Positions 1 to 64,000 of a DNA stretch of 64,000 nt are shown here, piece by piece. The notes beneath the pieces are model-generated. The model made no database searches and was not told the DNA's origin. It saw nothing but the letters and a program-made list of their open reading frames with translations. The DNA is from Dehalococcoidia bacterium (lineage in GTDB: Bacteria > Chloroflexota > Dehalococcoidia > Dehalococcoidales > W498). The stretch lies in assembly GCA_011191875.1 (NCBI GenBank), contig DUFC01000004.1, positions 6,345 through 70,344 on the forward strand, in the 5' to 3' direction. Position 1 is the first letter of the stretch. The number at the start of each line of letters is the position of its first letter. Position numbers and translations under genes: made by a program.

Positions 1-536
1 AGGTAAGCGTTGCGGCTGCTCATCGCCATACCGTTAGGCTCACGCACCGTAGGAATGGTAACTATCTCCAGATTCATATTGAGATCAGCCACCATCTTCT
101 TGATAACTACTAGCTGCTGGGCATCCTTCTGCCCAAAGTAGGCTTTGGTTGGCTGGACAATATTGAATAGCTTGGCAACCACCGTGGTAACACCCCTGAA
201 ATGACCGGGACGGGAAGCGCCTTCCAGTCGTTCAGTGACCTTACGCACCTCTACCCAGCTACTGAACTGCGGCGGGTATATCTTAACTTCCGAGGGCATA
301 AAGACAATATCAGTTTTTTCCTTTTCCAACAGAGCCAGGTCATGCTCAGGGTCCCGGGGATATTTATCAAAGTCCTCCTTTGGACCAAATTGAGTTGGAT
401 TGATAAATATACTAACTACTACCGAGGGGTTTTCGGCTCTGGCTTGTCTGACTAAAGCCAAGTGACCCTCATGCAAATAGCCCATAGTCGGAACAAAGCC
501 CACCGGCTCGGTGAGCTCAAGCCGTACGCGTTTCAT
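1..536 (-). CDS. panC: Pantoate--beta-alanine ligase (3' end cut by window edge)
   Basis: My hand translation of the reverse strand from the ATG at 534-536 gives [62 protein letters not shown]..., which carries the PTMGxLHxGH and FVNPxQF-type PanC motifs. It is missing from the ORF track because it runs off the window edge. Confidence 0.9.
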
Positions 537-631
537 CGCACCTATTGTTTCAACAACTTTCATAGGTATTTCTCAGATTGAGCTTGATTACAACCCACTT
601 CCCCTTATCATTAAACCCAGTTTAACCACCT

Positions 632-1237
632 CTACTCCTCAACCGGAACCACAGACTCCTCAGCTATCCATTCATAACCCAAAGCAGCACGCCACTCTAG
701 CATCTCCTTCTGTAATACCTCGTAGTCTTTCTGAACGGCATCATAGAGCCTTGCATTTTCTAGGGCAATGGCCCCCAGATTAGCAACTGCGCTCACGAAG
801 TATTTATCATCCGCAGTGGAACGGCGTGGCTCTGCGGTATACACCCTTATTACCCCTATAACCTCCCCCCTAAGCGTCATCGGGACGGAAAGGATAGACG
901 CAATCCCTGCTTTCCTGGCTTGCTCTCGATACTGAACCCGCTTATCCTTGGTTGCATCTAACACAACTACTGGTTCGCCCTTTAATGTGCCGGAAATGCT
1001 CTTGTCCGCTGATATCAGCCCCTTTCGAATGTAGGAATCGCTTAGCCCATAGGTCACGGTATGAAGTAAGAGTTTCCTATCCGGTGAAAGAAGCATCACG
1101 GAGCACCCTTTGGCCCCGGCGGCATCCACTACTTTCCCAACAATGGAGTATAGTACGCTCCCAGGAGTACGAGCTGAATTCACTGCTGCTGCTACCTCGT
1201 ACAAGCTTTCATAATAGGTAGGCTTATTTTTCCCCAT
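632..1237 (-). CDS. Stand-alone GAF-domain protein (paralog of 55600..56454)
   Basis: 201 aa with a GAF-like core (ASILSVPM..GEVIGVIRVYT, ANLGAIALENARLYD). About 147/201 residues are identical to the N-terminal part of 55600..56454 by manual alignment. It lies between panB and panC on the same strand. Confidence 0.75.
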   Translation of the reverse strand: MGKNKPTYYESLYEVAAAVNSARTPGSVLYSIVGKVVDAAGAKGCSVMLLSPDRKLLLHTVTYGLSDSYIRKGLISADKSISGTLKGEPVVVLDATKDKRVQYREQARKAGIASILSVPMTLRGEVIGVIRVYTAEPRRSTADDKYFVSAVANLGAIALENARLYDAVQKDYEVLQKEMLEWRAALGYEWIAEESVVPVEE

Positions 1238-1266
1238 TTTAACACCTCCTTAGCCTTAATAGTCAC

Positions 1267-2103
1267 CTAATACTTAGCCTTTAGCTCGGCTAATATGCTT
1301 TCGTCCATAGAGAAGCTCTGCTGGTCAGTGGGGAAGCTACCTGATTTTACCTCATTATCATATTCAGTAACCGCAGCCCGGATAATATCAGTAAGCCTGG
1401 TATATTGCTTGGCATGCTTGGGGATAAAGTCAGTAAATGAGCCTAGAATGTCGTTTATAATCTGAACCTGACCATCACAGCCTATGCCAGCGCCAATACC
1501 GATGGTTGGGATACTTATTCTTTGGGTAATGAGTGCGGCCAGTTGGGCGGGAACAGTCTCAAGAACGATGGCAAAAGCCCCAGCCTGTTCTAAAGCCTGA
1601 GCGTCTTCAAGCAATTTCGTGGCTGCTTCCAGGGTTTTACCCCGCACCTTAAACCCACCTAGTTGGTACATTGACTGGGGAGTAAGCCCAATATGACCCA
1701 TAACTGGAATACCGCACTCCACAATTCTCGATACCTTTTCAGCTACTGTTACACCACCCTCAAGCTTAATTGCCTGGGCACCTCCATCTTGGATAAATTG
1801 AGCAGCATTATATAGAGCATCATCAACGCTTATGTGGTAGGTCATAAATGGCATATCGCCAATTACCATCGCCTGTTTAGCACCTCTAACCACAGCCTTA
1901 GTATGGTGCAGCATCTCCTCCATAGTTACCGGTATAGTTGATTCGTAACCCAGGACAACCATGCCCAGGCTATCTCCCACCAGAATTAGTGGTATTCCCG
2001 CTTCATCAACTATTTTAGCTGTGGAGTAGTCATAGGCGGTTAGCATAGTGATTTTCTCACCCTTCTGCTTCATTTCTTTTATCTGGTTTATAGTTACTCT
2101 CAT
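1267..2103 (-). CDS. panB: 3-methyl-2-oxobutanoate hydroxymethyltransferase
   Basis: 278 aa. The signatures LTAYDY, LVGDSLGMV, GDMPF and IKLEGG are typical of PanB. Confidence 0.92.
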   Translation of the reverse strand: MRVTINQIKEMKQKGEKITMLTAYDYSTAKIVDEAGIPLILVGDSLGMVVLGYESTIPVTMEEMLHHTKAVVRGAKQAMVIGDMPFMTYHISVDDALYNAAQFIQDGGAQAIKLEGGVTVAEKVSRIVECGIPVMGHIGLTPQSMYQLGGFKVRGKTLEAATKLLEDAQALEQAGAFAIVLETVPAQLAALITQRISIPTIGIGAGIGCDGQVQIINDILGSFTDFIPKHAKQYTRLTDIIRAAVTEYDNEVKSGSFPTDQQSFSMDESILAELKAKY

Positions 2104-2115
2104 TTGTCTCCCCCC

Positions 2116-2487
2116 TTAAAAAGGTATAGACTCGACCAATCGTTTAGTTTTAGTGATAACATTTTTAGCATCAACATATATCACTTTAGGTCTGAAGTGG
2201 CGGGCTTCGTCGTCCTCAACATGGCAGTAGGAGAGGATAAGTATAATATCCCTCTTATCTGCTAGTCTAGCCGCCGCTCCATTTATACAAATTTCACTGC
2301 TTTCGCCCTCAATGGCGTAGGTAGTAAAACGAGCACCATTATTGGTATTTAGCACCTGCACCTGCTCATAGGGCAGGATGTCAGCTTCATCCATAAGCCT
2401 CTTGTCAATGGTAATACTGCCTTCATAGTCAAGGGCAACCGTGGTAACTCGGGCTCTTTGGATTTTGCTCTTAAGCATTATTCTCAT
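2116..2487 (-). CDS. panD: Aspartate 1-decarboxylase
   Basis: 123 aa. [12 protein letters not shown]...[10 protein letters not shown] contains the Gly-Ser self-processing site, followed by TYAI and INGAAA. Confidence 0.92.
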
Positions 2488-3374
2488 TATACCTCCCTCA
2501 ATTGACCCTTTGTTTTGTCAGGTTGTTTTAGTATAGCCTCCAACTGGCGTGCCTGGTGCTGATTGATTTTGCCCTTGGCTAAAGCGATAGGTATAGTCTG
2601 AAGACCTAGTTCTCGATAGGTTGAGAGTAAACCAGGAGCTGTTTTCTTTAAAGCTTTGAGGTGCTTATTAATAGTACCGGTATCACCACGGGCAATCGGT
2701 CCAGTGAGACATTGAGGTATACCGACAGTATCAATATTATGAATTGTCCCTCGCAATAGCGGGAGTAGTGCCTGAGTAGCTTGGTTCGGTGGGATGTTGA
2801 AGGTTTGCCATAGGTCATTAGCTAGCTTGACCAAGGTTACCAAATAGTTACAGGCAATGACTGCTGCTGCATGATATACTACCTTATCGCTTGCTTTGAG
2901 CTCCACCCAGTGACCATCAAGGGCAGTTGCCATATCCTTAAGTGTATTTAATAGAGGCTCTTCAGCCTCCAAGGCAAAGGTTGAGCCTGGTATATTCTCT
3001 ATAGCCTGTTTTACACTGGCAAAGGTCTGCAAGGGGTGAAAGACACCAACCTGGACATCTGATTTCTTAGCTGGTTCCAGAGTTTCAGTTGAGTCAGCAC
3101 CACTACAATGAACTATACTCTGCCCGGCATGCCACTGAATTTCAGACACTACCGTGGCGATAGCATCATCGGGGGTAGTAATAAAGACAAGCTCACTATC
3201 ATCAGCCACATCCTGATTATTAGATGCACGGCAACCACCAATTACCTCAGCTAACTTTGCAGCTGAGGTTTGACTTCGACTCGATACGGCCACTACTTGA
3301 TAACCCTTACTGTTCAGCCCAACAGCTAGGGCAGTGCCTACAGTTCCAGCTCCGATGAATCCTAATTTGTGCAT
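2487..3374 (-). CDS. Rossmann-fold oxidoreductase, DUF2520-like (candidate ketopantoate reductase)
   Basis: 295 aa with an N-terminal [13 protein letters not shown] dinucleotide-binding motif. Its stop overlaps the panD start, and it is the first gene of the pan gene string. Confidence 0.6.
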
Positions 3375-3736
3375 TTTAGTTCCTTACTTACGCCTTTTTT
3401 ATATAAAATACCTTCTCAGACACAGCCAGAGAAGGCATTCAAGATACAGTCTTACATTTTGCCGTCCCGGTCATATCAGATCCAAGCGACTAATATTATT
3501 AATAATACCTATTTTTAAAAAGCTCACCGCCAACCGGTCGATGGCTAATAACTCACTATCATTTTGATTATATCCATTCCTTCTCAATCTTGTCAACACA
3601 GTGCAATAGAGGTATTTAGCTGGTGGGTGATAATCTATATTAGCCTCCTATTTGTCACCCGGCATTCTCATCTCATAACTTCGCTGGACGTTTTACCTTT
3701 AGCATATGCTGCCCTAAACACTAAGGTAATAACCTG

Positions 3737-3745
3737 TGCTATAAT
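3737..3745 (+). promoter_or_regulatory. Extended -10 element TGcTATAAT upstream of cca
   Basis: The exact TGnTATAAT ends 18 nt before the ATG at 3764, and there is no obvious SD in between. Confidence 0.35.
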
Positions 3746-3763
3746 TCGGACTACAATAAGTGA

Positions 3764-5023
3764 ATGTCCGAGATTATTAACCTATCCAATAAAATCGAAA
3801 AACAGCTACCTACCGAGCTAGTTAGCTTTATGCAAGTCGCCGGTGAGGTGGCTGCCAGTCAAGGGCAGAACCTGTACCTTGTCGGCGGTGTGGTTCGTGA
3901 CTTGCTCCTGGGACAAACCAACCTCGACCTTGACCTGGTGGTAGAAGGTAGCGCAATAAATCTAGCACAGCAGCTAGCACAGATTAAGCTAGGGAAAATC
4001 ACCACTCACCCCCGCTTCAATACAGCTAAACTCCAGTGGGATAAATGGAGCATTGACCTAGCTACCGCCCGTTCCGAAACTTACGCTAAACCCGGAGCCT
4101 TACCCATTGTAAAGCCTGGTTCTCTGAGCAATGACCTTTCCCGCCGTGATTTCACCATCAATACTATGGCTATTGAGCTTATCCCCAGCCGCTATGGCGA
4201 ATTGATTGACCGTTATGGGAGTATAGATGACCTTAAACAGGGTCTTATCCGTGTTCTACATGAAAAAAGCTTTATTGACGATGCTACCCGTATTTGGCGT
4301 GGTTTACGCTACGAGCAACGGCTATACTTCCAACTGGAACCAAATACCTTACAGCTACTTATACGAGACATACCTATGCTAGACACCATTAGTGGCGACC
4401 GGATACGGCATGAGCTGGAACTAATATTAAAGGAAAAATACCCGGAAAATGTCCTCTACCGCGCTGAAGAACTCAGTGTTCTCCATCGTCTACACCCCGC
4501 CCTAAAGGGCAATGGCTGGCTGTCAAATAAATTCAAGCAGGCTCGCCAGCTAAGCCATTCTAATTTACCACCGGTTGCTCTTTACCTCGCTCTTCTGGCC
4601 TACCCCTTGACTAACGAAGATAGTGAACAACTGATTTCACGCCTCAGATTATCTAAGTCATTAGCCCAAACCCTGCGGAATACCATTAGCATCAAAACCA
4701 ATTTAAAGTCGCTGGCTAACCCTGAACTCACCCCAAGCAGTGTTCATTACCTTCTCCACGGCTACTCCCCGACGGCAATTACAGCTAACTCATTAGCCTG
4801 TGACTTCCCGGTGGCTCGTCAGAACATTAACTTGTTTCTCAATAGGCTACGTTATGTCAAGCCAGCCCTTAACGGAGATGATTTAAAAAGAATGGGCATA
4901 TCCCCTGGTCCCCAAATCAAAGAAATTCTAAAATTGCTACACGAGGCTAGACTAGATGGCAAAGTAACCAGTAAGCAGGGTGAGGAAGACTTGATTAAGG
5001 GGTGGCTGGCGAGAAATAGATAA
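3764..5023 (+). CDS. cca: CCA-adding enzyme / poly(A) polymerase-family tRNA nucleotidyltransferase
   Basis: 419 aa. LYLVGGVVRDLLLG..LDLDLVV is the class II nucleotidyltransferase head, followed by RRDFTINTMA. Confidence 0.85.
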   Translation: MSEIINLSNKIEKQLPTELVSFMQVAGEVAASQGQNLYLVGGVVRDLLLGQTNLDLDLVVEGSAINLAQQLAQIKLGKITTHPRFNTAKLQWDKWSIDLATARSETYAKPGALPIVKPGSLSNDLSRRDFTINTMAIELIPSRYGELIDRYGSIDDLKQGLIRVLHEKSFIDDATRIWRGLRYEQRLYFQLEPNTLQLLIRDIPMLDTISGDRIRHELELILKEKYPENVLYRAEELSVLHRLHPALKGNGWLSNKFKQARQLSHSNLPPVALYLALLAYPLTNEDSEQLISRLRLSKSLAQTLRNTISIKTNLKSLANPELTPSSVHYLLHGYSPTAITANSLACDFPVARQNINLFLNRLRYVKPALNGDDLKRMGISPGPQIKEILKLLHEARLDGKVTSKQGEEDLIKGWLARNR

Positions 5024-5075
5024 AAGAATACTAGGTTTGCTCTAAACCTATAGCTATATACCCAAGGTTCACTTA

Positions 5076-5579
5076 CTACTCCATATGCTTAAACACCTCG
5101 CGTGGGGCGCCACAGATGGGGCAGGTCTCAGGGGTTTCGTCACTTACAATGTAGCCGCAGACCTGACAGACAAAGTAAGTCTCGTCCTTTAGCTGCTCCC
5201 CCGCCTCAATGGCTTCAAGCGCCTTCTGGTATAGTTCGTGATGGATTTTCTCTACCTCATTGGCAAACTCGAAACTAAACTGAGCCTTTCTATTCTTTTC
5301 CGACTCCGCCTGATTAATGAAACCGGGATACATCTGTATAAACTCGTAGTATTCCCCATCGATAGCCTCTTCCAGATTATCCCTGGTTGACTCAATGCCA
5401 CCTATAGCCCTAAGATGACTGCGGGCAAGAACCGTCTCCGCATCAGCCACTGCCCGAAAGAACCTGGCTATCTGGGTATGACCCTCCTTTTCCGTCTTGT
5501 CAGCAAAGAACAGGTAGCGGCAGCTAGCCTTACTTTCTCTAGTAAAAGCTTCCTGCAAATTCTCCTGTGTACTGCTCAC
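5076..5579 (-). CDS. rbr: Rubrerythrin
   Basis: 167 aa with an N-terminal ferritin-like diiron domain (ExxH motifs) and a C-terminal rubredoxin-like CQVCG...CPICG. Confidence 0.88.
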   Translation of the reverse strand: MSSTQENLQEAFTRESKASCRYLFFADKTEKEGHTQIARFFRAVADAETVLARSHLRAIGGIESTRDNLEEAIDGEYYEFIQMYPGFINQAESEKNRKAQFSFEFANEVEKIHHELYQKALEAIEAGEQLKDETYFVCQVCGYIVSDETPETCPICGAPREVFKHME

Positions 5580-5613
5580 TTGAGCACCTCCTTAATTAAT
5601 TATAGATTACATT

Positions 5614-6474
5614 CTACCACTTCTGACCAGTTAAAGTTTCCATTAAATAACATTCCAACCCTTGCTGTTGGAGGCGAATATAAAGCTCCTCAGCCTGAGC
5701 CTTGTCCTTCACCAAGGTAAATAGGGCTGGTCCTGAGCCGGCCAGGTGAACATCGGTGGTGCCAACTTTTACAAGATGTTCCCTATACTCGCTTAGCTCA
5801 GAGGAGCGGTCAAAGGCTACATTGTCAAAGGTATTGAACAAAAGGGATGGTGAAAATTCTCTACCCTCCCTTAATTTCTCTACCAGCTTCTCCGTAATCT
5901 GCCCATCTGTATAGTGGCTGGCGTTAAGACTGGCATAAAGTCGTTCCGTCTTGCCCGGCAGCCGAGGTACCGGTGGCATCACCACCACCACCCATATATG
6001 GGGTAATGACGGCAAGGGAGCTACCACCTCACCTCTGCCTGTAACCAGAGCTGTGCCACCATAGACAAAGAAGGCTACATCTGAACTTAACCTGGCGGCT
6101 AACTCAAGTAACTTTTCCTGCGATAAACTCAATCCCCAGAGCTTATCAAGCCCGCGCAGAATGGCAGTGGCATCACTACTATCTCCACCTAACCCTGACA
6201 TCAGGGGGATTCGCTTGTTAATTTCTATGGTTGCCCCTTTAGCGCATCCGGTATCTTCCTGAAGTAAACTAATTGCTTTAGATACCAGACTGTCTTCTGG
6301 AATCCAGTTTGGCAAATCACAATTGAACTCGATACTCTGGCTTAACTGGAAATGAAGGCTATCGCATAGATTTATAGTCTGGATAACGCTGCGAATTTCG
6401 TGAAAGCCGTCTCGGCGTTTAGCCAACACCTCAAGGGTCAGATTAATCTTAGCCGGTGCCAGAACAGTCAGCAT
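5614..6474 (-). CDS. ispE: 4-diphosphocytidyl-2-C-methyl-D-erythritol kinase
   Basis: 286 aa. APAKINLTL start, a GHMP-kinase loop (IPLMSGLGGDSSDA) and HLAGSGPALF near the C-terminus. Confidence 0.9.
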   Translation of the reverse strand: MLTVLAPAKINLTLEVLAKRRDGFHEIRSVIQTINLCDSLHFQLSQSIEFNCDLPNWIPEDSLVSKAISLLQEDTGCAKGATIEINKRIPLMSGLGGDSSDATAILRGLDKLWGLSLSQEKLLELAARLSSDVAFFVYGGTALVTGRGEVVAPLPSLPHIWVVVVMPPVPRLPGKTERLYASLNASHYTDGQITEKLVEKLREGREFSPSLLFNTFDNVAFDRSSELSEYREHLVKVGTTDVHLAGSGPALFTLVKDKAQAEELYIRLQQQGLECYLMETLTGQKW

Positions 6475-6475
6475 A

Positions 6476-7360
6476 CTATTTCCCTTCTCGGGTAAATACC
6501 TGCCACAGCCGTGCCCACTCCTCCAAAGCTAAGGTCTCAGCCCGTCGCCTTGGCGCAATATCAGCCTTCTCCAATAAGGGTAAAACCTCAGCCTTTAGCA
6601 ATCCCAGGCCTTGAGCCAAGGAATTAACTATCTGCTTGCGAGAGGCGCTAAAACCTGCCTGTACCAAGTTAATAAATCCTCTCTCATCGGTTACCGCCAC
6701 TGCCGGCTGAGAATATAGGTCAATCCTCAGTATCGCTGAGTCAACCTCAGGTGCCGGATAAAAACACCGAGCCGGTACATAGCTAATTATTCTTGGTTCT
6801 CCATAAAACTGCACACTGATACTCAGCACACTCATCCGACCGGGCTCAGCCACAATAGCCTCAGCTACCTCCTTTTGCACCATTACTACCATAATTTGAG
6901 GCTTAACCAATGCCTCAAGAAAATGGCGTAAAACGGGAGATGTAATATAATAGGGAAGATTAGCTACTACCTTATAGCTAAAAGGGCTATTTATTACCGG
7001 AGGAAATCTTGTCTTTTGTTCCTGAAGCAAATCGTCTGGGTCAACCTGAAGCACATCCTTATTGATGATAGAAACATTACCAAAAGAGGCTAGGGTTCGT
7101 TCCAGGGTGACAGCTAGTTTACTATCTAACTCAACAGCCACTACCCAACCAGCTTGCCTGGCTAGTTCCTTGGTCAGGATACCTAGACCAGGTCCTACTT
7201 CCATAATAACATCGGTAGAGGCAAGCTCAGCGGCTGAAGTAATAAGCTCCAACACATCCCCATCAATAAGGAAGTGTTGTCCTAGCCCCTTTCTTACCTT
7301 AAGGTCAAATTGGCGCAGCCGCCTCTTGGTTTGAGCTAAAAGCGACTCTGTCTTCATCAT
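6476..7360 (-). CDS. rsmA: 16S rRNA (adenine1518/1519-N6)-dimethyltransferase
   Basis: 294 aa. GQHFL, the EVGPGLGILT SAM motif and VANLPYYITSP. Confidence 0.9.
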   Translation of the reverse strand: MMKTESLLAQTKRRLRQFDLKVRKGLGQHFLIDGDVLELITSAAELASTDVIMEVGPGLGILTKELARQAGWVVAVELDSKLAVTLERTLASFGNVSIINKDVLQVDPDDLLQEQKTRFPPVINSPFSYKVVANLPYYITSPVLRHFLEALVKPQIMVVMVQKEVAEAIVAEPGRMSVLSISVQFYGEPRIISYVPARCFYPAPEVDSAILRIDLYSQPAVAVTDERGFINLVQAGFSASRKQIVNSLAQGLGLLKAEVLPLLEKADIAPRRRAETLALEEWARLWQVFTREGK

Positions 7361-8094
7361 TACACTCCGTAACTCAAACGTGACACTAACCCCATAGGCA
7401 GTCTATATTCCACCATCTTCGCTTGAGTAGCACCAATGTCATAAGTAATACGGTAGTGGGTAACAGACCTGGCTTCACTATCATAGACTGCGTAGCTGGC
7501 TCTAGGGTCACCATCCCGGGGTTGCCCTGCACCACCTGGATTAATAATAAATCGGTTCCTAGCCAGCGTAAGCACAGCATCATCCGGAAATTCACTAACC
7601 AAACAAGCACCATTTTCACTGCACTCAAATACTAAAGGTACATGAGAATGACCCACCAGGCAAAATTGCGATTGGAAGTAAGTAAAATTCTGCTTAGCAC
7701 GGCTGGTTGATAGAAGGTATTCCCAAATTGGATCCCTCGGGCTACCGTGAACTAGAGTAAAATCATCTCTTTGAGCAACCAGCGGCAAGCTGTCAAGATA
7801 CTGTATATCCCCTTGAGTTAATTGCTGCGCCGCCCAGTGACAGGCTGCAGCAGCATCAGGATTAAAATCGGAGGTATCTATTTTACCAATTGCTGCCCAA
7901 TCGTGATTTCCAGCAACACAGACATGCTTATACTGACACAGAAGCTCAATGCACTGGTGCGGGTCTGGTCCGTAGCCAACAATATCTCCTAAACACCAAA
8001 CCTCCTCCACCCCTCCCCTACGCTCAATGTCATCCAGCACTGCGGTAAAAGCAGCCAGATTGGCATGAATATCGGCAATAATTGCATAGTGCAT
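7360..8094 (-). CDS. Metallophosphoesterase family protein
   Basis: 244 aa. The motifs DIHAN, GDIVGYGP, GNHD and GHSH are calcineurin-like phosphoesterase motifs. Confidence 0.8.
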   Translation of the reverse strand: MHYAIIADIHANLAAFTAVLDDIERRGGVEEVWCLGDIVGYGPDPHQCIELLCQYKHVCVAGNHDWAAIGKIDTSDFNPDAAAACHWAAQQLTQGDIQYLDSLPLVAQRDDFTLVHGSPRDPIWEYLLSTSRAKQNFTYFQSQFCLVGHSHVPLVFECSENGACLVSEFPDDAVLTLARNRFIINPGGAGQPRDGDPRASYAVYDSEARSVTHYRITYDIGATQAKMVEYRLPMGLVSRLSYGV

Positions 8095-8153
8095 CTAAAA
8101 ACTATAACAGCTAATCCTGCACAAGTAAATATTTAGACCCTGCCTCAAATTCA

Positions 8154-8162
8154 TGCTATAAT
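8154..8162 (+). promoter_or_regulatory. Extended -10 element TGcTATAAT placed for a leaderless thiL transcript
   Basis: TGcTATAAT ends at 8162 and the thiL ATG starts at 8169, about 7 nt downstream at the expected transcription start. No SD is present. Confidence 0.4.
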
Positions 8163-8168
8163 TCCACT

Positions 8169-9155
8169 ATGAAAGTTTCGGAGATAGGGGAATTTGGGCT
8201 GATTGACCTCCTAGCTAAAACGGTTAATAGACCGCCGGGCAAACAGCTTATAATCGGTATTGGTGATGATGCTGCCGCCTGGTACGGTGATACCTCAATT
8301 CAACTGGCTACTGTTGATTCCTTTATCCAGGATGTCCACTTTTCCCTGGATATAGCTTCCTGGGAAGACCTGGGTTGGAAAGCAATGGCAGTCAACCTGA
8401 GCGACATTGCCGCTATGGGTGGTGTGCCCAGATACGCCCTGGTATCGTTAGCCATACCACCCCATACCGAAGTAGAGAATGTTATCGCCCTCTACAAAGG
8501 AATGATTGAGCTTACACAGCAGTTTGGAGTAACTATAATTGGTGGCGACACCAATAGTGCCACTCCGGTGGCCATTACCATTACCATTCTTGGTAGCACC
8601 AAAAAGGATAATTATATACTCACCCGCTCAACAGCTCAGCCTGGTGAGCAAGTGGCCGTTACCGGCTATCTAGGTGCAGCCGCTGCTGGTTTGGAAATAC
8701 TGACTAACCAACTTCAATTTGACACCGAAGCCACCGCTATTCTGAAAAAGGCTTTCCTTCACCCCTACCCCAGACTGACTGAAGGGCAACTGCTGGTAGA
8801 TTACGGAGTGAAAACAGCTATAGATATTAGCGATGGATTGATTTCAGACCTAAATCAAGTATGTAAATCAAGCCAAGTTGGTGCCAGAATAGAAATTGAC
8901 CGTGTGCCAATTCAGCCCACAGTTAAAGCTAACCTCAGCCAAAAATCCCTTGAACTGGCATTATCAGGAGGAGAGGACTATGAACTCTTGTTTACTGCCA
9001 GCGCTGAGGTTATTGATAAGGTAAAAAGAGCCGCCTCCTGCCCGATAACAGTAATCGGTGAAATCGTAGCTGATAAGAAGCTAACTCTGGTTAATAGCCA
9101 AGGGAATCCTTTTAAATTGGGTAAGACAGGTTGGGAGCACTTTGTTACGAGATGA
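8169..9155 (+). CDS. thiL: Thiamine-monophosphate kinase
   Basis: 328 aa. GEFGLID, GIGDDAA, AINLSDIAAMGG-type motif and GGD..  of the AIR-synthase-related ThiL family. Confidence 0.88.
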   Translation: MKVSEIGEFGLIDLLAKTVNRPPGKQLIIGIGDDAAAWYGDTSIQLATVDSFIQDVHFSLDIASWEDLGWKAMAVNLSDIAAMGGVPRYALVSLAIPPHTEVENVIALYKGMIELTQQFGVTIIGGDTNSATPVAITITILGSTKKDNYILTRSTAQPGEQVAVTGYLGAAAAGLEILTNQLQFDTEATAILKKAFLHPYPRLTEGQLLVDYGVKTAIDISDGLISDLNQVCKSSQVGARIEIDRVPIQPTVKANLSQKSLELALSGGEDYELLFTASAEVIDKVKRAASCPITVIGEIVADKKLTLVNSQGNPFKLGKTGWEHFVTR

Positions 9156-9631
9156 AGCTAAATCAGTCTATAAACTACGATTTAATCAGTCATAGCCCGG
9201 AACAGACCAAAATATTCGGGGGCAGTATCGGTGAGTTAGCCCTACCCGGTGATACTTTTCTCCTTGTCGGCGGCTTGGGAACAGGAAAGACCTGCCTCAC
9301 TCAGGGTATTGCCTTGGGACTGGGTATCAAAGAATATGCTGTCAGCCCCTCATTTGTCGTAGTTAGAGAACTCTATGGTAGGCTCCCCTTATATCACATT
9401 GACCTGTATCGGCTCAACCTAGAAGAAATTGTTGAATTAGGCTTAGATGACTATATATATGGCAATGGTGTCTGTGTAGTGGAATGGGCAGAAAAAGGGT
9501 TAAGCGTATTGCCAGCAGAGCACTTACTTATTGAAATAAGCTATCTTTCCGACATCGAGCGTAGCTTTCAACTTAAACCAAGTGGCAAACGCTACCTAGA
9601 AGTGACAGCCCAACTGAAATCTTCCCTTTAG
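9152..9631 (+). CDS. tsaE: tRNA t6A37 biosynthesis ATPase TsaE
   Basis: P-loop-like GGLGTGKTCLTQGI and YHIDLYRL. The start is set at an ATG that overlaps the thiL stop (ATGA). The ORF track gives a longer 9131 start. Confidence 0.85.
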   Translation: MKLNQSINYDLISHSPEQTKIFGGSIGELALPGDTFLLVGGLGTGKTCLTQGIALGLGIKEYAVSPSFVVVRELYGRLPLYHIDLYRLNLEEIVELGLDDYIYGNGVCVVEWAEKGLSVLPAEHLLIEISYLSDIERSFQLKPSGKRYLEVTAQLKSSL

Positions 9632-9643
9632 AAAGGACTACTA

Positions 9644-10348
9644 ATGCAGTTGGCTATAGATACTTCAACAGACATAGCTAGCCTGGCTCTGGTTCAAGAT
9701 GGCGAAGTGCTAGCTGAGTTAACCTGGCGTTGTGGACAAAGTCATACTACTCAGCTATTACCCCACCTGGCTCACCTGCTGGATAAGACTGAGAAATATC
9801 TTCAGTCTCTCAGTTGTATCATTGTAGCCAGGGGACCAGGAAGCTTTAATGGCTTGCGAGTGGGAATTAGCACAGCCAAGGGGCTAGCCTTTAGCCTGGG
9901 AATCCCAATAATTGGCATCAGCACCCTGGAAGCAGACGCCTACCAGCACGCCGAAACTGGTTTACCTATTTGCCCGATACTTAATGCCGGTAGAGAGGAA
10001 ATTGCTACCGCTTTATACCAAAAGAAACAAAATGCGTGGCATCAGCTTATCTGTGAGCATATAACTACTGTTGATACTTTGTGCTCACAGATTACCACAA
10101 AGACCATATTTTGTGGGGAACTCACCCCATTTATCGCCACAGGGCTAAGAAAACAGCTTAAGCAAAGAGCAATAATACCACATCCAGCTACTAGATTGCG
10201 GCGAGCCACTTTTCTGGCTGAGTTGGGGCAACAACGGTTTAAGATAGGCGACCATGACAACCCAGCTACTTTACAACCGCTATACCTCAGGCGACCACCA
10301 ATCACTAAACCCAAACACCGACAACAAATCAGGATAGAGGAAAACTAA
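9644..10348 (+). CDS. tsaB: tRNA t6A37 biosynthesis protein TsaB
   Basis: 234 aa. LAIDTST, GPGSFNGLRVGISTAKGLA. Confidence 0.85.
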   Translation: MQLAIDTSTDIASLALVQDGEVLAELTWRCGQSHTTQLLPHLAHLLDKTEKYLQSLSCIIVARGPGSFNGLRVGISTAKGLAFSLGIPIIGISTLEADAYQHAETGLPICPILNAGREEIATALYQKKQNAWHQLICEHITTVDTLCSQITTKTIFCGELTPFIATGLRKQLKQRAIIPHPATRLRRATFLAELGQQRFKIGDHDNPATLQPLYLRRPPITKPKHRQQIRIEEN

Positions 10349-10353
10349 AAACA

Positions 10354-11019
10354 ATGTCTAAAGCTGTTATCTGGGATATGGACGGGGTAATTGCTGATAC
10401 TGCCCCCTATCACTTTAAGGCATGGCAGGAGGTCTTCCGAAAAAGAGAGGTGAACTTCAACGAGGAGGATTTCCGGCGTAACTTTGGGCAAAGGAATGAT
10501 ACCATAATCAGTAATGTTTTAGGTGAAGGCTTATCACCGAGCGAGATAGATGCTATTGCTGGTGAGAAAGAGATAGACTTCCGCCAGAGAGTAAGCCAGC
10601 ACATAAAGCCACTACCCGGAGCAATAAAACTAATCAAATCACTTGGTAAGCATGGATTCAAAATAGCATTAGCCTCCTCGGCACCAACTGAAAATATCCG
10701 GCTGGTTACTCAAGGTCTAGGTATAAACAATTACTTCCAGTCTATAGTCTCTGGTCGGGATGTAACTGAGGGCAAACCCAATCCACAGGTTTTCCTGTTA
10801 GCTGCCAAAAAACTAGGAGTCAAGCCCAAGAACTGCATCGTGATTGAAGACGCAGTGGCTGGCATTACCGCTGCTAAAAGAGCCGGTATGCGCTGCCTGG
10901 CTATTACCAATACCCGGCCTAAGACAAGCTTAGTTGAAGCTGACCTTATAGTTGATACACTGGAAGCAGTAAGTGTGAGTGATTTAGAGCAGCTTCTCAA
11001 TCCTTTAAGTGAAAGTTAA
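10354..11019 (+). CDS. HAD-superfamily hydrolase, beta-phosphoglucomutase-like
   Basis: 221 aa. DMDGVIADT (DxDGV), ASSA, GKPNPQVFL and EDAVAGI. Confidence 0.8.
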   Translation: MSKAVIWDMDGVIADTAPYHFKAWQEVFRKREVNFNEEDFRRNFGQRNDTIISNVLGEGLSPSEIDAIAGEKEIDFRQRVSQHIKPLPGAIKLIKSLGKHGFKIALASSAPTENIRLVTQGLGINNYFQSIVSGRDVTEGKPNPQVFLLAAKKLGVKPKNCIVIEDAVAGITAAKRAGMRCLAITNTRPKTSLVEADLIVDTLEAVSVSDLEQLLNPLSES

Positions 11020-11079
11020 TAATCAATCTTTTAATAAATATACGAGGAGGTTAATATTATATGACAAAAGGAGCTTCAA

Positions 11080-11499
11080 ATGGATAAATCTCTAGTTATT
11101 ATCAAACCTGATGCCGTGCAGAGAGGGTTAACCGGCACTATCATTAATCGCTTGGAAAGCCAGGGGCTTAAGTTGGTGGCGCTTAAGATGCCCCACCTGG
11201 ACAAAGACTCAGCCCAACGACTATACGCTATCCACAAGGATAAGTCTTTCTTTAAAAGCTTGGTAGATTACATTAGCTGTGCCCCGATAATTGCCATGGT
11301 CTTTGAGGGTAAAAGGGCAGTAGAGTTAATCAGAGAAACGATGGGGCATACTGACCCAGCCAAGGCTGAAACCGGAACTATCAGAGGCGATTTCGGTTTA
11401 GATATTGAACACAATACCATTCATGGCTCCGATTCAGTCGAGACTGCCGAAGAGGAAATCAAACTATTCTTTTCCGAGAATGAAATTTTTAATTATTGA
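11080..11499 (+). CDS. ndk: Nucleoside-diphosphate kinase
   Basis: 139 aa. IIKPDAVQR, GTIRGDF and NTIHGSDS (active-site His). Confidence 0.92.
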   Translation: MDKSLVIIKPDAVQRGLTGTIINRLESQGLKLVALKMPHLDKDSAQRLYAIHKDKSFFKSLVDYISCAPIIAMVFEGKRAVELIRETMGHTDPAKAETGTIRGDFGLDIEHNTIHGSDSVETAEEEIKLFFSENEIFNY

Positions 11500-11810
11500 A
11501 TCCTTACTACTGGGCTTGCCTGGCTCCATAGCTTATCCAACTGGTAGTATTCCCGCTCAATCTGAGCAAAAATGTGGACAATAACATCACCAAAATCAAG
11601 AAGAAGCCAACCTGAATCTACCGTTCCCTCACGATGATGAGGTAGAATACCATCCTTCTTTAAAGCATGCCCAATTTCATCATAAATAGCCTGAATTTGC
11701 CTATTACTATCACCGCTACATATCATAAAGTAATCAGCAAAGCTGCACACTCCTCGGGCATCCAGCAGCACAATATCACTGGCCTGCTTATCGCCAGCAG
11801 CTTCTACCAC
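11493..11810 (-). CDS. rsfS: Ribosome silencing factor RsfS (iojap family)
   Basis: DIVLLD...ADYFMICSG.S.RQ and WLLLDFGDVIVHIF. The reading frame stays open a further 10 codons upstream (LLEAIEVARK) without a canonical start, so the true start is uncertain. Confidence 0.85.
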   Translation of the reverse strand: MVEAAGDKQASDIVLLDARGVCSFADYFMICSGDSNRQIQAIYDEIGHALKKDGILPHHREGTVDSGWLLLDFGDVIVHIFAQIEREYYQLDKLWSQASPVVRIQ

Positions 11811-11988
11811 CTTGCGTGCTACTTCTATCGCTTCCAGAAGTTAACTCTCTATTTAAAACAGCTTATTTAAATTAATATTATACCACAATCACTATGCCTT
11901 TAGCTCTAATTTATATCTTGCCACTTCTAACCACTGTGTTATACTAAATATGTTAAAACCTTTAAAAATAAGTTGGGGTAGGAGATAA

Positions 11989-12816
11989 ATGTCAGGGCTA
12001 CTTTTTGGAACTGGCGGGGCTCCTCATAGTGCCAAACCATCATCCACCATAGACGGTATTAAGCGTATTGCTGAGCTTGGTCTGGGCTGTATGGAGATAG
12101 AATTTGTCCGAGGAGTAAGAATGAGCGAGGCAGGAGCCCGCCTGGTTGCGGACATAGCCACCAAGGAAGGAGTAAAACTCTCGGCTCATGCTCCTTACTT
12201 TATAAACTTTAACGCTCATGAGCCAGAAAAGATAAAGGCCAGCCAGGATAGGCTACTGCAAACAGCTCGTATCGCCTCAATATGTGGGGCTAAAAGCATC
12301 GTTTTCCACATCGCTTTTTATCTTGGCGATCCTCCAGAAAAAGCCTACACTAATGTAAAGAAACATCTAGAGGAAGTAATGCACCAGCTTAAATGCGAAA
12401 ACAATCGGGCGTGGATTAGACCAGAAATTATGGGCAAGTCCAGTGAGTTCGGAACAATAGAGGAAGTACTCAACCTGAGCACCGAGCTAAATGGAATAGC
12501 TCCCTGTATTGACTTTGCTCACTGGCATGCCAGGACGGGAAGGTTTAATTCATATCCTGAGTTTGTCTCGATTATGCAGCAGATTAAAGAGCGGTTAGGT
12601 AGACCAGCCCTGGATAACATGCATATCCATGTCTCCGGTATCGCCTACGGTAAAAAGGGGGAGATAAAACACCTCAATCTAAAAGACTCAGATTTTCAGT
12701 ATGTTGAGCTTATCAAGGCGCTAAAGGATTACAATGCCAAGGGTCTTCTTATTTGCGAAAGTCCCAACCTAGAAGAGGATGCCCTGCTCCTGCAAGAGAC
12801 CTACAATACCCTGTAA
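11989..12816 (+). CDS. Xylose-isomerase-like TIM-barrel protein, endonuclease IV (Nfo)-like
   Basis: 275 aa. AHAPYFINF, IVFH, the His-rich FAHWHA and HIHVSG, and ICESP match the pattern of AP endonuclease family 2. Confidence 0.55.
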   Translation: MSGLLFGTGGAPHSAKPSSTIDGIKRIAELGLGCMEIEFVRGVRMSEAGARLVADIATKEGVKLSAHAPYFINFNAHEPEKIKASQDRLLQTARIASICGAKSIVFHIAFYLGDPPEKAYTNVKKHLEEVMHQLKCENNRAWIRPEIMGKSSEFGTIEEVLNLSTELNGIAPCIDFAHWHARTGRFNSYPEFVSIMQQIKERLGRPALDNMHIHVSGIAYGKKGEIKHLNLKDSDFQYVELIKALKDYNAKGLLICESPNLEEDALLLQETYNTL

Positions 12817-12862
12817 TAAACAGGTTAGCACTAAGTCAGTGTTTTCCCATTTACTTGGTTTC

Positions 12863-12871
12863 TGTTATAAT
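12863..12871 (+). promoter_or_regulatory. Extended -10 element TGtTATAAT upstream of ftsH
   Basis: Exact TGnTATAAT, with the SD GAAGGTGAAGG before the ATG at 12926. Confidence 0.35.
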
Positions 12872-12925
12872 ACAATATATAGTTAGAGTTAGTAATTGAC
12901 AAATGTTTATTATTGAAGGTGAAGG

Positions 12926-14743
12926 ATGAAACCAACTTGGAGGCGGAGTAGCTTAATATACATCGCCATTATTATTGCCGCCATAGTTTTCTTCTGGTTC
13001 CTTTTCCCCATCACTGGAAAACCGACTGAAATTCCGCTAAGTGAAGTGATAGCTATGTCACAAAGTGGGGAGATAGAGCAGATTGTTGTTGACGGCGATG
13101 AGTTACTCATTACTACTAATGATGGCACAGAGTTAAAGACCGTTAAAGAAAGCAACGCCAGTATATATGATATTCAAGGGCTTAATCTTGATGGCGTGAT
13201 AGTCGATGTAAAAGCATCAGGCTTTGAGTGGGGTGGATTACTGCTTAGCTTCCTCCCCCTCCTACTCCTTGGCGCTTTGTTGTTCTTCCTATTCCGTAGG
13301 GCACAAGGGGCTAACAGCCAAGCTATGAGTTTTGGTCGTAGCCGAGCTCGATTATTCCCGGCTAATACACCAACAGTAACTTTTAACGATGTTGCCGGTG
13401 TAGAGGAAGCCAAGCAGGAGGTCCACGAAGTAGTAGATTTCCTCAAGTCGCGTGAGAAGTTTCAGAACCTGGGGGCACGTATTCCAAAGGGCATGCTACT
13501 AATAGGTCCGCCTGGCACAGGAAAGACACTACTGGCTCGAGCAATAGCCGGCGAAGCTGGGGTACCTTTCTTTTCTATTAGCGGTAGTGAATTTGTAGAG
13601 ATGTTTGTTGGTGTTGGTGCCTCCAGGGTGCGTGACCTCTTTGACCAGGCTAAACGCAACACCCCGTGTATTATCTTCATTGATGAGATTGATGCTGTCG
13701 GTCGTCACCGTGGGGCTGGGCTTGGTGGTAGCCATGATGAGAGGGAGCAGACGTTAAATCAAATTCTAGTGGAAATGGATGGCTTTGATACTAACACTAG
13801 TGTCATTGTTTTGGCCGCTACCAACCGTCCGGATATACTTGACCCAGCACTCCTCCGCCCTGGTCGCTTTGACCGACGGGTAATCCTGGACCGGCCAGAT
13901 ATTAACGGACGGCTTGCCATTCTCCAGGTTCACTCTAATGGTAAGCCACTAGATGAAACAGTTAATTTGGAGGTTCTATCTAAAGAGACGGCCGGTTTTA
14001 GTGGCGCTGACCTGGCTAACCTCGTTAATGAGGCAGCTATTCTAGCTGCCAGACGGGACAAGAAAGCCATTGGAATACTAGAACTTGAAGAGTCTATAGA
14101 CCGTGTGATAGCTGGCCCAGAGAGAAAGAGCCGAAGAATAAGTACTAAGGAAAAGGAAATTACTGCCTATCATGAGTCAGGGCACGCCCTTGTCGCCAAA
14201 ATGTTGCCCAATGCTGACCCAGTACATAAGATTTCCATAGTGGCTCGAGGGATGACTCTCGGTCACACCCGGCAATTGCCTACCGAAGACCGATACATGC
14301 TAACCCGCTCCCAATTTGATGACATGTTAGCTACTTTAATGGGTGGTCACACTGCTGAGGAAATAATCTTCAATGAAATCACCACTGGTAGTCAAAATGA
14401 TATTGAGCAAGCAACTAAGCTGGCTCGTAAGATGGTAACTGACTATGGAATGAGCGCCAACTTAGGGCCAAGAACCTTTGGGCACAAGGAGGAGCTAGTT
14501 TTCCTCGGCCGTGAAATATCTGAGCAACGGGACTATAGTGATAAGATAGCCGAACAGATTGATGACGAGGTTCACAATATCATCCAGCAGGCTTACAAAA
14601 CAGCCAATAAGATTCTAACTGAGAACAAGCCAAAGTTAATCCAGATTGCGGAGAGACTGATTACCGAGGAAACCATAGAGGGTGAAGGGCTGGAGGCACT
14701 ATTTAACGAGTCTATTGCTGAACCCTCCCCAGAAACCATATAA
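12926..14743 (+). CDS. ftsH: ATP-dependent zinc metalloprotease FtsH
   Basis: 605 aa. N-terminal TM segments, Walker A GPPGTGKT, the SRH region and the HESGHA zinc site. Confidence 0.95.
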
Positions 14744-14751
14744 AACTAACC

Positions 14752-14785
14752 GGGCTTCGTCTTAAAAAGACCAGCCCTTCTTTTT
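14752..14785 (+). terminator. Rho-independent terminator after ftsH
   Basis: GGGCTtcGTCTTaaaaAGACcAGCCC followed by TTCTTTTT. Confidence 0.6.
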
Positions 14786-14794
14786 GAAGAAAAC

Positions 14795-15202
14795 ATGATT
14801 GAGCTTACCTACAAACCCATTTCTCCTGATACTGTGGTCAATAAGGTTAAAACTGATAGTAGTGGCTGCGTAGTTACCTACATCGGGTTGATTCGTGACT
14901 ACTCCCGGGGAAAACCGGTTCTTTCCGTAGAATATTCGGACGCTCAAGCAACAGCAGAGGGAAGGTTACAAGCGATAGCCAGTGAAATTAGACAGAAATG
15001 GCAAATAAATAATATCGCTATATGCCATCGAATTGGCAAACTGAAAGTGGGGGACATTAATCTAGTCATTGCCATTGCCGCTACCCACCGCCAGGAGGGT
15101 TTTGCCGCTTGCCAGTATGCTATTGACCAGTTTAAGCAAAAATTACCCACCCGGAAAAAGGAAACATACCAGAACGATAGCACCTGGGTTGAGGGAGAAT
15201 AA
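14795..15202 (+). CDS. moaE: Molybdopterin synthase catalytic subunit
   Basis: 135 aa. G.VVTYIGLIRD..., NIAICHRIGKLKVGD, VIAIAATHR and AIDQFK are typical of MoaE. Confidence 0.85.
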   Translation: MIELTYKPISPDTVVNKVKTDSSGCVVTYIGLIRDYSRGKPVLSVEYSDAQATAEGRLQAIASEIRQKWQINNIAICHRIGKLKVGDINLVIAIAATHRQEGFAACQYAIDQFKQKLPTRKKETYQNDSTWVEGE

Positions 15203-15212
15203 ATAATTAATA

Positions 15213-16190
15213 TTATCTCTTTCGATTTATAATATAATCTGCCAGTTCCATTAATGCCCGACGACTGGGACAATCTGGCAACAGGTCAAAATTACAGCAA
15301 GCTTTATCACAATAATCTGCAGCAACTGCATAGCATTCTTCGATAATTGACGAATTATGAACTAATTTTATCGCCAGTTCTATATTTTCCTGCTTATCCC
15401 GGTTCTGAAATAACCTTTTAACCGGATTATCCTCAACATAGCACTCTAAAAGAAGCATTGCTGGCAGGGTAAGAGTGCCCTGAGCTAAATCTGAACCTAC
15501 TGGCTTGCCTAATTCTTCTTCGGTGCCAATAAAATCCAAGATATCATCTATAATTTGAAAGGCGATACCAAGGTTATAACCATATTCTTTTAACACCTTG
15601 ATTGATTCCTCCGGAGCTTGACTCAAAATAGCCCCTGACTCTGTAGCTGTGGAAAACAGAGAGGCAGTTTTACTTGAAATCCTTTGTAAGTATTGCTGAC
15701 GAGTCTGCTCTAGATTAAAAGCACTAAAGGCTTGATTTAATTCTCCACTAGAAATTGTCTGAATGGTTTGAGCAAAGAGCTTTATTACTTGAAGATTACG
15801 AGTGTTAGCTGCGAGTTCTCCTGCCTTAGCAAACAGGTAGTCCCCAAGTAGCATTGCTTTGTCCTCACCCCACACCTCATTTATTGTTGGTCTGCCCCGG
15901 CGAAGTGGAGATTTATCAATAGCATCATCATGAACCAGGGTAGCTATATGCACAACCTCAACGGCTGTAGCCATTGGTAGAAGGTAATCAAGGTTGCAGT
16001 CATATAACTTACCCGACAGGAGAACAAGCGCCGGGCGAATCTCCTTGCCACCACCACTTAGACTATAGACAAGTAATTCAGATAGCCAAGGAAAATCAAC
16101 CTTACTGACCGACCTTAGTTCATTTTCTACTTTTATTAAATCCTCCCGAATAGGCTTATATATTGTGCTTAGTTCCAAAATCCCCCTCAA
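15213..16190 (-). CDS. Polyprenyl diphosphate synthase (trans-IPPS, long-chain type)
   Basis: 325 aa with two Asp-rich motifs, LVHDDAIDKS and IIDDILDF. Confidence 0.88.
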   Translation of the reverse strand: MRGILELSTIYKPIREDLIKVENELRSVSKVDFPWLSELLVYSLSGGGKEIRPALVLLSGKLYDCNLDYLLPMATAVEVVHIATLVHDDAIDKSPLRRGRPTINEVWGEDKAMLLGDYLFAKAGELAANTRNLQVIKLFAQTIQTISSGELNQAFSAFNLEQTRQQYLQRISSKTASLFSTATESGAILSQAPEESIKVLKEYGYNLGIAFQIIDDILDFIGTEEELGKPVGSDLAQGTLTLPAMLLLECYVEDNPVKRLFQNRDKQENIELAIKLVHNSSIIEECYAVAADYCDKACCNFDLLPDCPSRRALMELADYIINRKR

Positions 16191-17857
16191 CTTTCAGGTA
16201 AACCCAACCGCTTAGTCTCTTCTTCCACCAACTCTTCATCCAACTTAGAAAACAGAGGCTCAGGAGGAAGTAATCTCTGCCCCGGTGACGGGGAACGTAG
16301 TTGCCATCCATCATCTTTCACATTACCCTCAAAACCTAGTAATTCATGTAGCTTCTGCGAGCTGAAGGGTAAGAATGGATAAAGTACTGTTTTAAGGCAA
16401 GAGATTACAACAAGAGCTGTATACAATGAGTCAGCGGCGGCTTGCCTGTCCTCTTTGATTACTTCCCACGGTGATTTCTTTTCTAGATAACGATTAGTCT
16501 CCTGAGCCAGAGACATAGCCAATTTTATTGCTTCCTTAAAATGGCACCGATAAAGAAGCTCGTCCATCATATTAAAGGTATCCTTGGCTTTATTGAGCAA
16601 AGCCTGACTATGGCTATCAAATTCCCCAGGCGTTGGCACACAGCCATCAAATCTACGATAGACAAAAGTAAGCACTCGATGAACTAGGTTTCCATAAGTA
16701 GCTACCAGTTCATCATTATTACGGCGAACAAACTCACGCCAGGAGAAATCAGTATCCCCTGTTTCTGGCATATTTATCGATAATAAATAGCGTAAGGGGT
16801 CAGGCTCATAACGGGATAGATAATCAGGTAGCCAAACTGCCCAGTTACGACTGCTAGAAAGCTTTCTTCCTTCAATAGTTAGATACTCATTAGCCGGCAC
16901 ATCATAAGGTAGACTAAGTCCACCGTACCCCATTAGGATTGCTGGCCAGATAATTGTATGAAAGGGAATGTTATCCTTACCGATAAAGTAGTAACTCTTC
17001 TCTTCATCCTGCCAAAAGGAGCGCCACTTTTCTTCATCCCCACTAGACTTAGCCCACTCCTTACTCGCTGAGAAGTAACCAATTACCGCTTCAAACCACA
17101 CATAGAGACATTTACCCTTAAATCCATCAATTGGCACTGGGATTCCCCAGTCTATATCACGGGTAATAGCTCTATCCTTCAGCCCCCCTTCCAGATAGCT
17201 AATAGTAAAGTTGAGCACATTCTGTCTCCAGTGAGTCTGCTCCCTCACCCATTCTAGTAGTCGCTCTCTGAAGTCAGAGAGTCGTAGAAAGAAGTGCTCT
17301 GAATCCTTAAACTGAGGTGGAGTGCCACAGATGCTACAATAGGGGTCAATCAACTCAGCCGCATTTAGCGGCTTACCGCACTCATCACACTGGTCACCTC
17401 GTGCTCCGATAAAACCACAGTATGGACAGGTGCCCTCAACATAGCGGTCAGGTAAAAAGCGCTGGCAGTGAGGACAAAAGGGCTGTGATACCGTAGCCTT
17501 ATAAATATGGCCTTTATCAAGAAGGGTGAGGAAGATATTTTGCGCTACCTCGGCGTGGTTGGTGGTGCCGGTGGTGGTAAATAAGTCAAAGGAAATGCCT
17601 AGCTTCTGCCATGAGTCAAGAAACTGCTGATGATACCGGTTGGCTATTTGGTTGGGCTTCTTTCCCTCCTGGTCAGCCTTGATAGTTATTGGTGTGCCAT
17701 GCTGGTCTGAGCCCGACACCATTAATACTTCATTCCCTTTAATGCGGTGGTAGCGGGCGAATATGTCAGGTGGTAAATAGGCTCCGGCAATTTGACCTAG
17801 ATGTAATGGACTATTAGCATAAGGCCAAGCTACACCAATGAAAATTATCTCACTCAT
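16187..17857 (-). CDS. metG: Methionine--tRNA ligase
   Basis: 556 aa. NSPLHLGQ (HIGH-type), zinc knuckles CPHC/CPYC/CDEC, and KLSSSR (KMSKS). Confidence 0.95.
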   Translation of the reverse strand: MSEIIFIGVAWPYANSPLHLGQIAGAYLPPDIFARYHRIKGNEVLMVSGSDQHGTPITIKADQEGKKPNQIANRYHQQFLDSWQKLGISFDLFTTTGTTNHAEVAQNIFLTLLDKGHIYKATVSQPFCPHCQRFLPDRYVEGTCPYCGFIGARGDQCDECGKPLNAAELIDPYCSICGTPPQFKDSEHFFLRLSDFRERLLEWVREQTHWRQNVLNFTISYLEGGLKDRAITRDIDWGIPVPIDGFKGKCLYVWFEAVIGYFSASKEWAKSSGDEEKWRSFWQDEEKSYYFIGKDNIPFHTIIWPAILMGYGGLSLPYDVPANEYLTIEGRKLSSSRNWAVWLPDYLSRYEPDPLRYLLSINMPETGDTDFSWREFVRRNNDELVATYGNLVHRVLTFVYRRFDGCVPTPGEFDSHSQALLNKAKDTFNMMDELLYRCHFKEAIKLAMSLAQETNRYLEKKSPWEVIKEDRQAAADSLYTALVVISCLKTVLYPFLPFSSQKLHELLGFEGNVKDDGWQLRSPSPGQRLLPPEPLFSKLDEELVEEETKRLGLPES

Positions 17858-17890
17858 AATTTATTTCTTGGCTAATAAACCGCCTTGTAT

Positions 17891-18112
17891 TTACTCAGGA
17901 AAGAAGGTAAATATCAATTCGCCCTTTTCTTCTTCATAATGAGCATAACCCCTGCTTTGGCTACACTCTATGCAATAGCGCAATGTCTTTCCCTCCTCTA
18001 CTTCAACTTCGTCCGTTTCATGAATGGCTAAATATCGTTCCGGGTGTTTTATAATGCGACCGCACCCATCACAACGAACCTCACCAATTGCTATACAACC
18101 ACGACGCATCAC
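17891..18112 (-). CDS. Small zinc-ribbon protein, unknown function
   Basis: 73 aa with two CxxC pairs (CDGCG, CIEC). It lies directly upstream of metG on the same strand. Confidence 0.5.
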   Translation of the reverse strand: MMRRGCIAIGEVRCDGCGRIIKHPERYLAIHETDEVEVEEGKTLRYCIECSQSRGYAHYEEEKGELIFTFFPE

Positions 18113-18167
18113 TAACCTCCTTTTCCATCTTGCTCAAGAGTCCGTCTGAAAACTAGGTAATAACATA

Positions 18168-18251
18168 CCTTTGTCATTAGGAGGGGCGAAGCCCCCAAGC
18201 AATCCCAAAGAGCTTAGTGAGATTGCCACACTTCTCTCGTAATGACAAAGG
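18168..18251. repeat. Hairpin repeat family, copy R1
   Basis: A perfect 12-bp terminal inverted repeat CCTTTGTCATTA / TAATGACAAAGG encloses GGGGCGAAGCCCCCAAGCAATCCC...GAGATTGCCAC. Confidence 0.8.
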
Positions 18252-18279
18252 AGAAATAGTTTAATTCCTGGACAGCCTC

Positions 18280-19101
18280 TTAAGATTTGCCCATCCTCAG
18301 CCAGGCTCGATACAACTCCCGCTTTGATATTCCTGTTTTTTCAGTCATCTTGGCCGTCGCCTCTTTCGCAGTCATCCCAGTCCCACGCATGTAATATAGC
18401 TCCCGCTCAGTCTCTTCGGTCAACTGAGGTTTACCCTCGTTTCTCTTGCCCTCAATAACTATAGTGAACTCGCCTCTGGGCTCAGTGAAGTGTTCAATGG
18501 CTTGGCTTACCGTTCCCCTAAAAACCTCTTCGTGAACCTTAGTAAGCTCACGACAAACGGCTATTTCTCTATCCCCAAGAACAAGTAGCATATCATTTAG
18601 CGCCGCCAGCAGTCGATGAGGGGTTTCTAATACCACAATAGCGCCATATTCATTTGCAACAGATTCTAGAAGACGCCGCCGGTCATTATTCTTACGTGGC
18701 AGAAAGCCTAGGTAGGTAAACCGCTCTGTAGGCAATCCTGATATAGCAAGAGCAGTAACAACAACCGAAGGCCCAGGAATAGGAACAACTGTGATACTTC
18801 GCTGGTTAACTGCCACAATCAGTTCATAGCCAGGGTCAGATATGCCTGGCATTCCAGCATCTGAAACCAGAGCCACATCCCCACAATTTAAGCAGCTTAA
18901 AATGTAATCCAGTTTAGTCCACTTATTACGCTCATGATAGCTGGTCATAGGCGTCTTTATATCATAAGCGTTGAGTAGCCGCTTTGTCCTACGGGTATCT
19001 TCAGCAGCAATAAGCTTCACCTCACGCAGGATACGAAGAGCGCGTAATGAAATATCCTCCAAATTACCAATAGGGGTAGCCACTACATAGAGCGAGGGCA
19101 T
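18280..19101 (-). CDS. rsmI: 16S rRNA (cytidine1402-2'-O)-methyltransferase
   Basis: 273 aa. LYVVATPIGNLEDIS, AEDTR and SDAGMPGISDPG. Confidence 0.9.
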   Translation of the reverse strand: MPSLYVVATPIGNLEDISLRALRILREVKLIAAEDTRRTKRLLNAYDIKTPMTSYHERNKWTKLDYILSCLNCGDVALVSDAGMPGISDPGYELIVAVNQRSITVVPIPGPSVVVTALAISGLPTERFTYLGFLPRKNNDRRRLLESVANEYGAIVVLETPHRLLAALNDMLLVLGDREIAVCRELTKVHEEVFRGTVSQAIEHFTEPRGEFTIVIEGKRNEGKPQLTEETERELYYMRGTGMTAKEATAKMTEKTGISKRELYRAWLRMGKS

Positions 19102-19243
19102 CGCCTTTTATCTTCCTCAAGTTAACTATTATAACCTATAACTCCGTCATCCGTCTACGCTAGTTAATAAATGTCTTCAATTGAAGTTTATTGACGATGA
19201 GTCCTTATTTTTGATATAGTTTGCGTTTAAGGAAGGAGGCATA

Positions 19244-20383
19244 ATGGCTACTCCCCAATTTAAAGAACTTCGTCGTTCCTATGGATTTGATGAGGTAGCT
19301 ATAGTCCCTGGAGATATAACTGCTAATCCAGACCATACAAACATTGATTTTAAAATAGACAACTATACCTTCTCTATGCCAATTATAGCTGCAGCAATGG
19401 ACGCTGTAACTGATGTTAACTTTGCTACCCTAATGAGTCAGCTAGGTGGGCTCGCTGTTCTCAATTTGGAGGGTGCTCAAACCCGATACGATAATCCCGA
19501 AGAAGTGCTAACTGAAATTGCTCAAGCATCTGGTGCCGAAGTCACTCCTCTTCTCCAAAATATCTATTCCCAACCGATTAAAGAGCATCTTATTGGCGAA
19601 CGCATACAATCTATTAAAAAGTCAGGGGCGGTATGCGCCGTTTCAGTGGCACCGGCTAATACCAAACAATTCGCTCCAATAGCTGCTGAAGCTGGTGCTG
19701 ATATTTTTGTAGTCCAGTCCACCGTTACCACTGCCTGTCACATATCTAAAAGCTACCGCGGACTAATTTTTTCCGAACTTCGTGAGTCCATACCCATACC
19801 TATTATTGTCGGTAATTGTGTAAGCTATAGCGCATGTTTAGAACTTATGCGAACGGGAATCTCCGGCGTCTTGGTCGGGGTAGGACCAGGTGCTGCTTGT
19901 ACCACCAGGCAAGTCCTTGGCATCGGCGTTCCCCAGGTAACGGCTACGATGGATTGTGCCGCAGCTAGAGACGAATATCTACGCGAATCTGGCCGGTATG
20001 TGCCAATAATTACTGATGGCGGCATTTCTAATGGTGGAGACCTCTGCAAAGCCTTCGCTTCCGGTGCCGATGCCGTAATGCTAGGCTCTATTTTTGCCCA
20101 AGCTGAAGAGGCGCCAGGGCTAGGCTATCACTGGGGCATGTCCCATCCCCACCCAGCACTACCCAGAGGAACCCGAATAAAGGTTGGAACCACTGTCACC
20201 CTCGAGCAAATTCTTTTCGGTCCTACTTCAGTTACCGATGGTAGTCAGAACCTCGTTGGGGCCCTCCGCACTGCGATGGGTGCCTGCGGCGCCCTTACCA
20301 TTCAAGAAATGCACCGGGTTGAGATGATAATTGCTCCGAGTATTACCACTGAAGGTAAATCATGGCAACGCTTGCAGTCATAG
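19244..20383 (+). CDS. IMP dehydrogenase-related protein without CBS insert (GuaB3-like)
   Basis: 379 aa. An IMPDH/GMPR barrel (VGVGPGAACTTR, ITDGGI..GGD) lacking the CBS pair. Confidence 0.75.
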   Translation: MATPQFKELRRSYGFDEVAIVPGDITANPDHTNIDFKIDNYTFSMPIIAAAMDAVTDVNFATLMSQLGGLAVLNLEGAQTRYDNPEEVLTEIAQASGAEVTPLLQNIYSQPIKEHLIGERIQSIKKSGAVCAVSVAPANTKQFAPIAAEAGADIFVVQSTVTTACHISKSYRGLIFSELRESIPIPIIVGNCVSYSACLELMRTGISGVLVGVGPGAACTTRQVLGIGVPQVTATMDCAAARDEYLRESGRYVPIITDGGISNGGDLCKAFASGADAVMLGSIFAQAEEAPGLGYHWGMSHPHPALPRGTRIKVGTTVTLEQILFGPTSVTDGSQNLVGALRTAMGACGALTIQEMHRVEMIIAPSITTEGKSWQRLQS

Positions 20384-20442
20384 CCATTAATGTTATTTAA
20401 GACCACTTAACAATTATCTTAATAGTACAAGGGGTAGTTTCA

Positions 20443-21687
20443 ATGCTACACAAGGTCTCACTGGGAACAGGCAATATTGACAAATATCGCTTGATTCAAA
20501 ACAGAGAGGTCATTGACGAAGTTGTCAATCTTGGAGAAGAGTTAAAGGGACTGCGCTTGTGCCACATCAATTCCACCCCGTTTGGTGGTGGTGTAGCTGA
20601 GCTCCTGATTTCCTATATTCCTCTGCTTCGTGCCGTAGGCATTGAAGCCGACTGGCAGATTATCCGTGGTGACCGTCGCTTCTTTACTATTACTAAAGGC
20701 TTGCATAATGCCCTGCAAGGCGCTGTATATGAAGAAAGCAGAAATGTAAAAACACAGAGAGTATATCAGAGTAATAATGAAACCAATGCCCGTGAACTAG
20801 ACCCGAATTATGATGTTTTTATAGTAAATGACCCTCAACCTGCTGCTCTACGCCACTATTCACCGGATAGTAAAGCCAAATGGATATGGCGCTGCCACGT
20901 AGATAGCTCAGAACCAGATGACGTGACTTGGAGATTCCTACGCCCGTATATTGAAGAGTATGACGCCGCTGTGTTCACCACCGAGGATTTTATACCCCCA
21001 AACCTCCATCTAGCCAAGATCGCCACCATGGCACCAGCCATTGACCCCTTCAGTTCTAAAAATATGTTTATCAAAAGATATGTCTGTCGAGAATTGCTGG
21101 AGAACCTTGGCATTGACCGCCACCGCCCCCTAATTACTCAGGTGTCACGCTTTGACCGCTGGAAAGACCCCTCTGGCACAATAAGTGCTTACCGATTAGC
21201 TAAAGCTAAAATACCCGAGCTTCAGTTAGCCCTGGTCGGTAGCTTTGTTATCGATGACCCTGAGGCATGGGATATATATGCTGCCATTAATGAAGAGGCA
21301 ATCCGGGATGACGACATTTTTGTCTTTTCCAACCTAACCGGGGTAGGTAATATGGAGGTTAATGCCTTTCAGAGAGCCAGTGACCTGATTATTCAAAAGT
21401 CGCTTAAGGAAGGCTTTGGTCTGGTGGTAGCTGAGGCTTTATGGAAAGGAACACCAGTTATAGCTGGTAATACCGGGGGCATTCCGTTGCAGATGCCTGG
21501 CGACCTCAGTAATTACCTAGTAGATAGCGTAGAAGAGTGTGCTAAGAACATAGTATACCTATTAAAAAACCCGGCAATTAGTAAAAGTTTGGGTGAAAAA
21601 GGTAAAGAAATTATAACGGAAAACTTCCTTCTGCCCAGACTGATTAGAGATGAACTCACCCTGATAAAGAGCCTAGTTGCGAAATAG
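20443..21687 (+). CDS. GT4 glycosyltransferase, trehalose synthase (TreT)-like
   Basis: 414 aa. INSTPFGGGVAELL and FFTITKGLHNALQG in the N-terminal half, EGFGLVVAEALWKG in the C-terminal half. Confidence 0.6.
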   Translation: MLHKVSLGTGNIDKYRLIQNREVIDEVVNLGEELKGLRLCHINSTPFGGGVAELLISYIPLLRAVGIEADWQIIRGDRRFFTITKGLHNALQGAVYEESRNVKTQRVYQSNNETNARELDPNYDVFIVNDPQPAALRHYSPDSKAKWIWRCHVDSSEPDDVTWRFLRPYIEEYDAAVFTTEDFIPPNLHLAKIATMAPAIDPFSSKNMFIKRYVCRELLENLGIDRHRPLITQVSRFDRWKDPSGTISAYRLAKAKIPELQLALVGSFVIDDPEAWDIYAAINEEAIRDDDIFVFSNLTGVGNMEVNAFQRASDLIIQKSLKEGFGLVVAEALWKGTPVIAGNTGGIPLQMPGDLSNYLVDSVEECAKNIVYLLKNPAISKSLGEKGKEIITENFLLPRLIRDELTLIKSLVAK

Positions 21688-21715
21688 TTATCCTTGCCTA
21701 GTTGCTATGACAGCA

Positions 21716-22498
21716 CTACTCCTCTTCCTCTTCCTCTTCAGCCACTACATCCCTCTTCTCACCAATGTAAGGTAATAAAGCCTCTGCTTTTCCACCCTTG
21801 CGCCGTGAGGTGAAGGTTAATTTATCAATTATCTCGTGCAATTCCTTTAATTTCTCTTTAGTTTGCTCAACCCCTACTTTTATCATCACGCCCTCTACCC
21901 CTGTTTCCCACAGAGCCTGAAGTTCATCAGCCGTTACATTTGACGGCACGGAGACTACCAGGGGTTTTGTCAACAAATCAGCGAAGCGCTGAAAAAGCAT
22001 GAGGTGATGCCAGGTGAGAAAATACTCCCCGTCCTGTCCTCCATTAGTGAGTACCGCATCTACAGGTAACTCATTAACAGTTCTCAACAAGCCCTCACTA
22101 AGCGATGTCTCTACCTGTAAAATCTTACCCAGTTTAGTATCTTGAAGTAGTGCCAGCGAAGTGTTGGCTGGCGGAAAGACAATAAAATCGCAGCCAGCCT
22201 CTATTATCTGTTTGACCTCTCCCTGCCCAACATCTCTCAGCCAGCCACCCCAAGTAATATCAGGCACAACCTTACATATATTTTTAAGGGTCTTTGCTCC
22301 TTCACTCAAATTGGGAATGTGTAATAGCCCGGCATCAGCCCCAGCTACATAATCAGCTACCCCATCGACATTAGCCTCAGCTAAATCAGCAATAAGCAGT
22401 ATTCTTGGCTTCGGTGACACGTTTTGCATTGCCCTAAATCCCATAGCTTGAGGTACCGCCTGTGAAACCCGATTCAATTTATCTATAAGTCTGCTCAT
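21716..22498 (-). CDS. Hypothetical protein with alternating beta/alpha pattern and a poly-Glu tail
   Basis: 260 aa ending in AEEEEEEE. I recognise no motif. Confidence 0.55.
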   Translation of the reverse strand: MSRLIDKLNRVSQAVPQAMGFRAMQNVSPKPRILLIADLAEANVDGVADYVAGADAGLLHIPNLSEGAKTLKNICKVVPDITWGGWLRDVGQGEVKQIIEAGCDFIVFPPANTSLALLQDTKLGKILQVETSLSEGLLRTVNELPVDAVLTNGGQDGEYFLTWHHLMLFQRFADLLTKPLVVSVPSNVTADELQALWETGVEGVMIKVGVEQTKEKLKELHEIIDKLTFTSRRKGGKAEALLPYIGEKRDVVAEEEEEEE

Positions 22499-22764
22499 CT
22501 ACCTACCATAGAACTTACTGAGGAAATTATAGAGGAAATTTGAATGAAATTCAACGCAATACGCCAAGGTCGTTTTTTACATACGAAGTTCATACCTGTG
22601 ACATCTTAACAAAATTTAAACACTAATTTATCGAGCAATTAGTTCCATGGCTTTAATATGAATATGGTATCAGTGGCAAAAGAAACATAAGGTGAAGAGC
22701 GGCATTAAGTAAAACCCATAGCGGCGCTCGTTACTAAATAGATTAAGAAAAAGATAGTGGTAGT

Positions 22765-22980
22765 ATGGGTAAACTTTGCACTATACAAAATACTTTTCTG
22801 TTAAGGATGCTATTTCTTGTCGGGTTTATCGGTGGCATTGGTAGTGTATTACCTGATATTAACCACTTAATCTCATTGGCAATGGGACATCAAATTGGTT
22901 GGTGTGAGGTTTTACATCACGCTGGTTGGATAGCTTTCAGCATGCTTATCTTTGGATTACTTATCACATTTGGTATCTGA
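22765..22980 (+). CDS. Possible small membrane protein
   Basis: 71 aa with two hydrophobic stretches, in an AT-rich 600-bp gap with a weak SD. Confidence 0.3.
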   Translation: MGKLCTIQNTFLLRMLFLVGFIGGIGSVLPDINHLISLAMGHQIGWCEVLHHAGWIAFSMLIFGLLITFGI

Positions 22981-23104
22981 CAAATGCCACCTTGGTTTTA
23001 GCCGATAAAACGGCGCAAGTGATAAAACAGTAAAGGGGGGACCGATTAAAATGCAAGTAATTTAAGGACAAGATTTTATCTTTGTGATAGCCAAGCGTGA
23101 TGTC

Positions 23105-24472
23105 CTAAGGTTCTAACAGCCTATTTACCTGCTCAATCGCCTCGGCTACCACAAACAGCGACCCGGTTACACAGATGAGGTCACTCTCCCCGGCTAGAGC
23201 CAGAACTGAGGATACCGCCTGGTCAACATCTTCCACTACTTGCGTTTCAACTCCGTGCTTAGTAAATTCAGTAGCAACAGCTTCCGGTGTCATAGCCCGG
23301 GGATGGTGGGAACGGGTGGCAATAACCTTATCAAAAAGGGGAGCTAACTCGGAGACAATACCAGCTACATCCTTATCCCACGATGTCCCGATAACTAAAA
23401 TAGCCTGGGAGGCTTGTTTATTGAAGGAGCCTCGCCCCTCTAATCTAATAGACGACCCGAAGTATTGAACTAGTGACTCTTTCAGCCTCCGAGCTCCCTC
23501 AATATTCATGGCTCCATCAACCACTAGAAGAGGATGACGACTGAGAATCTGAAATCGACCGGGCCAGCTAACTTGCGCTAAACCATCAGTGATGTTATCC
23601 CTGGAAATATTAAAGCCACTTCTAGCCAAGACCTCCAGAGCCGCCACTGCAGTAGCAGCATTTTCTAACTGGTAGTAACCAAGAAGCGGAATAGATAATT
23701 CATAGTTACCCAATATTCCCCTTACCTGAAATAGCTGCCTATTTAAATCGAATCCAAGACTTTGCCAGATGACATCCCTACCTACCCTAACTAACCCCGC
23801 CCCACATTTAAGACAGGTTTCATCTATCACTTGAGCCACCTCATCAGGCTGGGGAGAGGTTACTACAACACTACCGAGCTTGATAATGCCAGCTTTCTCG
23901 GCTGCGATTTCAACCATGGAGTTACCTAATACCTCCATGTGGTCAAAGCTAATAGGGGTGATAATGCACACCTCAGGATTGATTACATTGGTGGCATCAA
24001 ACTTGCCCCCCATCCCTACCTCCAGCACCTGAAAATATACATTCTTTAGCTCAAAGTAGGCAAAGGCTAGTGTGGTTAGTAACTCAAAGGTAGTTAACTC
24101 GCCATAGTTGGCTTTCTGGTTTACCGCCTCAGCCTCAGGTTTCAGCTTCTCAACCAGAGCCACATACTCTTCCCTGGAGATTAGTTCTTTACCAATTCTC
24201 ATGCGCTCTCTCAAATCATTAAGGTGTGGTGAAGTATAAAGCCCGGTGATATAACCAGCGGCATTAAGCACTGAGGCTATCATAGCGGCTACACTTCCCT
24301 TGCCATTGGTACCGGTAATATGAACTGACCTAGCTCTTAATTGGGGATTACCTAACCGTGCCAGCAGTTCATCCACACGCCTCAGGTCATAATTGGCTGC
24401 CTCGTGTGGCATCGGCATCTTTTCATAGTCAGGATAGCTCAATATATAATCTAAAGCCTGCTGATAATTCAT
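23105..24472 (-). CDS. folC: Folylpolyglutamate synthase / dihydrofolate synthase
   Basis: 455 aa. HITGTNGKGSV P-loop, in the Mur-ligase family. Confidence 0.9.
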   Translation of the reverse strand: MNYQQALDYILSYPDYEKMPMPHEAANYDLRRVDELLARLGNPQLRARSVHITGTNGKGSVAAMIASVLNAAGYITGLYTSPHLNDLRERMRIGKELISREEYVALVEKLKPEAEAVNQKANYGELTTFELLTTLAFAYFELKNVYFQVLEVGMGGKFDATNVINPEVCIITPISFDHMEVLGNSMVEIAAEKAGIIKLGSVVVTSPQPDEVAQVIDETCLKCGAGLVRVGRDVIWQSLGFDLNRQLFQVRGILGNYELSIPLLGYYQLENAATAVAALEVLARSGFNISRDNITDGLAQVSWPGRFQILSRHPLLVVDGAMNIEGARRLKESLVQYFGSSIRLEGRGSFNKQASQAILVIGTSWDKDVAGIVSELAPLFDKVIATRSHHPRAMTPEAVATEFTKHGVETQVVEDVDQAVSSVLALAGESDLICVTGSLFVVAEAIEQVNRLLEP

Positions 24473-24515
24473 TTTCGTCCACCTTTACTTAGATAAAGCA
24501 ATTTGAGACACATCC

Positions 24516-24962
24516 TTACATATTTTTCCTTAAAAGCAAACCAATCAATAAGGGAGAAATAAGTAGAGTAAACAGAAAAAGGCTCCACAGTCTACCTTTG
24601 ATAATGTTGTAATCGGCAAGCAATTTCTCCCAAGGTTGACCCACCACATAATGCCCAAAAACAAACTCAAATAGAACGGTCAATACTACCCAAAATCCAC
24701 CAATTAAAAGCAGGTCAATGCTACTGTAATCAATTTTGACAAACCTGACAAATAGATAGGTTCCTATGATAATAAAAAAAATGGCAATAACTGTGCTAAT
24801 AACATGCGCTGGATATTCACCTATTTTAGGTGTGTAAAACTTGTTTCTAATTACTCCGTTTATAGTAGCCAAAATTCCAAATATAACCCATACCCCAAAA
24901 GCATAGAGAAATATTCCTGCGTCCATTTTAATAACCTTCCTTGTATTGGCTACTAAACTCAT
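24516..24962 (-). CDS. Hypothetical integral membrane protein
   Basis: 148 aa with about 4 hydrophobic helices. The likely start is the internal MDAGIF. Confidence 0.5.
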   Translation of the reverse strand: MSLVANTRKVIKMDAGIFLYAFGVWVIFGILATINGVIRNKFYTPKIGEYPAHVISTVIAIFFIIIGTYLFVRFVKIDYSSIDLLLIGGFWVVLTVLFEFVFGHYVVGQPWEKLLADYNIIKGRLWSLFLFTLLISPLLIGLLLRKNM

Positions 24963-25100
24963 CGGATTATATCATCGCTGATTAACTATCAACAAGTTGT
25001 TCTCGTTCACATGATTAGTGACCTCTCTGAAAAAGCTGACCATGTCAAGTTTCTCAAGAAGGTTATTTCCTTGCCTTATCATTACAAGGCACCCAACCTA

Positions 25101-25178
25101 TCGTCATTATGATGGGCAGAGCCCCGAAGCAATCTCGGAGGAGGGGGGAGGATAAAAGAGGGGACGAAGCCACTCTCT
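25101..25178. repeat. Hairpin repeat family, copy R2 (degenerate)
   Basis: TCGTCATTATGATGGGCAGAGCCCCGAAGCAATCTCGGAGGAGGGG matches the family core. The right half has diverged. Confidence 0.65.
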
Positions 25179-25400
25179 AATAATATACTAAGTCCTAAAC
25201 ACTAAATCCTAAACCCCATTAAATATGAAATTATCTCACGGGTTAAACAAATTCTAATATTTAAATTTCAAATTCAAAATAGTTTAGCTCCTTTAGATTT
25301 TGGTTATTTGGATTTGTTTAGAGCTTAGTCCTTCTTTGATCCTTCTTCGAAGGATGAAGGATAGTATTTAGGATTTGGAGCGAAGTAAAAGGACAGTGCC

Positions 25401-25526
25401 AAAGCAACCTCCTGTAATGTTCCAACTTGTCATTGCGAGGGGCACAGCCCCGAAGCAATCTCAGAGGAGGGGGGCAGACGTGAGATTGCCACGCCCTTCC
25501 ACAGAAGTACTTACAATGACATTCCC
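25401..25526. repeat. Hairpin repeat family, copy R3a
   Basis: AACCTCCTGTAATGTTCCAACTTGTCATTGCGAGGGGCACAGCCCCGAAGCAATCTC...GAGATTGCCACG...CAATGACATTCCC. Confidence 0.85.
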
Positions 25527-25530
25527 TTTT

Positions 25531-25620
25531 CGTCATTGCGAGGGGCACAGCCCCGAAGCAATCTCGGAGGAGGGGGCAGGCGTGAGATTGCCACGTCCTT
25601 CTAACGAAGGACCTTCAATA
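25531..25620. repeat. Hairpin repeat family, copy R3b (tandem to R3a)
   Basis: TCGTCATTGCGAGGGGCACAGCCCCGAAGCAATCTCGGAGGAGGGGGCAGGCGTGAGATTGCCACG is nearly identical to the R3a core. Confidence 0.85.
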
Positions 25621-25709
25621 ACAGAAAAAAAGAGATAGCTAAACAAATCCGAGAGGATATACTTGAAATTGTCTATAGTGGCTGATATTATCAACATCGG
25701 GAGAGGCGA

Positions 25710-26534
25710 GTGAATTTTACTGAAAAGTTGACACATGCCACCAAGAAAAATAATAGTTTGCTTTGCGTTGGGCTTGACCCTGACCCGGAGCTAATGCCTG
25801 ATCCTTCCCAAGGAAGGATAGGTGTCCTTGAATTCAATAAGGCAATCGTTGATGCTACTTCCGACCTGGTATGCGCCTATAAACTTAATCTTGCCTTCTA
25901 CGAAGTTCTGGAGGGCGAGGGGCTTAATGCCCTGAAGCACACTATTAAATACATACCAGATGACATACCGGTAATAGGAGATGCTAAGCGAGGCGATATA
26001 GGTAACACGGCTAAAGCTTATGCCAGAGCTATTTTTAGTAACTTTAACTTTGATGCAGCTACGGTGAGTCCCTACCTGGGCTTCGACTCAATAGAGCCCT
26101 TTATCCAGTATAGTGATAAGGGAGTATTCATTCTGTGCCGGACATCAAACGCTGGCGCTGTTGATTTCCAGTCTCTCCGCTGTGAAGTAGATTCCAACTA
26201 CCGCCCCCTATTTGAAATAGTAGCCCTAAAAGCCGAAGAATGGAATACACACGGCAATATAGGGCTAGTTGTCGGCGCTACCTACCCTGAGGAATTAAGG
26301 CTGATTCGCAATAGCCATCCCGATATGCCGCTACTGATACCTGGTATTGGTGCCCAGGGAGGAGAGCTAGCTTCGGCAGTCCGCTATGGTATTGATAGTC
26401 ATGGAGAGAAGGCAATCATCAGCTCATCACGGCAAATTATATACGCCTCACCGGAAAAGGATTTCGCCCAGGCAGCCCGGCGTGCCGCTTCATCACTAAG
26501 AGACCAGATTAACTCTTTTCGGTCTACTCTTTGA
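25710..26534 (+). CDS. pyrF: Orotidine 5'-phosphate decarboxylase (type 2)
   Basis: 274 aa. LCVGLDP, KLNLAFYE, GDAKRGDIGNT and PGIGAQGG. Confidence 0.9.
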   Translation: MNFTEKLTHATKKNNSLLCVGLDPDPELMPDPSQGRIGVLEFNKAIVDATSDLVCAYKLNLAFYEVLEGEGLNALKHTIKYIPDDIPVIGDAKRGDIGNTAKAYARAIFSNFNFDAATVSPYLGFDSIEPFIQYSDKGVFILCRTSNAGAVDFQSLRCEVDSNYRPLFEIVALKAEEWNTHGNIGLVVGATYPEELRLIRNSHPDMPLLIPGIGAQGGELASAVRYGIDSHGEKAIISSSRQIIYASPEKDFAQAARRAASSLRDQINSFRSTL

Positions 26535-26544
26535 GGCAAAAAGA

Positions 26545-26736
26545 ATGGTTATGGAGATAAAGCTGGGTGATGTCGTCCGCCTGAAGAAGAAGCATCCCTG
26601 TGGTAGCTACGAATGGGAAGTATTCAGGCTTGGAGCTGATATAGGCATTAAATGCCTCAAATGCCAGCACCGTGTTATCCTTGAGCGCAGCGTCTTTGAG
26701 CATAGAGTTAAAGCCTTTGTTTCCAGAGGTGAGTAA
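26545..26736 (+). CDS. DUF951-family small protein
   Basis: 63 aa. GDVVRLKKKHPCGS.EWEV.R.GADI.IKC..C.H is the typical DUF951 pattern. Confidence 0.75.
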   Translation: MVMEIKLGDVVRLKKKHPCGSYEWEVFRLGADIGIKCLKCQHRVILERSVFEHRVKAFVSRGE

Positions 26737-26777
26737 TGGCTCGCCGTATCATGCACATTGACTGGACACAGTTGTAA
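26736..26777 (+). pseudogene. Relic of a dinB 5' end
   Basis: ATG overlaps the DUF951 stop (TAATG). It encodes MARRIMHIDWTQL*. RIMHID matches residues 6-11 of the intact DinB at 28101 (MTNCVRIMHIDLDAFF) with synonymous codon differences and a 1-nt deletion after GAC. Confidence 0.5.
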
Positions 26778-27017
26778 TTGTACCCTCAATCCTAAAGCCA
26801 CCTTCCCCGGCTATTAGCCTAACCCTTAATGCTCCAAGAGCCTTACCTTTTTCAGAGAAGGACAGATTGCCGAGATTATGATGCGCCGGTATCAGAAGTG
26901 AACATAAGCACTGGTTTATGCCGAGTTTTTTATTACACTCATTTATCCGTTCTGGAAGGAAAATTGGGGTTCTTGTCTCTAAGCCATCAGATTTATTCTT
27001 TCGAATACCTCACTTCG

Positions 27018-27026
27018 TGTTATAAT
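27018..27026 (+). promoter_or_regulatory. Extended -10 element TGtTATAAT upstream of the nadC-like gene
   Basis: Exact TGnTATAAT, with the SD AAAGGAAGGA before the TTG start at 27059. Confidence 0.35.
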
Positions 27027-27058
27027 ATCCTTGAACTATAAAAGGAAGGAAATAAGAG

Positions 27059-28015
27059 TTGCATTTACCCGTAGAATACATTGACGCCCTTATAGAAGTT
27101 GCTTTGGCTAGGAATATAAGCTATAGCGAGATTGATACTGTAATATTAATGGGACCTCGCCTACACGGGAAGGCATCTATACTGGTCAAGGCAGAAGGAA
27201 TTCTGGCTGGTAGTGATATAGCCAAGAGGTCGTTTCTTAATGTCGACCCATCACTCCATGTCACGATGCTGATGCAAGATGGGGTTGAAGTTAAACCCGG
27301 AGACATAGTAGCCACCGTCTCCGGCTTTTTAGTCAGTATTGTCATAGCTGGGCGAGTAGCTATCAGCTTTCTCCAAGAGCTAAGCGGTACTGTTTCACAG
27401 AGAGCTCAACATAAAATTAAAACGCAGGGACACGAAGTTAATACTACCAACACTAGCCGGACAACTCCCGGTCTTAGTCTACTGAAAGAATATGAAGTGG
27501 GTACAGGTGGTAATCAAAACCACCTATTTCATTTGGGTAATAGTATCCTGATTAAGGATAATTATTTAACAGCATTGCGTGCCCTCGGTATAAGCTCAAA
27601 GGATATTATATCCAGGGCTAAACAGAATGACCTTCATGGGTTAAAGATTGAGGTAGAGGTCAATACCGTCCAGGCAGCCCTGGACGCCTTTAAAGCGGGG
27701 GCTGATATAATCATACTCGATAATATGAGCCTCGAGGAGATGCGCCGTGTGGTAAACTTTACCTCCGGTCAGGTTAAGACTAAAGTCTCAAGCGGAACTA
27801 TCCTGGATAATATACTCGCCATAGCTATGGCCGGGGTTGACATTATCTCCATTGGTGGCGTTACTCAATCATCGAAAGCCCTGGAGATTACCCTTGAGAT
27901 TGAGCCGGAAAAGTTCAATTTACTCGGCACAGGCGCTAAAATGCTAGATAATAATCTCTTTTATCCTCCCGCCAAGAATTTAGTTAATAGAAAAGGGCAA
28001 ACACCTGTCTTATAG
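27059..28015 (+). CDS. Divergent quinolinate phosphoribosyltransferase (NadC/ModD)-family protein
   Basis: 318 aa. The QPRTase layout is recognisable (LSG, TTPGL, GG..NH, LIKDN, EVEV, ILDN, GVD.IS.G), but several canonical residues are replaced, as described in the findings. Confidence 0.65.
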   Translation: MHLPVEYIDALIEVALARNISYSEIDTVILMGPRLHGKASILVKAEGILAGSDIAKRSFLNVDPSLHVTMLMQDGVEVKPGDIVATVSGFLVSIVIAGRVAISFLQELSGTVSQRAQHKIKTQGHEVNTTNTSRTTPGLSLLKEYEVGTGGNQNHLFHLGNSILIKDNYLTALRALGISSKDIISRAKQNDLHGLKIEVEVNTVQAALDAFKAGADIIILDNMSLEEMRRVVNFTSGQVKTKVSSGTILDNILAIAMAGVDIISIGGVTQSSKALEITLEIEPEKFNLLGTGAKMLDNNLFYPPAKNLVNRKGQTPVL

Positions 28016-28100
28016 CGCAGTTGTTGCTGTAATTCTTATTTACTTATCTAATCTCCTTTTAGAGTCGGAGCGTAAGGTTTAAAATTACCCTGTAAATGTT

Positions 28101-29327
28101 ATGACGAATTGTGTAAGGATAATGCACATTGACCTGGACGCCTTCTTTGTCTCCGTAGAGCAGGTACTGAATCCCGGACTCCGAGGTAAGCCGGTGGTAG
28201 TCGATGGCAGACCTGACCGCCGGGGTGTAGTTGCCTCTGCCTCATATGAAGCCCGAGCTTTTGGTTTGCATGCCGGTATGCCGCTTATTACCGCCTGCCG
28301 CCTCTGCCCCCAAGCCACCTTCATCGAGGGCAGCTTTTCCAAGTATGGAGATGCTTCACAAAAGTTTATGGCTATCCTGGCTGATTTTTCACCCTTCCTA
28401 GAGCCAGTGGGCTTAGATGAGGCTTATCTGGATGCCACTGGTTTTGAATCTATCTACGGCTCCATTTATCAGATGGCTGTCGCCATCAAACAGCGTATTA
28501 AAGATGAACTGGAGCTTTGTGCTTCAATAGGCATCGCCAGCCAGAAGGTAGTCGCCAAGGTTGCCTCTGAGCTATCCAAGCCAGATGGACTGCTGGAGGT
28601 AGCTGATGGCGAAGCGCGCTCCTTCCTGGCGCCCTTGCCTATAGCTAAACTGCCGGGAATTGGCAGCAAGGGAGAACGGATATTAAACAGCCTGGGTATT
28701 AATACTATAGGCAAACTATCTACTATGCCACTGGCTACCCTCAAAAGCCATTTTGGTGCTTCTGGTGAGCTTCTACATCGCTACGCTAATGGCATTGATG
28801 ATAGTATAGTAAAGCTTCCCGGTGCCGCCAAGTCTATTAGTCGTGAAACTACCTTTGGTAAAGACACCAAAGACCGCTCCTTACTCATGGCGACACTGCG
28901 CTATCTTAGCGAACGAGTTGGCAGTGATTTGCGCCAGCGGAGTAAGCGGACGAGGTGCATAACCCTAAAACTCAGATATGCTGATTTCACCACTATTACC
29001 CGCAGTCACACCTTGAGACAGGGCAGTAATACCGACCAGACCATCTTTGACACCGGACTCCAATTACTGAGGAAAGCACTATCACCAGAAAAGCGACCGG
29101 TTCGTCTCATCGGTATCGGGGTATCGAACCTGATTGAGCCGGGCAAACAACTAGACATGCTGGACTCCTCAACCCAAAGGCTAGAGCAACTAAATAAAGC
29201 CATTGACCACATCCGCAAAAAATACGGCTTTACTGCAATACAAACGGGACGAACTCGGCTACTTAAGGATATCTTCCCCCCAAGCGGGGATGGCTACACC
29301 ATGCACACTCCCTCCCTTTCACAGTAG
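28101..29327 (+). CDS. dinB: DNA polymerase IV
   Basis: 408 aa. IMHIDLDAFFVSVE, SYEAR.FG, LDEAYLD and the little-finger domain. Confidence 0.93.
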   Translation: MTNCVRIMHIDLDAFFVSVEQVLNPGLRGKPVVVDGRPDRRGVVASASYEARAFGLHAGMPLITACRLCPQATFIEGSFSKYGDASQKFMAILADFSPFLEPVGLDEAYLDATGFESIYGSIYQMAVAIKQRIKDELELCASIGIASQKVVAKVASELSKPDGLLEVADGEARSFLAPLPIAKLPGIGSKGERILNSLGINTIGKLSTMPLATLKSHFGASGELLHRYANGIDDSIVKLPGAAKSISRETTFGKDTKDRSLLMATLRYLSERVGSDLRQRSKRTRCITLKLRYADFTTITRSHTLRQGSNTDQTIFDTGLQLLRKALSPEKRPVRLIGIGVSNLIEPGKQLDMLDSSTQRLEQLNKAIDHIRKKYGFTAIQTGRTRLLKDIFPPSGDGYTMHTPSLSQ

Positions 29328-29400
29328 CCAGAAACGAGGACAAACTGTTGCTCCCAGAAACAAACTATGCTAATATGCTGGAAGGAAAGCCAGGGCAAAT

Positions 29401-29474
29401 CGGGGTGTAGCGCAGCCAGGTAGCGCACCTGAATGGGGTTCAGGTGGTCGGAGGTTCAAATCCTCTCACCCCGA
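29401..29474 (+). tRNA. tRNA-Pro (anticodon GGG)
   Basis: A manual cloverleaf fits: acceptor CGGGGTG/CACCCCG, D arm GCGC-AGCCAGGTA-GCGC, anticodon arm CCTGA-ATGGGGT-TCAGG (GGG with G37), and T arm GGAGG-TTCAAAT-CCTCT. CCA is not encoded. Confidence 0.9.
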
Positions 29475-29505
29475 TACTCAATTTGTTAACAACAATAATC
29501 CCGAT

Positions 29506-29772
29506 TTGTTAACTGAATTCCTCTCTAGTAGAAGACAAGGACTATCCCCAAGAACTATAGAGTTCTACAAGTATACTCTTGAACCATTTCTCCAATATTG
29601 TGGTGGTGAGATAACATCTGAGGCAATTAATGCCTTCCTTGCAAGCCTCCATTGTAGTACTGGCGGCAAACACGCCTACTATAGAGGTATTGAAGTTTTT
29701 GTAAACTACCTAGAAAAGTGTGCTCAATTTCATCAGAACTGGAGCTATTGGTTAGCAAGGGCATATATTTGA
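29506..29772 (+). pseudogene. Tyrosine recombinase/integrase, N-terminal SAM-like domain only (truncated)
   Basis: 88 aa. GLSPRTIEFYKYTLEPFLQY...INAFLASL...YYRGIEVFVNYLEK matches the integrase N-terminal core-binding domain. No catalytic domain follows in any frame. Confidence 0.65.
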
Positions 29773-30175
29773 GTCTCTTGTATTTTTGGTGTGAGAGGAC
29801 GACTGTCCTTCGGTCATCCTCTCGACGCCACTGTTAAAACCCGGTCTTGCCGCTGGATTAGCAATAAGAACCGGCTACTTCTATATCAGACTATATTGGG
29901 TTGCCCCTTGTTTTATAGTCTCTTCTACTTATTTCTGGCAAATATTTTGCTAACATACTGGTTACTACCCAGTGGCAAGGGGTAGCCCAGCCAGATACAA
30001 AATCGAGATTGATTCCAGCCCGACAATGCGATATGCTATCTGATGTTACCAGGTGGCATATCCGGTTCAGAATTCGTAAACCGCCGGTCGTTGGTTCGAA
30101 TCCCTCCACTGGATAATGGTTTTCTGCTCGAACAGTCCACCAATCAGCTATTGATAGGCATAAAATGATAGGGGG

Positions 30176-30799
30176 ATGAGAAAGGAAGTGGAAAAGAAAC
30201 TGAAATTAGTTGAAGAAACTACAGCTATGCTTATCGCAGATAGAATAGCCGGACTGGATAAAGAGGTGTTTTCAGAGAATCCAATAAAAAAGATAATCAT
30301 TCTTAGAATGCAACCGCCAAGTGAGGCAAAGCGAATAGCCTATATTCCTGAAGAGGAGGCAGTTTCAAATGAACCGGAGCATTATGTTATTCACAATTAC
30401 GGACTAAAAAAGATAATTGACCAGGAATGTCGAAAAAGAGTTATTTTGCTGAGTGAATCGGAAAGGAGTAAAGACTTCATTAAGATGACTTTGGAAGAAG
30501 TATTTATTGGAATTGCTGCCCATGAGGTAAGGCACCGAGTTCAGCACCTTCTTCCGATCGAGTGGTTTTCACCAGAACATGCCAGGACAATAGACGATCC
30601 TTATTTTAGGAGATTAATAGAATTTAGAAGGATTATTTTTACCTCCCATCCTCCTGAAGGAAATTACCAAAGGGAATTCGATGCTAAAGTAATTGAGAAT
30701 TTGGTAGTAGAAAAATGGCATTATGGAGAGAAAAGCCATTCGCGAATTGCCGAGCTTATTAAATTAGAACCAAAGCATTTAGCTAAGGCTGAGGAATAA
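30176..30799 (+). CDS. Hypothetical HExxH protein (putative zinc metallopeptidase)
   Basis: 207 aa containing IGIAAHEVRHRVQH. It lies inside the tRNA-Pro element remnant, and I recognise no other motif. Confidence 0.5.
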   Translation: MRKEVEKKLKLVEETTAMLIADRIAGLDKEVFSENPIKKIIILRMQPPSEAKRIAYIPEEEAVSNEPEHYVIHNYGLKKIIDQECRKRVILLSESERSKDFIKMTLEEVFIGIAAHEVRHRVQHLLPIEWFSPEHARTIDDPYFRRLIEFRRIIFTSHPPEGNYQREFDAKVIENLVVEKWHYGEKSHSRIAELIKLEPKHLAKAEE

Positions 30800-30908
30800 T
30801 TTCTCAGCCTTTATTTAACTCTTGCCAGCTCAGCTTGATTCGACAGGCGTTGCTTAGTATAATCAACACCTAAAAAGGAGGTGAGGGATAGTCCCCTTTT
30901 CTCCTATT

Positions 30909-30953
30909 TGAATGGGGTTCAGGTGGCCGGAGGTTCAAGTCCTCTCACCCCGA
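30909..30953 (+). repeat. Direct repeat of the tRNA-Pro 3' half (att-type scar)
   Basis: TGAATGGGGTTCAGGTGGCCGGAGGTTCAAGTCCTCTCACCCCGA compared with 29430..29474 shows 43/45 identical. Confidence 0.9.
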
Positions 30954-31041
30954 CCTTAGATAGATAATTCCACCTCTTAACTCCCGCCCTGATAATAACC
31001 ATACCACTCATCAAGATAATAGTTAGTATAATTGTTCAAGG

Positions 31042-32061
31042 GTGTTTGCGTTGAGTATTCTACATGTCGCCTGGAATTGCACCAGAGCATGCAATTTTAA
31101 ATGTGTTCACTGCTATTTGGACGCTGGTACCCCGTCCAAAGAAGAATTAAGCACCAGCGAGGCTTTGAGGCTAATCGATTCTGTGGCCGAACTCGGCGCT
31201 AAAAGTCTCGTATTTACTGGAGGAGAACCGCTGTTAAGAAAAGACCTGTTAGAGTTGATACAGCATACTCGCGACCTTGGGATTCAACCATTGCTGGCAA
31301 CCAATGGGACATTATTGACCAATGCTACACTCAAGATACTCAAAAGAGTAAGAGCCGGAGTAGCCTTCAATTTGCCCGCCCTTGATGGGACAATATACAG
31401 TGCATTCACCGGTGTAGATAAAAAGAATAAGGAAAAAGTCCTTGAAATAATCAAAAAATGTTTAGAGGATGGTTTGCAATGTACCTTGGGGGTGGCAGTT
31501 ACCAACCTTAACCTGGCTGAAGTTATTAAAATTGTGGAGCTAGCTCACGGGCTCGGGGCTTATTGCGATATGTCAATGACTGTACCGGTAGGCCAAGCTT
31601 CTTTTGCTCTCTTACCAAATCCTTTTGCATATGAGTCATTGTTAAGAAAGCTTGCCAGAGAGTGGGCTGCGATTCCGATGAGTGAGATAGACTCATCCCT
31701 GCACACGCATGTTTCCGTTTATGAGCCCATCTATGTGAGGATATCCACCGAAGAGGGGATTTCCATCCCCAAGCGACCTCTATGCTCGATTGGTGAAACC
31801 TTACATGTCATGGAGGATGGTTCTGTGCGTCCTTGCGCTTTTGCCGATATTAATCTGGGGAATGTTAGAAGAAGCAGTTTGTGTGAGATCTGGGGGAACA
31901 CGGTTAGCTCTCAATGGCTCAGAAAGCTCAGAAACCCCCGGGAGTTAGTAGGTGCCTGCGGTACGTGCTCTTACAGTCATGTGTGCATCGGATGTCGAGT
32001 TAGAGCAAAAGTTGCTACGGAGAGTTGGTTTAATTCAGACCCCATGTGCACTCTCGCTTAA
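31042..32061 (+). CDS. Radical SAM protein with C-terminal SPASM/twitch-type Cys cluster
   Basis: 339 aa. CNFKCVHC (CxxxCxxC), GGEPLL and the C-terminal CGTCSYSHVCIGC. The GTG start is uncertain. Confidence 0.8.
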   Translation: MFALSILHVAWNCTRACNFKCVHCYLDAGTPSKEELSTSEALRLIDSVAELGAKSLVFTGGEPLLRKDLLELIQHTRDLGIQPLLATNGTLLTNATLKILKRVRAGVAFNLPALDGTIYSAFTGVDKKNKEKVLEIIKKCLEDGLQCTLGVAVTNLNLAEVIKIVELAHGLGAYCDMSMTVPVGQASFALLPNPFAYESLLRKLAREWAAIPMSEIDSSLHTHVSVYEPIYVRISTEEGISIPKRPLCSIGETLHVMEDGSVRPCAFADINLGNVRRSSLCEIWGNTVSSQWLRKLRNPRELVGACGTCSYSHVCIGCRVRAKVATESWFNSDPMCTLA

Positions 32062-32093
32062 GAAGCTCTATTTCAAGCGCAGAGTTTTACCTC

Positions 32094-33407
32094 TTAAGCC
32101 AAGCGATGGAAAACTAATCCCGCCGGTGCTTTGGGATAGAAGTAGGTTGATTTCCTGGGCATCCGGTCACCGACATCGGCGATGGCTTTAATCACCCCTG
32201 ACTTAATGGGCTTTAATAGAAAGGCTAGCTGGTATTCCTGGTCTAATCCCTTGTTTACCGCATCTTGCTTATCATAGCTGTAGCCCAGGATTGCCTCCTC
32301 CCTGCCACCACTCAGTCCCAGTAGCTTCTCTAGTATGATATGGTCAACAATGCTAACATCTAACCTCTTATACATTTCACAATGAAAGTAGGGCATCATC
32401 TGGCTGGTTTTAACCAAGTCACGCAACCTCAGTACAAAAAGATGCTCTGCTTCCAGTCCAAAAAGGGCTAGCCTAACCTCATTTGTCTCACCGGTCAATA
32501 AATCATCAACTTGCCGCCAAACATCAGACGCAGTTAATGGCAATTCCTCTATTTCAAAGAATGACCTCAGGCCAGCCATCAACCCATCCAGGGTTGATTT
32601 TGAGACACCACGAACCAGCCGGTGAGGAGGTAGAATCATGAGCCCGGGGTCAGAAAAGTCTACTAGCTCCATCAAAACATAATTATATGCCGCGCTGTCC
32701 GATACTGATGGAGAACAAGCACGCCTCTCACGCTGGTACATAAGAGCACTCTCATAGCGGTGATGCCCGTCAGCAATGTAGAGCGGTTGATTATATAGAA
32801 TACTACATATCTGATTAGCAACTCCAGACTCAGTGATAGCCCAAACACAATGACTTTCTCCGTTAGCACTACTTAAACTGATTATAGGTTCACTCCGCTC
32901 CTGTGCGGTTAACAACGATGAGACCTGCTGCCCCTGGTCTTCAAACAGTGCTAAAACTTGGCTGGTATTGGCCTGGCATGCCCATAGCAGGCTCAGCCGG
33001 TCACCCTTTGGCTCAGATAGCGTACCCTCATGAGGACGAATAACCATCTTATCCCATTCCTCTAACCTGACACAGACCACCATACTGCGACGCCTATATT
33101 CCCTCCCTTGATAAGTGAAATAGTGGTCGTGGAGATAGATAGCTGGCACCTTATCAACCATAAGAATGCCTTCCTTCAACCATTGTTCAAGGGTGACTGC
33201 CGAACGAGTATTCTTATTGTCTATAGCTGTATCCTGGGGCAACTCTCGTCCATACTCCAGTCGGACAAAGTTATACTGGCTCCTTAGATAAAGCTCTTGC
33301 TGCAACTGTGGGTCAATAATGTCATATGGTGGGCAGATAACGCCGGATAAGTCTTTAACCAGCGATTGGTTATAACGCACAGCACAAAAGGGAGATAGCT
33401 CAGCCAC
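32094..33407 (-). CDS. DUF1015-family protein
   Basis: 437 aa. F.AVRYN......VICPPYDII at the N-terminus, IADGHHRYESAL and YFYPK near the C-terminus. Confidence 0.75.
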   Translation of the reverse strand: MAELSPFCAVRYNQSLVKDLSGVICPPYDIIDPQLQQELYLRSQYNFVRLEYGRELPQDTAIDNKNTRSAVTLEQWLKEGILMVDKVPAIYLHDHYFTYQGREYRRRSMVVCVRLEEWDKMVIRPHEGTLSEPKGDRLSLLWACQANTSQVLALFEDQGQQVSSLLTAQERSEPIISLSSANGESHCVWAITESGVANQICSILYNQPLYIADGHHRYESALMYQRERRACSPSVSDSAAYNYVLMELVDFSDPGLMILPPHRLVRGVSKSTLDGLMAGLRSFFEIEELPLTASDVWRQVDDLLTGETNEVRLALFGLEAEHLFVLRLRDLVKTSQMMPYFHCEMYKRLDVSIVDHIILEKLLGLSGGREEAILGYSYDKQDAVNKGLDQEYQLAFLLKPIKSGVIKAIADVGDRMPRKSTYFYPKAPAGLVFHRLA

Positions 33408-33498
33408 GATTTATTCCTAACCCTCTTTTAACAAATCTATAAGTAGGTAGTTACTGACAACCCTAGTTTACCGCATGATACAGAAAGGGGCAAGCCTT

Positions 33499-34152
33499 TT
33501 ACCAAATAACCAAAATGTCTATTATGGTGTCATCAAACGAAGGTTTCTCATAATAGTAACCTGTCTTAGGCTCTACACACTTATAATAGCGTTCACCTAT
33601 GACAGGCTCGGCTCTCTCATCAGTTTGCGACTCAAAGTAGACAAGCCCCTCATCAATGGTATTGAAGGCTATTATTGCATGACCTCCACCTGCGTATATT
33701 AAGCTAACATAAGCACAGCGGAGTCCTTCAGCCTCAGCATTATTACATACATCCCTAGCGAAGTGACTACATACATAAGTATCCTCAACATATTCATTCA
33801 GATTTGTTTTATCCTTTCTTAAGAAGGAATCCACCTCTTTATAAGTTGGGTCTCTTAAAGTATAACCATGTCCCAAGCCAGCTTCCGTCCCTTCATCATA
33901 GCCATCTTCATAGCCATCGGCTTTGCCCAGGTCATAGCCCTCATCATAACCATCTTGTTTACCTGAAACATAGCCTTCATCATAGCCACCCTGTTCACCC
34001 AAGCTAATACCAGCCTCATGACCCACAGAATAGCCATTCTCATATCCCGCTGTCTCACCCCCAGAATAGGCGATACGATAAAGAACAAAACTGCCTACGC
34101 CTACCAGAACCAATATACTTATTGATATAAATATTCGTTTTATCCACTCCAT
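33499..34152 (-). CDS. Membrane-anchored protein with GY[DE]xGY repeats and a transglutaminase/papain-like Cys-His domain
   Basis: 217 aa. An N-terminal TM helix, about 9 GYxxGY-type units, then YVCSHFA...GGGHAIIAF...YFESQTDE in Cys, His, acidic order. Confidence 0.55.
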   Translation of the reverse strand: MEWIKRIFISISILVLVGVGSFVLYRIAYSGGETAGYENGYSVGHEAGISLGEQGGYDEGYVSGKQDGYDEGYDLGKADGYEDGYDEGTEAGLGHGYTLRDPTYKEVDSFLRKDKTNLNEYVEDTYVCSHFARDVCNNAEAEGLRCAYVSLIYAGGGHAIIAFNTIDEGLVYFESQTDERAEPVIGERYYKCVEPKTGYYYEKPSFDDTIIDILVIW

Positions 34153-34261
34153 TGGAATGCCCCCCTATTATTTTCAATCACTCCTGATGCACCTTATTAT
34201 ACCATTTATCTTTTACCCAACTATATACTATAATATATAAAAAGCTTACCACTAGTGTTAG

Positions 34262-36457
<2,196 letters not shown>

Positions 36458-36468
36458 TAGAAGAAGGC

Positions 36469-36873
36469 ATGGTTATAACCATTATGATTGGGGTTTGGTG
36501 TAAAGACGGCGTGGTTTTGGTATCGGATAGAAGATTGGTGCGGGCAGGCGGCTTGGAGCTACAATCCCCCGAATGTAATCTAAGAGCGGCAAGGGGAATC
36601 CTAATCGGGGCGGTTGGAATGTCGGCTTTTTATGATAAAGTCGAGAGGTTGCTAATGAGCAAGTTTCCTGATATCACGGTTTTAGCAACTGCCTGGGACA
36701 TTGCTGAGCTAGCAGATGAGGTTATTAAACAATATGAAGGGTTCAAGGATGACCGTCCGTTCTTTCCCATTGTTGATAGAGTCAACGGAAAAACGAGGTT
36801 GTGGCAAGTGACAGCCGAACTACCTCCTGGGGAAATGGACTACGAGGTTTGGGTGCGGTCCGAGGCTTATTAG
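36469..36873 (+). CDS. Short proteasome-beta/HslV-like Ntn-hydrolase-fold protein
   Basis: 134 aa. MVITIMIGVWCKDGVVLVSDRR resembles the Thr-initiated N-terminus of proteasome beta subunits (TT.vG...KDGVVLAaDrR). It starts 12 nt after the ligA stop. Confidence 0.5.
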   Translation: MVITIMIGVWCKDGVVLVSDRRLVRAGGLELQSPECNLRAARGILIGAVGMSAFYDKVERLLMSKFPDITVLATAWDIAELADEVIKQYEGFKDDRPFFPIVDRVNGKTRLWQVTAELPPGEMDYEVWVRSEAY

Positions 36874-37051
36874 AAAGCTAATCGATTATTTAAAACGTTC
36901 TCCCAGTTCATAAGATACGGGATATGGCTAGGGATTAGCAACAACCGGAATTTTGTGTTATAACCTTAATATCGGTGAAGCCTACAAATATTGACACAAA
37001 CTACCAGAGCCAAAGCGTTGAACTCATCGAGGTAAACAGCGTAAAAGTAGC

Positions 37052-37633
37052 ATGAAATTAATTGTGGGATTAGGTAATCCGGGGCGTAGTTATGTTAATA
37101 ACCGACATAATATCGGCTTTACTTGCCTCAACCATTTTGCCGGGACACAGGGCATCCAATTTGATAAGAAGCAAAGCAAAGCCCGAATTGGCACCGGTGA
37201 GGTAGCTGGCTATAGGATAGTAGTAGCTAAACCCCAGACCTATATGAACCTAAGCGGACAATCGGTAAGCCGGCTAATAAGTAAATTTAGTATCAGCCTC
37301 AATGACCTCCTGGTTATACATGATGACCTTGACCTCCCATTGGGTAAAATTCGCATCCGTTACGGCAGTGGTTCTGGTGGACATAAGGGAATTGATTCCA
37401 TCATCACTGAACTGGGCAGCCAGGATTTCCTTCGCCTTCGGGTAGGTATTGGACGACCTGTTATAAACGAGGACTCCACTGAATTTAGTGAGGCTGAAAT
37501 TATTGCTTATGTGCTCAGTGATTTCACCACTGACGAAAAACAAGCTCTCATTAAGGTCATACCCGGGGTGAGTGAAGCCATCCTCTGCCTCCTTACCGAG
37601 GGTCTGACAGCGGCTATGAATAAACACAACTAG
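37052..37633 (+). CDS. pth: Peptidyl-tRNA hydrolase
   Basis: 193 aa. LIVGLGNPG..Y...RHN.GF and HDDLDLPLGKIR. Confidence 0.92.
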   Translation: MKLIVGLGNPGRSYVNNRHNIGFTCLNHFAGTQGIQFDKKQSKARIGTGEVAGYRIVVAKPQTYMNLSGQSVSRLISKFSISLNDLLVIHDDLDLPLGKIRIRYGSGSGGHKGIDSIITELGSQDFLRLRVGIGRPVINEDSTEFSEAEIIAYVLSDFTTDEKQALIKVIPGVSEAILCLLTEGLTAAMNKHN

Positions 37634-37877
37634 AGATTATTTACTTACGCCTGTTTTTCCTACCCACTCCCCTTATATAAGCCTCACTTGTAGCCTTCAA
37701 AGGGCTCGAAAGCAAAGCCCATAAAAAAGGAGGACGGGGTCGAACCCCTCAGATTCCATTCTATGGCGAGAGAATAGGAAGAAAGAGGTTGTTTAACAAC
37801 CTCTCCACTAATTCTTTGCCACACTATAGACTCAGGTGATATAATCTCTATATTCACCAAAGTAAAGGATTTCCGAA

Positions 37878-39679
<1,802 letters not shown>

Positions 39680-39706
39680 GTAAATGAGCAAGCTAAAATA
39701 TTATAG

Positions 39707-40768
<1,062 letters not shown>

Positions 40769-40799
40769 CTAGCAATAAGGGTTCCTGTTGTAATAAAGA

Positions 40800-40829
40800 T
40801 TGACATTATCATATAGGTATGCTTAAAAT
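40800..40829 (+). promoter_or_regulatory. Sigma-70-type promoter for the tubulin-like gene
   Basis: TTGACA (40800-40805), an 18-nt spacer, then TAAAAT (40824-40829). The SD GAGGTGAG precedes the ATG at 40859. Confidence 0.45.
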
Positions 40830-40858
40830 AACAAAATTATTTAATACTGAGGTGAGAA

Positions 40859-42031
40859 ATGAAATTAGTGGTCATAGGTTTTGGACAATGCGGCAGTAGG
40901 ATTGCCGATGAGTTTGCCCGACTAAATAGAAGGGCGCGCAGCATGCGTGGGATTGAGATAATTACTGGTGATTTTGCTGTAAACACAGATGCTGCCGATT
41001 TAAGTGGGCTATCTTATATTAAACCTGATTACCAGCATAGAATCCTCATCGGAGGTCGAAGGACTGGTGGTCATGGCGTAGGTAAGATAAATGAACTGGG
41101 AGCCGAAATAGCTAGAGAAGACGGCGATAAGGTTATAGACGCTATAAGAACTGCCCCGCACTTCTTTGAGTCAGATGCCTTCTTACTAATTGCCGGTGCT
41201 GCTGGTGGTACTGGCTCAGGGGCAATACCAATAATGACGCAATACATAAAAGAGCGCTATATGGATAAACCGGTATATAATCTTATTATCCTCCCCTTTG
41301 AGCATGAAGAGACGACAGAGGAAAGAACTATCTATAACTCAGCTACATGTCTTAAATCTATAAATGCAGCGGCTGATGCAGTAATTCTTATTGACAATCA
41401 AAGGTATGTTAGGAAGGATTTCTCACTTAGAAACAACCTGGCTCAAATTAATGCTCTAATAGTTGAACCATTCTATAATCTACTTTGTGCTGGCGAGGAG
41501 AAAAAGCGCAAATATATCGGGGCAAGAATGCTTGATGCCGGAGACATTATGCAGACCCTGGTAGGATGGACAGTGATGGGCTACGGTAAATCACAAATTT
41601 CGTTATTTAATCTCCCCTTTAAAGGACGTAATTTCAGGGGGAAAAGCACCGAAACCCACAAGGGGATCCAGGCAATGGACGAAGCTATAAGTGAGCTATC
41701 ACTCAGATGCAACCCTGCAGATTCACACAGGGCGCTATATCTTCTCTCTGCCCCAGCCAAAGAAATGAATATGGACCTGGTCAAGGAACTTGGAGACTAT
41801 CTAAAAAGCATACTCCCAGAGGCCATAATAAGGAATGGTGATTACCCCAGGGAAAAAGGACTGATGGATGTAACTGTAATCCTGTCTGAACTTAGCGAAG
41901 TGGAAAAGGTCAGGAAATACTATAGTGAATCAACCACCTTTGTCCACGAGATTAAAGAGAGAGAAGAAGATATTGAGCGTAAAATTGGAGGAATAGACGA
42001 GGCATCAAAGGATTTACCCTCACTACTATAA
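40859..42031 (+). CDS. Tubulin/FtsZ-superfamily GTPase of CetZ/tubulin-like type
   Basis: 390 aa. The T1 loop is VVIGFGQCGSRIADEF and the T4 signature is AGAAGGTGSGA. NELGAEIA, ILIDNQ, LDAGDIMQTL (T7 region) and GDYP are also present. Confidence 0.75.
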   Translation: MKLVVIGFGQCGSRIADEFARLNRRARSMRGIEIITGDFAVNTDAADLSGLSYIKPDYQHRILIGGRRTGGHGVGKINELGAEIAREDGDKVIDAIRTAPHFFESDAFLLIAGAAGGTGSGAIPIMTQYIKERYMDKPVYNLIILPFEHEETTEERTIYNSATCLKSINAAADAVILIDNQRYVRKDFSLRNNLAQINALIVEPFYNLLCAGEEKKRKYIGARMLDAGDIMQTLVGWTVMGYGKSQISLFNLPFKGRNFRGKSTETHKGIQAMDEAISELSLRCNPADSHRALYLLSAPAKEMNMDLVKELGDYLKSILPEAIIRNGDYPREKGLMDVTVILSELSEVEKVRKYYSESTTFVHEIKEREEDIERKIGGIDEASKDLPSLL

Positions 42032-42051
42032 TCAATTAGCCAACTTTAATT

Positions 42052-42100
42052 GCCAGCTTTATATAGGTAGCTAAACTTAATAAAGCTGGCTTTTATTTAT
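42052..42100 (+). terminator. Rho-independent terminator after the tubulin-like gene
   Basis: A perfect 11-bp stem GCCAGCTTTAT / ATAAAGCTGGC with a 17-nt loop, followed by TTTTATTTAT. Confidence 0.8.
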
Positions 42101-42144
42101 CACTACCGTTCCCTTTTTTATGTCATTACGAAGCACAAAGTGCT

Positions 42145-42294
42145 AAAGTAACCTCCAATAATGTTCCATCTCGTCATTGCGAGGGGTAGAGCCCCGAAGC
42201 AATCTCGGAGGAGTGGGGAAGGCGTGGTATTGCCACATCCTTTATTCTTCACCAAAGGGTGAAGGACTGGCAATGGCATTCCCCTTAATGACGA
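42145..42294. repeat. Hairpin repeat family, copy R4
   Basis: AACCTCCAATAATGTTCCATCTCGTCATTGCGAGGGGTAGAGCCCCGAAGCAATCTCGGAGGAG...GGTATTGCCACA...CAATGGCATTCCCCTTAATGACGA. The arms TCGTCATT / AATGACGA pair. Confidence 0.85.
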
Positions 42295-42419
42295 ACCAGA
42301 AGAAAACATTTACCACGTTCCATAACCTTGAAAGAAGATAGCTATATCACCAAAGTACCGAATGAGCACAACCCCCTTTTAGAAAACAGCCAATAAGAGT
42401 ATAATAAAACCAGACAAAG

Positions 42420-43985
42420 ATGGCTCCTCAAGTCTTTTATCGTAAGTGGCGTCCCCAAACTCTAGCTGAGGTAGTTGGGCAGGAACAGGTAACACAAACA
42501 CTACGCAATGCCCTCACTAGTGGTCGTGTAGCTCATGCCTATCTTTTCTATGGTCCTCGGGGAACCGGTAAGACCACCACCGGGCGCATTTTAGCTAAGG
42601 CAGTGAATTGTGTTACCAACGGCAAGGGTGAGCCCTGTAATACCTGCCACATCTGCCAGGCAATAACTGAAGGTAGGGCTTTAGATGTCATAGAAATCGA
42701 TGCTGCCAGTAATCGGGGTATTGATGAAATCCGAGACCTCCGTGAGAGGGTCAATTATGCTCCAAACCAAGCTCGCTATAAGGTCTATATCATAGATGAA
42801 GTCCATATGCTTACCAAAGAAGCCTCCAATGCCCTGCTCAAGACCCTCGAGGAACCACCACCCCATATTATCTTCATTCTAGCCACCACCGAAGTCCATA
42901 AAGTCCTGCCCACAATTCTGTCACGATGCCAGCGCTTTGATTTCCGGCGCATCCCCCAGGCAGATATAGTTTCAAAACTAACCCATATTTGTAGTGCCGA
43001 AAACATTCACATAGACCCAGAGGGTCTACGGCTTATTGCTAAGTTCGCCACCGGTAGTCTGCGAGACGCCGAAAACCTGCTGGAGCAGTTGACCGCCTAC
43101 TATGACTCCGAAATTGAACTCCGTCAGGTTCAGGCTATGCTGGGCATCACCGGGGACTGGCGAGCTAAAGACCTGGTAAAACACATCATAAATAACGATA
43201 TTTCTGCCGGGATGACAACCATAAACAGTGTTAACAGCGACGGTCTGGATTTAAAGCAATTCAATCGGGAGCTGGTAGAATACCTTAGAGGACTTCTGCT
43301 GATAAAGACCGGCTCTGACGAAGCTTTAGACTTTACTATCGAGGAAATAGCTGAACTGAAGGATTTAGCCGCTAAAGCTTCTCTTCCTCAGATATTGAAG
43401 GCAGTCAAGCTCTTTGGTCAGCTTGAGCTTGGTTTTGATAACTACTCTACCTTACCTCTTGAGTTAGCCCTAGTTGACTGTGTCCTGCCTGTTGAGGAGG
43501 AAAAGGAAGGCGCTACCACACAAACTGAATATGAATTTCGCCAGCCGGTAGAAGTGGCTCCTCCACCAGCCACTCCAACTGAACCCGAGCCGGTTAATGT
43601 GCTCACCCCACCAGCACCAGAGGTCGCCACTACTATAACCCCACCACAACCAGGTAGTGAAATTGAACAACTGAGACTAAACTGGAAGCGGGTTATTGAT
43701 GAAGCCCCAGCCAGCACTAAAAAAACCTATGCCATCGCTATTCTTAGAAGTGCTGGCGTCAAACCAGTAGCATTTGAAGACGATACCGTAGTCTTATCCT
43801 TCAGATATAACATTCATAAGGATAATATGGAGAAACCGGAAAATCAACGTGTTGCCGAAGAAATTATAGGTAACTTCCTAGGACGTCCCTGCCATGTGCG
43901 CTATGTTTACCAACCAGAAGATAATCACCTAGTGAATGCAGCCTTAAAAATGGGTGCTCAAATTATTGATGTGGAGGAGAAATGA
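42420..43985 (+). CDS. dnaX: DNA polymerase III subunit gamma/tau
   Basis: 521 aa. Walker A GPRGTGKTT, the Zn module C..C..C, DEVHML, SRC and a Pro-rich linker. Confidence 0.95.
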   Translation: MAPQVFYRKWRPQTLAEVVGQEQVTQTLRNALTSGRVAHAYLFYGPRGTGKTTTGRILAKAVNCVTNGKGEPCNTCHICQAITEGRALDVIEIDAASNRGIDEIRDLRERVNYAPNQARYKVYIIDEVHMLTKEASNALLKTLEEPPPHIIFILATTEVHKVLPTILSRCQRFDFRRIPQADIVSKLTHICSAENIHIDPEGLRLIAKFATGSLRDAENLLEQLTAYYDSEIELRQVQAMLGITGDWRAKDLVKHIINNDISAGMTTINSVNSDGLDLKQFNRELVEYLRGLLLIKTGSDEALDFTIEEIAELKDLAAKASLPQILKAVKLFGQLELGFDNYSTLPLELALVDCVLPVEEEKEGATTQTEYEFRQPVEVAPPPATPTEPEPVNVLTPPAPEVATTITPPQPGSEIEQLRLNWKRVIDEAPASTKKTYAIAILRSAGVKPVAFEDDTVVLSFRYNIHKDNMEKPENQRVAEEIIGNFLGRPCHVRYVYQPEDNHLVNAALKMGAQIIDVEEK

Positions 43986-44287
43986 ATCTATCTATGATAA
44001 ATCAAGCTCGGGAACTTAAATCAAAGCTAGACAAGGCTCAAAAGGAGTTAAGTGACACAATTATAGAAGTAAGCTCAAGCAGAGGTGCGGTTAAGATTAC
44101 CATTAATGGTCAACAAGAAATAAAGTCAATAAAAATATCTCCAGAGGTGATAAACCCCGATAAGGCAGAAAAGCTAGAAGAATTGGTGTTCAAAGCGGTG
44201 AACGAAGCTGTCACCAAATCTCAGAAAGTAGCCGCCAAGCAGCTAAAGGGGTTAACTGGAGGCCTTAAAATCCCAGGGCTATTCTAA
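43982..44287 (+). CDS. ybaB: Nucleoid-associated protein YbaB/EbfC
   Basis: 101 aa in the conserved position between dnaX and recR, with a coiled-coil N-terminus and G.GAVKITING. Confidence 0.85.
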   Translation: MNLSMINQARELKSKLDKAQKELSDTIIEVSSSRGAVKITINGQQEIKSIKISPEVINPDKAEKLEELVFKAVNEAVTKSQKVAAKQLKGLTGGLKIPGLF

Positions 44288-44308
44288 TATAGTCAAGGAG
44301 AGCTAATA

Positions 44309-44920
44309 TTGAATCAAAGTTTTACCTCTACCGCCGAAGCAATAAATATGCTCATCCAGGAGCTTAGCAAACTACCTGGCATCGGACCAAAGAGTGCCCA
44401 GCGTCTTACCTACTACCTGCTGCGTGCCCCTGAAGAGCAGACCAGGCTGCTGGCTGAAGCCATCTTATCAGTAAAACAGAGGACCAAGCTATGCTCCATT
44501 TGTTTTAATGTTACTGAGTCTGACCCTTGCCTAATCTGCCGCAGTGACCAGCGCAACCGCAACAAGATTTGCATTGTGGAACAGCCACAAGACATTTTAG
44601 CTCTAGAGCATACTAATATTTATAACGGTCTTTATCATGTGCTCCACGGTGCCATCTCACCTACTGAAGGAGTAGTAGCCAACGATATAAGAATTAAAGA
44701 ATTTATGAGCCGGTTACAGAGTAGCTCGGTAGACGAGGTCATTTTAGCTACTAACCCCAATCTTGAGGGAGAACAAACCGCTATGTATCTAAATAAACTG
44801 ATTTCACCCCTGGGCATCAGGGTTACCCGCCTCGCCCGGGGACTACCCTTCGGCACCGAACTGGAATACGCCGACGATGTTACCCTCACCCGAGCCATTG
44901 AGGGCAGGCAGGAGTTTTAG
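44309..44920 (+). CDS. recR: Recombination protein RecR
   Basis: 203 aa. [12 protein letters not shown] (HhH), the C4 zinc finger C..C...C..C and a Toprim domain. Confidence 0.95.
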
Positions 44921-45012
44921 CTCCATTTACCCTAAATAAAGTAAACTCCAAGTTCGTCTATATGGCTTTTTAATTCTATTTTAGCTGAATAATAGAATAC
45001 AGAAGGAAAACT

Positions 45013-45405
45013 GTGAAACTATCAGTAGTAGACACGGAAAGATGTGTTGGTTGTCAGAGTTGCATGTTCGCATGTTCCAGGCGCCAGGGTGAAGCTGGGA
45101 TTGCTAGAACATGCATTGGGGTTAGGTCAGCTGGCGGCATGGAACGAGGATTTGTAGTTATAGTTTGTAGAGCCTGTAATGATCCGCCTTGTGCAAAAGT
45201 ATGCCCAACAGGTACCCTTAAGCCCAGAAGGGGAGGAGGGGTGCGTTTTGACATCACCAAATGTACCGGTTGTGGCCATTGCCGTGATGCTTGCCCTATA
45301 GGGTGTGTTTTTTGGGATGATGAGATTAATAAACCAATGATTTGTATTCACTGCGGTTATTGTGCCCAATTCTGTCCTTACGGAGTGCTGAAATTAGAGA
45401 GGTGA
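45013..45405 (+). CDS. 4Fe-4S dicluster ferredoxin-type protein (AOR partner)
   Basis: 130 aa with four CxxCxxC(xxx)C-type clusters (CVGCQSC, CRACNDPPC, CTGCGHCRDAC, CIHCGYCAQFC). GTG start. Confidence 0.85.
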   Translation: MKLSVVDTERCVGCQSCMFACSRRQGEAGIARTCIGVRSAGGMERGFVVIVCRACNDPPCAKVCPTGTLKPRRGGGVRFDITKCTGCGHCRDACPIGCVFWDDEINKPMICIHCGYCAQFCPYGVLKLER

Positions 45406-45415
45406 AAGGTTAGAT

Positions 45416-47176
45416 ATGCTCCAAGACGATACCCTGGCTAATGTTCTTTACATCGATCTCTCCAAGAAGCATTTCTGGATTGAGAAAAGGCAAGACCTTT
45501 TTGATAAATTCATAGGTGGCGTTGGTGTTGCTACTCAGCTTCTTCACGAGGAATGTCCTAAAGGCGCTGACCCCCTCGGTCCTGAAAATCCAATAATATT
45601 CGCTGTAGGTCCTCTAACGGGGTTGTTTCCTCTTGCCTCGAAAACCGTCGCCATGTTTAAGTCACCTCACACAGGCAATCTGGGCGAGAGTCACTGTGGT
45701 GGACGAAGCGCTATTGCTATCCGTATGGCGGGATATGGTGCTATTGTAATAAAGGGTGCCAGTAATACCCCCCTCTACCTAGCTATCCACAACAATCGAA
45801 TCTATTTCCGGGATGCCTCCTCCTTGTGGGGAATCGGAAGTTGCATTACCGTAGGTCGCATTATTAGAGAAAACGAGCCGGCAGCAGGTTTGAGAACAAT
45901 TATGCGCATCGGCACAGCCGGGGAAAAACTTGTCTCATACGCATGTGTAACTACAGAAACTTATAGGCATTTTGGTAGGCTCGGACTAGGCGCAGTTTTT
46001 GGCAGCAAGAAGCTTAAAGCTATTGTAATCTCGGGTAAACGTTCACTTCCCATAAGTGACACGAAACTATATCAGAAGGTGTATGACGAGATTTACCAAG
46101 CCGCTACAGGCTCTCCAGTAATGAAAAAATATCATGGTCTCGGCACGGCTGAGAATATTCTACCTTTAAATGAGTTCGGTGGGCTTCCCACGCGAAATCT
46201 CGAGAAGGCAAAATTCGAAGGAGCCTTGGATATTTCTGGTGAGACATTTGCAGAACAATATTTGGGTAGACGGCTTGCCTGTTCTCACTGTCCAGTGGGG
46301 TGCATACATATTGCTGCGCTCAGGGAACCTTATGGAGATGAACTATATTTCTATAAAACCTCCATGTTCTCTTATGACTTTGAACCCATCTATGCTCTGG
46401 GCTCCATGCTGGGTGTGTCTGAGCCTAAGGGCTTCCTTAAGTTGATGGAGCAGATAGAAGTATTGGGTCTGGACGTTATGAGTACAGGGGTGGTCTTGGC
46501 CTGGGCAACGGAAGCCCAACAAAAAGGTATTATCTCTAAGAAGGAAACAATGGGCATCAAGCTTAGCTGGGGGGATCACACTGCCTATATGGACACGGTG
46601 TCACTAATTATAAAACAACCGAATGAATTTTTCGAGGCACTCTCATGTGGAGTCGAACATGCCGCCTCCCTGTATGGAGGACAAGATTATGCCCTAGCTT
46701 TTGGCGGAAACGAAATGCCAGGATATCATACAGGACCGGGAGCACACATAGGTGTTTTAATTGGAGCAAGACACAGCCACCTAGACAACGCTGGATATAG
46801 TATCGATCAAAAGGCCAAAATCAAGGAAAACCTTGGCTCTGCTGAAGAACTTGCCGAATCCTTACTGGCTGAAGAACGCTGGCGTCAGATTCTGGCGAGT
46901 CTCGTAATTTGTTTCTTTGCCAGAGGAATATACCAGCCAGATGTTGTCTTAAAAGCACTCCATTTAACAGGTTTTGATGTTACTCCTGAGGCTCTCCTTG
47001 GTATTGGAGAAGAAATACACAAAGAAAAATACAGGTTCAAGACTCGAGAAGGTTTTTCTTTGGATAAGCTCCGTTTACCTAAGCGAATTCTTGAAACTCC
47101 TTCGCCTCTCGGCAAATTGGATGAGAAATTCATTCACAGGGCAATTGAATATGTCAAGAAAAGTCTCTCCAAATAA
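45416..47176 (+). CDS. aor: Aldehyde:ferredoxin oxidoreductase family (tungstopterin enzyme)
   Basis: 586 aa. The AFOR N-terminal domain (GG.G..T.LL, GPLTG) and the Cys motif C..CPVGC. Confidence 0.88.
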   Translation: MLQDDTLANVLYIDLSKKHFWIEKRQDLFDKFIGGVGVATQLLHEECPKGADPLGPENPIIFAVGPLTGLFPLASKTVAMFKSPHTGNLGESHCGGRSAIAIRMAGYGAIVIKGASNTPLYLAIHNNRIYFRDASSLWGIGSCITVGRIIRENEPAAGLRTIMRIGTAGEKLVSYACVTTETYRHFGRLGLGAVFGSKKLKAIVISGKRSLPISDTKLYQKVYDEIYQAATGSPVMKKYHGLGTAENILPLNEFGGLPTRNLEKAKFEGALDISGETFAEQYLGRRLACSHCPVGCIHIAALREPYGDELYFYKTSMFSYDFEPIYALGSMLGVSEPKGFLKLMEQIEVLGLDVMSTGVVLAWATEAQQKGIISKKETMGIKLSWGDHTAYMDTVSLIIKQPNEFFEALSCGVEHAASLYGGQDYALAFGGNEMPGYHTGPGAHIGVLIGARHSHLDNAGYSIDQKAKIKENLGSAEELAESLLAEERWRQILASLVICFFARGIYQPDVVLKALHLTGFDVTPEALLGIGEEIHKEKYRFKTREGFSLDKLRLPKRILETPSPLGKLDEKFIHRAIEYVKKSLSK

Positions 47177-47181
47177 GGAGC

Positions 47182-47994
47182 TTGAGACACTGGGGAGACC
47201 AGAAAACAATAATTATAATGTCTAAACCGCGGAATTATCAGTCGGAAGCTATTATTATCAAGAAGACCAAGTTGGGGGAGGCGGATAGAATCCTTACACT
47301 CTATACCCCCCACCTGGGTAAGATTCAAGCGGTAGCTAAGGGAGTGCGACGCCCCAGGAGCAAACTAGCTGGACACCTTGAACTGCTCACCCATAGCCAG
47401 GTTTCGTTCGCTAGAGGGCGTAACCTGGATACCATAACCGGGAGTCAAACCATTAATAGCTTCCTCCCGTTGAAAAGCGACCTGCAACTTACCTCCTATG
47501 CTCTTTATACCACCGAGTTAGTTAATCAATTCACCGCCGACCATATTGAAAATCACCCTTTGTTCCAACTACTACTTGACACAATGCACCGCCTATGCCA
47601 GGGCAGTGATAATGAGCTGGTCTTGCGCTACTTTGAACTGCAACTCCTCAACCAAGTTGGCTACCGACCTCAACTTCATCAGTGTGTCTCTTGCCGGTCA
47701 AGGCTGGAGCCTACCACCAACTCATTCTGCCCTAGTGCCGGTGGCATGCTATGCCCCAGTTGCCGTCAAAGCCAGCCTTTAACCTATCCCCTTTCCGTTA
47801 ACGGTCTAAAAGTTCTACGATTACTCCAGAATAGTGATTATTATACTGCCAGCAGGTTAAGATTGACCCCAGAGCTATCCCGGGAATTGGAGGGGGTGAT
47901 GAGAGACTATACTAGATACCTCCTGGAACGAGAGGTAAAGTCAGCCACCTGGCTGGATACCTTAAGTCGCTTCGCTCCAAATCCAAATATATAA
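47182..47994 (+). CDS. recO: DNA repair protein RecO
   Basis: AIIIKKTKLGEADRILTLYTP (OB fold) and a C4 zinc motif C..C....C..C. The ATG at 47218 is an equally plausible start. Confidence 0.88.
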   Translation: MRHWGDQKTIIIMSKPRNYQSEAIIIKKTKLGEADRILTLYTPHLGKIQAVAKGVRRPRSKLAGHLELLTHSQVSFARGRNLDTITGSQTINSFLPLKSDLQLTSYALYTTELVNQFTADHIENHPLFQLLLDTMHRLCQGSDNELVLRYFELQLLNQVGYRPQLHQCVSCRSRLEPTTNSFCPSAGGMLCPSCRQSQPLTYPLSVNGLKVLRLLQNSDYYTASRLRLTPELSRELEGVMRDYTRYLLEREVKSATWLDTLSRFAPNPNI

Positions 47995-48200
47995 GCACTA
48001 AATCCTAATCATATGGGTCATTTGGTCATTAGTGCTTTGTATTTGTTCCGAGAATAGAATGCCTTAGTCCTCCTGTCATTCTGAGCCCATTCGCTTCCTG
48101 TCATTCCTCGATTCGCTCAGGGTGACATAGAAGTGGCTGAATGCTTACCACGCTTTTTCATCATTCGTTGGTCCTTCTACGAATGATAGTCCTTCTTTGA
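47995..48200. repeat. Composite intergenic repeat (modules shared with 25200..25700)
   Basis: CACTAAATCCTAA (also at 25209), ATTTGTT..GAG...CTTAGTCCTC (compare 25311-25333), then the GTCATTCTGAGC / GTCATTCCTCG variants and CCTTCTTTGAAGG hairpins. Confidence 0.7.
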
Positions 48201-48374
48201 AGGAGAATTTGCTGGTATCCTCCTTATACTCAAGTATTTATGTCGTCACATATAAACAACCTCACAATTTATGTTTTACTATAGACGAGAGATAGCATAT
48301 AATAGCTTATACTATACGGCTGAGAGCCTGAAGCTTTTATTCTTTTTGTTATATCATAAGGTAAAAGGATAGAG

Positions 48375-49856
48375 ATGACATCCCGAATAGACCGCATAGC
48401 TCAACAACGACAGCAAAAGCTTGACCGGATTCGTGCCTGCGGCATTAATCCCTACCCCCATAAATATCACCGCAGCCACACCACACACCAAGCTATAGCT
48501 CTACTTGAGCAACAAGAGGGTTCAAGTACAGTAGAAGCTACAGTAGTTAATCTTGCCGGGCGGGTTATGGCTAACCGACCTATGGGTAAAATCTCCTTTC
48601 TTGATATACACGATAGCTCAGGCAAAATACAGCTATACTTCCATAAAGAACACCTTAGTGAGGAAAACCTTGGACTGTTTAAGGATTTAGATATAGGTGA
48701 TATCATCGGGGTCAGCGGCAAGCTTTTTCGTACAAAAACTAGTGAACCAACCCTTGAGGTAGAAAATTTCACCCTGCTGGCGAAGGCACTTCAACCCCTG
48801 CCTGAAAAGTGGCACGGGCTCAGTGATATAGATAAACGATACCGCCAACGTTACCTTGACCTCATCGCTAATACCGAGACAAAAGAAATCTTCAAGATGC
48901 GTAGCCAGGTTATTACCGCTATACGGCAATTCCTCAACCAGCGAGGATTCCTGGAGGTTGAAACACCGGTGCTTCAGCCGTCAGCCGGGGGTGCCTTAGC
49001 CCGCCCCTTTGTTACTCATCATCACACCCTTGACCAGGATTTCTATCTACGCATCGCTCTTGAGCTCCATCTCAAACGACTGATTATAGGCGGATTTGAC
49101 AAGGTATACGAGCTGGGTCGTATTTTCCGTAACGAGGGTATCTCCACCAAGCACAATCCCGAGTTCACCATGCTGGAAAGCTATGAAGCCTATGCTGACT
49201 ATAATGATGTAATGAGCACGGTTGAGGAGATGGTATCCAAAGTTAGCCAGCAGATTCTGGGCACCGACAAGATTGAGTTCGGTGGTAATACCCTTAACCT
49301 CAAACCCCCGTGGCAGCGTATTAGTTTGCAACAAACAATTGAGAAATATAGTGGTATTGACTTTAAGAAATATCCCGATACCGATTCGCTTAGGAATGAG
49401 ATGTTAAAGTTAAAAATGGAAGTTGACCCGCAGAAAGACAGGGGTAGGCTTATAGATGAGCTTATTTCAACCTTTGTTGAGCCAAACCTGGTGCAGCCCA
49501 CCTTCCTTTTAGATTATCCGGTAGACATGTCACCCCTAGCCAAGACCAAGCCCGATGATGACCGCCTGGTAGAGCGTTTTGAAGCCTTCGCCGGAGGAAT
49601 GGAAATTGCCAACGCCTTCACCGAACTCAACGACCCCATAGAGCAAAGACAGCGCTTCCTTAAGCAACAGGAGGAGCGCCAGGCAGAAGGTGAGGCAGTG
49701 GAAACCATTGACCAGGATTTTCTGTTAGCGTTGGAGTATGGTATGCCCCCTACCGGTGGGCTAGGTGTTGGCATCGACCGCCTGGTGATGCTACTCACCG
49801 GTCAGCAGTCAATTCGCCAGGTAATCCTGTTCCCTCAACTTAAGGAAAAACCATAA
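48375..49856 (+). CDS. lysS: Lysine--tRNA ligase (class II)
   Basis: 493 aa with an OB anticodon-binding domain and class II motifs (FRNEG, GGLGVGIDRL). Confidence 0.95.
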   Translation: MTSRIDRIAQQRQQKLDRIRACGINPYPHKYHRSHTTHQAIALLEQQEGSSTVEATVVNLAGRVMANRPMGKISFLDIHDSSGKIQLYFHKEHLSEENLGLFKDLDIGDIIGVSGKLFRTKTSEPTLEVENFTLLAKALQPLPEKWHGLSDIDKRYRQRYLDLIANTETKEIFKMRSQVITAIRQFLNQRGFLEVETPVLQPSAGGALARPFVTHHHTLDQDFYLRIALELHLKRLIIGGFDKVYELGRIFRNEGISTKHNPEFTMLESYEAYADYNDVMSTVEEMVSKVSQQILGTDKIEFGGNTLNLKPPWQRISLQQTIEKYSGIDFKKYPDTDSLRNEMLKLKMEVDPQKDRGRLIDELISTFVEPNLVQPTFLLDYPVDMSPLAKTKPDDDRLVERFEAFAGGMEIANAFTELNDPIEQRQRFLKQQEERQAEGEAVETIDQDFLLALEYGMPPTGGLGVGIDRLVMLLTGQQSIRQVILFPQLKEKP

Positions 49857-49866
49857 GGAGGGAGAA

Positions 49867-50442
49867 ATGTCGCTTATACCGGCTTTTAAAATAGGTTTAT
49901 GGAATGCCTGGATTTTTATGGCTTATCTGTTACTATCTTTTATTCCTTTTGTATATGTAGCTATCAAGAAAAGTGTGCCTTCTGTTGAAGAGAGCGGACT
50001 GTCCAGGGTCGCCAAGGTATTTGCCGGTTCTTCTAAATTGCTTCTATTTCCAGCAATGGTATATTCCATATTTCTGCAGATGAAACTTGGCACGGCATGG
50101 TTTTATGTAGGCCTGCCCATTACTTTGATAGGACTGATTGCCTACACCATAGTACTGGTAAACTGGGCTACCACTCCATTAAGTAATCATGTTTCTAGAG
50201 GGCTATATCGCTACTCACGGCATCCGATGTATGTTACCATGTTCGTCTTCTTATTGGGTCTGGGCATAGTCACCGCTTCCTGGGTTTTATTTCTGCTTTT
50301 TATCGTATTCGTGGTAGGCTGTGTTGTTTTCGTAAATGTTGAAGAACAGAGCTGCTTAGACAAGTGGGGTGATGCCTATCGCGAATATATGGACAGAACC
50401 CCAAAATGGATAGGAATACCGAAATCAGGAGAAAGTTATTGA
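49867..50442 (+). CDS. ICMT/PEMT-like membrane methyltransferase family protein
   Basis: 191 aa, multi-TM, with GLYRYSRHPMY and EE..L...G..YREYM..TP. Confidence 0.7.
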   Translation: MSLIPAFKIGLWNAWIFMAYLLLSFIPFVYVAIKKSVPSVEESGLSRVAKVFAGSSKLLLFPAMVYSIFLQMKLGTAWFYVGLPITLIGLIAYTIVLVNWATTPLSNHVSRGLYRYSRHPMYVTMFVFLLGLGIVTASWVLFLLFIVFVVGCVVFVNVEEQSCLDKWGDAYREYMDRTPKWIGIPKSGESY

Positions 50443-50600
50443 TATGTTCCTTCATTTGCACTATTATTTTAGAGCGATGAAAAACATGATAAGGAGAGTC
50501 AATGAGAGGTGAAGCCTCTCTTATACAACCAATTCCCTTTCCCCTTAACAAGGGGAAGGGGAAAAAGGGGATAGGGTTAATAATCTCATAAGGAGAACCT

Positions 50601-51842
50601 ATGCTTGACCTGAAATTCATCCGTGAAAATACAGACCTGGTGCGAGAGGCACTAGATAATCGTCAGGACACTGCTCCACTGAACGAAATCCTGCTGCTTG
50701 ATATAGAGCACCGCCAGAAAGTGATTGAGTTGGAAAGCTTCAGGCATGTCCGAAAAGAGGCTGCCCGAGAAAGGAGACAGGTTTCTACAGATGAGGGGCG
50801 TGGTCTGCGTGCCACTATAAGAGCCCTGGAGGAAGAAGTCACAAGCCTAAACAAGCAACTACAAGAACTACTACTACAGGTGCCCAATATCCCTCACCCT
50901 TCGGTACCCATAGGCGTAGATGAAAACGACAATATCGTGTTGCGCTCCTGGGGAGAACCAGGACGCTTTGATTTCCCCCCAGCCCCCCACTGGAAACTGG
51001 GTGAATCTCTGGGCATCATTGATTTTGAGAGGGGAGTAAAACTATCGGGCACCCGCTTCTATATTCTTAAAGGATTGGGCGCCCGTCTGCAAAGAGCCCT
51101 CATCTCCTTTATGCTTGACCTTCATACCACCGAGCATGGCTACAATGAAGTATACCCGCCATTCATGGTCAAGAGAGAATGTATGGTCGGCTCGGGTAAC
51201 CTGCCTAAATTTGCCGATAATTTATATCACGATGAAGAAGATGACTTCTGGTTTGTGCCTACGGCTGAGGTGCCAATCACCAATCTCCACCGTGATGAGA
51301 TTATACCGCCCGGAATCTTACCCCTATATTATGTAGCCTATACCGCCTGCTTTCGCCGGGAGAAGATGTCAGCCGGTAAGGATACCCGAGGCTTAAAACG
51401 AGGGCACCAGTTTGATAAGGTAGAGCTATATAAATTCACCGAGCCGTCTGCCTCCGACCAGGAATTGGAAAAATTGACAAACGATGCCGAACAGGTTTGC
51501 CAGAAGCTGGAGCTTCCCTACCGTATAAAGCAACTTTGCACCGCTGACCTGGGCTTCGCTTCCACCAAGTCCTATGACATTGAAATGTGGGCTCCTGGCT
51601 GTGGTGAGTGGCTGGAGGTAAGCTCCTGCTCCAACTGCGGTGATTTTCAAGCCAGGCGGACTAACATCCGCTACCGGCCCTCCCCTGAGGCTAAACCCCA
51701 GTTTGCCCACACCTTGAATGGCTCCGGTCTAGCCCTGCCCCGGGTGCTTATAGCCATAATGGAAAACTACCAGCAAGCCGACCGCAGCATCTTAATCCCC
51801 GAAGTCCTCCAGCCCTATGTTGGGGAGAAGGTGATTAAGTAG
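50601..51842 (+). CDS. serS: Serine--tRNA ligase
   Basis: 413 aa with a coiled-coil N-terminus and class II motifs (FRRE, GSGLA.PR). Confidence 0.95.
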   Translation: MLDLKFIRENTDLVREALDNRQDTAPLNEILLLDIEHRQKVIELESFRHVRKEAARERRQVSTDEGRGLRATIRALEEEVTSLNKQLQELLLQVPNIPHPSVPIGVDENDNIVLRSWGEPGRFDFPPAPHWKLGESLGIIDFERGVKLSGTRFYILKGLGARLQRALISFMLDLHTTEHGYNEVYPPFMVKRECMVGSGNLPKFADNLYHDEEDDFWFVPTAEVPITNLHRDEIIPPGILPLYYVAYTACFRREKMSAGKDTRGLKRGHQFDKVELYKFTEPSASDQELEKLTNDAEQVCQKLELPYRIKQLCTADLGFASTKSYDIEMWAPGCGEWLEVSSCSNCGDFQARRTNIRYRPSPEAKPQFAHTLNGSGLALPRVLIAIMENYQQADRSILIPEVLQPYVGEKVIK

Positions 51843-52060
51843 AATATTATTTGTAACCCCATCCCCTATATTCCCTCTCTAAGTCAAGTCTGCAACTTCC
51901 CCTTAGCAAGAGGAAAGGTAATATTCTTTTTAAAGTGTGTAGCGCCTCTTAAATACCCAACATCATCTATCCAGGTTAAGGAGAGGCAAAGATTAGCTCC
52001 GCTTCTCTTTATATATCCCTCCCCCTCCGCCGTCTTATAAAAGTATTTACAAGGAGCATA

Positions 52061-52124
52061 GCGACGAAGCAAACTAAAAGATTAAGATTGCTTCGCCCTT
52101 CTCTGGAAGGACTCGCAATTATAC
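52061..52124. repeat. Hairpin repeat family, copy R6 (reverse orientation, degenerate)
   Basis: The reverse complement reads TAATTGCGAGTCCTTCCAGAGAAGGGCGAAGCAATCTTAATC. CGAAGCAA / TTGCTTCG form an 8-bp stem. Confidence 0.6.
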
Positions 52125-52307
52125 ACCAGACAGAAGGATAGGGGAGATAAATTCCGTTAGAGTTCCCTCTGGGTTGAAGCCCTTAAGGCCAGAGCCTAAC
52201 GGGGTAAAGGGGTAGACAGATTCCGCCCTAGGTGGAGGTGTGGTATATAAACAACCACTATAAGACAGTCTCCGATTTTAGTACGTTTGGCTACCAGCCC
52301 CAATTGG

Positions 52308-52350
52308 TGAAAATATTTTAGGGGGTGAGGTCTCGGTAGACCCCACCCCC
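52308..52350 (-). terminator. Rho-independent terminator after the MerR-family gene
   Basis: The minus strand reads GGGGGTGGGGTCTACCGAGACCTCACCCCC followed by TAAAATATTTT. It lies 40 nt past the stop at 52391. Confidence 0.6.
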
Positions 52351-52390
52351 CTTTGCTATCTACTCCGCACGAAGTTACATATTTCCCCAG

Positions 52391-53206
52391 CTACTTCTTA
52401 TCAACTGGTTGCTGCAGCTCGGTTACAAAGGATGCCGGGTCATTAGTCTGGTCATAGCTCTTAAGGTAGACTTCACGGTCGGGTCCAGTCATCTCGTAGC
52501 CGTTAGTTTCAACCCATGTCATTAGCGCTTGGTAAGACTCACTTAACTTTTCATACGGCCCCTGGTGAATTAAGCAGGCCATTTGTTCCACTTCCGGTAT
52601 CTCGTGCACCTTAATTCTGTTGGTAGCTGCTAACGGGCTAGTGATGGGCACGGCCACTTCAACATCCACATCCCTTTCCCGGTATTCCATATCATGGTAG
52701 ATTGCTATTGGTGGGCCAGTCCACTGAGCCTTGTGCTCGCCCAGATAGGGGTATAGCTCCTCAAAGAGTTTACCAATATCATAATAGGTAGGAATGACAT
52801 CGCGTACTGAGGCGACTGTTTGAGCATTAACCTTCTTTATCACTACATCGCAAGCTGGCATGATACCCTCCTTTTCAACTTTTTTCAGCCACTCTTCTAC
52901 CTGCACCAGTCGCCTCTCTTCATCGTGCAACCGCTGCCGAATCTCTACCTGCTTCACATGTAAAAGTTGTATAATATGACTCACCAGCAGGTCATTATCA
53001 AGTAGCTGAGCTACCTCCTCGAGTGATAGGCCGAGGTTCTTCAGCACAACTATTCGGTTGAGTCGGGGCAACTGGTCAGCCGAGTAATAGCGGTAACCGG
53101 TGAAGCGGTCTACTTCGACTGGCTTGAGTAGCCCGATTTCATCATAGTAGCGCAGTGCCTTCACCGTAACTCGGCTGAGTCGGGAAAAGTCGCCAATTTT
53201 AAGCAT
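52391..53206 (-). CDS. MerR-family transcriptional regulator with GyrI-like effector domain
   Basis: 271 aa. An N-terminal HTH (IGDFSRLSRVTVKALRYYDEIGLL), a coiled-coil linker and a C-terminal GyrI-like/BmrR-type domain. Confidence 0.85.
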   Translation of the reverse strand: MLKIGDFSRLSRVTVKALRYYDEIGLLKPVEVDRFTGYRYYSADQLPRLNRIVVLKNLGLSLEEVAQLLDNDLLVSHIIQLLHVKQVEIRQRLHDEERRLVQVEEWLKKVEKEGIMPACDVVIKKVNAQTVASVRDVIPTYYDIGKLFEELYPYLGEHKAQWTGPPIAIYHDMEYRERDVDVEVAVPITSPLAATNRIKVHEIPEVEQMACLIHQGPYEKLSESYQALMTWVETNGYEMTGPDREVYLKSYDQTNDPASFVTELQQPVDKK

Positions 53207-53359
53207 CTACTGCTCTCCTTTTTAGTTTTACTTTGAAGATCTTCGCAAACAGTATAGAGCCTCCAGTAACGGGAGAGTCAAGAGGGTATCGAGCCTTTTT
53301 AAGAAAATCTTTATTGAAGACCTTTGTGTTAAGGGATATACTATTCTTGGGAGATAATT

Positions 53360-55345
53360 ATGCCACCCTTTGAAATAGTCTCTGACTTTAAGATGACCGG
53401 TGACCAGCCCCAGGCAGTGGATAAGCTGGTTTATGGCTTAAATAGGGATTTCAAACGCCAGACGCTGCTGGGGGTTACTGGCAGCGGTAAGACATTCACC
53501 ATGGCTAATGTTATTGAGCGGGTGCAGAAACCGACTTTAGTTATTTGCCACAACAAAACATTGGCCGCCCAGCTCTGCACCGAGTTCAAGGAGTTCTTTC
53601 CTAATAACGCTGTAGAATACTTTGTCAGCTATTATGACTACTACCAGCCTGAGGCATATATTCCCCGCACCGATACCTATATTGATAAAGAAATAGACAT
53701 AAACGAGGAGATTGATAAACTGCGTCATTCGGCTACTCGTGCCCTCTTTGAGCACCGTGATGTAGTTATTGTCGCCTCGGTGTCATGCATTTACGGTCTG
53801 GGTGAGCCCGAGGAATACCACAGCTTTGTCTGCAGCCTTAAGCGGGGCAATAGCTATAACCGAAATAAGCTTCTCCACCGGTTGGTAGATATGCAGTATG
53901 AGCGCAACGATATTGACTTTACCCGAGGCAGGTTCCGTATTCGCGGCGACACTCTGGAAATACAGCCCACCTATGAAGAGTTAGCCCTGCGGGTGGAGTT
54001 CTTTGGCGATGATATTGAGCGCATTGTAGAAATAGACCCCTTAACTGGAGAACTATTAGCCGAGTTAGACTCGGTGGATATATATCCAGCTAAGCACTTT
54101 GTTACCTCACATGACAAGCTGATGCTTGCCATTGAAAGTATAAAACAGGAACTTGAGGAAAACCTAAACGACTTGAACCGACAAGGTAAGCTGCTGGAAG
54201 CGTCCAGACTCGAGATGCGCACCAACTATGACATAGAGATGCTCAGAGAGGCAGGGTACTGCCATGCTGTAGAAAATTATTCCCGTCACCTCTCACAGCG
54301 ACTGCCGGGTAGTCCCCCGTGGACGCTACTGGATTACTTCCCTGATGACTTCCTGCTATTTATCGACGAATCACACATGACATTACCCCAGATTCGCGGT
54401 ATGTATCAGGGCGACCGCTCCCGTAAGGAGACATTGGTGGAATATGGCTTCCGTCTGCCATCAGCCTTGGACAACCGCCCGCTTAACTTCGATGAGTTCG
54501 AGCAGCGTATCAACCAGGTTATCTACACCTCAGCCACGCCGGCAGCCTATGAGTATGAACACAGTCAGCAGGTAGCGGAGCAACTAGTCCGCCCCACCGG
54601 TCTCCTTGAACCCACCGTTGAGGTCAAGCCGACCAAGGGACAGATTGATGACCTTCTCGACCAGATTAAGACCCGAATTGATAATGGTAAGCGCTGCCTG
54701 ATAACCACTCTAACCAAAAGGATGGCAGAAGCACTGGCTGACTATCTAATAGAGACGGGGGTGAAGACTCACTACCTTCACTCTGAGATTGACACCCTGG
54801 AGAGGGTAGAGATACTGCGTGACCTCCGTCTTGGTGTCTATGATGTTGTTGTCGGCATAAATCTGCTCCGGGAAGGGCTTGACCTGCCCGAGGTGAGCCT
54901 GGTAGCTATTCTAGATGCGGATAAGGAAGGCTTTTTGAGGTCGGAGGGAGCATTAATTCAGACGATGGGACGTGCCGCTCGCCACATAGACGGGCATGTC
55001 ATTATGTATGCTGATACCATTACTAATTCTATGGCGGCGGCTATAAAGGAAACACAACGCCGTCGTCAGATTCAGGAAGCCTATAACAAAGAACACAACA
55101 TTACTCCTCAGGGAATAAGGAAAGCAATCAAGGATATTACAGAACGGGTGCGGGCTGTGGCTGAAACTCGTGCTCCCTATGTTGCTGCCCCTATTGCTAG
55201 AAAGGATATAGCTCGTCTCATTAAAGATTTAGAATCGCAAATGAAGACCGCCGCCAGAAATCTGGAGTTTGAGAGGGCAGCCCTACTGCGTGACCGCATC
55301 ATCGAGCTGAGGAAGGGAGAGGATTACGCCGAGATAGAGAAATGA
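53360..55345 (+). CDS. uvrB: Excinuclease ABC subunit B
   Basis: 661 aa. [18 protein letters not shown] and the C-terminal UVR domain (EFERAA.LRD). Confidence 0.96.
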
Positions 55346-55497
55346 ACAATAAGCAGGATATGGACACAAGACAAGAGCGCCGTGAGAAAAAGCTCAGGAA
55401 GAAGCGAGAGCGAATACCTAAGCACGGGCGGAGTCTGGTCAGGATATATAAGGATGCTATTCTTAAGCGATTAAGGCGCCACCAGGTCGACAAATAG
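55342..55497 (+). CDS. Possible 51-aa highly basic small protein coupled to uvrB
   Basis: ATG overlaps the uvrB TGA (ATGA). My hand translation is [51 protein letters not shown]. It is below the ORF-track size cut-off. Confidence 0.4.
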
Positions 55498-55522
55498 TAG
55501 AAGAGGTTGTAAAAGAAGCAAG
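55471..55522 (+). repeat. Direct repeat DR-A flanking the GAF-DUF4342 gene
   Basis: TTAAGGCGCCACCAGGTCGACAAATAGTAGAAGAGGTTGTAAAAGAAGCAAG matches 56668..56719 at about 43/52 positions by manual alignment. Confidence 0.75.
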
Positions 55523-55599
55523 CACAACCAGAAAAAAGCCATAGTAGCTGGCAATAACCCACCAGGTTGGGCCGGACACAACCTCACCTTAATACCCGG

Positions 55600-56454
55600 C
55601 TATTTTTCAGCCTTCTCAACCTCAATGGTGCATTCCGTCGTTACAGCACCAAAAGCAGCCAGGGCAGACAGAACCGGAGCTACCGTTATCCCTGTCGGCT
55701 CCTCTGGGGAACCTGATATCGCTGGAAGCTCCATTAGGCAATTCCGTTCGTGTATCAAATACACCTTCCTGACATTACTTTCACCCATGAGGCGCTTGAC
55801 TAATGCAACCAGGTTGTCTCCAGATACAGTAATCTTTTCCTTAGAGATGTACTCCTCAGGAGGAACCACAGACTCCTGAGCTATCCATTCATAGCCTAAA
55901 GTAGCCCGCCACTCTAGCATCTCCCTCCTGGATGCCTCGTAGTCTTTCTTACAAGTATCATAGAGCCTTGCGTTTTCGAGGGCAATGGCACCCAGATTAG
56001 CAACTGCTTTCACGAAGTATACTTCATCCGCGGTGAAGTTGCGTTGCTCTGCAGTGTACACCCTAATTACCCCTATAATCTCCTCTCTGAGCATCATCGG
56101 GACGGAAAGAATAGATGCGATCCCTTCTTTCTTGGCCTGCTCTCGATACTGAACCCACTCATCCTTGGTTACATCTAAGACAGCTACTGGTGTGCCCTCC
56201 AGTGCTGCGGAAAGGCTCTTATCCGCTGATACCGGACCTTTTCGGACGTAGGAGTCGCTTAGCCCATAGGCTATGGTATGAAGTAATAGTTTTCTATCCG
56301 GCGTAAGAAGCATCAGTGAGCATCCTTTAGCCTCCATGACCTGTGATACTCTCTCAACAATGGAGCGGAGTACGCTCTCAGGAGTATGAGCTGAATTCGC
56401 TGCTTCTGCTACTTCGTACAAACTCTGATAATAGTTAGTCTCTCTTTTTCCCAT
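55600..56454 (-). CDS. GAF-domain protein with C-terminal DUF4342-like extension
   Basis: 284 aa. The first ~200 aa are paralogous to 632..1237. The tail, KITVSGDNLVALVKRLMGESNVRKVYLIHERNCLMELP...APVLSALAAFGAVTTECTIEVEK, resembles DUF4342. Confidence 0.75.
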   Translation of the reverse strand: MGKRETNYYQSLYEVAEAANSAHTPESVLRSIVERVSQVMEAKGCSLMLLTPDRKLLLHTIAYGLSDSYVRKGPVSADKSLSAALEGTPVAVLDVTKDEWVQYREQAKKEGIASILSVPMMLREEIIGVIRVYTAEQRNFTADEVYFVKAVANLGAIALENARLYDTCKKDYEASRREMLEWRATLGYEWIAQESVVPPEEYISKEKITVSGDNLVALVKRLMGESNVRKVYLIHERNCLMELPAISGSPEEPTGITVAPVLSALAAFGAVTTECTIEVEKAEK

Positions 56455-56667
56455 TTTAACACCTCTCTAGCCTTAGTAGTGAACTAATTCACAACGTCTT
56501 GGCATAATCTACAAGGTATACTTGTCTATAGACTATAGTATATATTATCAAAAATGAATTGGCAACGCACAGCTACTATAACCAATATATATGGGGTGTG
56601 AGTTATTTGTAACCTGCCATGATTTCTATAAGTCAGCATAGCATCATAGAGCCTATCACCTACTACA

Positions 56668-56719
56668 TTAAGGCGCTACTGGGTTGACAAATAGTAAAAG
56701 TGGTAGTAAAAGAAGTAAT
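56668..56719 (+). repeat. Direct repeat DR-B flanking the GAF-DUF4342 gene
   Basis: TTAAGGCGCTACTGGGTTGACAAATAGTAAAAGTGGTAGTAAAAGAAGTAAT. It preserves the reading LRRYWVDK*, compared with LRRHQVDK* in DR-A. Confidence 0.75.
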
Positions 56720-56835
56720 TATAAAAGTTAGGAGGCAAACGATATGGAAACGGCTTGGTACTTTAGACTTTTCTATGTTACATCTTATGGTTTATTATCA
56801 GTTGGCTTCTTTTCGGAATTATTAAAGCGAAGAGG

Positions 56836-57285
56836 ATGAGCGGTCCGGGACCCAGTAAGTCATGGATGATAGCTTTTTGGATAAGCTTAATTATAGGGTG
56901 GGTGTTGACGTGGTTTGTCACATTTAGTATTAATCTGGCTTTCTGGATTGGGCTTGGTATTATTATTTTCGGAGAAGTTGTCTATACCCTGGGCTACATC
57001 GCTATGAGAGAGCACCCTGAGAAAAAGCAAGTGGTTGTAGATTGGGGTATTTATAAGGTCAGCCGACACTCCCATATCCTGGCAGGCATAATTTGTCTCC
57101 TTGGTGTGATCGTCATGGGATGGAACACGGCATCAGTTATGTATCTAATTTTGTGGGTTTACTTCGTTTTGTACGTTGCCCTGAATCATTATGGTGCCCT
57201 AAATGAAGAAAAATTAAATATAGAAAGATTCGGGCAAGAGTATGTGGATTATATGACAAAGGTACCCAGATATTTCTTGCTATAA
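56836..57285 (+). CDS. ICMT/PEMT-like membrane methyltransferase family protein (short form)
   Basis: 149 aa. GIYKVSRHSHILAG and NEEKLNIERFGQEYVDYMTKVPRY. Confidence 0.6.
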   Translation: MSGPGPSKSWMIAFWISLIIGWVLTWFVTFSINLAFWIGLGIIIFGEVVYTLGYIAMREHPEKKQVVVDWGIYKVSRHSHILAGIICLLGVIVMGWNTASVMYLILWVYFVLYVALNHYGALNEEKLNIERFGQEYVDYMTKVPRYFLL

Positions 57286-57316
57286 AGTTGAAGCCGCATA
57301 GCAAGCTATAAGGAGT

Positions 57317-57901
57317 ATGAACATGTCGCTTGTACCATCCTTTGAGATAGGTTTATGGAATGCCTGGATTATTACTGTTTTCAACATTTTAACAGGTATG
57401 GTTCCAGCTTTCTTTATTAGTAAAGAAAGAGCCAGTAAGATGGAGGGATGGCCACCGTATAGTAAAACTGAGAAAATATTAGCTCTCTCTACTCACGTAG
57501 TAATCATGCCTGTTACTGCTATCTATTCTATCTTCCTGCCGCTGAAACTGGGTACAGTATGATTATATTTTGGTCTGCCTATTTGTTTTCTGGGTGGAGT
57601 TATGACTCTTATAGCTTATATCAGCATTATCAGCACCCCACCTGATGAACCTGTTACCAAAGGGGCATATCATATTTCAAGACACCCTTTATACTTTAGC
57701 CAATTCTTGCTATATATCGGCATAGGCATAGCCTGCGCTTCCTGGGTTTTACTGCTATTCGCCGCAGCCTGGGTAATCCTGTGGCACATTGTGTTACCTA
57801 CTGAAGAACGAGACTTACTTGAGAACTACGGCAATTCCTACCGTGAATACATGAATCGGACCCCAAGATGGATAGGAATCCCGAAACCTGTGGTAAAGTG
57901 A
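57317..57901 (+). pseudogene. ICMT/PEMT-like paralog of 49867..50442 interrupted by one in-frame TGA
   Basis: This is a single 585-nt frame, which the ORF track splits into 57317..57562 and 57602..57901. The TGA at 57560-57562 aligns with Trp in the paralog (KLGTAWFYVGLP against KLGTV*LYFGLP). Confidence 0.7.
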
Positions 57902-57962
57902 TAAATATATCCTTTCGTTTAAGTGAAAGAAGTAGCTAACTACAGAAGAAAGGAGGCGGTCT

Positions 57963-58223
57963 ATGTTTGAACGCTGGAAAAGCCGAGAATGGATAGTGGG
58001 CAGTGGTGTTAGGATGACACTATCAGGTGGCGCTTGTTGGATTCTTGGTGTTGTATTCGCTATATTGGGTGTCATTGGTGATGCCATTGACGCCACCCTT
58101 GGCTTGGAGTCAATATCCTGGTTCTTGCTGGCAATTGCTAGCTTTGTGGCTGCCATATCTTGGTACCTTGGTTGGGCGTTGGCTGTATACCTAGCTACCA
58201 AAGATACTAAGAATAAGGAGTAG
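57963..58223 (+). CDS. Small two-TM membrane protein, unknown function
   Basis: 86 aa. A strong SD (AAAGGAGG) lies 6 nt upstream, and there are two clear hydrophobic helices. Confidence 0.55.
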   Translation: MFERWKSREWIVGSGVRMTLSGGACWILGVVFAILGVIGDAIDATLGLESISWFLLAIASFVAAISWYLGWALAVYLATKDTKNKE

Positions 58224-58254
58224 CATCCGTCGAACTAAGTAATATCAAATCAGC

Positions 58255-60432
58255 TTATTCCTCTTGTCCTTTAGTGCTTTCCTCCTCAAGCTGTTCCATA
58301 ATTCGGGCAGCCCTGGGATAACCGATATGTAACCTCCGTTGCAAGTAAGAGGTAGATATATGCTTGTGTTCCTGTGCCAATTGCCTGGCTGTCTCCAGCA
58401 GCGGGTCTTCGGGGAACCCCTCCCTTCTACCACCAGCCTGGGATGGGACAAACTCCTCAATCTTTAGCTGAGCTGCCTCTTCCCTACGCTGACTACCCCA
58501 AAAATAAACAAGCCTCTCTGTCTCAGCATCAGAGACATAGCACCCCTGAAGGCGCTTAGGCTTAGCTGCCTCAGTAGGCATATAGAGCATATCTCCCCTC
58601 CCCAACAACTTTTCCGCCCCACCCATGTCAAGAATAGTGCGTGAATCTACCTGAGAGGTGACAGCGAAGCTAACACGAGTAGGAAAGTTAGCCTTGATTA
58701 AACCGGTAACCACGTCTACTGATGGGCGCTGAGTAGCTACCACAAGGTGGATACCGGTAGCCCGAGCCAGCTGGGCTAATCGGCATAGAATATGCTCTAC
58801 TTCGTCAAAGCCTGCCATCATTAAATCAGCCAGTTCGTCAATGATTAGTGTCAAGTAAGGGAGCCTCTCGTCTCCCTGTTTATTTCTATTGTAGCCTTCA
58901 ATGTTACGGGCTCCAGCAGCAGCCAGCTGTTGATACCGCTTGTCCATTTCCTGGTTGAGCCAACGGAGTGTACTTAAGGCTTTATTAGTATCAACTATAA
59001 CCGGGTTAGCCAGGTGAGGTATGCTATTGAATGGAGTCAACTCTACCCTCTTGGGGTCAATCATAATAAACTTGACTTCATTAGGGGTATTATGTAGTAG
59101 CAGGCAGCAGATAATAGAATTTAAACAAACCGTCTTGCCACTTCCTGTAGCCCCGGCGATAAGCAGGTGGGGCATCCTAGACAGGTCAGCAGCTATCGCT
59201 TCGCCGCCAGCCCCTTTGCCCAGTGCCAGAGCTAGCTTGGACCTGGCCTCTATTTTCTGAAACACGCTAGTCTCTATTACCCCTCGAAGACTAACTAAGC
59301 TTAAAATGGTATTAGGCACCTCAATTCCTACTACCGACTTACCTGGCACCGGAGCTTCAATTCTAATACTGGGCGCCGCCAAGGCAAGAGCCAAATCACT
59401 AGACAGTGAGGTTATCCTCTCTACCTTTACCCTTGTCTTAGATACCTCCTCCAGCCGCACTTTGGCATTTCCATCTCTATCCCTTTCCTTTATCTCCTTC
59501 ATCTTTCTATCCCAGCCCGGTTCTACGCCAAATTGGGTAACCGTCGGTCCAGCGTTTATCTGCACTATCTTAGCCTCAACACCATAACTGGCTAAAGCCT
59601 CCTCTAGTAACTTAGCCCTTTGCACGTTATCGGCCTGACTAAACTCAACTTCAGGAGCCCTATCCAGAATATCAATAGGCGGTAACCGCCAGCCATCAAT
59701 GATAGTTAAAGCCGATGATTCGCCATATTTTTTCCATACCTCCTGAGCCACCTGCTTCAGTTCCTGTTGAGCCTGGGTAGAAGTAAGCACCGGGGTTACC
59801 GTTTCCTTCTCCGGTTCTATTTCGGGGGGTTTAGGAGTTACTGGAACCGTGGGAAATGGTGGCTTTGGTTGCGGGGCTTGTTTAAGAGCCGGTCGCCTTT
59901 TCAACTGCCTGCCCAGCCAGGAGAAGAAACTTGCTACCAGGTGAAAGCAAGCTTTAGGAGCTACCAAAATAATACCAATGATAACTAATCCCAGTATCCA
60001 AAGGATGGCGGTAAAATCATCTTGACCTATGAAATTTAGACCGAAGCTACCCCCCAAATTGAAGAGAGCAAGTATTCCCCATATAGCCAGGATGAAAGTA
60101 ACAGCACCTAGCCATTTGTTCCAATGATTAAGCTTCCATCGATGAGCTAAAGCTGATAACTGTCGCCGCCATAGCATCCCTATTATGATTATAACGACTA
60201 TGGCTATAAGGGCTAACCCCCAGCCAAACAGTTCCCAGGCTTTGCCGGCAATATTAGTAGCCCATGAAGCCACTGCCGACCATTGCCATAATAGCAATGC
60301 TACGATTATTATGATGAGTATAAGCCGCCACACTAATGGCAAAGCCACAAAGCGAAATGGCCGGCTCCACGACGATGTTCCCCCCGGCTTTTTTCTGGAT
60401 TTGCCACTGACATTAGCTCTCCCTTTAGTCAT
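58255..60432 (-). CDS. ftsK: DNA translocase FtsK/SpoIIIE
   Basis: 725 aa. An N-terminal multi-TM region, a Pro-rich linker, Walker A GATGSGKT and the C-terminal gamma winged helix. Confidence 0.95.
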   Translation of the reverse strand: MTKGRANVSGKSRKKPGGTSSWSRPFRFVALPLVWRLILIIIIVALLLWQWSAVASWATNIAGKAWELFGWGLALIAIVVIIIIGMLWRRQLSALAHRWKLNHWNKWLGAVTFILAIWGILALFNLGGSFGLNFIGQDDFTAILWILGLVIIGIILVAPKACFHLVASFFSWLGRQLKRRPALKQAPQPKPPFPTVPVTPKPPEIEPEKETVTPVLTSTQAQQELKQVAQEVWKKYGESSALTIIDGWRLPPIDILDRAPEVEFSQADNVQRAKLLEEALASYGVEAKIVQINAGPTVTQFGVEPGWDRKMKEIKERDRDGNAKVRLEEVSKTRVKVERITSLSSDLALALAAPSIRIEAPVPGKSVVGIEVPNTILSLVSLRGVIETSVFQKIEARSKLALALGKGAGGEAIAADLSRMPHLLIAGATGSGKTVCLNSIICCLLLHNTPNEVKFIMIDPKRVELTPFNSIPHLANPVIVDTNKALSTLRWLNQEMDKRYQQLAAAGARNIEGYNRNKQGDERLPYLTLIIDELADLMMAGFDEVEHILCRLAQLARATGIHLVVATQRPSVDVVTGLIKANFPTRVSFAVTSQVDSRTILDMGGAEKLLGRGDMLYMPTEAAKPKRLQGCYVSDAETERLVYFWGSQRREEAAQLKIEEFVPSQAGGRREGFPEDPLLETARQLAQEHKHISTSYLQRRLHIGYPRAARIMEQLEEESTKGQEE

Positions 60433-60438
60433 ATAAAG

Positions 60439-62112
60439 CTACACCTTTACAATAACTGGAAGAACCATAGGACGGCGTTTAGTCTGCTCATAGTAAAACT
60501 TATTCAATATATCTCTAACTTTGGTATTGACAAAACCCCACTCGGCAGGACGGTCACCACTACGGTCCAGGGCACTAGCCACCAGGTCACGGCTCTCATC
60601 TATCATATCTTTGGACTCTCTGGTATCAACAAAACCCCGTGATACGATGTCAGGACGCCCCACCAGCTTACCGGTTTGCTTGTTTACAGCAATAATCACT
60701 ACTACTATTCCATCTCTTGATAGCATTCTTCTATTACGGAGAACAAGGCTACCGATATCACCCACACTTAAACCGTCTACATACACATTGCCGGCACTGA
60801 CTTTTCCTGTTTTCCTGCCTGCCTGTGAGTTAATCTCAAGTATATCGCCATCTTCCAGCAAGAAAGTATTTTCCTTGGGGATGCCTATTGATTCAGCTAA
60901 CTTAGCATGAATACTCAGGTGGCGATATTCACCATGGATAGGCATAAAGAACTTTGGCTTAACCAAATTTAGCAGCAATTTTAGCTCTTCCTGACTACCA
61001 TGCCCATGGACATGAACCTTTGCCACCTTGTCATACAATACCTGAGCCCCCTGCTTGAAAAGGTTGTCCAGTGTTCTATTGATTAGCGCTTCATTACCCG
61101 GAATAGGGGTTGCTGAAAGAATCACCGTGTCCCCACGAATGATATGAAGCTGGCGGTGGTCTCGGTTAGCTATGCGAACCAGGGCTGAGGTGGGTTCCCC
61201 CTGGCTCCCGGTAGTAATAAATACAATTTTATTACGCGGTAGACCATGTAATTCATCAAGCCGAGCTAATATCCCATCAGGAGCATTAAGATAACCCAAC
61301 TCCAGTGCCATGCGCACTGTATCGCTGATACTACGCCCAACAGTAAAGACACGGCGCTGATGTTTAGCCGCTGAATCAATAACCTGCTGTATGCGTGAGA
61401 CCAGTGAAGCGAAGGTGGTTACAATCACTCTTCCTGGAGCATTAGCCATAATATGGTCAAGAGTTTCACCAACCACCCTCTCTGACGGGGTATAGCCGGG
61501 GAGTTCAGCATAAGTGGAATCAGAAAAGAGTAGCAAGACTCCCTGTGCTCCTAGTTGAGCCAGCCGAGAAAGGTCAGTTGGTTTATTATCAACTGGGGTG
61601 TAATCAAGTTTAAAATCTCCACTATGAACTATGGTGCCGACTGGAGTATATATGATTAGACCTACTGAGTCAGGTATGCTGTGACAAACCGGGAAGAACT
61701 CTACCCTGAACTTACCCAGTGTGACATCTCCCCCGGGTGGTACAACTTCAAGACTAGCTCCGGCGAGTGCCTTTCTTTCTTTGAGTTTGACCGAGATAAG
61801 ACCCTGGGTAAGCCTTGTTGAATAAATAGGCACCTTAAGCTGAGGCAGTATGTAAGGTAAGCCCCCAATATGGTCTTCATGCCCATGAGTGACGATTATT
61901 CCCCTTATTTTTTCCCGTCTCTCTAGTAGATAGCTAATATCAGGTATTACCAGGTCAATGCCTAGCATATCCTCACCTGGGAACATAAGCCCGGCGTCAA
62001 TGATGATAATATCATCCTCATATTCTATTACCATCATATTTTTACCAATTTCGCTTAGCCCGCCAAGAGGGATTATTTTCAGTTTTCGTTTACTCATTAT
62101 CTCAAACCTCAA
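60439..62112 (-). CDS. rnj: Ribonuclease J
   Basis: 557 aa. Metallo-beta-lactamase HGHEDHIGG, a beta-CASP domain and a C-terminal domain. Confidence 0.93.
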   Translation of the reverse strand: MRFEIMSKRKLKIIPLGGLSEIGKNMMVIEYEDDIIIIDAGLMFPGEDMLGIDLVIPDISYLLERREKIRGIIVTHGHEDHIGGLPYILPQLKVPIYSTRLTQGLISVKLKERKALAGASLEVVPPGGDVTLGKFRVEFFPVCHSIPDSVGLIIYTPVGTIVHSGDFKLDYTPVDNKPTDLSRLAQLGAQGVLLLFSDSTYAELPGYTPSERVVGETLDHIMANAPGRVIVTTFASLVSRIQQVIDSAAKHQRRVFTVGRSISDTVRMALELGYLNAPDGILARLDELHGLPRNKIVFITTGSQGEPTSALVRIANRDHRQLHIIRGDTVILSATPIPGNEALINRTLDNLFKQGAQVLYDKVAKVHVHGHGSQEELKLLLNLVKPKFFMPIHGEYRHLSIHAKLAESIGIPKENTFLLEDGDILEINSQAGRKTGKVSAGNVYVDGLSVGDIGSLVLRNRRMLSRDGIVVVIIAVNKQTGKLVGRPDIVSRGFVDTRESKDMIDESRDLVASALDRSGDRPAEWGFVNTKVRDILNKFYYEQTKRRPMVLPVIVKV

Positions 62113-62704
62113 ACATAGTTAATTGCTGTGGTTGTGCCTTGGCTTCAGGTATATTCTTTGCCTCGGCTAGGAGTGATGGAATCTTAATCATATCAGCCTC
62201 TATTACCTGGCGTAGACTTTGCTGGTGAAGAGCTGCCGCTGGGTGATACATAGCATAGTAGATAACATTATCTCGCTTTTGGGCAGTGCCATGTATCTTA
62301 CTTATACTCTTACCGGGGAAGAACATTGCCATAGAATAGCGCCCCAGGGTTACAATCATCTTAGGGTGAATTAACTCAATCTGGCGCTCTAGCCACTTAC
62401 GGCAGTTACTAATTTCAGTAGGTAAGGGGTCACGGTTTGCCAAGGGACGGCACTTAATCACATTGGCAATATAGACCTGCTCACGCTTCAAGCTGATAGA
62501 AGTTAGTAATTGGTCAAGGTATAGTCCCGCCGGTCCAACAAAGGGGCGTCCCTGCTGGTCCTCGTGCCAACCTGGTGCCTCACCAATAAACATTACCTCA
62601 GCATTCTCTGCCCCCTCCCCTGGCACCACTCTAGTTCGATATTTGGCTAGTTCACACTGGTGGCAAAGCGCAATTTCTTCATAAAGCTCACTCAGTGCTG
62701 ACAT
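62102..62704 (-). CDS. udg: Uracil-DNA glycosylase, family 4
   Basis: 200 aa. The N-terminal Cys pair C..C, GEAPG..ED..G.PFVG.AG and HP.A. Confidence 0.88.
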
Positions 62705-62809
62705 TTTATCCTGTCAATTTGGCTAAATATATTTAGTAAACCAACTATACACTATGCTAACATAGTCAATATGTTAAGTCAATTGAAGCTAGTGCCTCCA
62801 TTTGAGTTG

Positions 62810-62838
62810 TTGACACTATAGAGGCGCAGTTGTAGACT
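62810..62838 (+). promoter_or_regulatory. Sigma-70-type promoter for glyA
   Basis: TTGACA, a 17-nt spacer, then TAGACT. The SD GGGAGGAG precedes the ATG at 62856. Confidence 0.4.
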
Positions 62839-62855
62839 TCAACCAGGGAGGAGAA

Positions 62856-64000
62856 ATGAGTTTCTTAAAACAAACTGACCCAGAAATTAACCGTGCCATT
62901 GATATGGAGAAGAAGCGACAAAGGGAAACAATAAACCTTATTGGCTCTGAGAACTATGCCAGTAGGGCTGTGCTTGAGGCTGAGGGTTCATTTCTAATTA
63001 ATAAATATGCCGAGGGTTATCCTCAACATCGCTACTATGGTGGCTGTGAGTTAATGGATACAGTGGAGAGTCTGGCTATTCAGCGAGCTAAGGAGCTGTT
63101 CCATGCCCAGCATGCTAATGTCCAGCCCCACAGCGGAGCTCAGGCTAATATGGCAGCATACTATGCTTTGCTTGATTATGGTGATACTGTTATGGGTATG
63201 AGCCTGGCTCATGGCGGTCATCTTACCCACGGCGATAAGGCAAGCTTCTCAGGTAAGTCGTATAGCTTTATACCCTATGGTGTAAAAAAAGAAACAGAGA
63301 GAATCGACTATCCGGAGGTGGAGAGACTTGCCTTAGAGCATAAGCCCAAGGTAATTGTAGCTGGAGCCAGTGCTTACCCCAGGATTATTGACTTTGAGCG
63401 CTTTCGGTATATTGCTGACCTGGTCGGGGCAAGGCTTGTAGTTGATATGGCTCACATTGCTGGTATGGTAGCTGTAGGACTACATCCTACCCCTGTGCCC
63501 TATGCTGATGTGGTAACTTCAACTACACATAAAACACTACGCGGTCCGAGAAGTGGGTTTATTCTATGTCGTAGTGAGCTTGCTTCCTCAATAGATGCAG
63601 CTGTCTTTCCCCAGATGCAGGGTGGTCCTTTAATGCATGCTATTGCTGCCAAAGCTGTTTGTTTTTACGAAGCTTTGCAACCCAGCTTTGTAGACTATCA
63701 ACAAGCTATACTGTATAACGCTCTTACCCTAGCTAGTGAGCTCCATCGACTGGGACTGCACCTCGTATCAGGCGGAACCGATAACCACCTGGTTTTAGTA
63801 GACCTCACTGAGACAGGGGTCACCGGCAAAGAGGCTGAGGAATCTTTGGGAGCAGCCAGCATTGTTGTTAATCGGAATGCTACCCCTTTTGACCCCCACC
63901 CACCCCAGATAGCCAGTGGCATTAGACTGGGCACGCCGGCAGTGACCACACGTGGCTTTGGTAGTGAGGAAATGAAGCGCATCGCGTCACTCATTGTAAA
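62856..64000 (+). CDS. glyA: Serine hydroxymethyltransferase (3' end cut by window edge)
   Basis: My hand translation is [42 protein letters not shown]...[15 protein letters not shown] (PLP-Lys motif). It is missing from the ORF track because it is truncated by the window edge. Confidence 0.93.

Follow-up and report, generated by a model that had tools for sequence, protein, structure and literature searches.

A CetZ-like tubulin-superfamily GTPase encoded between gap and dnaX in Dehalococcoidia

Archaeal CetZ and its described relatives

CetZ proteins are still called archaea-specific in reviews and recent primary papers (PMC9856176, PMC11621097). The closest described systems to the gene reported here are CetZ1 and CetZ2 of Haloferax volcanii (PDB 4B46 and 4B45). 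The CetZ1 tail, LESLF, is required for rod formation, and a Gly-to-Ser substitution in the T4 loop inactivates both CetZ1 (G108S) and FtsZ (G105S) (bioRxiv 10.1101/2024.04.08.588506). Among the CetZ-like groups that Santana-Molina et al. 2023 (PMC9871819) term "sparse" and "paraphyletic" is "Chloroflexota-Dehalococcoidia"; the C-termini of these groups match a CetZ_C HMM at ~1e-10, and one sentence is given to them. Dehalococcoidales and SAR202 have lost peptidoglycan genes and retained ftsA-ftsZ, and the lineages of the clade described below have lost peptidoglycan and bear an S-layer-like wall (PMC10608941).

The gene studied here lies in the window, by which we mean the whole 64-kb stretch of DNA analyzed, and appears to belong to a sister group of CetZ that is large and conserved in bacteria. 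The Dehalococcoidia sequences of Santana-Molina et al. are almost certainly the same group. Because that group is already published and annotated (NCBI holds the identical protein under the name "cell division protein FtsZ"), what is gained is depth, not discovery: in contrast to the earlier description, the group is abundant, monophyletic (83%, neighbour-joining), syntenic, and equipped with a conserved tail. A bacterial CetZ-like protein, which the initial annotation treated as unexpected, is thus present but not new.

Like CetZ1 and CetZ2, the Dehalococcoidia protein has a two-domain Tubulin plus CetZ_C architecture; it can be aligned with them over its full length (TM-score 0.90, target-normalized; rmsd 2.9 Å), shares NELGAE, PVYxLxILP, DN, and GDYP, and has an acidic T7 residue at the position of CetZ1 E218. 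A short hydrophobic tail follows a long helix in both (LESLF in CetZ1, LPSLL here), paralogue families occur within single genomes in both groups, and the hosts of both have an S-layer and lack peptidoglycan. The protein differs from CetZ1 and CetZ2 in its bacterial host, in its identity to them of just ~29 to 33%, in its position in a separate clade (83% bootstrap), and in its T1 and T4 loops (GQCG rather than GQAGG, and AGGTGSG rather than GGGTGSG). Its M-loop, much shorter than that of CetZ1, exceeds those of CetZ2 and FtsZ in length; where CetZ1 has the positively charged lateral-interface residues R276, K277, and R282, it has D, E, and E; and its tail carries an FtsZ-typical D-(I/L)-P motif.

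The non-canonical archaeal "CetZ" of Methanosaeta thermophila (3ZID) also has a GQCG-type T1 loop and a CetZ-like fold (Foldseek, 4.8e-24), but its sequence similarity is limited to the N-terminal domain (3.1e-14, residues 3 to 212) and is far weaker than that of CetZ1. Bacterial FtsZ, including that of Dehalococcoidales (e.g., at 8686 to 9816 of locus L009), shares the superfamily fold (Foldseek, ~1e-21), the logic of GTP binding and T7, and a similar tail motif, D-(I/V/L)-P-S-(F/L)-L. Unlike FtsZ, the CetZ-like protein has neither FtsZ_C nor a long disordered linker, its T1 loop reads GQCG rather than GGGG, and in most genomes its gene lies away from the mraZ-rsmH-ftsA-ftsZ cluster.

Family assignment

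From its signature and a set of motifs, the initial annotation read the product as a tubulin/FtsZ-family protein with an affinity for CetZ; this reading held up, but a place inside the canonical CetZ clade did not. The protein scores well above the Pfam cut-offs for Tubulin (PF00091; 113.7 bits versus 33, E 1.7e-32, residues 3 to 182) and CetZ_C (PF21011; 50.8 bits versus 21.6, E 1.7e-13, residues 189 to 354), and paralogues in relatives likewise exceed the CetZ_C gathering score. In the same Pfam search the protein had no match to FtsZ_C (PF12327) or Tubulin_C; the lineage's true FtsZ matches FtsZ_C at 8.2e-30. The protein did not pass the FtsZ equivalog TIGR00065 of NCBIfam (67.5 bits versus a cut-off of 295.2), and Tubulin_2 (PF13809) fell below its gathering score (18.8 bits versus 27, E 0.001).

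Other comparisons gave the same ranking. The best phmmer match in PDB was CetZ1 (4b46; 1.6e-42, residues 1 to 369), followed by CetZ2; bacterial FtsZ reached just ~1e-9 to 1e-11, over the N-terminal domain only, and gamma-tubulin and BtubA/B stood far down the list (1e-5 to 1e-7, over a short stretch only). With hhalign, a profile of the clade matched the archaeal CetZ profile at E 7.7e-71 versus E 1.4e-11 for the FtsZ profile. An AlphaFold2 model (pLDDT 85.5, pTM 0.86) had 4b46 (CetZ1), 4b45 (CetZ2), and 3zid (Methanosaeta CetZ) as its top Foldseek matches, and tubulins were missing from the top 50. The M-loop-like loop at residues 252 to 260 is the one segment modelled with low confidence; along the C-terminal helix (residues 349 to 383), pLDDT drops from ~85 to ~57 to 67. 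The protein is therefore a CetZ in the broad sense (Tubulin plus CetZ_C) and not an FtsZ: CetZ_C is above its cut-off, TIGR00065 fails, and CetZ1 and CetZ2 are the best matches by both sequence and fold.

Gene organization and genomic neighbourhood

The features of the gene are collected in Table 1; its product begins MKLVVIGFGQCGSRIADEF. The open reading frame, the T4 signature AGAAGGTGSGA, the gene's own predicted promoter, Shine-Dalgarno sequence, and 11-bp-stem terminator, and its setting between gap and dnaX in a housekeeping block had all been proposed at the outset, and all are borne out by the sequence and the neighbouring genes; the host was also correctly taken to be a member of the Dehalococcoidia, that is, a bacterium.

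Table 1. Coordinates of the CetZ-like gene, its signals, and its flanking genes in the window
Feature	Position (nt)	Strand	Residues	Details
gap	39755-40768			Flank of CetZ-like gene
Promoter-like site	40800-40829	+		-35 TTGACA 40800-40805; 18-nt spacer; -10 TAAAAT 40824-40829
Shine-Dalgarno sequence	40849-40854	+		GAGGTG; 4 nt 5' of ATG
CetZ-like GTPase CDS	40859-42031	+	390 aa	ORF, stop codon counted; tubulin superfamily
N-terminal GTP-binding domain	40865-41404	+	3-182	Pfam Tubulin PF00091
T1 loop	40880-40891	+	8-11	GQCG; within PF00091 domain
T4 signature	41201-41221	+	115-121	AGGTGSG; within PF00091 domain
CetZ-type C-terminal domain	41423-41920	+	189-354	Pfam CetZ_C PF21011
T7 (synergy) loop	41531-41545	+	225-229	LDAGD; presumed catalytic acids D226, D229
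M-loop-like insertion		+	~246-262	SQISLFNLPFKGRNFRG; in CetZ_C domain
Long C-terminal helix	41903-42007	+	349-383	Tail-bearing; DSSP on AlphaFold2 model
Conserved tail peptide	42008-42028	+	384-390	KDLPSLL
Intrinsic-terminator-like hairpin	42052-42099	+		11-bp stem 42052-42062/42080-42090, then CTTTTATTT
dnaX	42420-43985			Flank of CetZ-like gene

The promoter-like site matches 11 of 12 consensus positions. Across 10 orthologous loci, TTGACAT and the -10 element are invariant or nearly so and the rest of the spacer diverges; the Shine-Dalgarno sequence is kept in these loci as (C/T)GAGGTG. The terminator hairpin has a predicted stability of -21.4 kcal/mol (z = -3.8), equaled by none of 200 shuffled sequences, and was also recovered by an inverted-repeat search. 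A pattern scan had no terminator match here because the hairpin loop is long; folding confirmed the structure.

In six frames, the AGAAGGTGSGA of the product is the sole tubulin-type signature of the window. The gene shows no compositional anomaly (GC content of 43.1% versus 45.7% for the window) and is under purifying selection (dN/dS ~0.15 against orthologues, range 0.13 to 0.17). An identical protein is encoded on eight contigs from separate metagenome samples, in unchanged context. The surrounding genes are bacterial (dnaX, recR, NAD-dependent ligA, ftsH, and ftsK), and no plasmid, phage, or partition genes lie near the CetZ-like gene in the window.

A Chloroflexota clade beside archaeal CetZ

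A scan of one genome per species yielded 200 stretches that encode a relative. The best 80 of the 200 are all Dehalococcoidia metagenome-assembled genomes (MAGs), at 68 to 89% identity; in 69 of these 80 loci the gene has gap and/or dnaX as a neighbour. The order in Dehalococcoidales is eno-gap-cetZ-dnaX, and a closed 1.03-Mb chromosome (L037) carries the gene at the shared flanks. Glycolysis and replication genes surround the gene at this usual locus, a setting that is uninformative on function.

Related proteins form more than 7,500 clusters. The clade, called Chloroflexota (class Dehalococcoidia) wherever the source names an organism, has diversified internally to 35 to 55% identity and comprises several subfamilies. 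A second subfamily, of the P0147 type, was traced by a profile search to Chloroflexota MAGs, marine ones among them, that bear Chloroflexi/Dehalococcoidia names. Among other distant representatives, P0141 has a bacterial contig context, with FtsH and MacB, and the contigs of P0140 and P0127 gave no taxonomic signal.

In a neighbour-joining tree, the only type of tree built and one whose outgroup contained neither archaeal FtsZ nor tubulins, the Chloroflexota-specific clade stands beside archaeal CetZ with 83% bootstrap support, and the protein falls outside the CetZ1/CetZ2 clade. This tree keeps the protein apart from canonical CetZ, and places it in a clade that is itself widespread. Support on the archaeal side is just 43%, so the tree does not separate a sister from a nested placement. 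Canonical CetZ, which the Duggin laboratory delimits by the Thermococcales CetZ, is described as archaea-specific (PMC9856176, PMC11621097); the gene studied here has a Dehalococcoidia host and bacterial flanks. Judged from these sequence comparisons, the Chloroflexota clade appears to be the group nearest to archaeal CetZ, outside the canonical clade.

Transfer between domains had also been suggested. Because the clade is widespread and old, any such transfer would be ancient and not peculiar to this genome; synteny, composition, and independent recovery speak against a recent event, and an ancient one is possible. The clade is a new data point on the timing of the CetZ-FtsZ split and on a possible crossing between domains.

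Catalytic loops and C-terminal tail

Among 51 clade members, G7, G9, Q10, G12, and G116 to G121 are invariant, as are D226, A227, and D229. D226 and D229 align with D209 and D212 of E. coli FtsZ, and D229 aligns with CetZ1 E218. As the initial annotation held, the T7 region (WIN DAGDIMQTL versus DSSEIINTL in CetZ1), NELGAEIA, PVYxLxILP, the DN of ILIDN, and GDYP align with H. volcanii CetZ1 (4b46) by both phmmer and profile-profile comparison.

The T1 loop is indeed GQCG; calling it characteristic of CetZ needs qualification, given that the loop reads GQAGG in CetZ1, in CetZ2, and in the majority of archaeal representatives. GQCG is the form of beta- and gamma-tubulin, and a loop of this type also occurs in the non-canonical Methanosaeta protein 3zid. 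In T4, A115 stands where E. coli FtsZ has G105 and CetZ1 has G108, the glycines whose change to Ser is inactivating; Ala is, however, nearly invariant there among the 51 clade members. The resulting sequence fits the PROSITE tubulin signature, [SAG]GGTG[SA]G.

The initial annotation was wrong on one point: it reported that the protein lacks a C-terminal peptide of the FtsA/ZipA-binding type. K-D-(I/L)-P-S-L-L ends 238 of 240 distinct orthologues, and MAFFT aligns KDLPSLL with the FtsZ peptides LDVPSFLRK (Dehalococcoidales) and LDIPAFLRK (E. coli). The motif is similar to the FtsZ peptide (D/E)-(I/V)-P-x-(F/Y)-L, which binds FtsA, ZipA, and SepF. In the AlphaFold2 model the tail ends a predicted helix, in contrast to the long disordered linker of FtsZ; its partner may thus be an adjacent subunit, which has been proposed for CetZ1, rather than an adaptor.

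Proposed role and alternatives

A cultured relative may link a protein of this kind to morphology. Dehalococcoides mccartyi BTF08 makes an "FtsZ/Tubulin GTPase" (btf_0551), distinct from FtsZ, which is abundant in the disc-shaped cells of pure cultures and low or undetected in the barrel-shaped cells of cocultures (PMC8163811). btf_0551 is a probable orthologue of the CetZ-like gene.

We favor the view, at a probability of roughly 0.6, that the gene encodes a vertically inherited CetZ-like GTPase forming a GTP-dependent, tail-tethered filament that acts in envelope morphogenesis beside FtsA-FtsZ. The protein would bind GTP through its T1 (GQCG) and T4 (AGGTGSG) loops and polymerize head to tail, T7 (D226/D229) of one subunit completing the GTPase site of the next. 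KD(I/L)PSLL at the helix end would dock the filament to a membrane partner; candidates for what the tail contacts are FtsA, another adaptor that reads FtsZ tails, or the neighbouring subunit, as proposed for CetZ1. In cells without peptidoglycan and bounded by an S-layer, such filaments could help to shape the cells, to divide them, or both, next to the FtsA-FtsZ pair that these lineages keep. Bearing on division and shape are the loss of peptidoglycan genes with ftsA-ftsZ kept, the abundance pattern of btf_0551, and the extra paralogues beside ftsA-ftsZ in four genomes described below, although adjacency to ftsZ is found at just 4 of the 80 loci (best 80 of 200 relatives). Family, fold, conserved catalytic and tail residues, purifying selection, synteny, promoter conservation, and distribution among relatives are shown by the analysis; polymerization, tethering through the tail, and the cellular role are inferred.

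By analogy with archaeal FtsZ2 and its partner FtsZ1, the protein might instead be an accessory or second division protein that co-assembles with or regulates the FtsA-FtsZ ring, shares or competes for the receptor of the FtsZ tail, and does not determine shape. We consider this improbable, although several observations speak for it: KD(I/L)PSLL resembles the LDVPSFL tail of the lineage's FtsZ, the FtsZ/Tubulin GTPase and FtsZ of BTF08 shift together in abundance (PMC8163811), and four genomes have an extra paralogue beside ftsA-ftsZ in two arrangements, directly 3' of mraZ-rsmH-ftsA-ftsZ (L009 and L032) or convergent with ftsA-ftsZ (L055 and L064). The ancestral, near-universal locus is, however, gap-dnaX, not the division cluster, and the ftsZ-adjacent copy of L009 looks like a recent duplicate, since in the neighbour-joining tree it pairs with the copy that the same MAG has at gap-dnaX (L020). 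Archaeal CetZ proteins, moreover, work in shape and motility, and in 2015 Duggin and colleagues reportedly found archaeal CetZ to be dispensable for division.

Two further explanations would make the gene foreign to its host or to CetZ. A recent horizontal gain from an archaeon, or a contaminant introduced by binning or assembly, would have little bearing on Dehalococcoidia biology; the closest characterized relatives are archaeal, and Dehalococcoides carries several otherwise archaea-specific genes (PMC1852104). This is highly unlikely and is refuted by synteny, composition, and independent recovery: flanks are shared in 69 of 80 species-level genomes, the closed chromosome included, the clade has diversified internally down to 35 to 55% identity, composition is normal, the conserved promoter is of bacterial type, and the identical gene recurs, its context unchanged, in independent metagenomes. 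A TubZ/PhuZ-type tubulin of segregation or of a mobile element, or a BtubA/B-type tubulin, is scarcely credible. The weak Tubulin_2 match (E 0.001) and the low-ranking gamma-tubulin and BtubA/B entries in the PDB list hint at such a protein, but Tubulin_2 stays below its cut-off, Tubulin_C is absent, no tubulin enters the Foldseek top 50, plasmid, phage, and partition genes are not found nearby, and tandem paralogues retain the T7 acid; Pfam thresholds, fold ranking, and context effectively refute both TubZ/PhuZ and a true tubulin.

Tandem paralogues and cell shape

Most relatives have two CetZ paralogues that flank two coiled-coil genes. Both tandem paralogues keep the catalytic T7 acid, and an obligate heterodimer of the alpha/beta-tubulin kind is therefore unsupported; in the alpha/beta heterodimer, beta-tubulin lacks this acid.

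One may speculate, tentatively and with some doubt, that an archaeal-style CetZ cytoskeleton operates in wall-less Dehalococcoidia (Dehalococcoidales and SAR202-type), gained or retained near the time of peptidoglycan loss; that it is coupled to the bacterial division machinery by an FtsZ-type tail read by FtsA and has, in many species, two dedicated coiled-coil partners encoded between two CetZ paralogues; and that it sets the disc shape. A bacterial cell-shape system based on a CetZ-type polymer would then be a first. The gene bears on how Dehalococcoides and its relatives, which are relevant to bioremediation and abundant in sediments and the ocean, stay disc-shaped and divide although they lack a wall. 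Experimental handles are the invariant FtsZ-like tail, catalytic residues suited to dominant-negative mutants, the paralogue pairs with their coiled-coil genes, and a cultured species whose probable orthologue tracks morphology change (PMC8163811). The lineage of the window is of the single-copy type, and by tblastn and a composition scan the coiled-coil partner genes are absent from the window; a profile search with the small coiled-coil protein returned 32 matches.

Family assignment

The 390-aa product of the cetZ-like gene (N terminus MKLVVIGFGQCGSRIADEF) carries the T4 nucleotide-binding signature AGAAGGTGSGA, as the initial annotation reported; a six-frame scan of the entire 64-kb window found no second tubulin-type signature. 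The proposed CetZ-like family membership holds. Pfam Tubulin (E = 1.7e-32; residues 3 to 182) and CetZ_C (E = 1.7e-13; residues 189 to 354) matched above their curated cutoffs, whereas Pfam found no FtsZ_C domain, which the lineage's true FtsZ matches at 8.2e-30 in the same test; against the NCBIfam FtsZ equivalog, the protein fails at 67.5 bits versus a cutoff of 295. The best PDB sequence match was Haloferax volcanii CetZ1 (4b46; 1.6e-42, residues 1 to 369 aligned), followed by CetZ2 (4b45; 5.7e-27) and a Methanosaeta protein (3zid; 3e-14); bacterial FtsZ reached only 1e-9 to 1e-11, over the N-terminal domain, and tubulins were weaker still. The CetZ1 alignment bears out the motifs that the initial annotation listed as shared with that protein: NELGAEIA, PVYxLxILP, DN, the T7 (catalytic loop) stretch, and GDYP. 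Modeling with AlphaFold2 from 51 clade sequences (pLDDT 85.5; pTM 0.86) gave a CetZ-type fold: Foldseek ranked CetZ1 first (E = 3.7e-30; TM 0.90 on target), then CetZ2 and 3zid, with FtsZ structures below them at ~1e-21 and no tubulin structures among the top 50 matches. Profile-profile alignment of the clade with archaeal CetZ spanned 363 columns (E = 7.7e-71), versus E = 1.4e-11 with FtsZ; the GQCG and T7 correspondences therefore survive profile alignment. A TubZ- or tubulin-type function is effectively excluded.

Catalytic residues and C-terminal tail

The GQCG form of the T1 nucleotide-binding loop is common to beta- and gamma-tubulin. Its attribution to CetZ as well was imprecise: canonical CetZ has GQAGG, and Methanosaeta 3zid shares GQCG. 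The T1, T4, and T7 residues show no variation within the clade. In alignment, D226 and D229 correspond to Escherichia coli FtsZ D209 and D212, and D229 also to CetZ1 E218, mutation of which blocks GTPase-dependent turnover (bioRxiv 10.1101/2024.04.08.588506). A115 (codon 41201-41203) occupies the position of FtsZ G105 and CetZ1 G108, where the GGGTG(S/T)G signature has its first glycine; alanine is nearly invariant there in the clade, and serine at the equivalent position inactivates both E. coli FtsZ (G105S) and CetZ1 (G108S) (same preprint).

The initial annotation was wrong to deny the protein an FtsA/ZipA-type C-terminal peptide: it ends KDLPSLL, on a long helix in the predicted fold. K-D-(I/L)-P-S-L-L forms the end of 238 of 240 distinct orthologs, and (D/E/x)-(I/L)-P-x-L-(L/F) is kept in more distant subfamilies. 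In a MAFFT alignment, KDLPSLL falls on the C-terminal peptides of FtsZ, LDVPSFLRK (Dehalococcoidales, locus L009) and LDIPAFLRK (E. coli); such an FtsZ-like tail on a CetZ-like protein is new. Many archaeal CetZ representatives have a comparable end, D-I-x-(S/P)-L-(F/L), and the CetZ1 tail, LESLF, is needed for rod formation (bioRxiv 10.1101/2024.04.08.588506).

Transcription signals and selection

The promoter, Shine-Dalgarno sequence, and 11-bp-stem terminator proposed for the gene were all located around it, with folding supporting the terminator, and Pfam matches of the neighboring ORFs bear out its position between gap and dnaX (see table). When 10 orthologous loci are compared, little or no variation is seen in the −35 (TTGACAT), the −10, or the ribosome-binding site, in contrast to the remainder of the 90-nt upstream spacer, which varies; this footprint supports a dedicated promoter. 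The gene is under strong purifying selection (dN/dS of 0.13 to 0.17 versus 7 orthologs), and its GC content is unremarkable (43.1% versus 45.7% in the window). The identical protein is encoded on 8 contigs of different metagenome samples, and its context is the same on all those that include flanks.

Distribution and phylogeny

The gene is no oddity of one bacterial genome but a typical member of a widespread bacterial clade noted in print and never studied; the clade's scale and synteny are new. More than 7,500 related clusters emerged from a protein search; the top 120 (≥78% identical) come from Dehalococcoidia or Dehalococcoidales MAGs under such names as "cell division protein FtsZ," "tubulin/FtsZ family protein," and "Tubulin-like protein CetZ." Scanning one genome per GTDB species gave 200 stretches encoding a relative; we based locus counts on the best 80 (68 to 89% identity), one of them a closed 1.03-Mb chromosome. 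All 80 are Dehalococcoidia, Dehalococcoidales, or Dehalococcoidaceae MAGs except for three labeled Deltaproteobacteria (L012, JAUVYB01; L015, JAUWGI01; L033, JABMRW01), which show the Dehalococcoidales eno-gap-cetZ-dnaX synteny at 72 to 73% identity and whose labels or bins are probably wrong. The gene adjoins gap and/or dnaX in 69 of the 80 loci, within eno-gap-cetZ-dnaX-ybaB-recR. The window carries a single copy, as do its closest relatives (15 loci in which both flanks can be seen); two or three copies are present in 42 of the 80 loci.

Santana-Molina et al. reported that a CetZ C-terminal HMM matches Chloroflexota-Dehalococcoidia CetZ-like proteins at ~1e-10 (PMC9871819); our literature search gave no other paper linking CetZ with Dehalococcoidia, and CetZ-focused papers still term the family archaea specific (PMC9856176, PMC11621097).

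In a neighbor-joining tree (103 sequences, 373 columns, 100 bootstraps; four Dehalococcoidales FtsZs and E. coli FtsZ as outgroup), the split between FtsZ and all CetZ_C proteins has 100% support. Every Dehalococcoidales copy falls in the window's clade (83%), along with more distant subfamilies, including a 418-aa type (representative P0147) from marine and other Chloroflexi/Dehalococcoidia MAGs, on contigs up to 4.4 Mb. Bootstrap support for the archaeal side, which includes CetZ1 and CetZ2, is only 43%, so the tree fits a bacterial clade either sister to or nested in archaeal CetZ-like diversity. Identity between subfamilies of the bacterial clade is 35 to 55%, a depth that makes any interdomain transfer ancient. 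Recent transfer or contamination is effectively excluded. Dehalococcoides has further otherwise archaea-specific genes (PMC1852104).

The 418- to 422-aa CetZ_C subfamily (L082 to L088; marine and other Chloroflexi/Dehalococcoidia MAGs) has T1 loop GQGGS and tail ...LPNL/LPDL. Its gene is always followed by one that has no Pfam match and whose product combines a transmembrane helix at the N terminus, a linker rich in Pro and Ala, and a conserved domain at the C terminus; this product could be a membrane partner.

Paralogs and proposed role

In 36 of the 42 multicopy loci, two cetZ-like paralogs lie 2.3 to 3.7 kb apart and enclose, on the opposite strand, a gene for a 460- to 910-aa Ala/Glu-rich coiled-coil protein (36/36), an arrangement that is new; 33 of the 36 also have a second, conserved coiled-coil gene of ~170 aa, whose product has the invariant C terminus AW..R(D/E)ETIEQAWQIYSK. 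Pfam gave no match for either protein, and neither gene was found in the 64-kb window. Both proteins are candidate partners of CetZ-like filaments.

Also new is occasional ftsZ linkage: an extra cetZ-like paralog lies beside a reduced division cluster in four genomes. In the tree, the L009 copy pairs with the one that its own MAG carries at gap-dnaX (L020), which suggests a recent duplicate. The CetZ-like protein is thus found alongside a canonical FtsZ in these wall-less lineages; in agreement, Dehalococcoidales and SAR202 are reported to have lost the peptidoglycan genes while keeping mraZ-mraW-ftsA-ftsZ (PMC10608941). Kruse et al. (2021) found that Dehalococcoides mccartyi BTF08 makes an "FtsZ/Tubulin GTPase," btf_0551 (probably the ortholog of the cetZ-like gene), besides FtsZ (btf_0595); both, and the nearby hypothetical protein btf_0548, were abundant in disc-shaped pure-culture cells and low or undetected in barrel-shaped coculture cells (PMC8163811).

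We infer, with a probability of roughly 60%, that the protein would polymerize head to tail in a GTP-dependent manner, that its tail would dock to FtsA, another receptor of FtsZ-type tails, or a neighboring subunit, and that the filaments would shape and/or divide peptidoglycan-less cells. Within this picture, a role in shape or the envelope is somewhat more likely than one purely as a division accessory, which we rate as rather unlikely.

Features of the window and of related loci
Feature	Position	Strand	Remarks
Promoter-like site TTGACA-18-TAAAAT	40800-40829	+	11/12 consensus positions matched
Ribosome-binding site GAGGTG	4 nt 5' of ATG	+	Read from sequence
cetZ-like ORF	40859-42031	+	390 aa
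Terminator-like hairpin and T-run	42052-42062/42080-42090	+	11-bp stem; −21.4 kcal/mol, z = −3.8
5' neighbors			ligA, pth, SLOG protein, eno, gap (Pfam)
3' neighbors			dnaX, ybaB, recR, aldehyde:ferredoxin oxidoreductase, recO (Pfam)
Intergenic repeat	42174-42206, 25104-25136, 25430-25462, 25533-25565		Short GC-rich hairpin inside
pan motif RF01749	3458-3546	−	Rfam, 43.7 bits
DUF2520/F420_oxidored ORF	2487-3374	−	
panB	1267-2103	−	
Mur-ligase-family ORF	23105-24472	−	Mur_ligase_M, Mur_ligase_C
ORF, 259 aa	21716-22498	−	No Pfam match at E ≤ 1e-5
ORF, 207 aa	30176-30799	+	No Pfam match at E ≤ 1e-5
Coiled-coil genes	L018 6992-7516, 7576-9759	−	Between two cetZ-like paralogs
mraZ-rsmH-ftsA-ftsZ-cetZ-like-nrdR	L009 5811-11986; L032 3906-9988		Extra paralog directly after ftsZ
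Extra cetZ-like paralog, ftsA-ftsZ	L055 549-6170; L064 359-4309		Convergent
418- to 422-aa CetZ_C gene, 3' neighbor	L086 8001-9257, 9322-10272		

Other features of the window

Elsewhere, the window holds ordinary bacterial housekeeping genes, including ftsH, metG, lysS, serS, uvrB, ftsK, and RNase J. The Mur-ligase-family ORF is present despite a lineage reportedly without peptidoglycan synthesis; it presumably encodes a FolC-type enzyme rather than a cell wall ligase. The pan motif lies just 5' of the DUF2520/F420_oxidored ORF and panB, as expected for a pantothenate operon. Four copies of a dispersed intergenic repeat, TCATTGCGAGGGG(C/T)A(C/G)AGCCCCGAAGCAATCTC, are present, where chance predicts none; the cetZ-like terminator and dnaX flank one of them.
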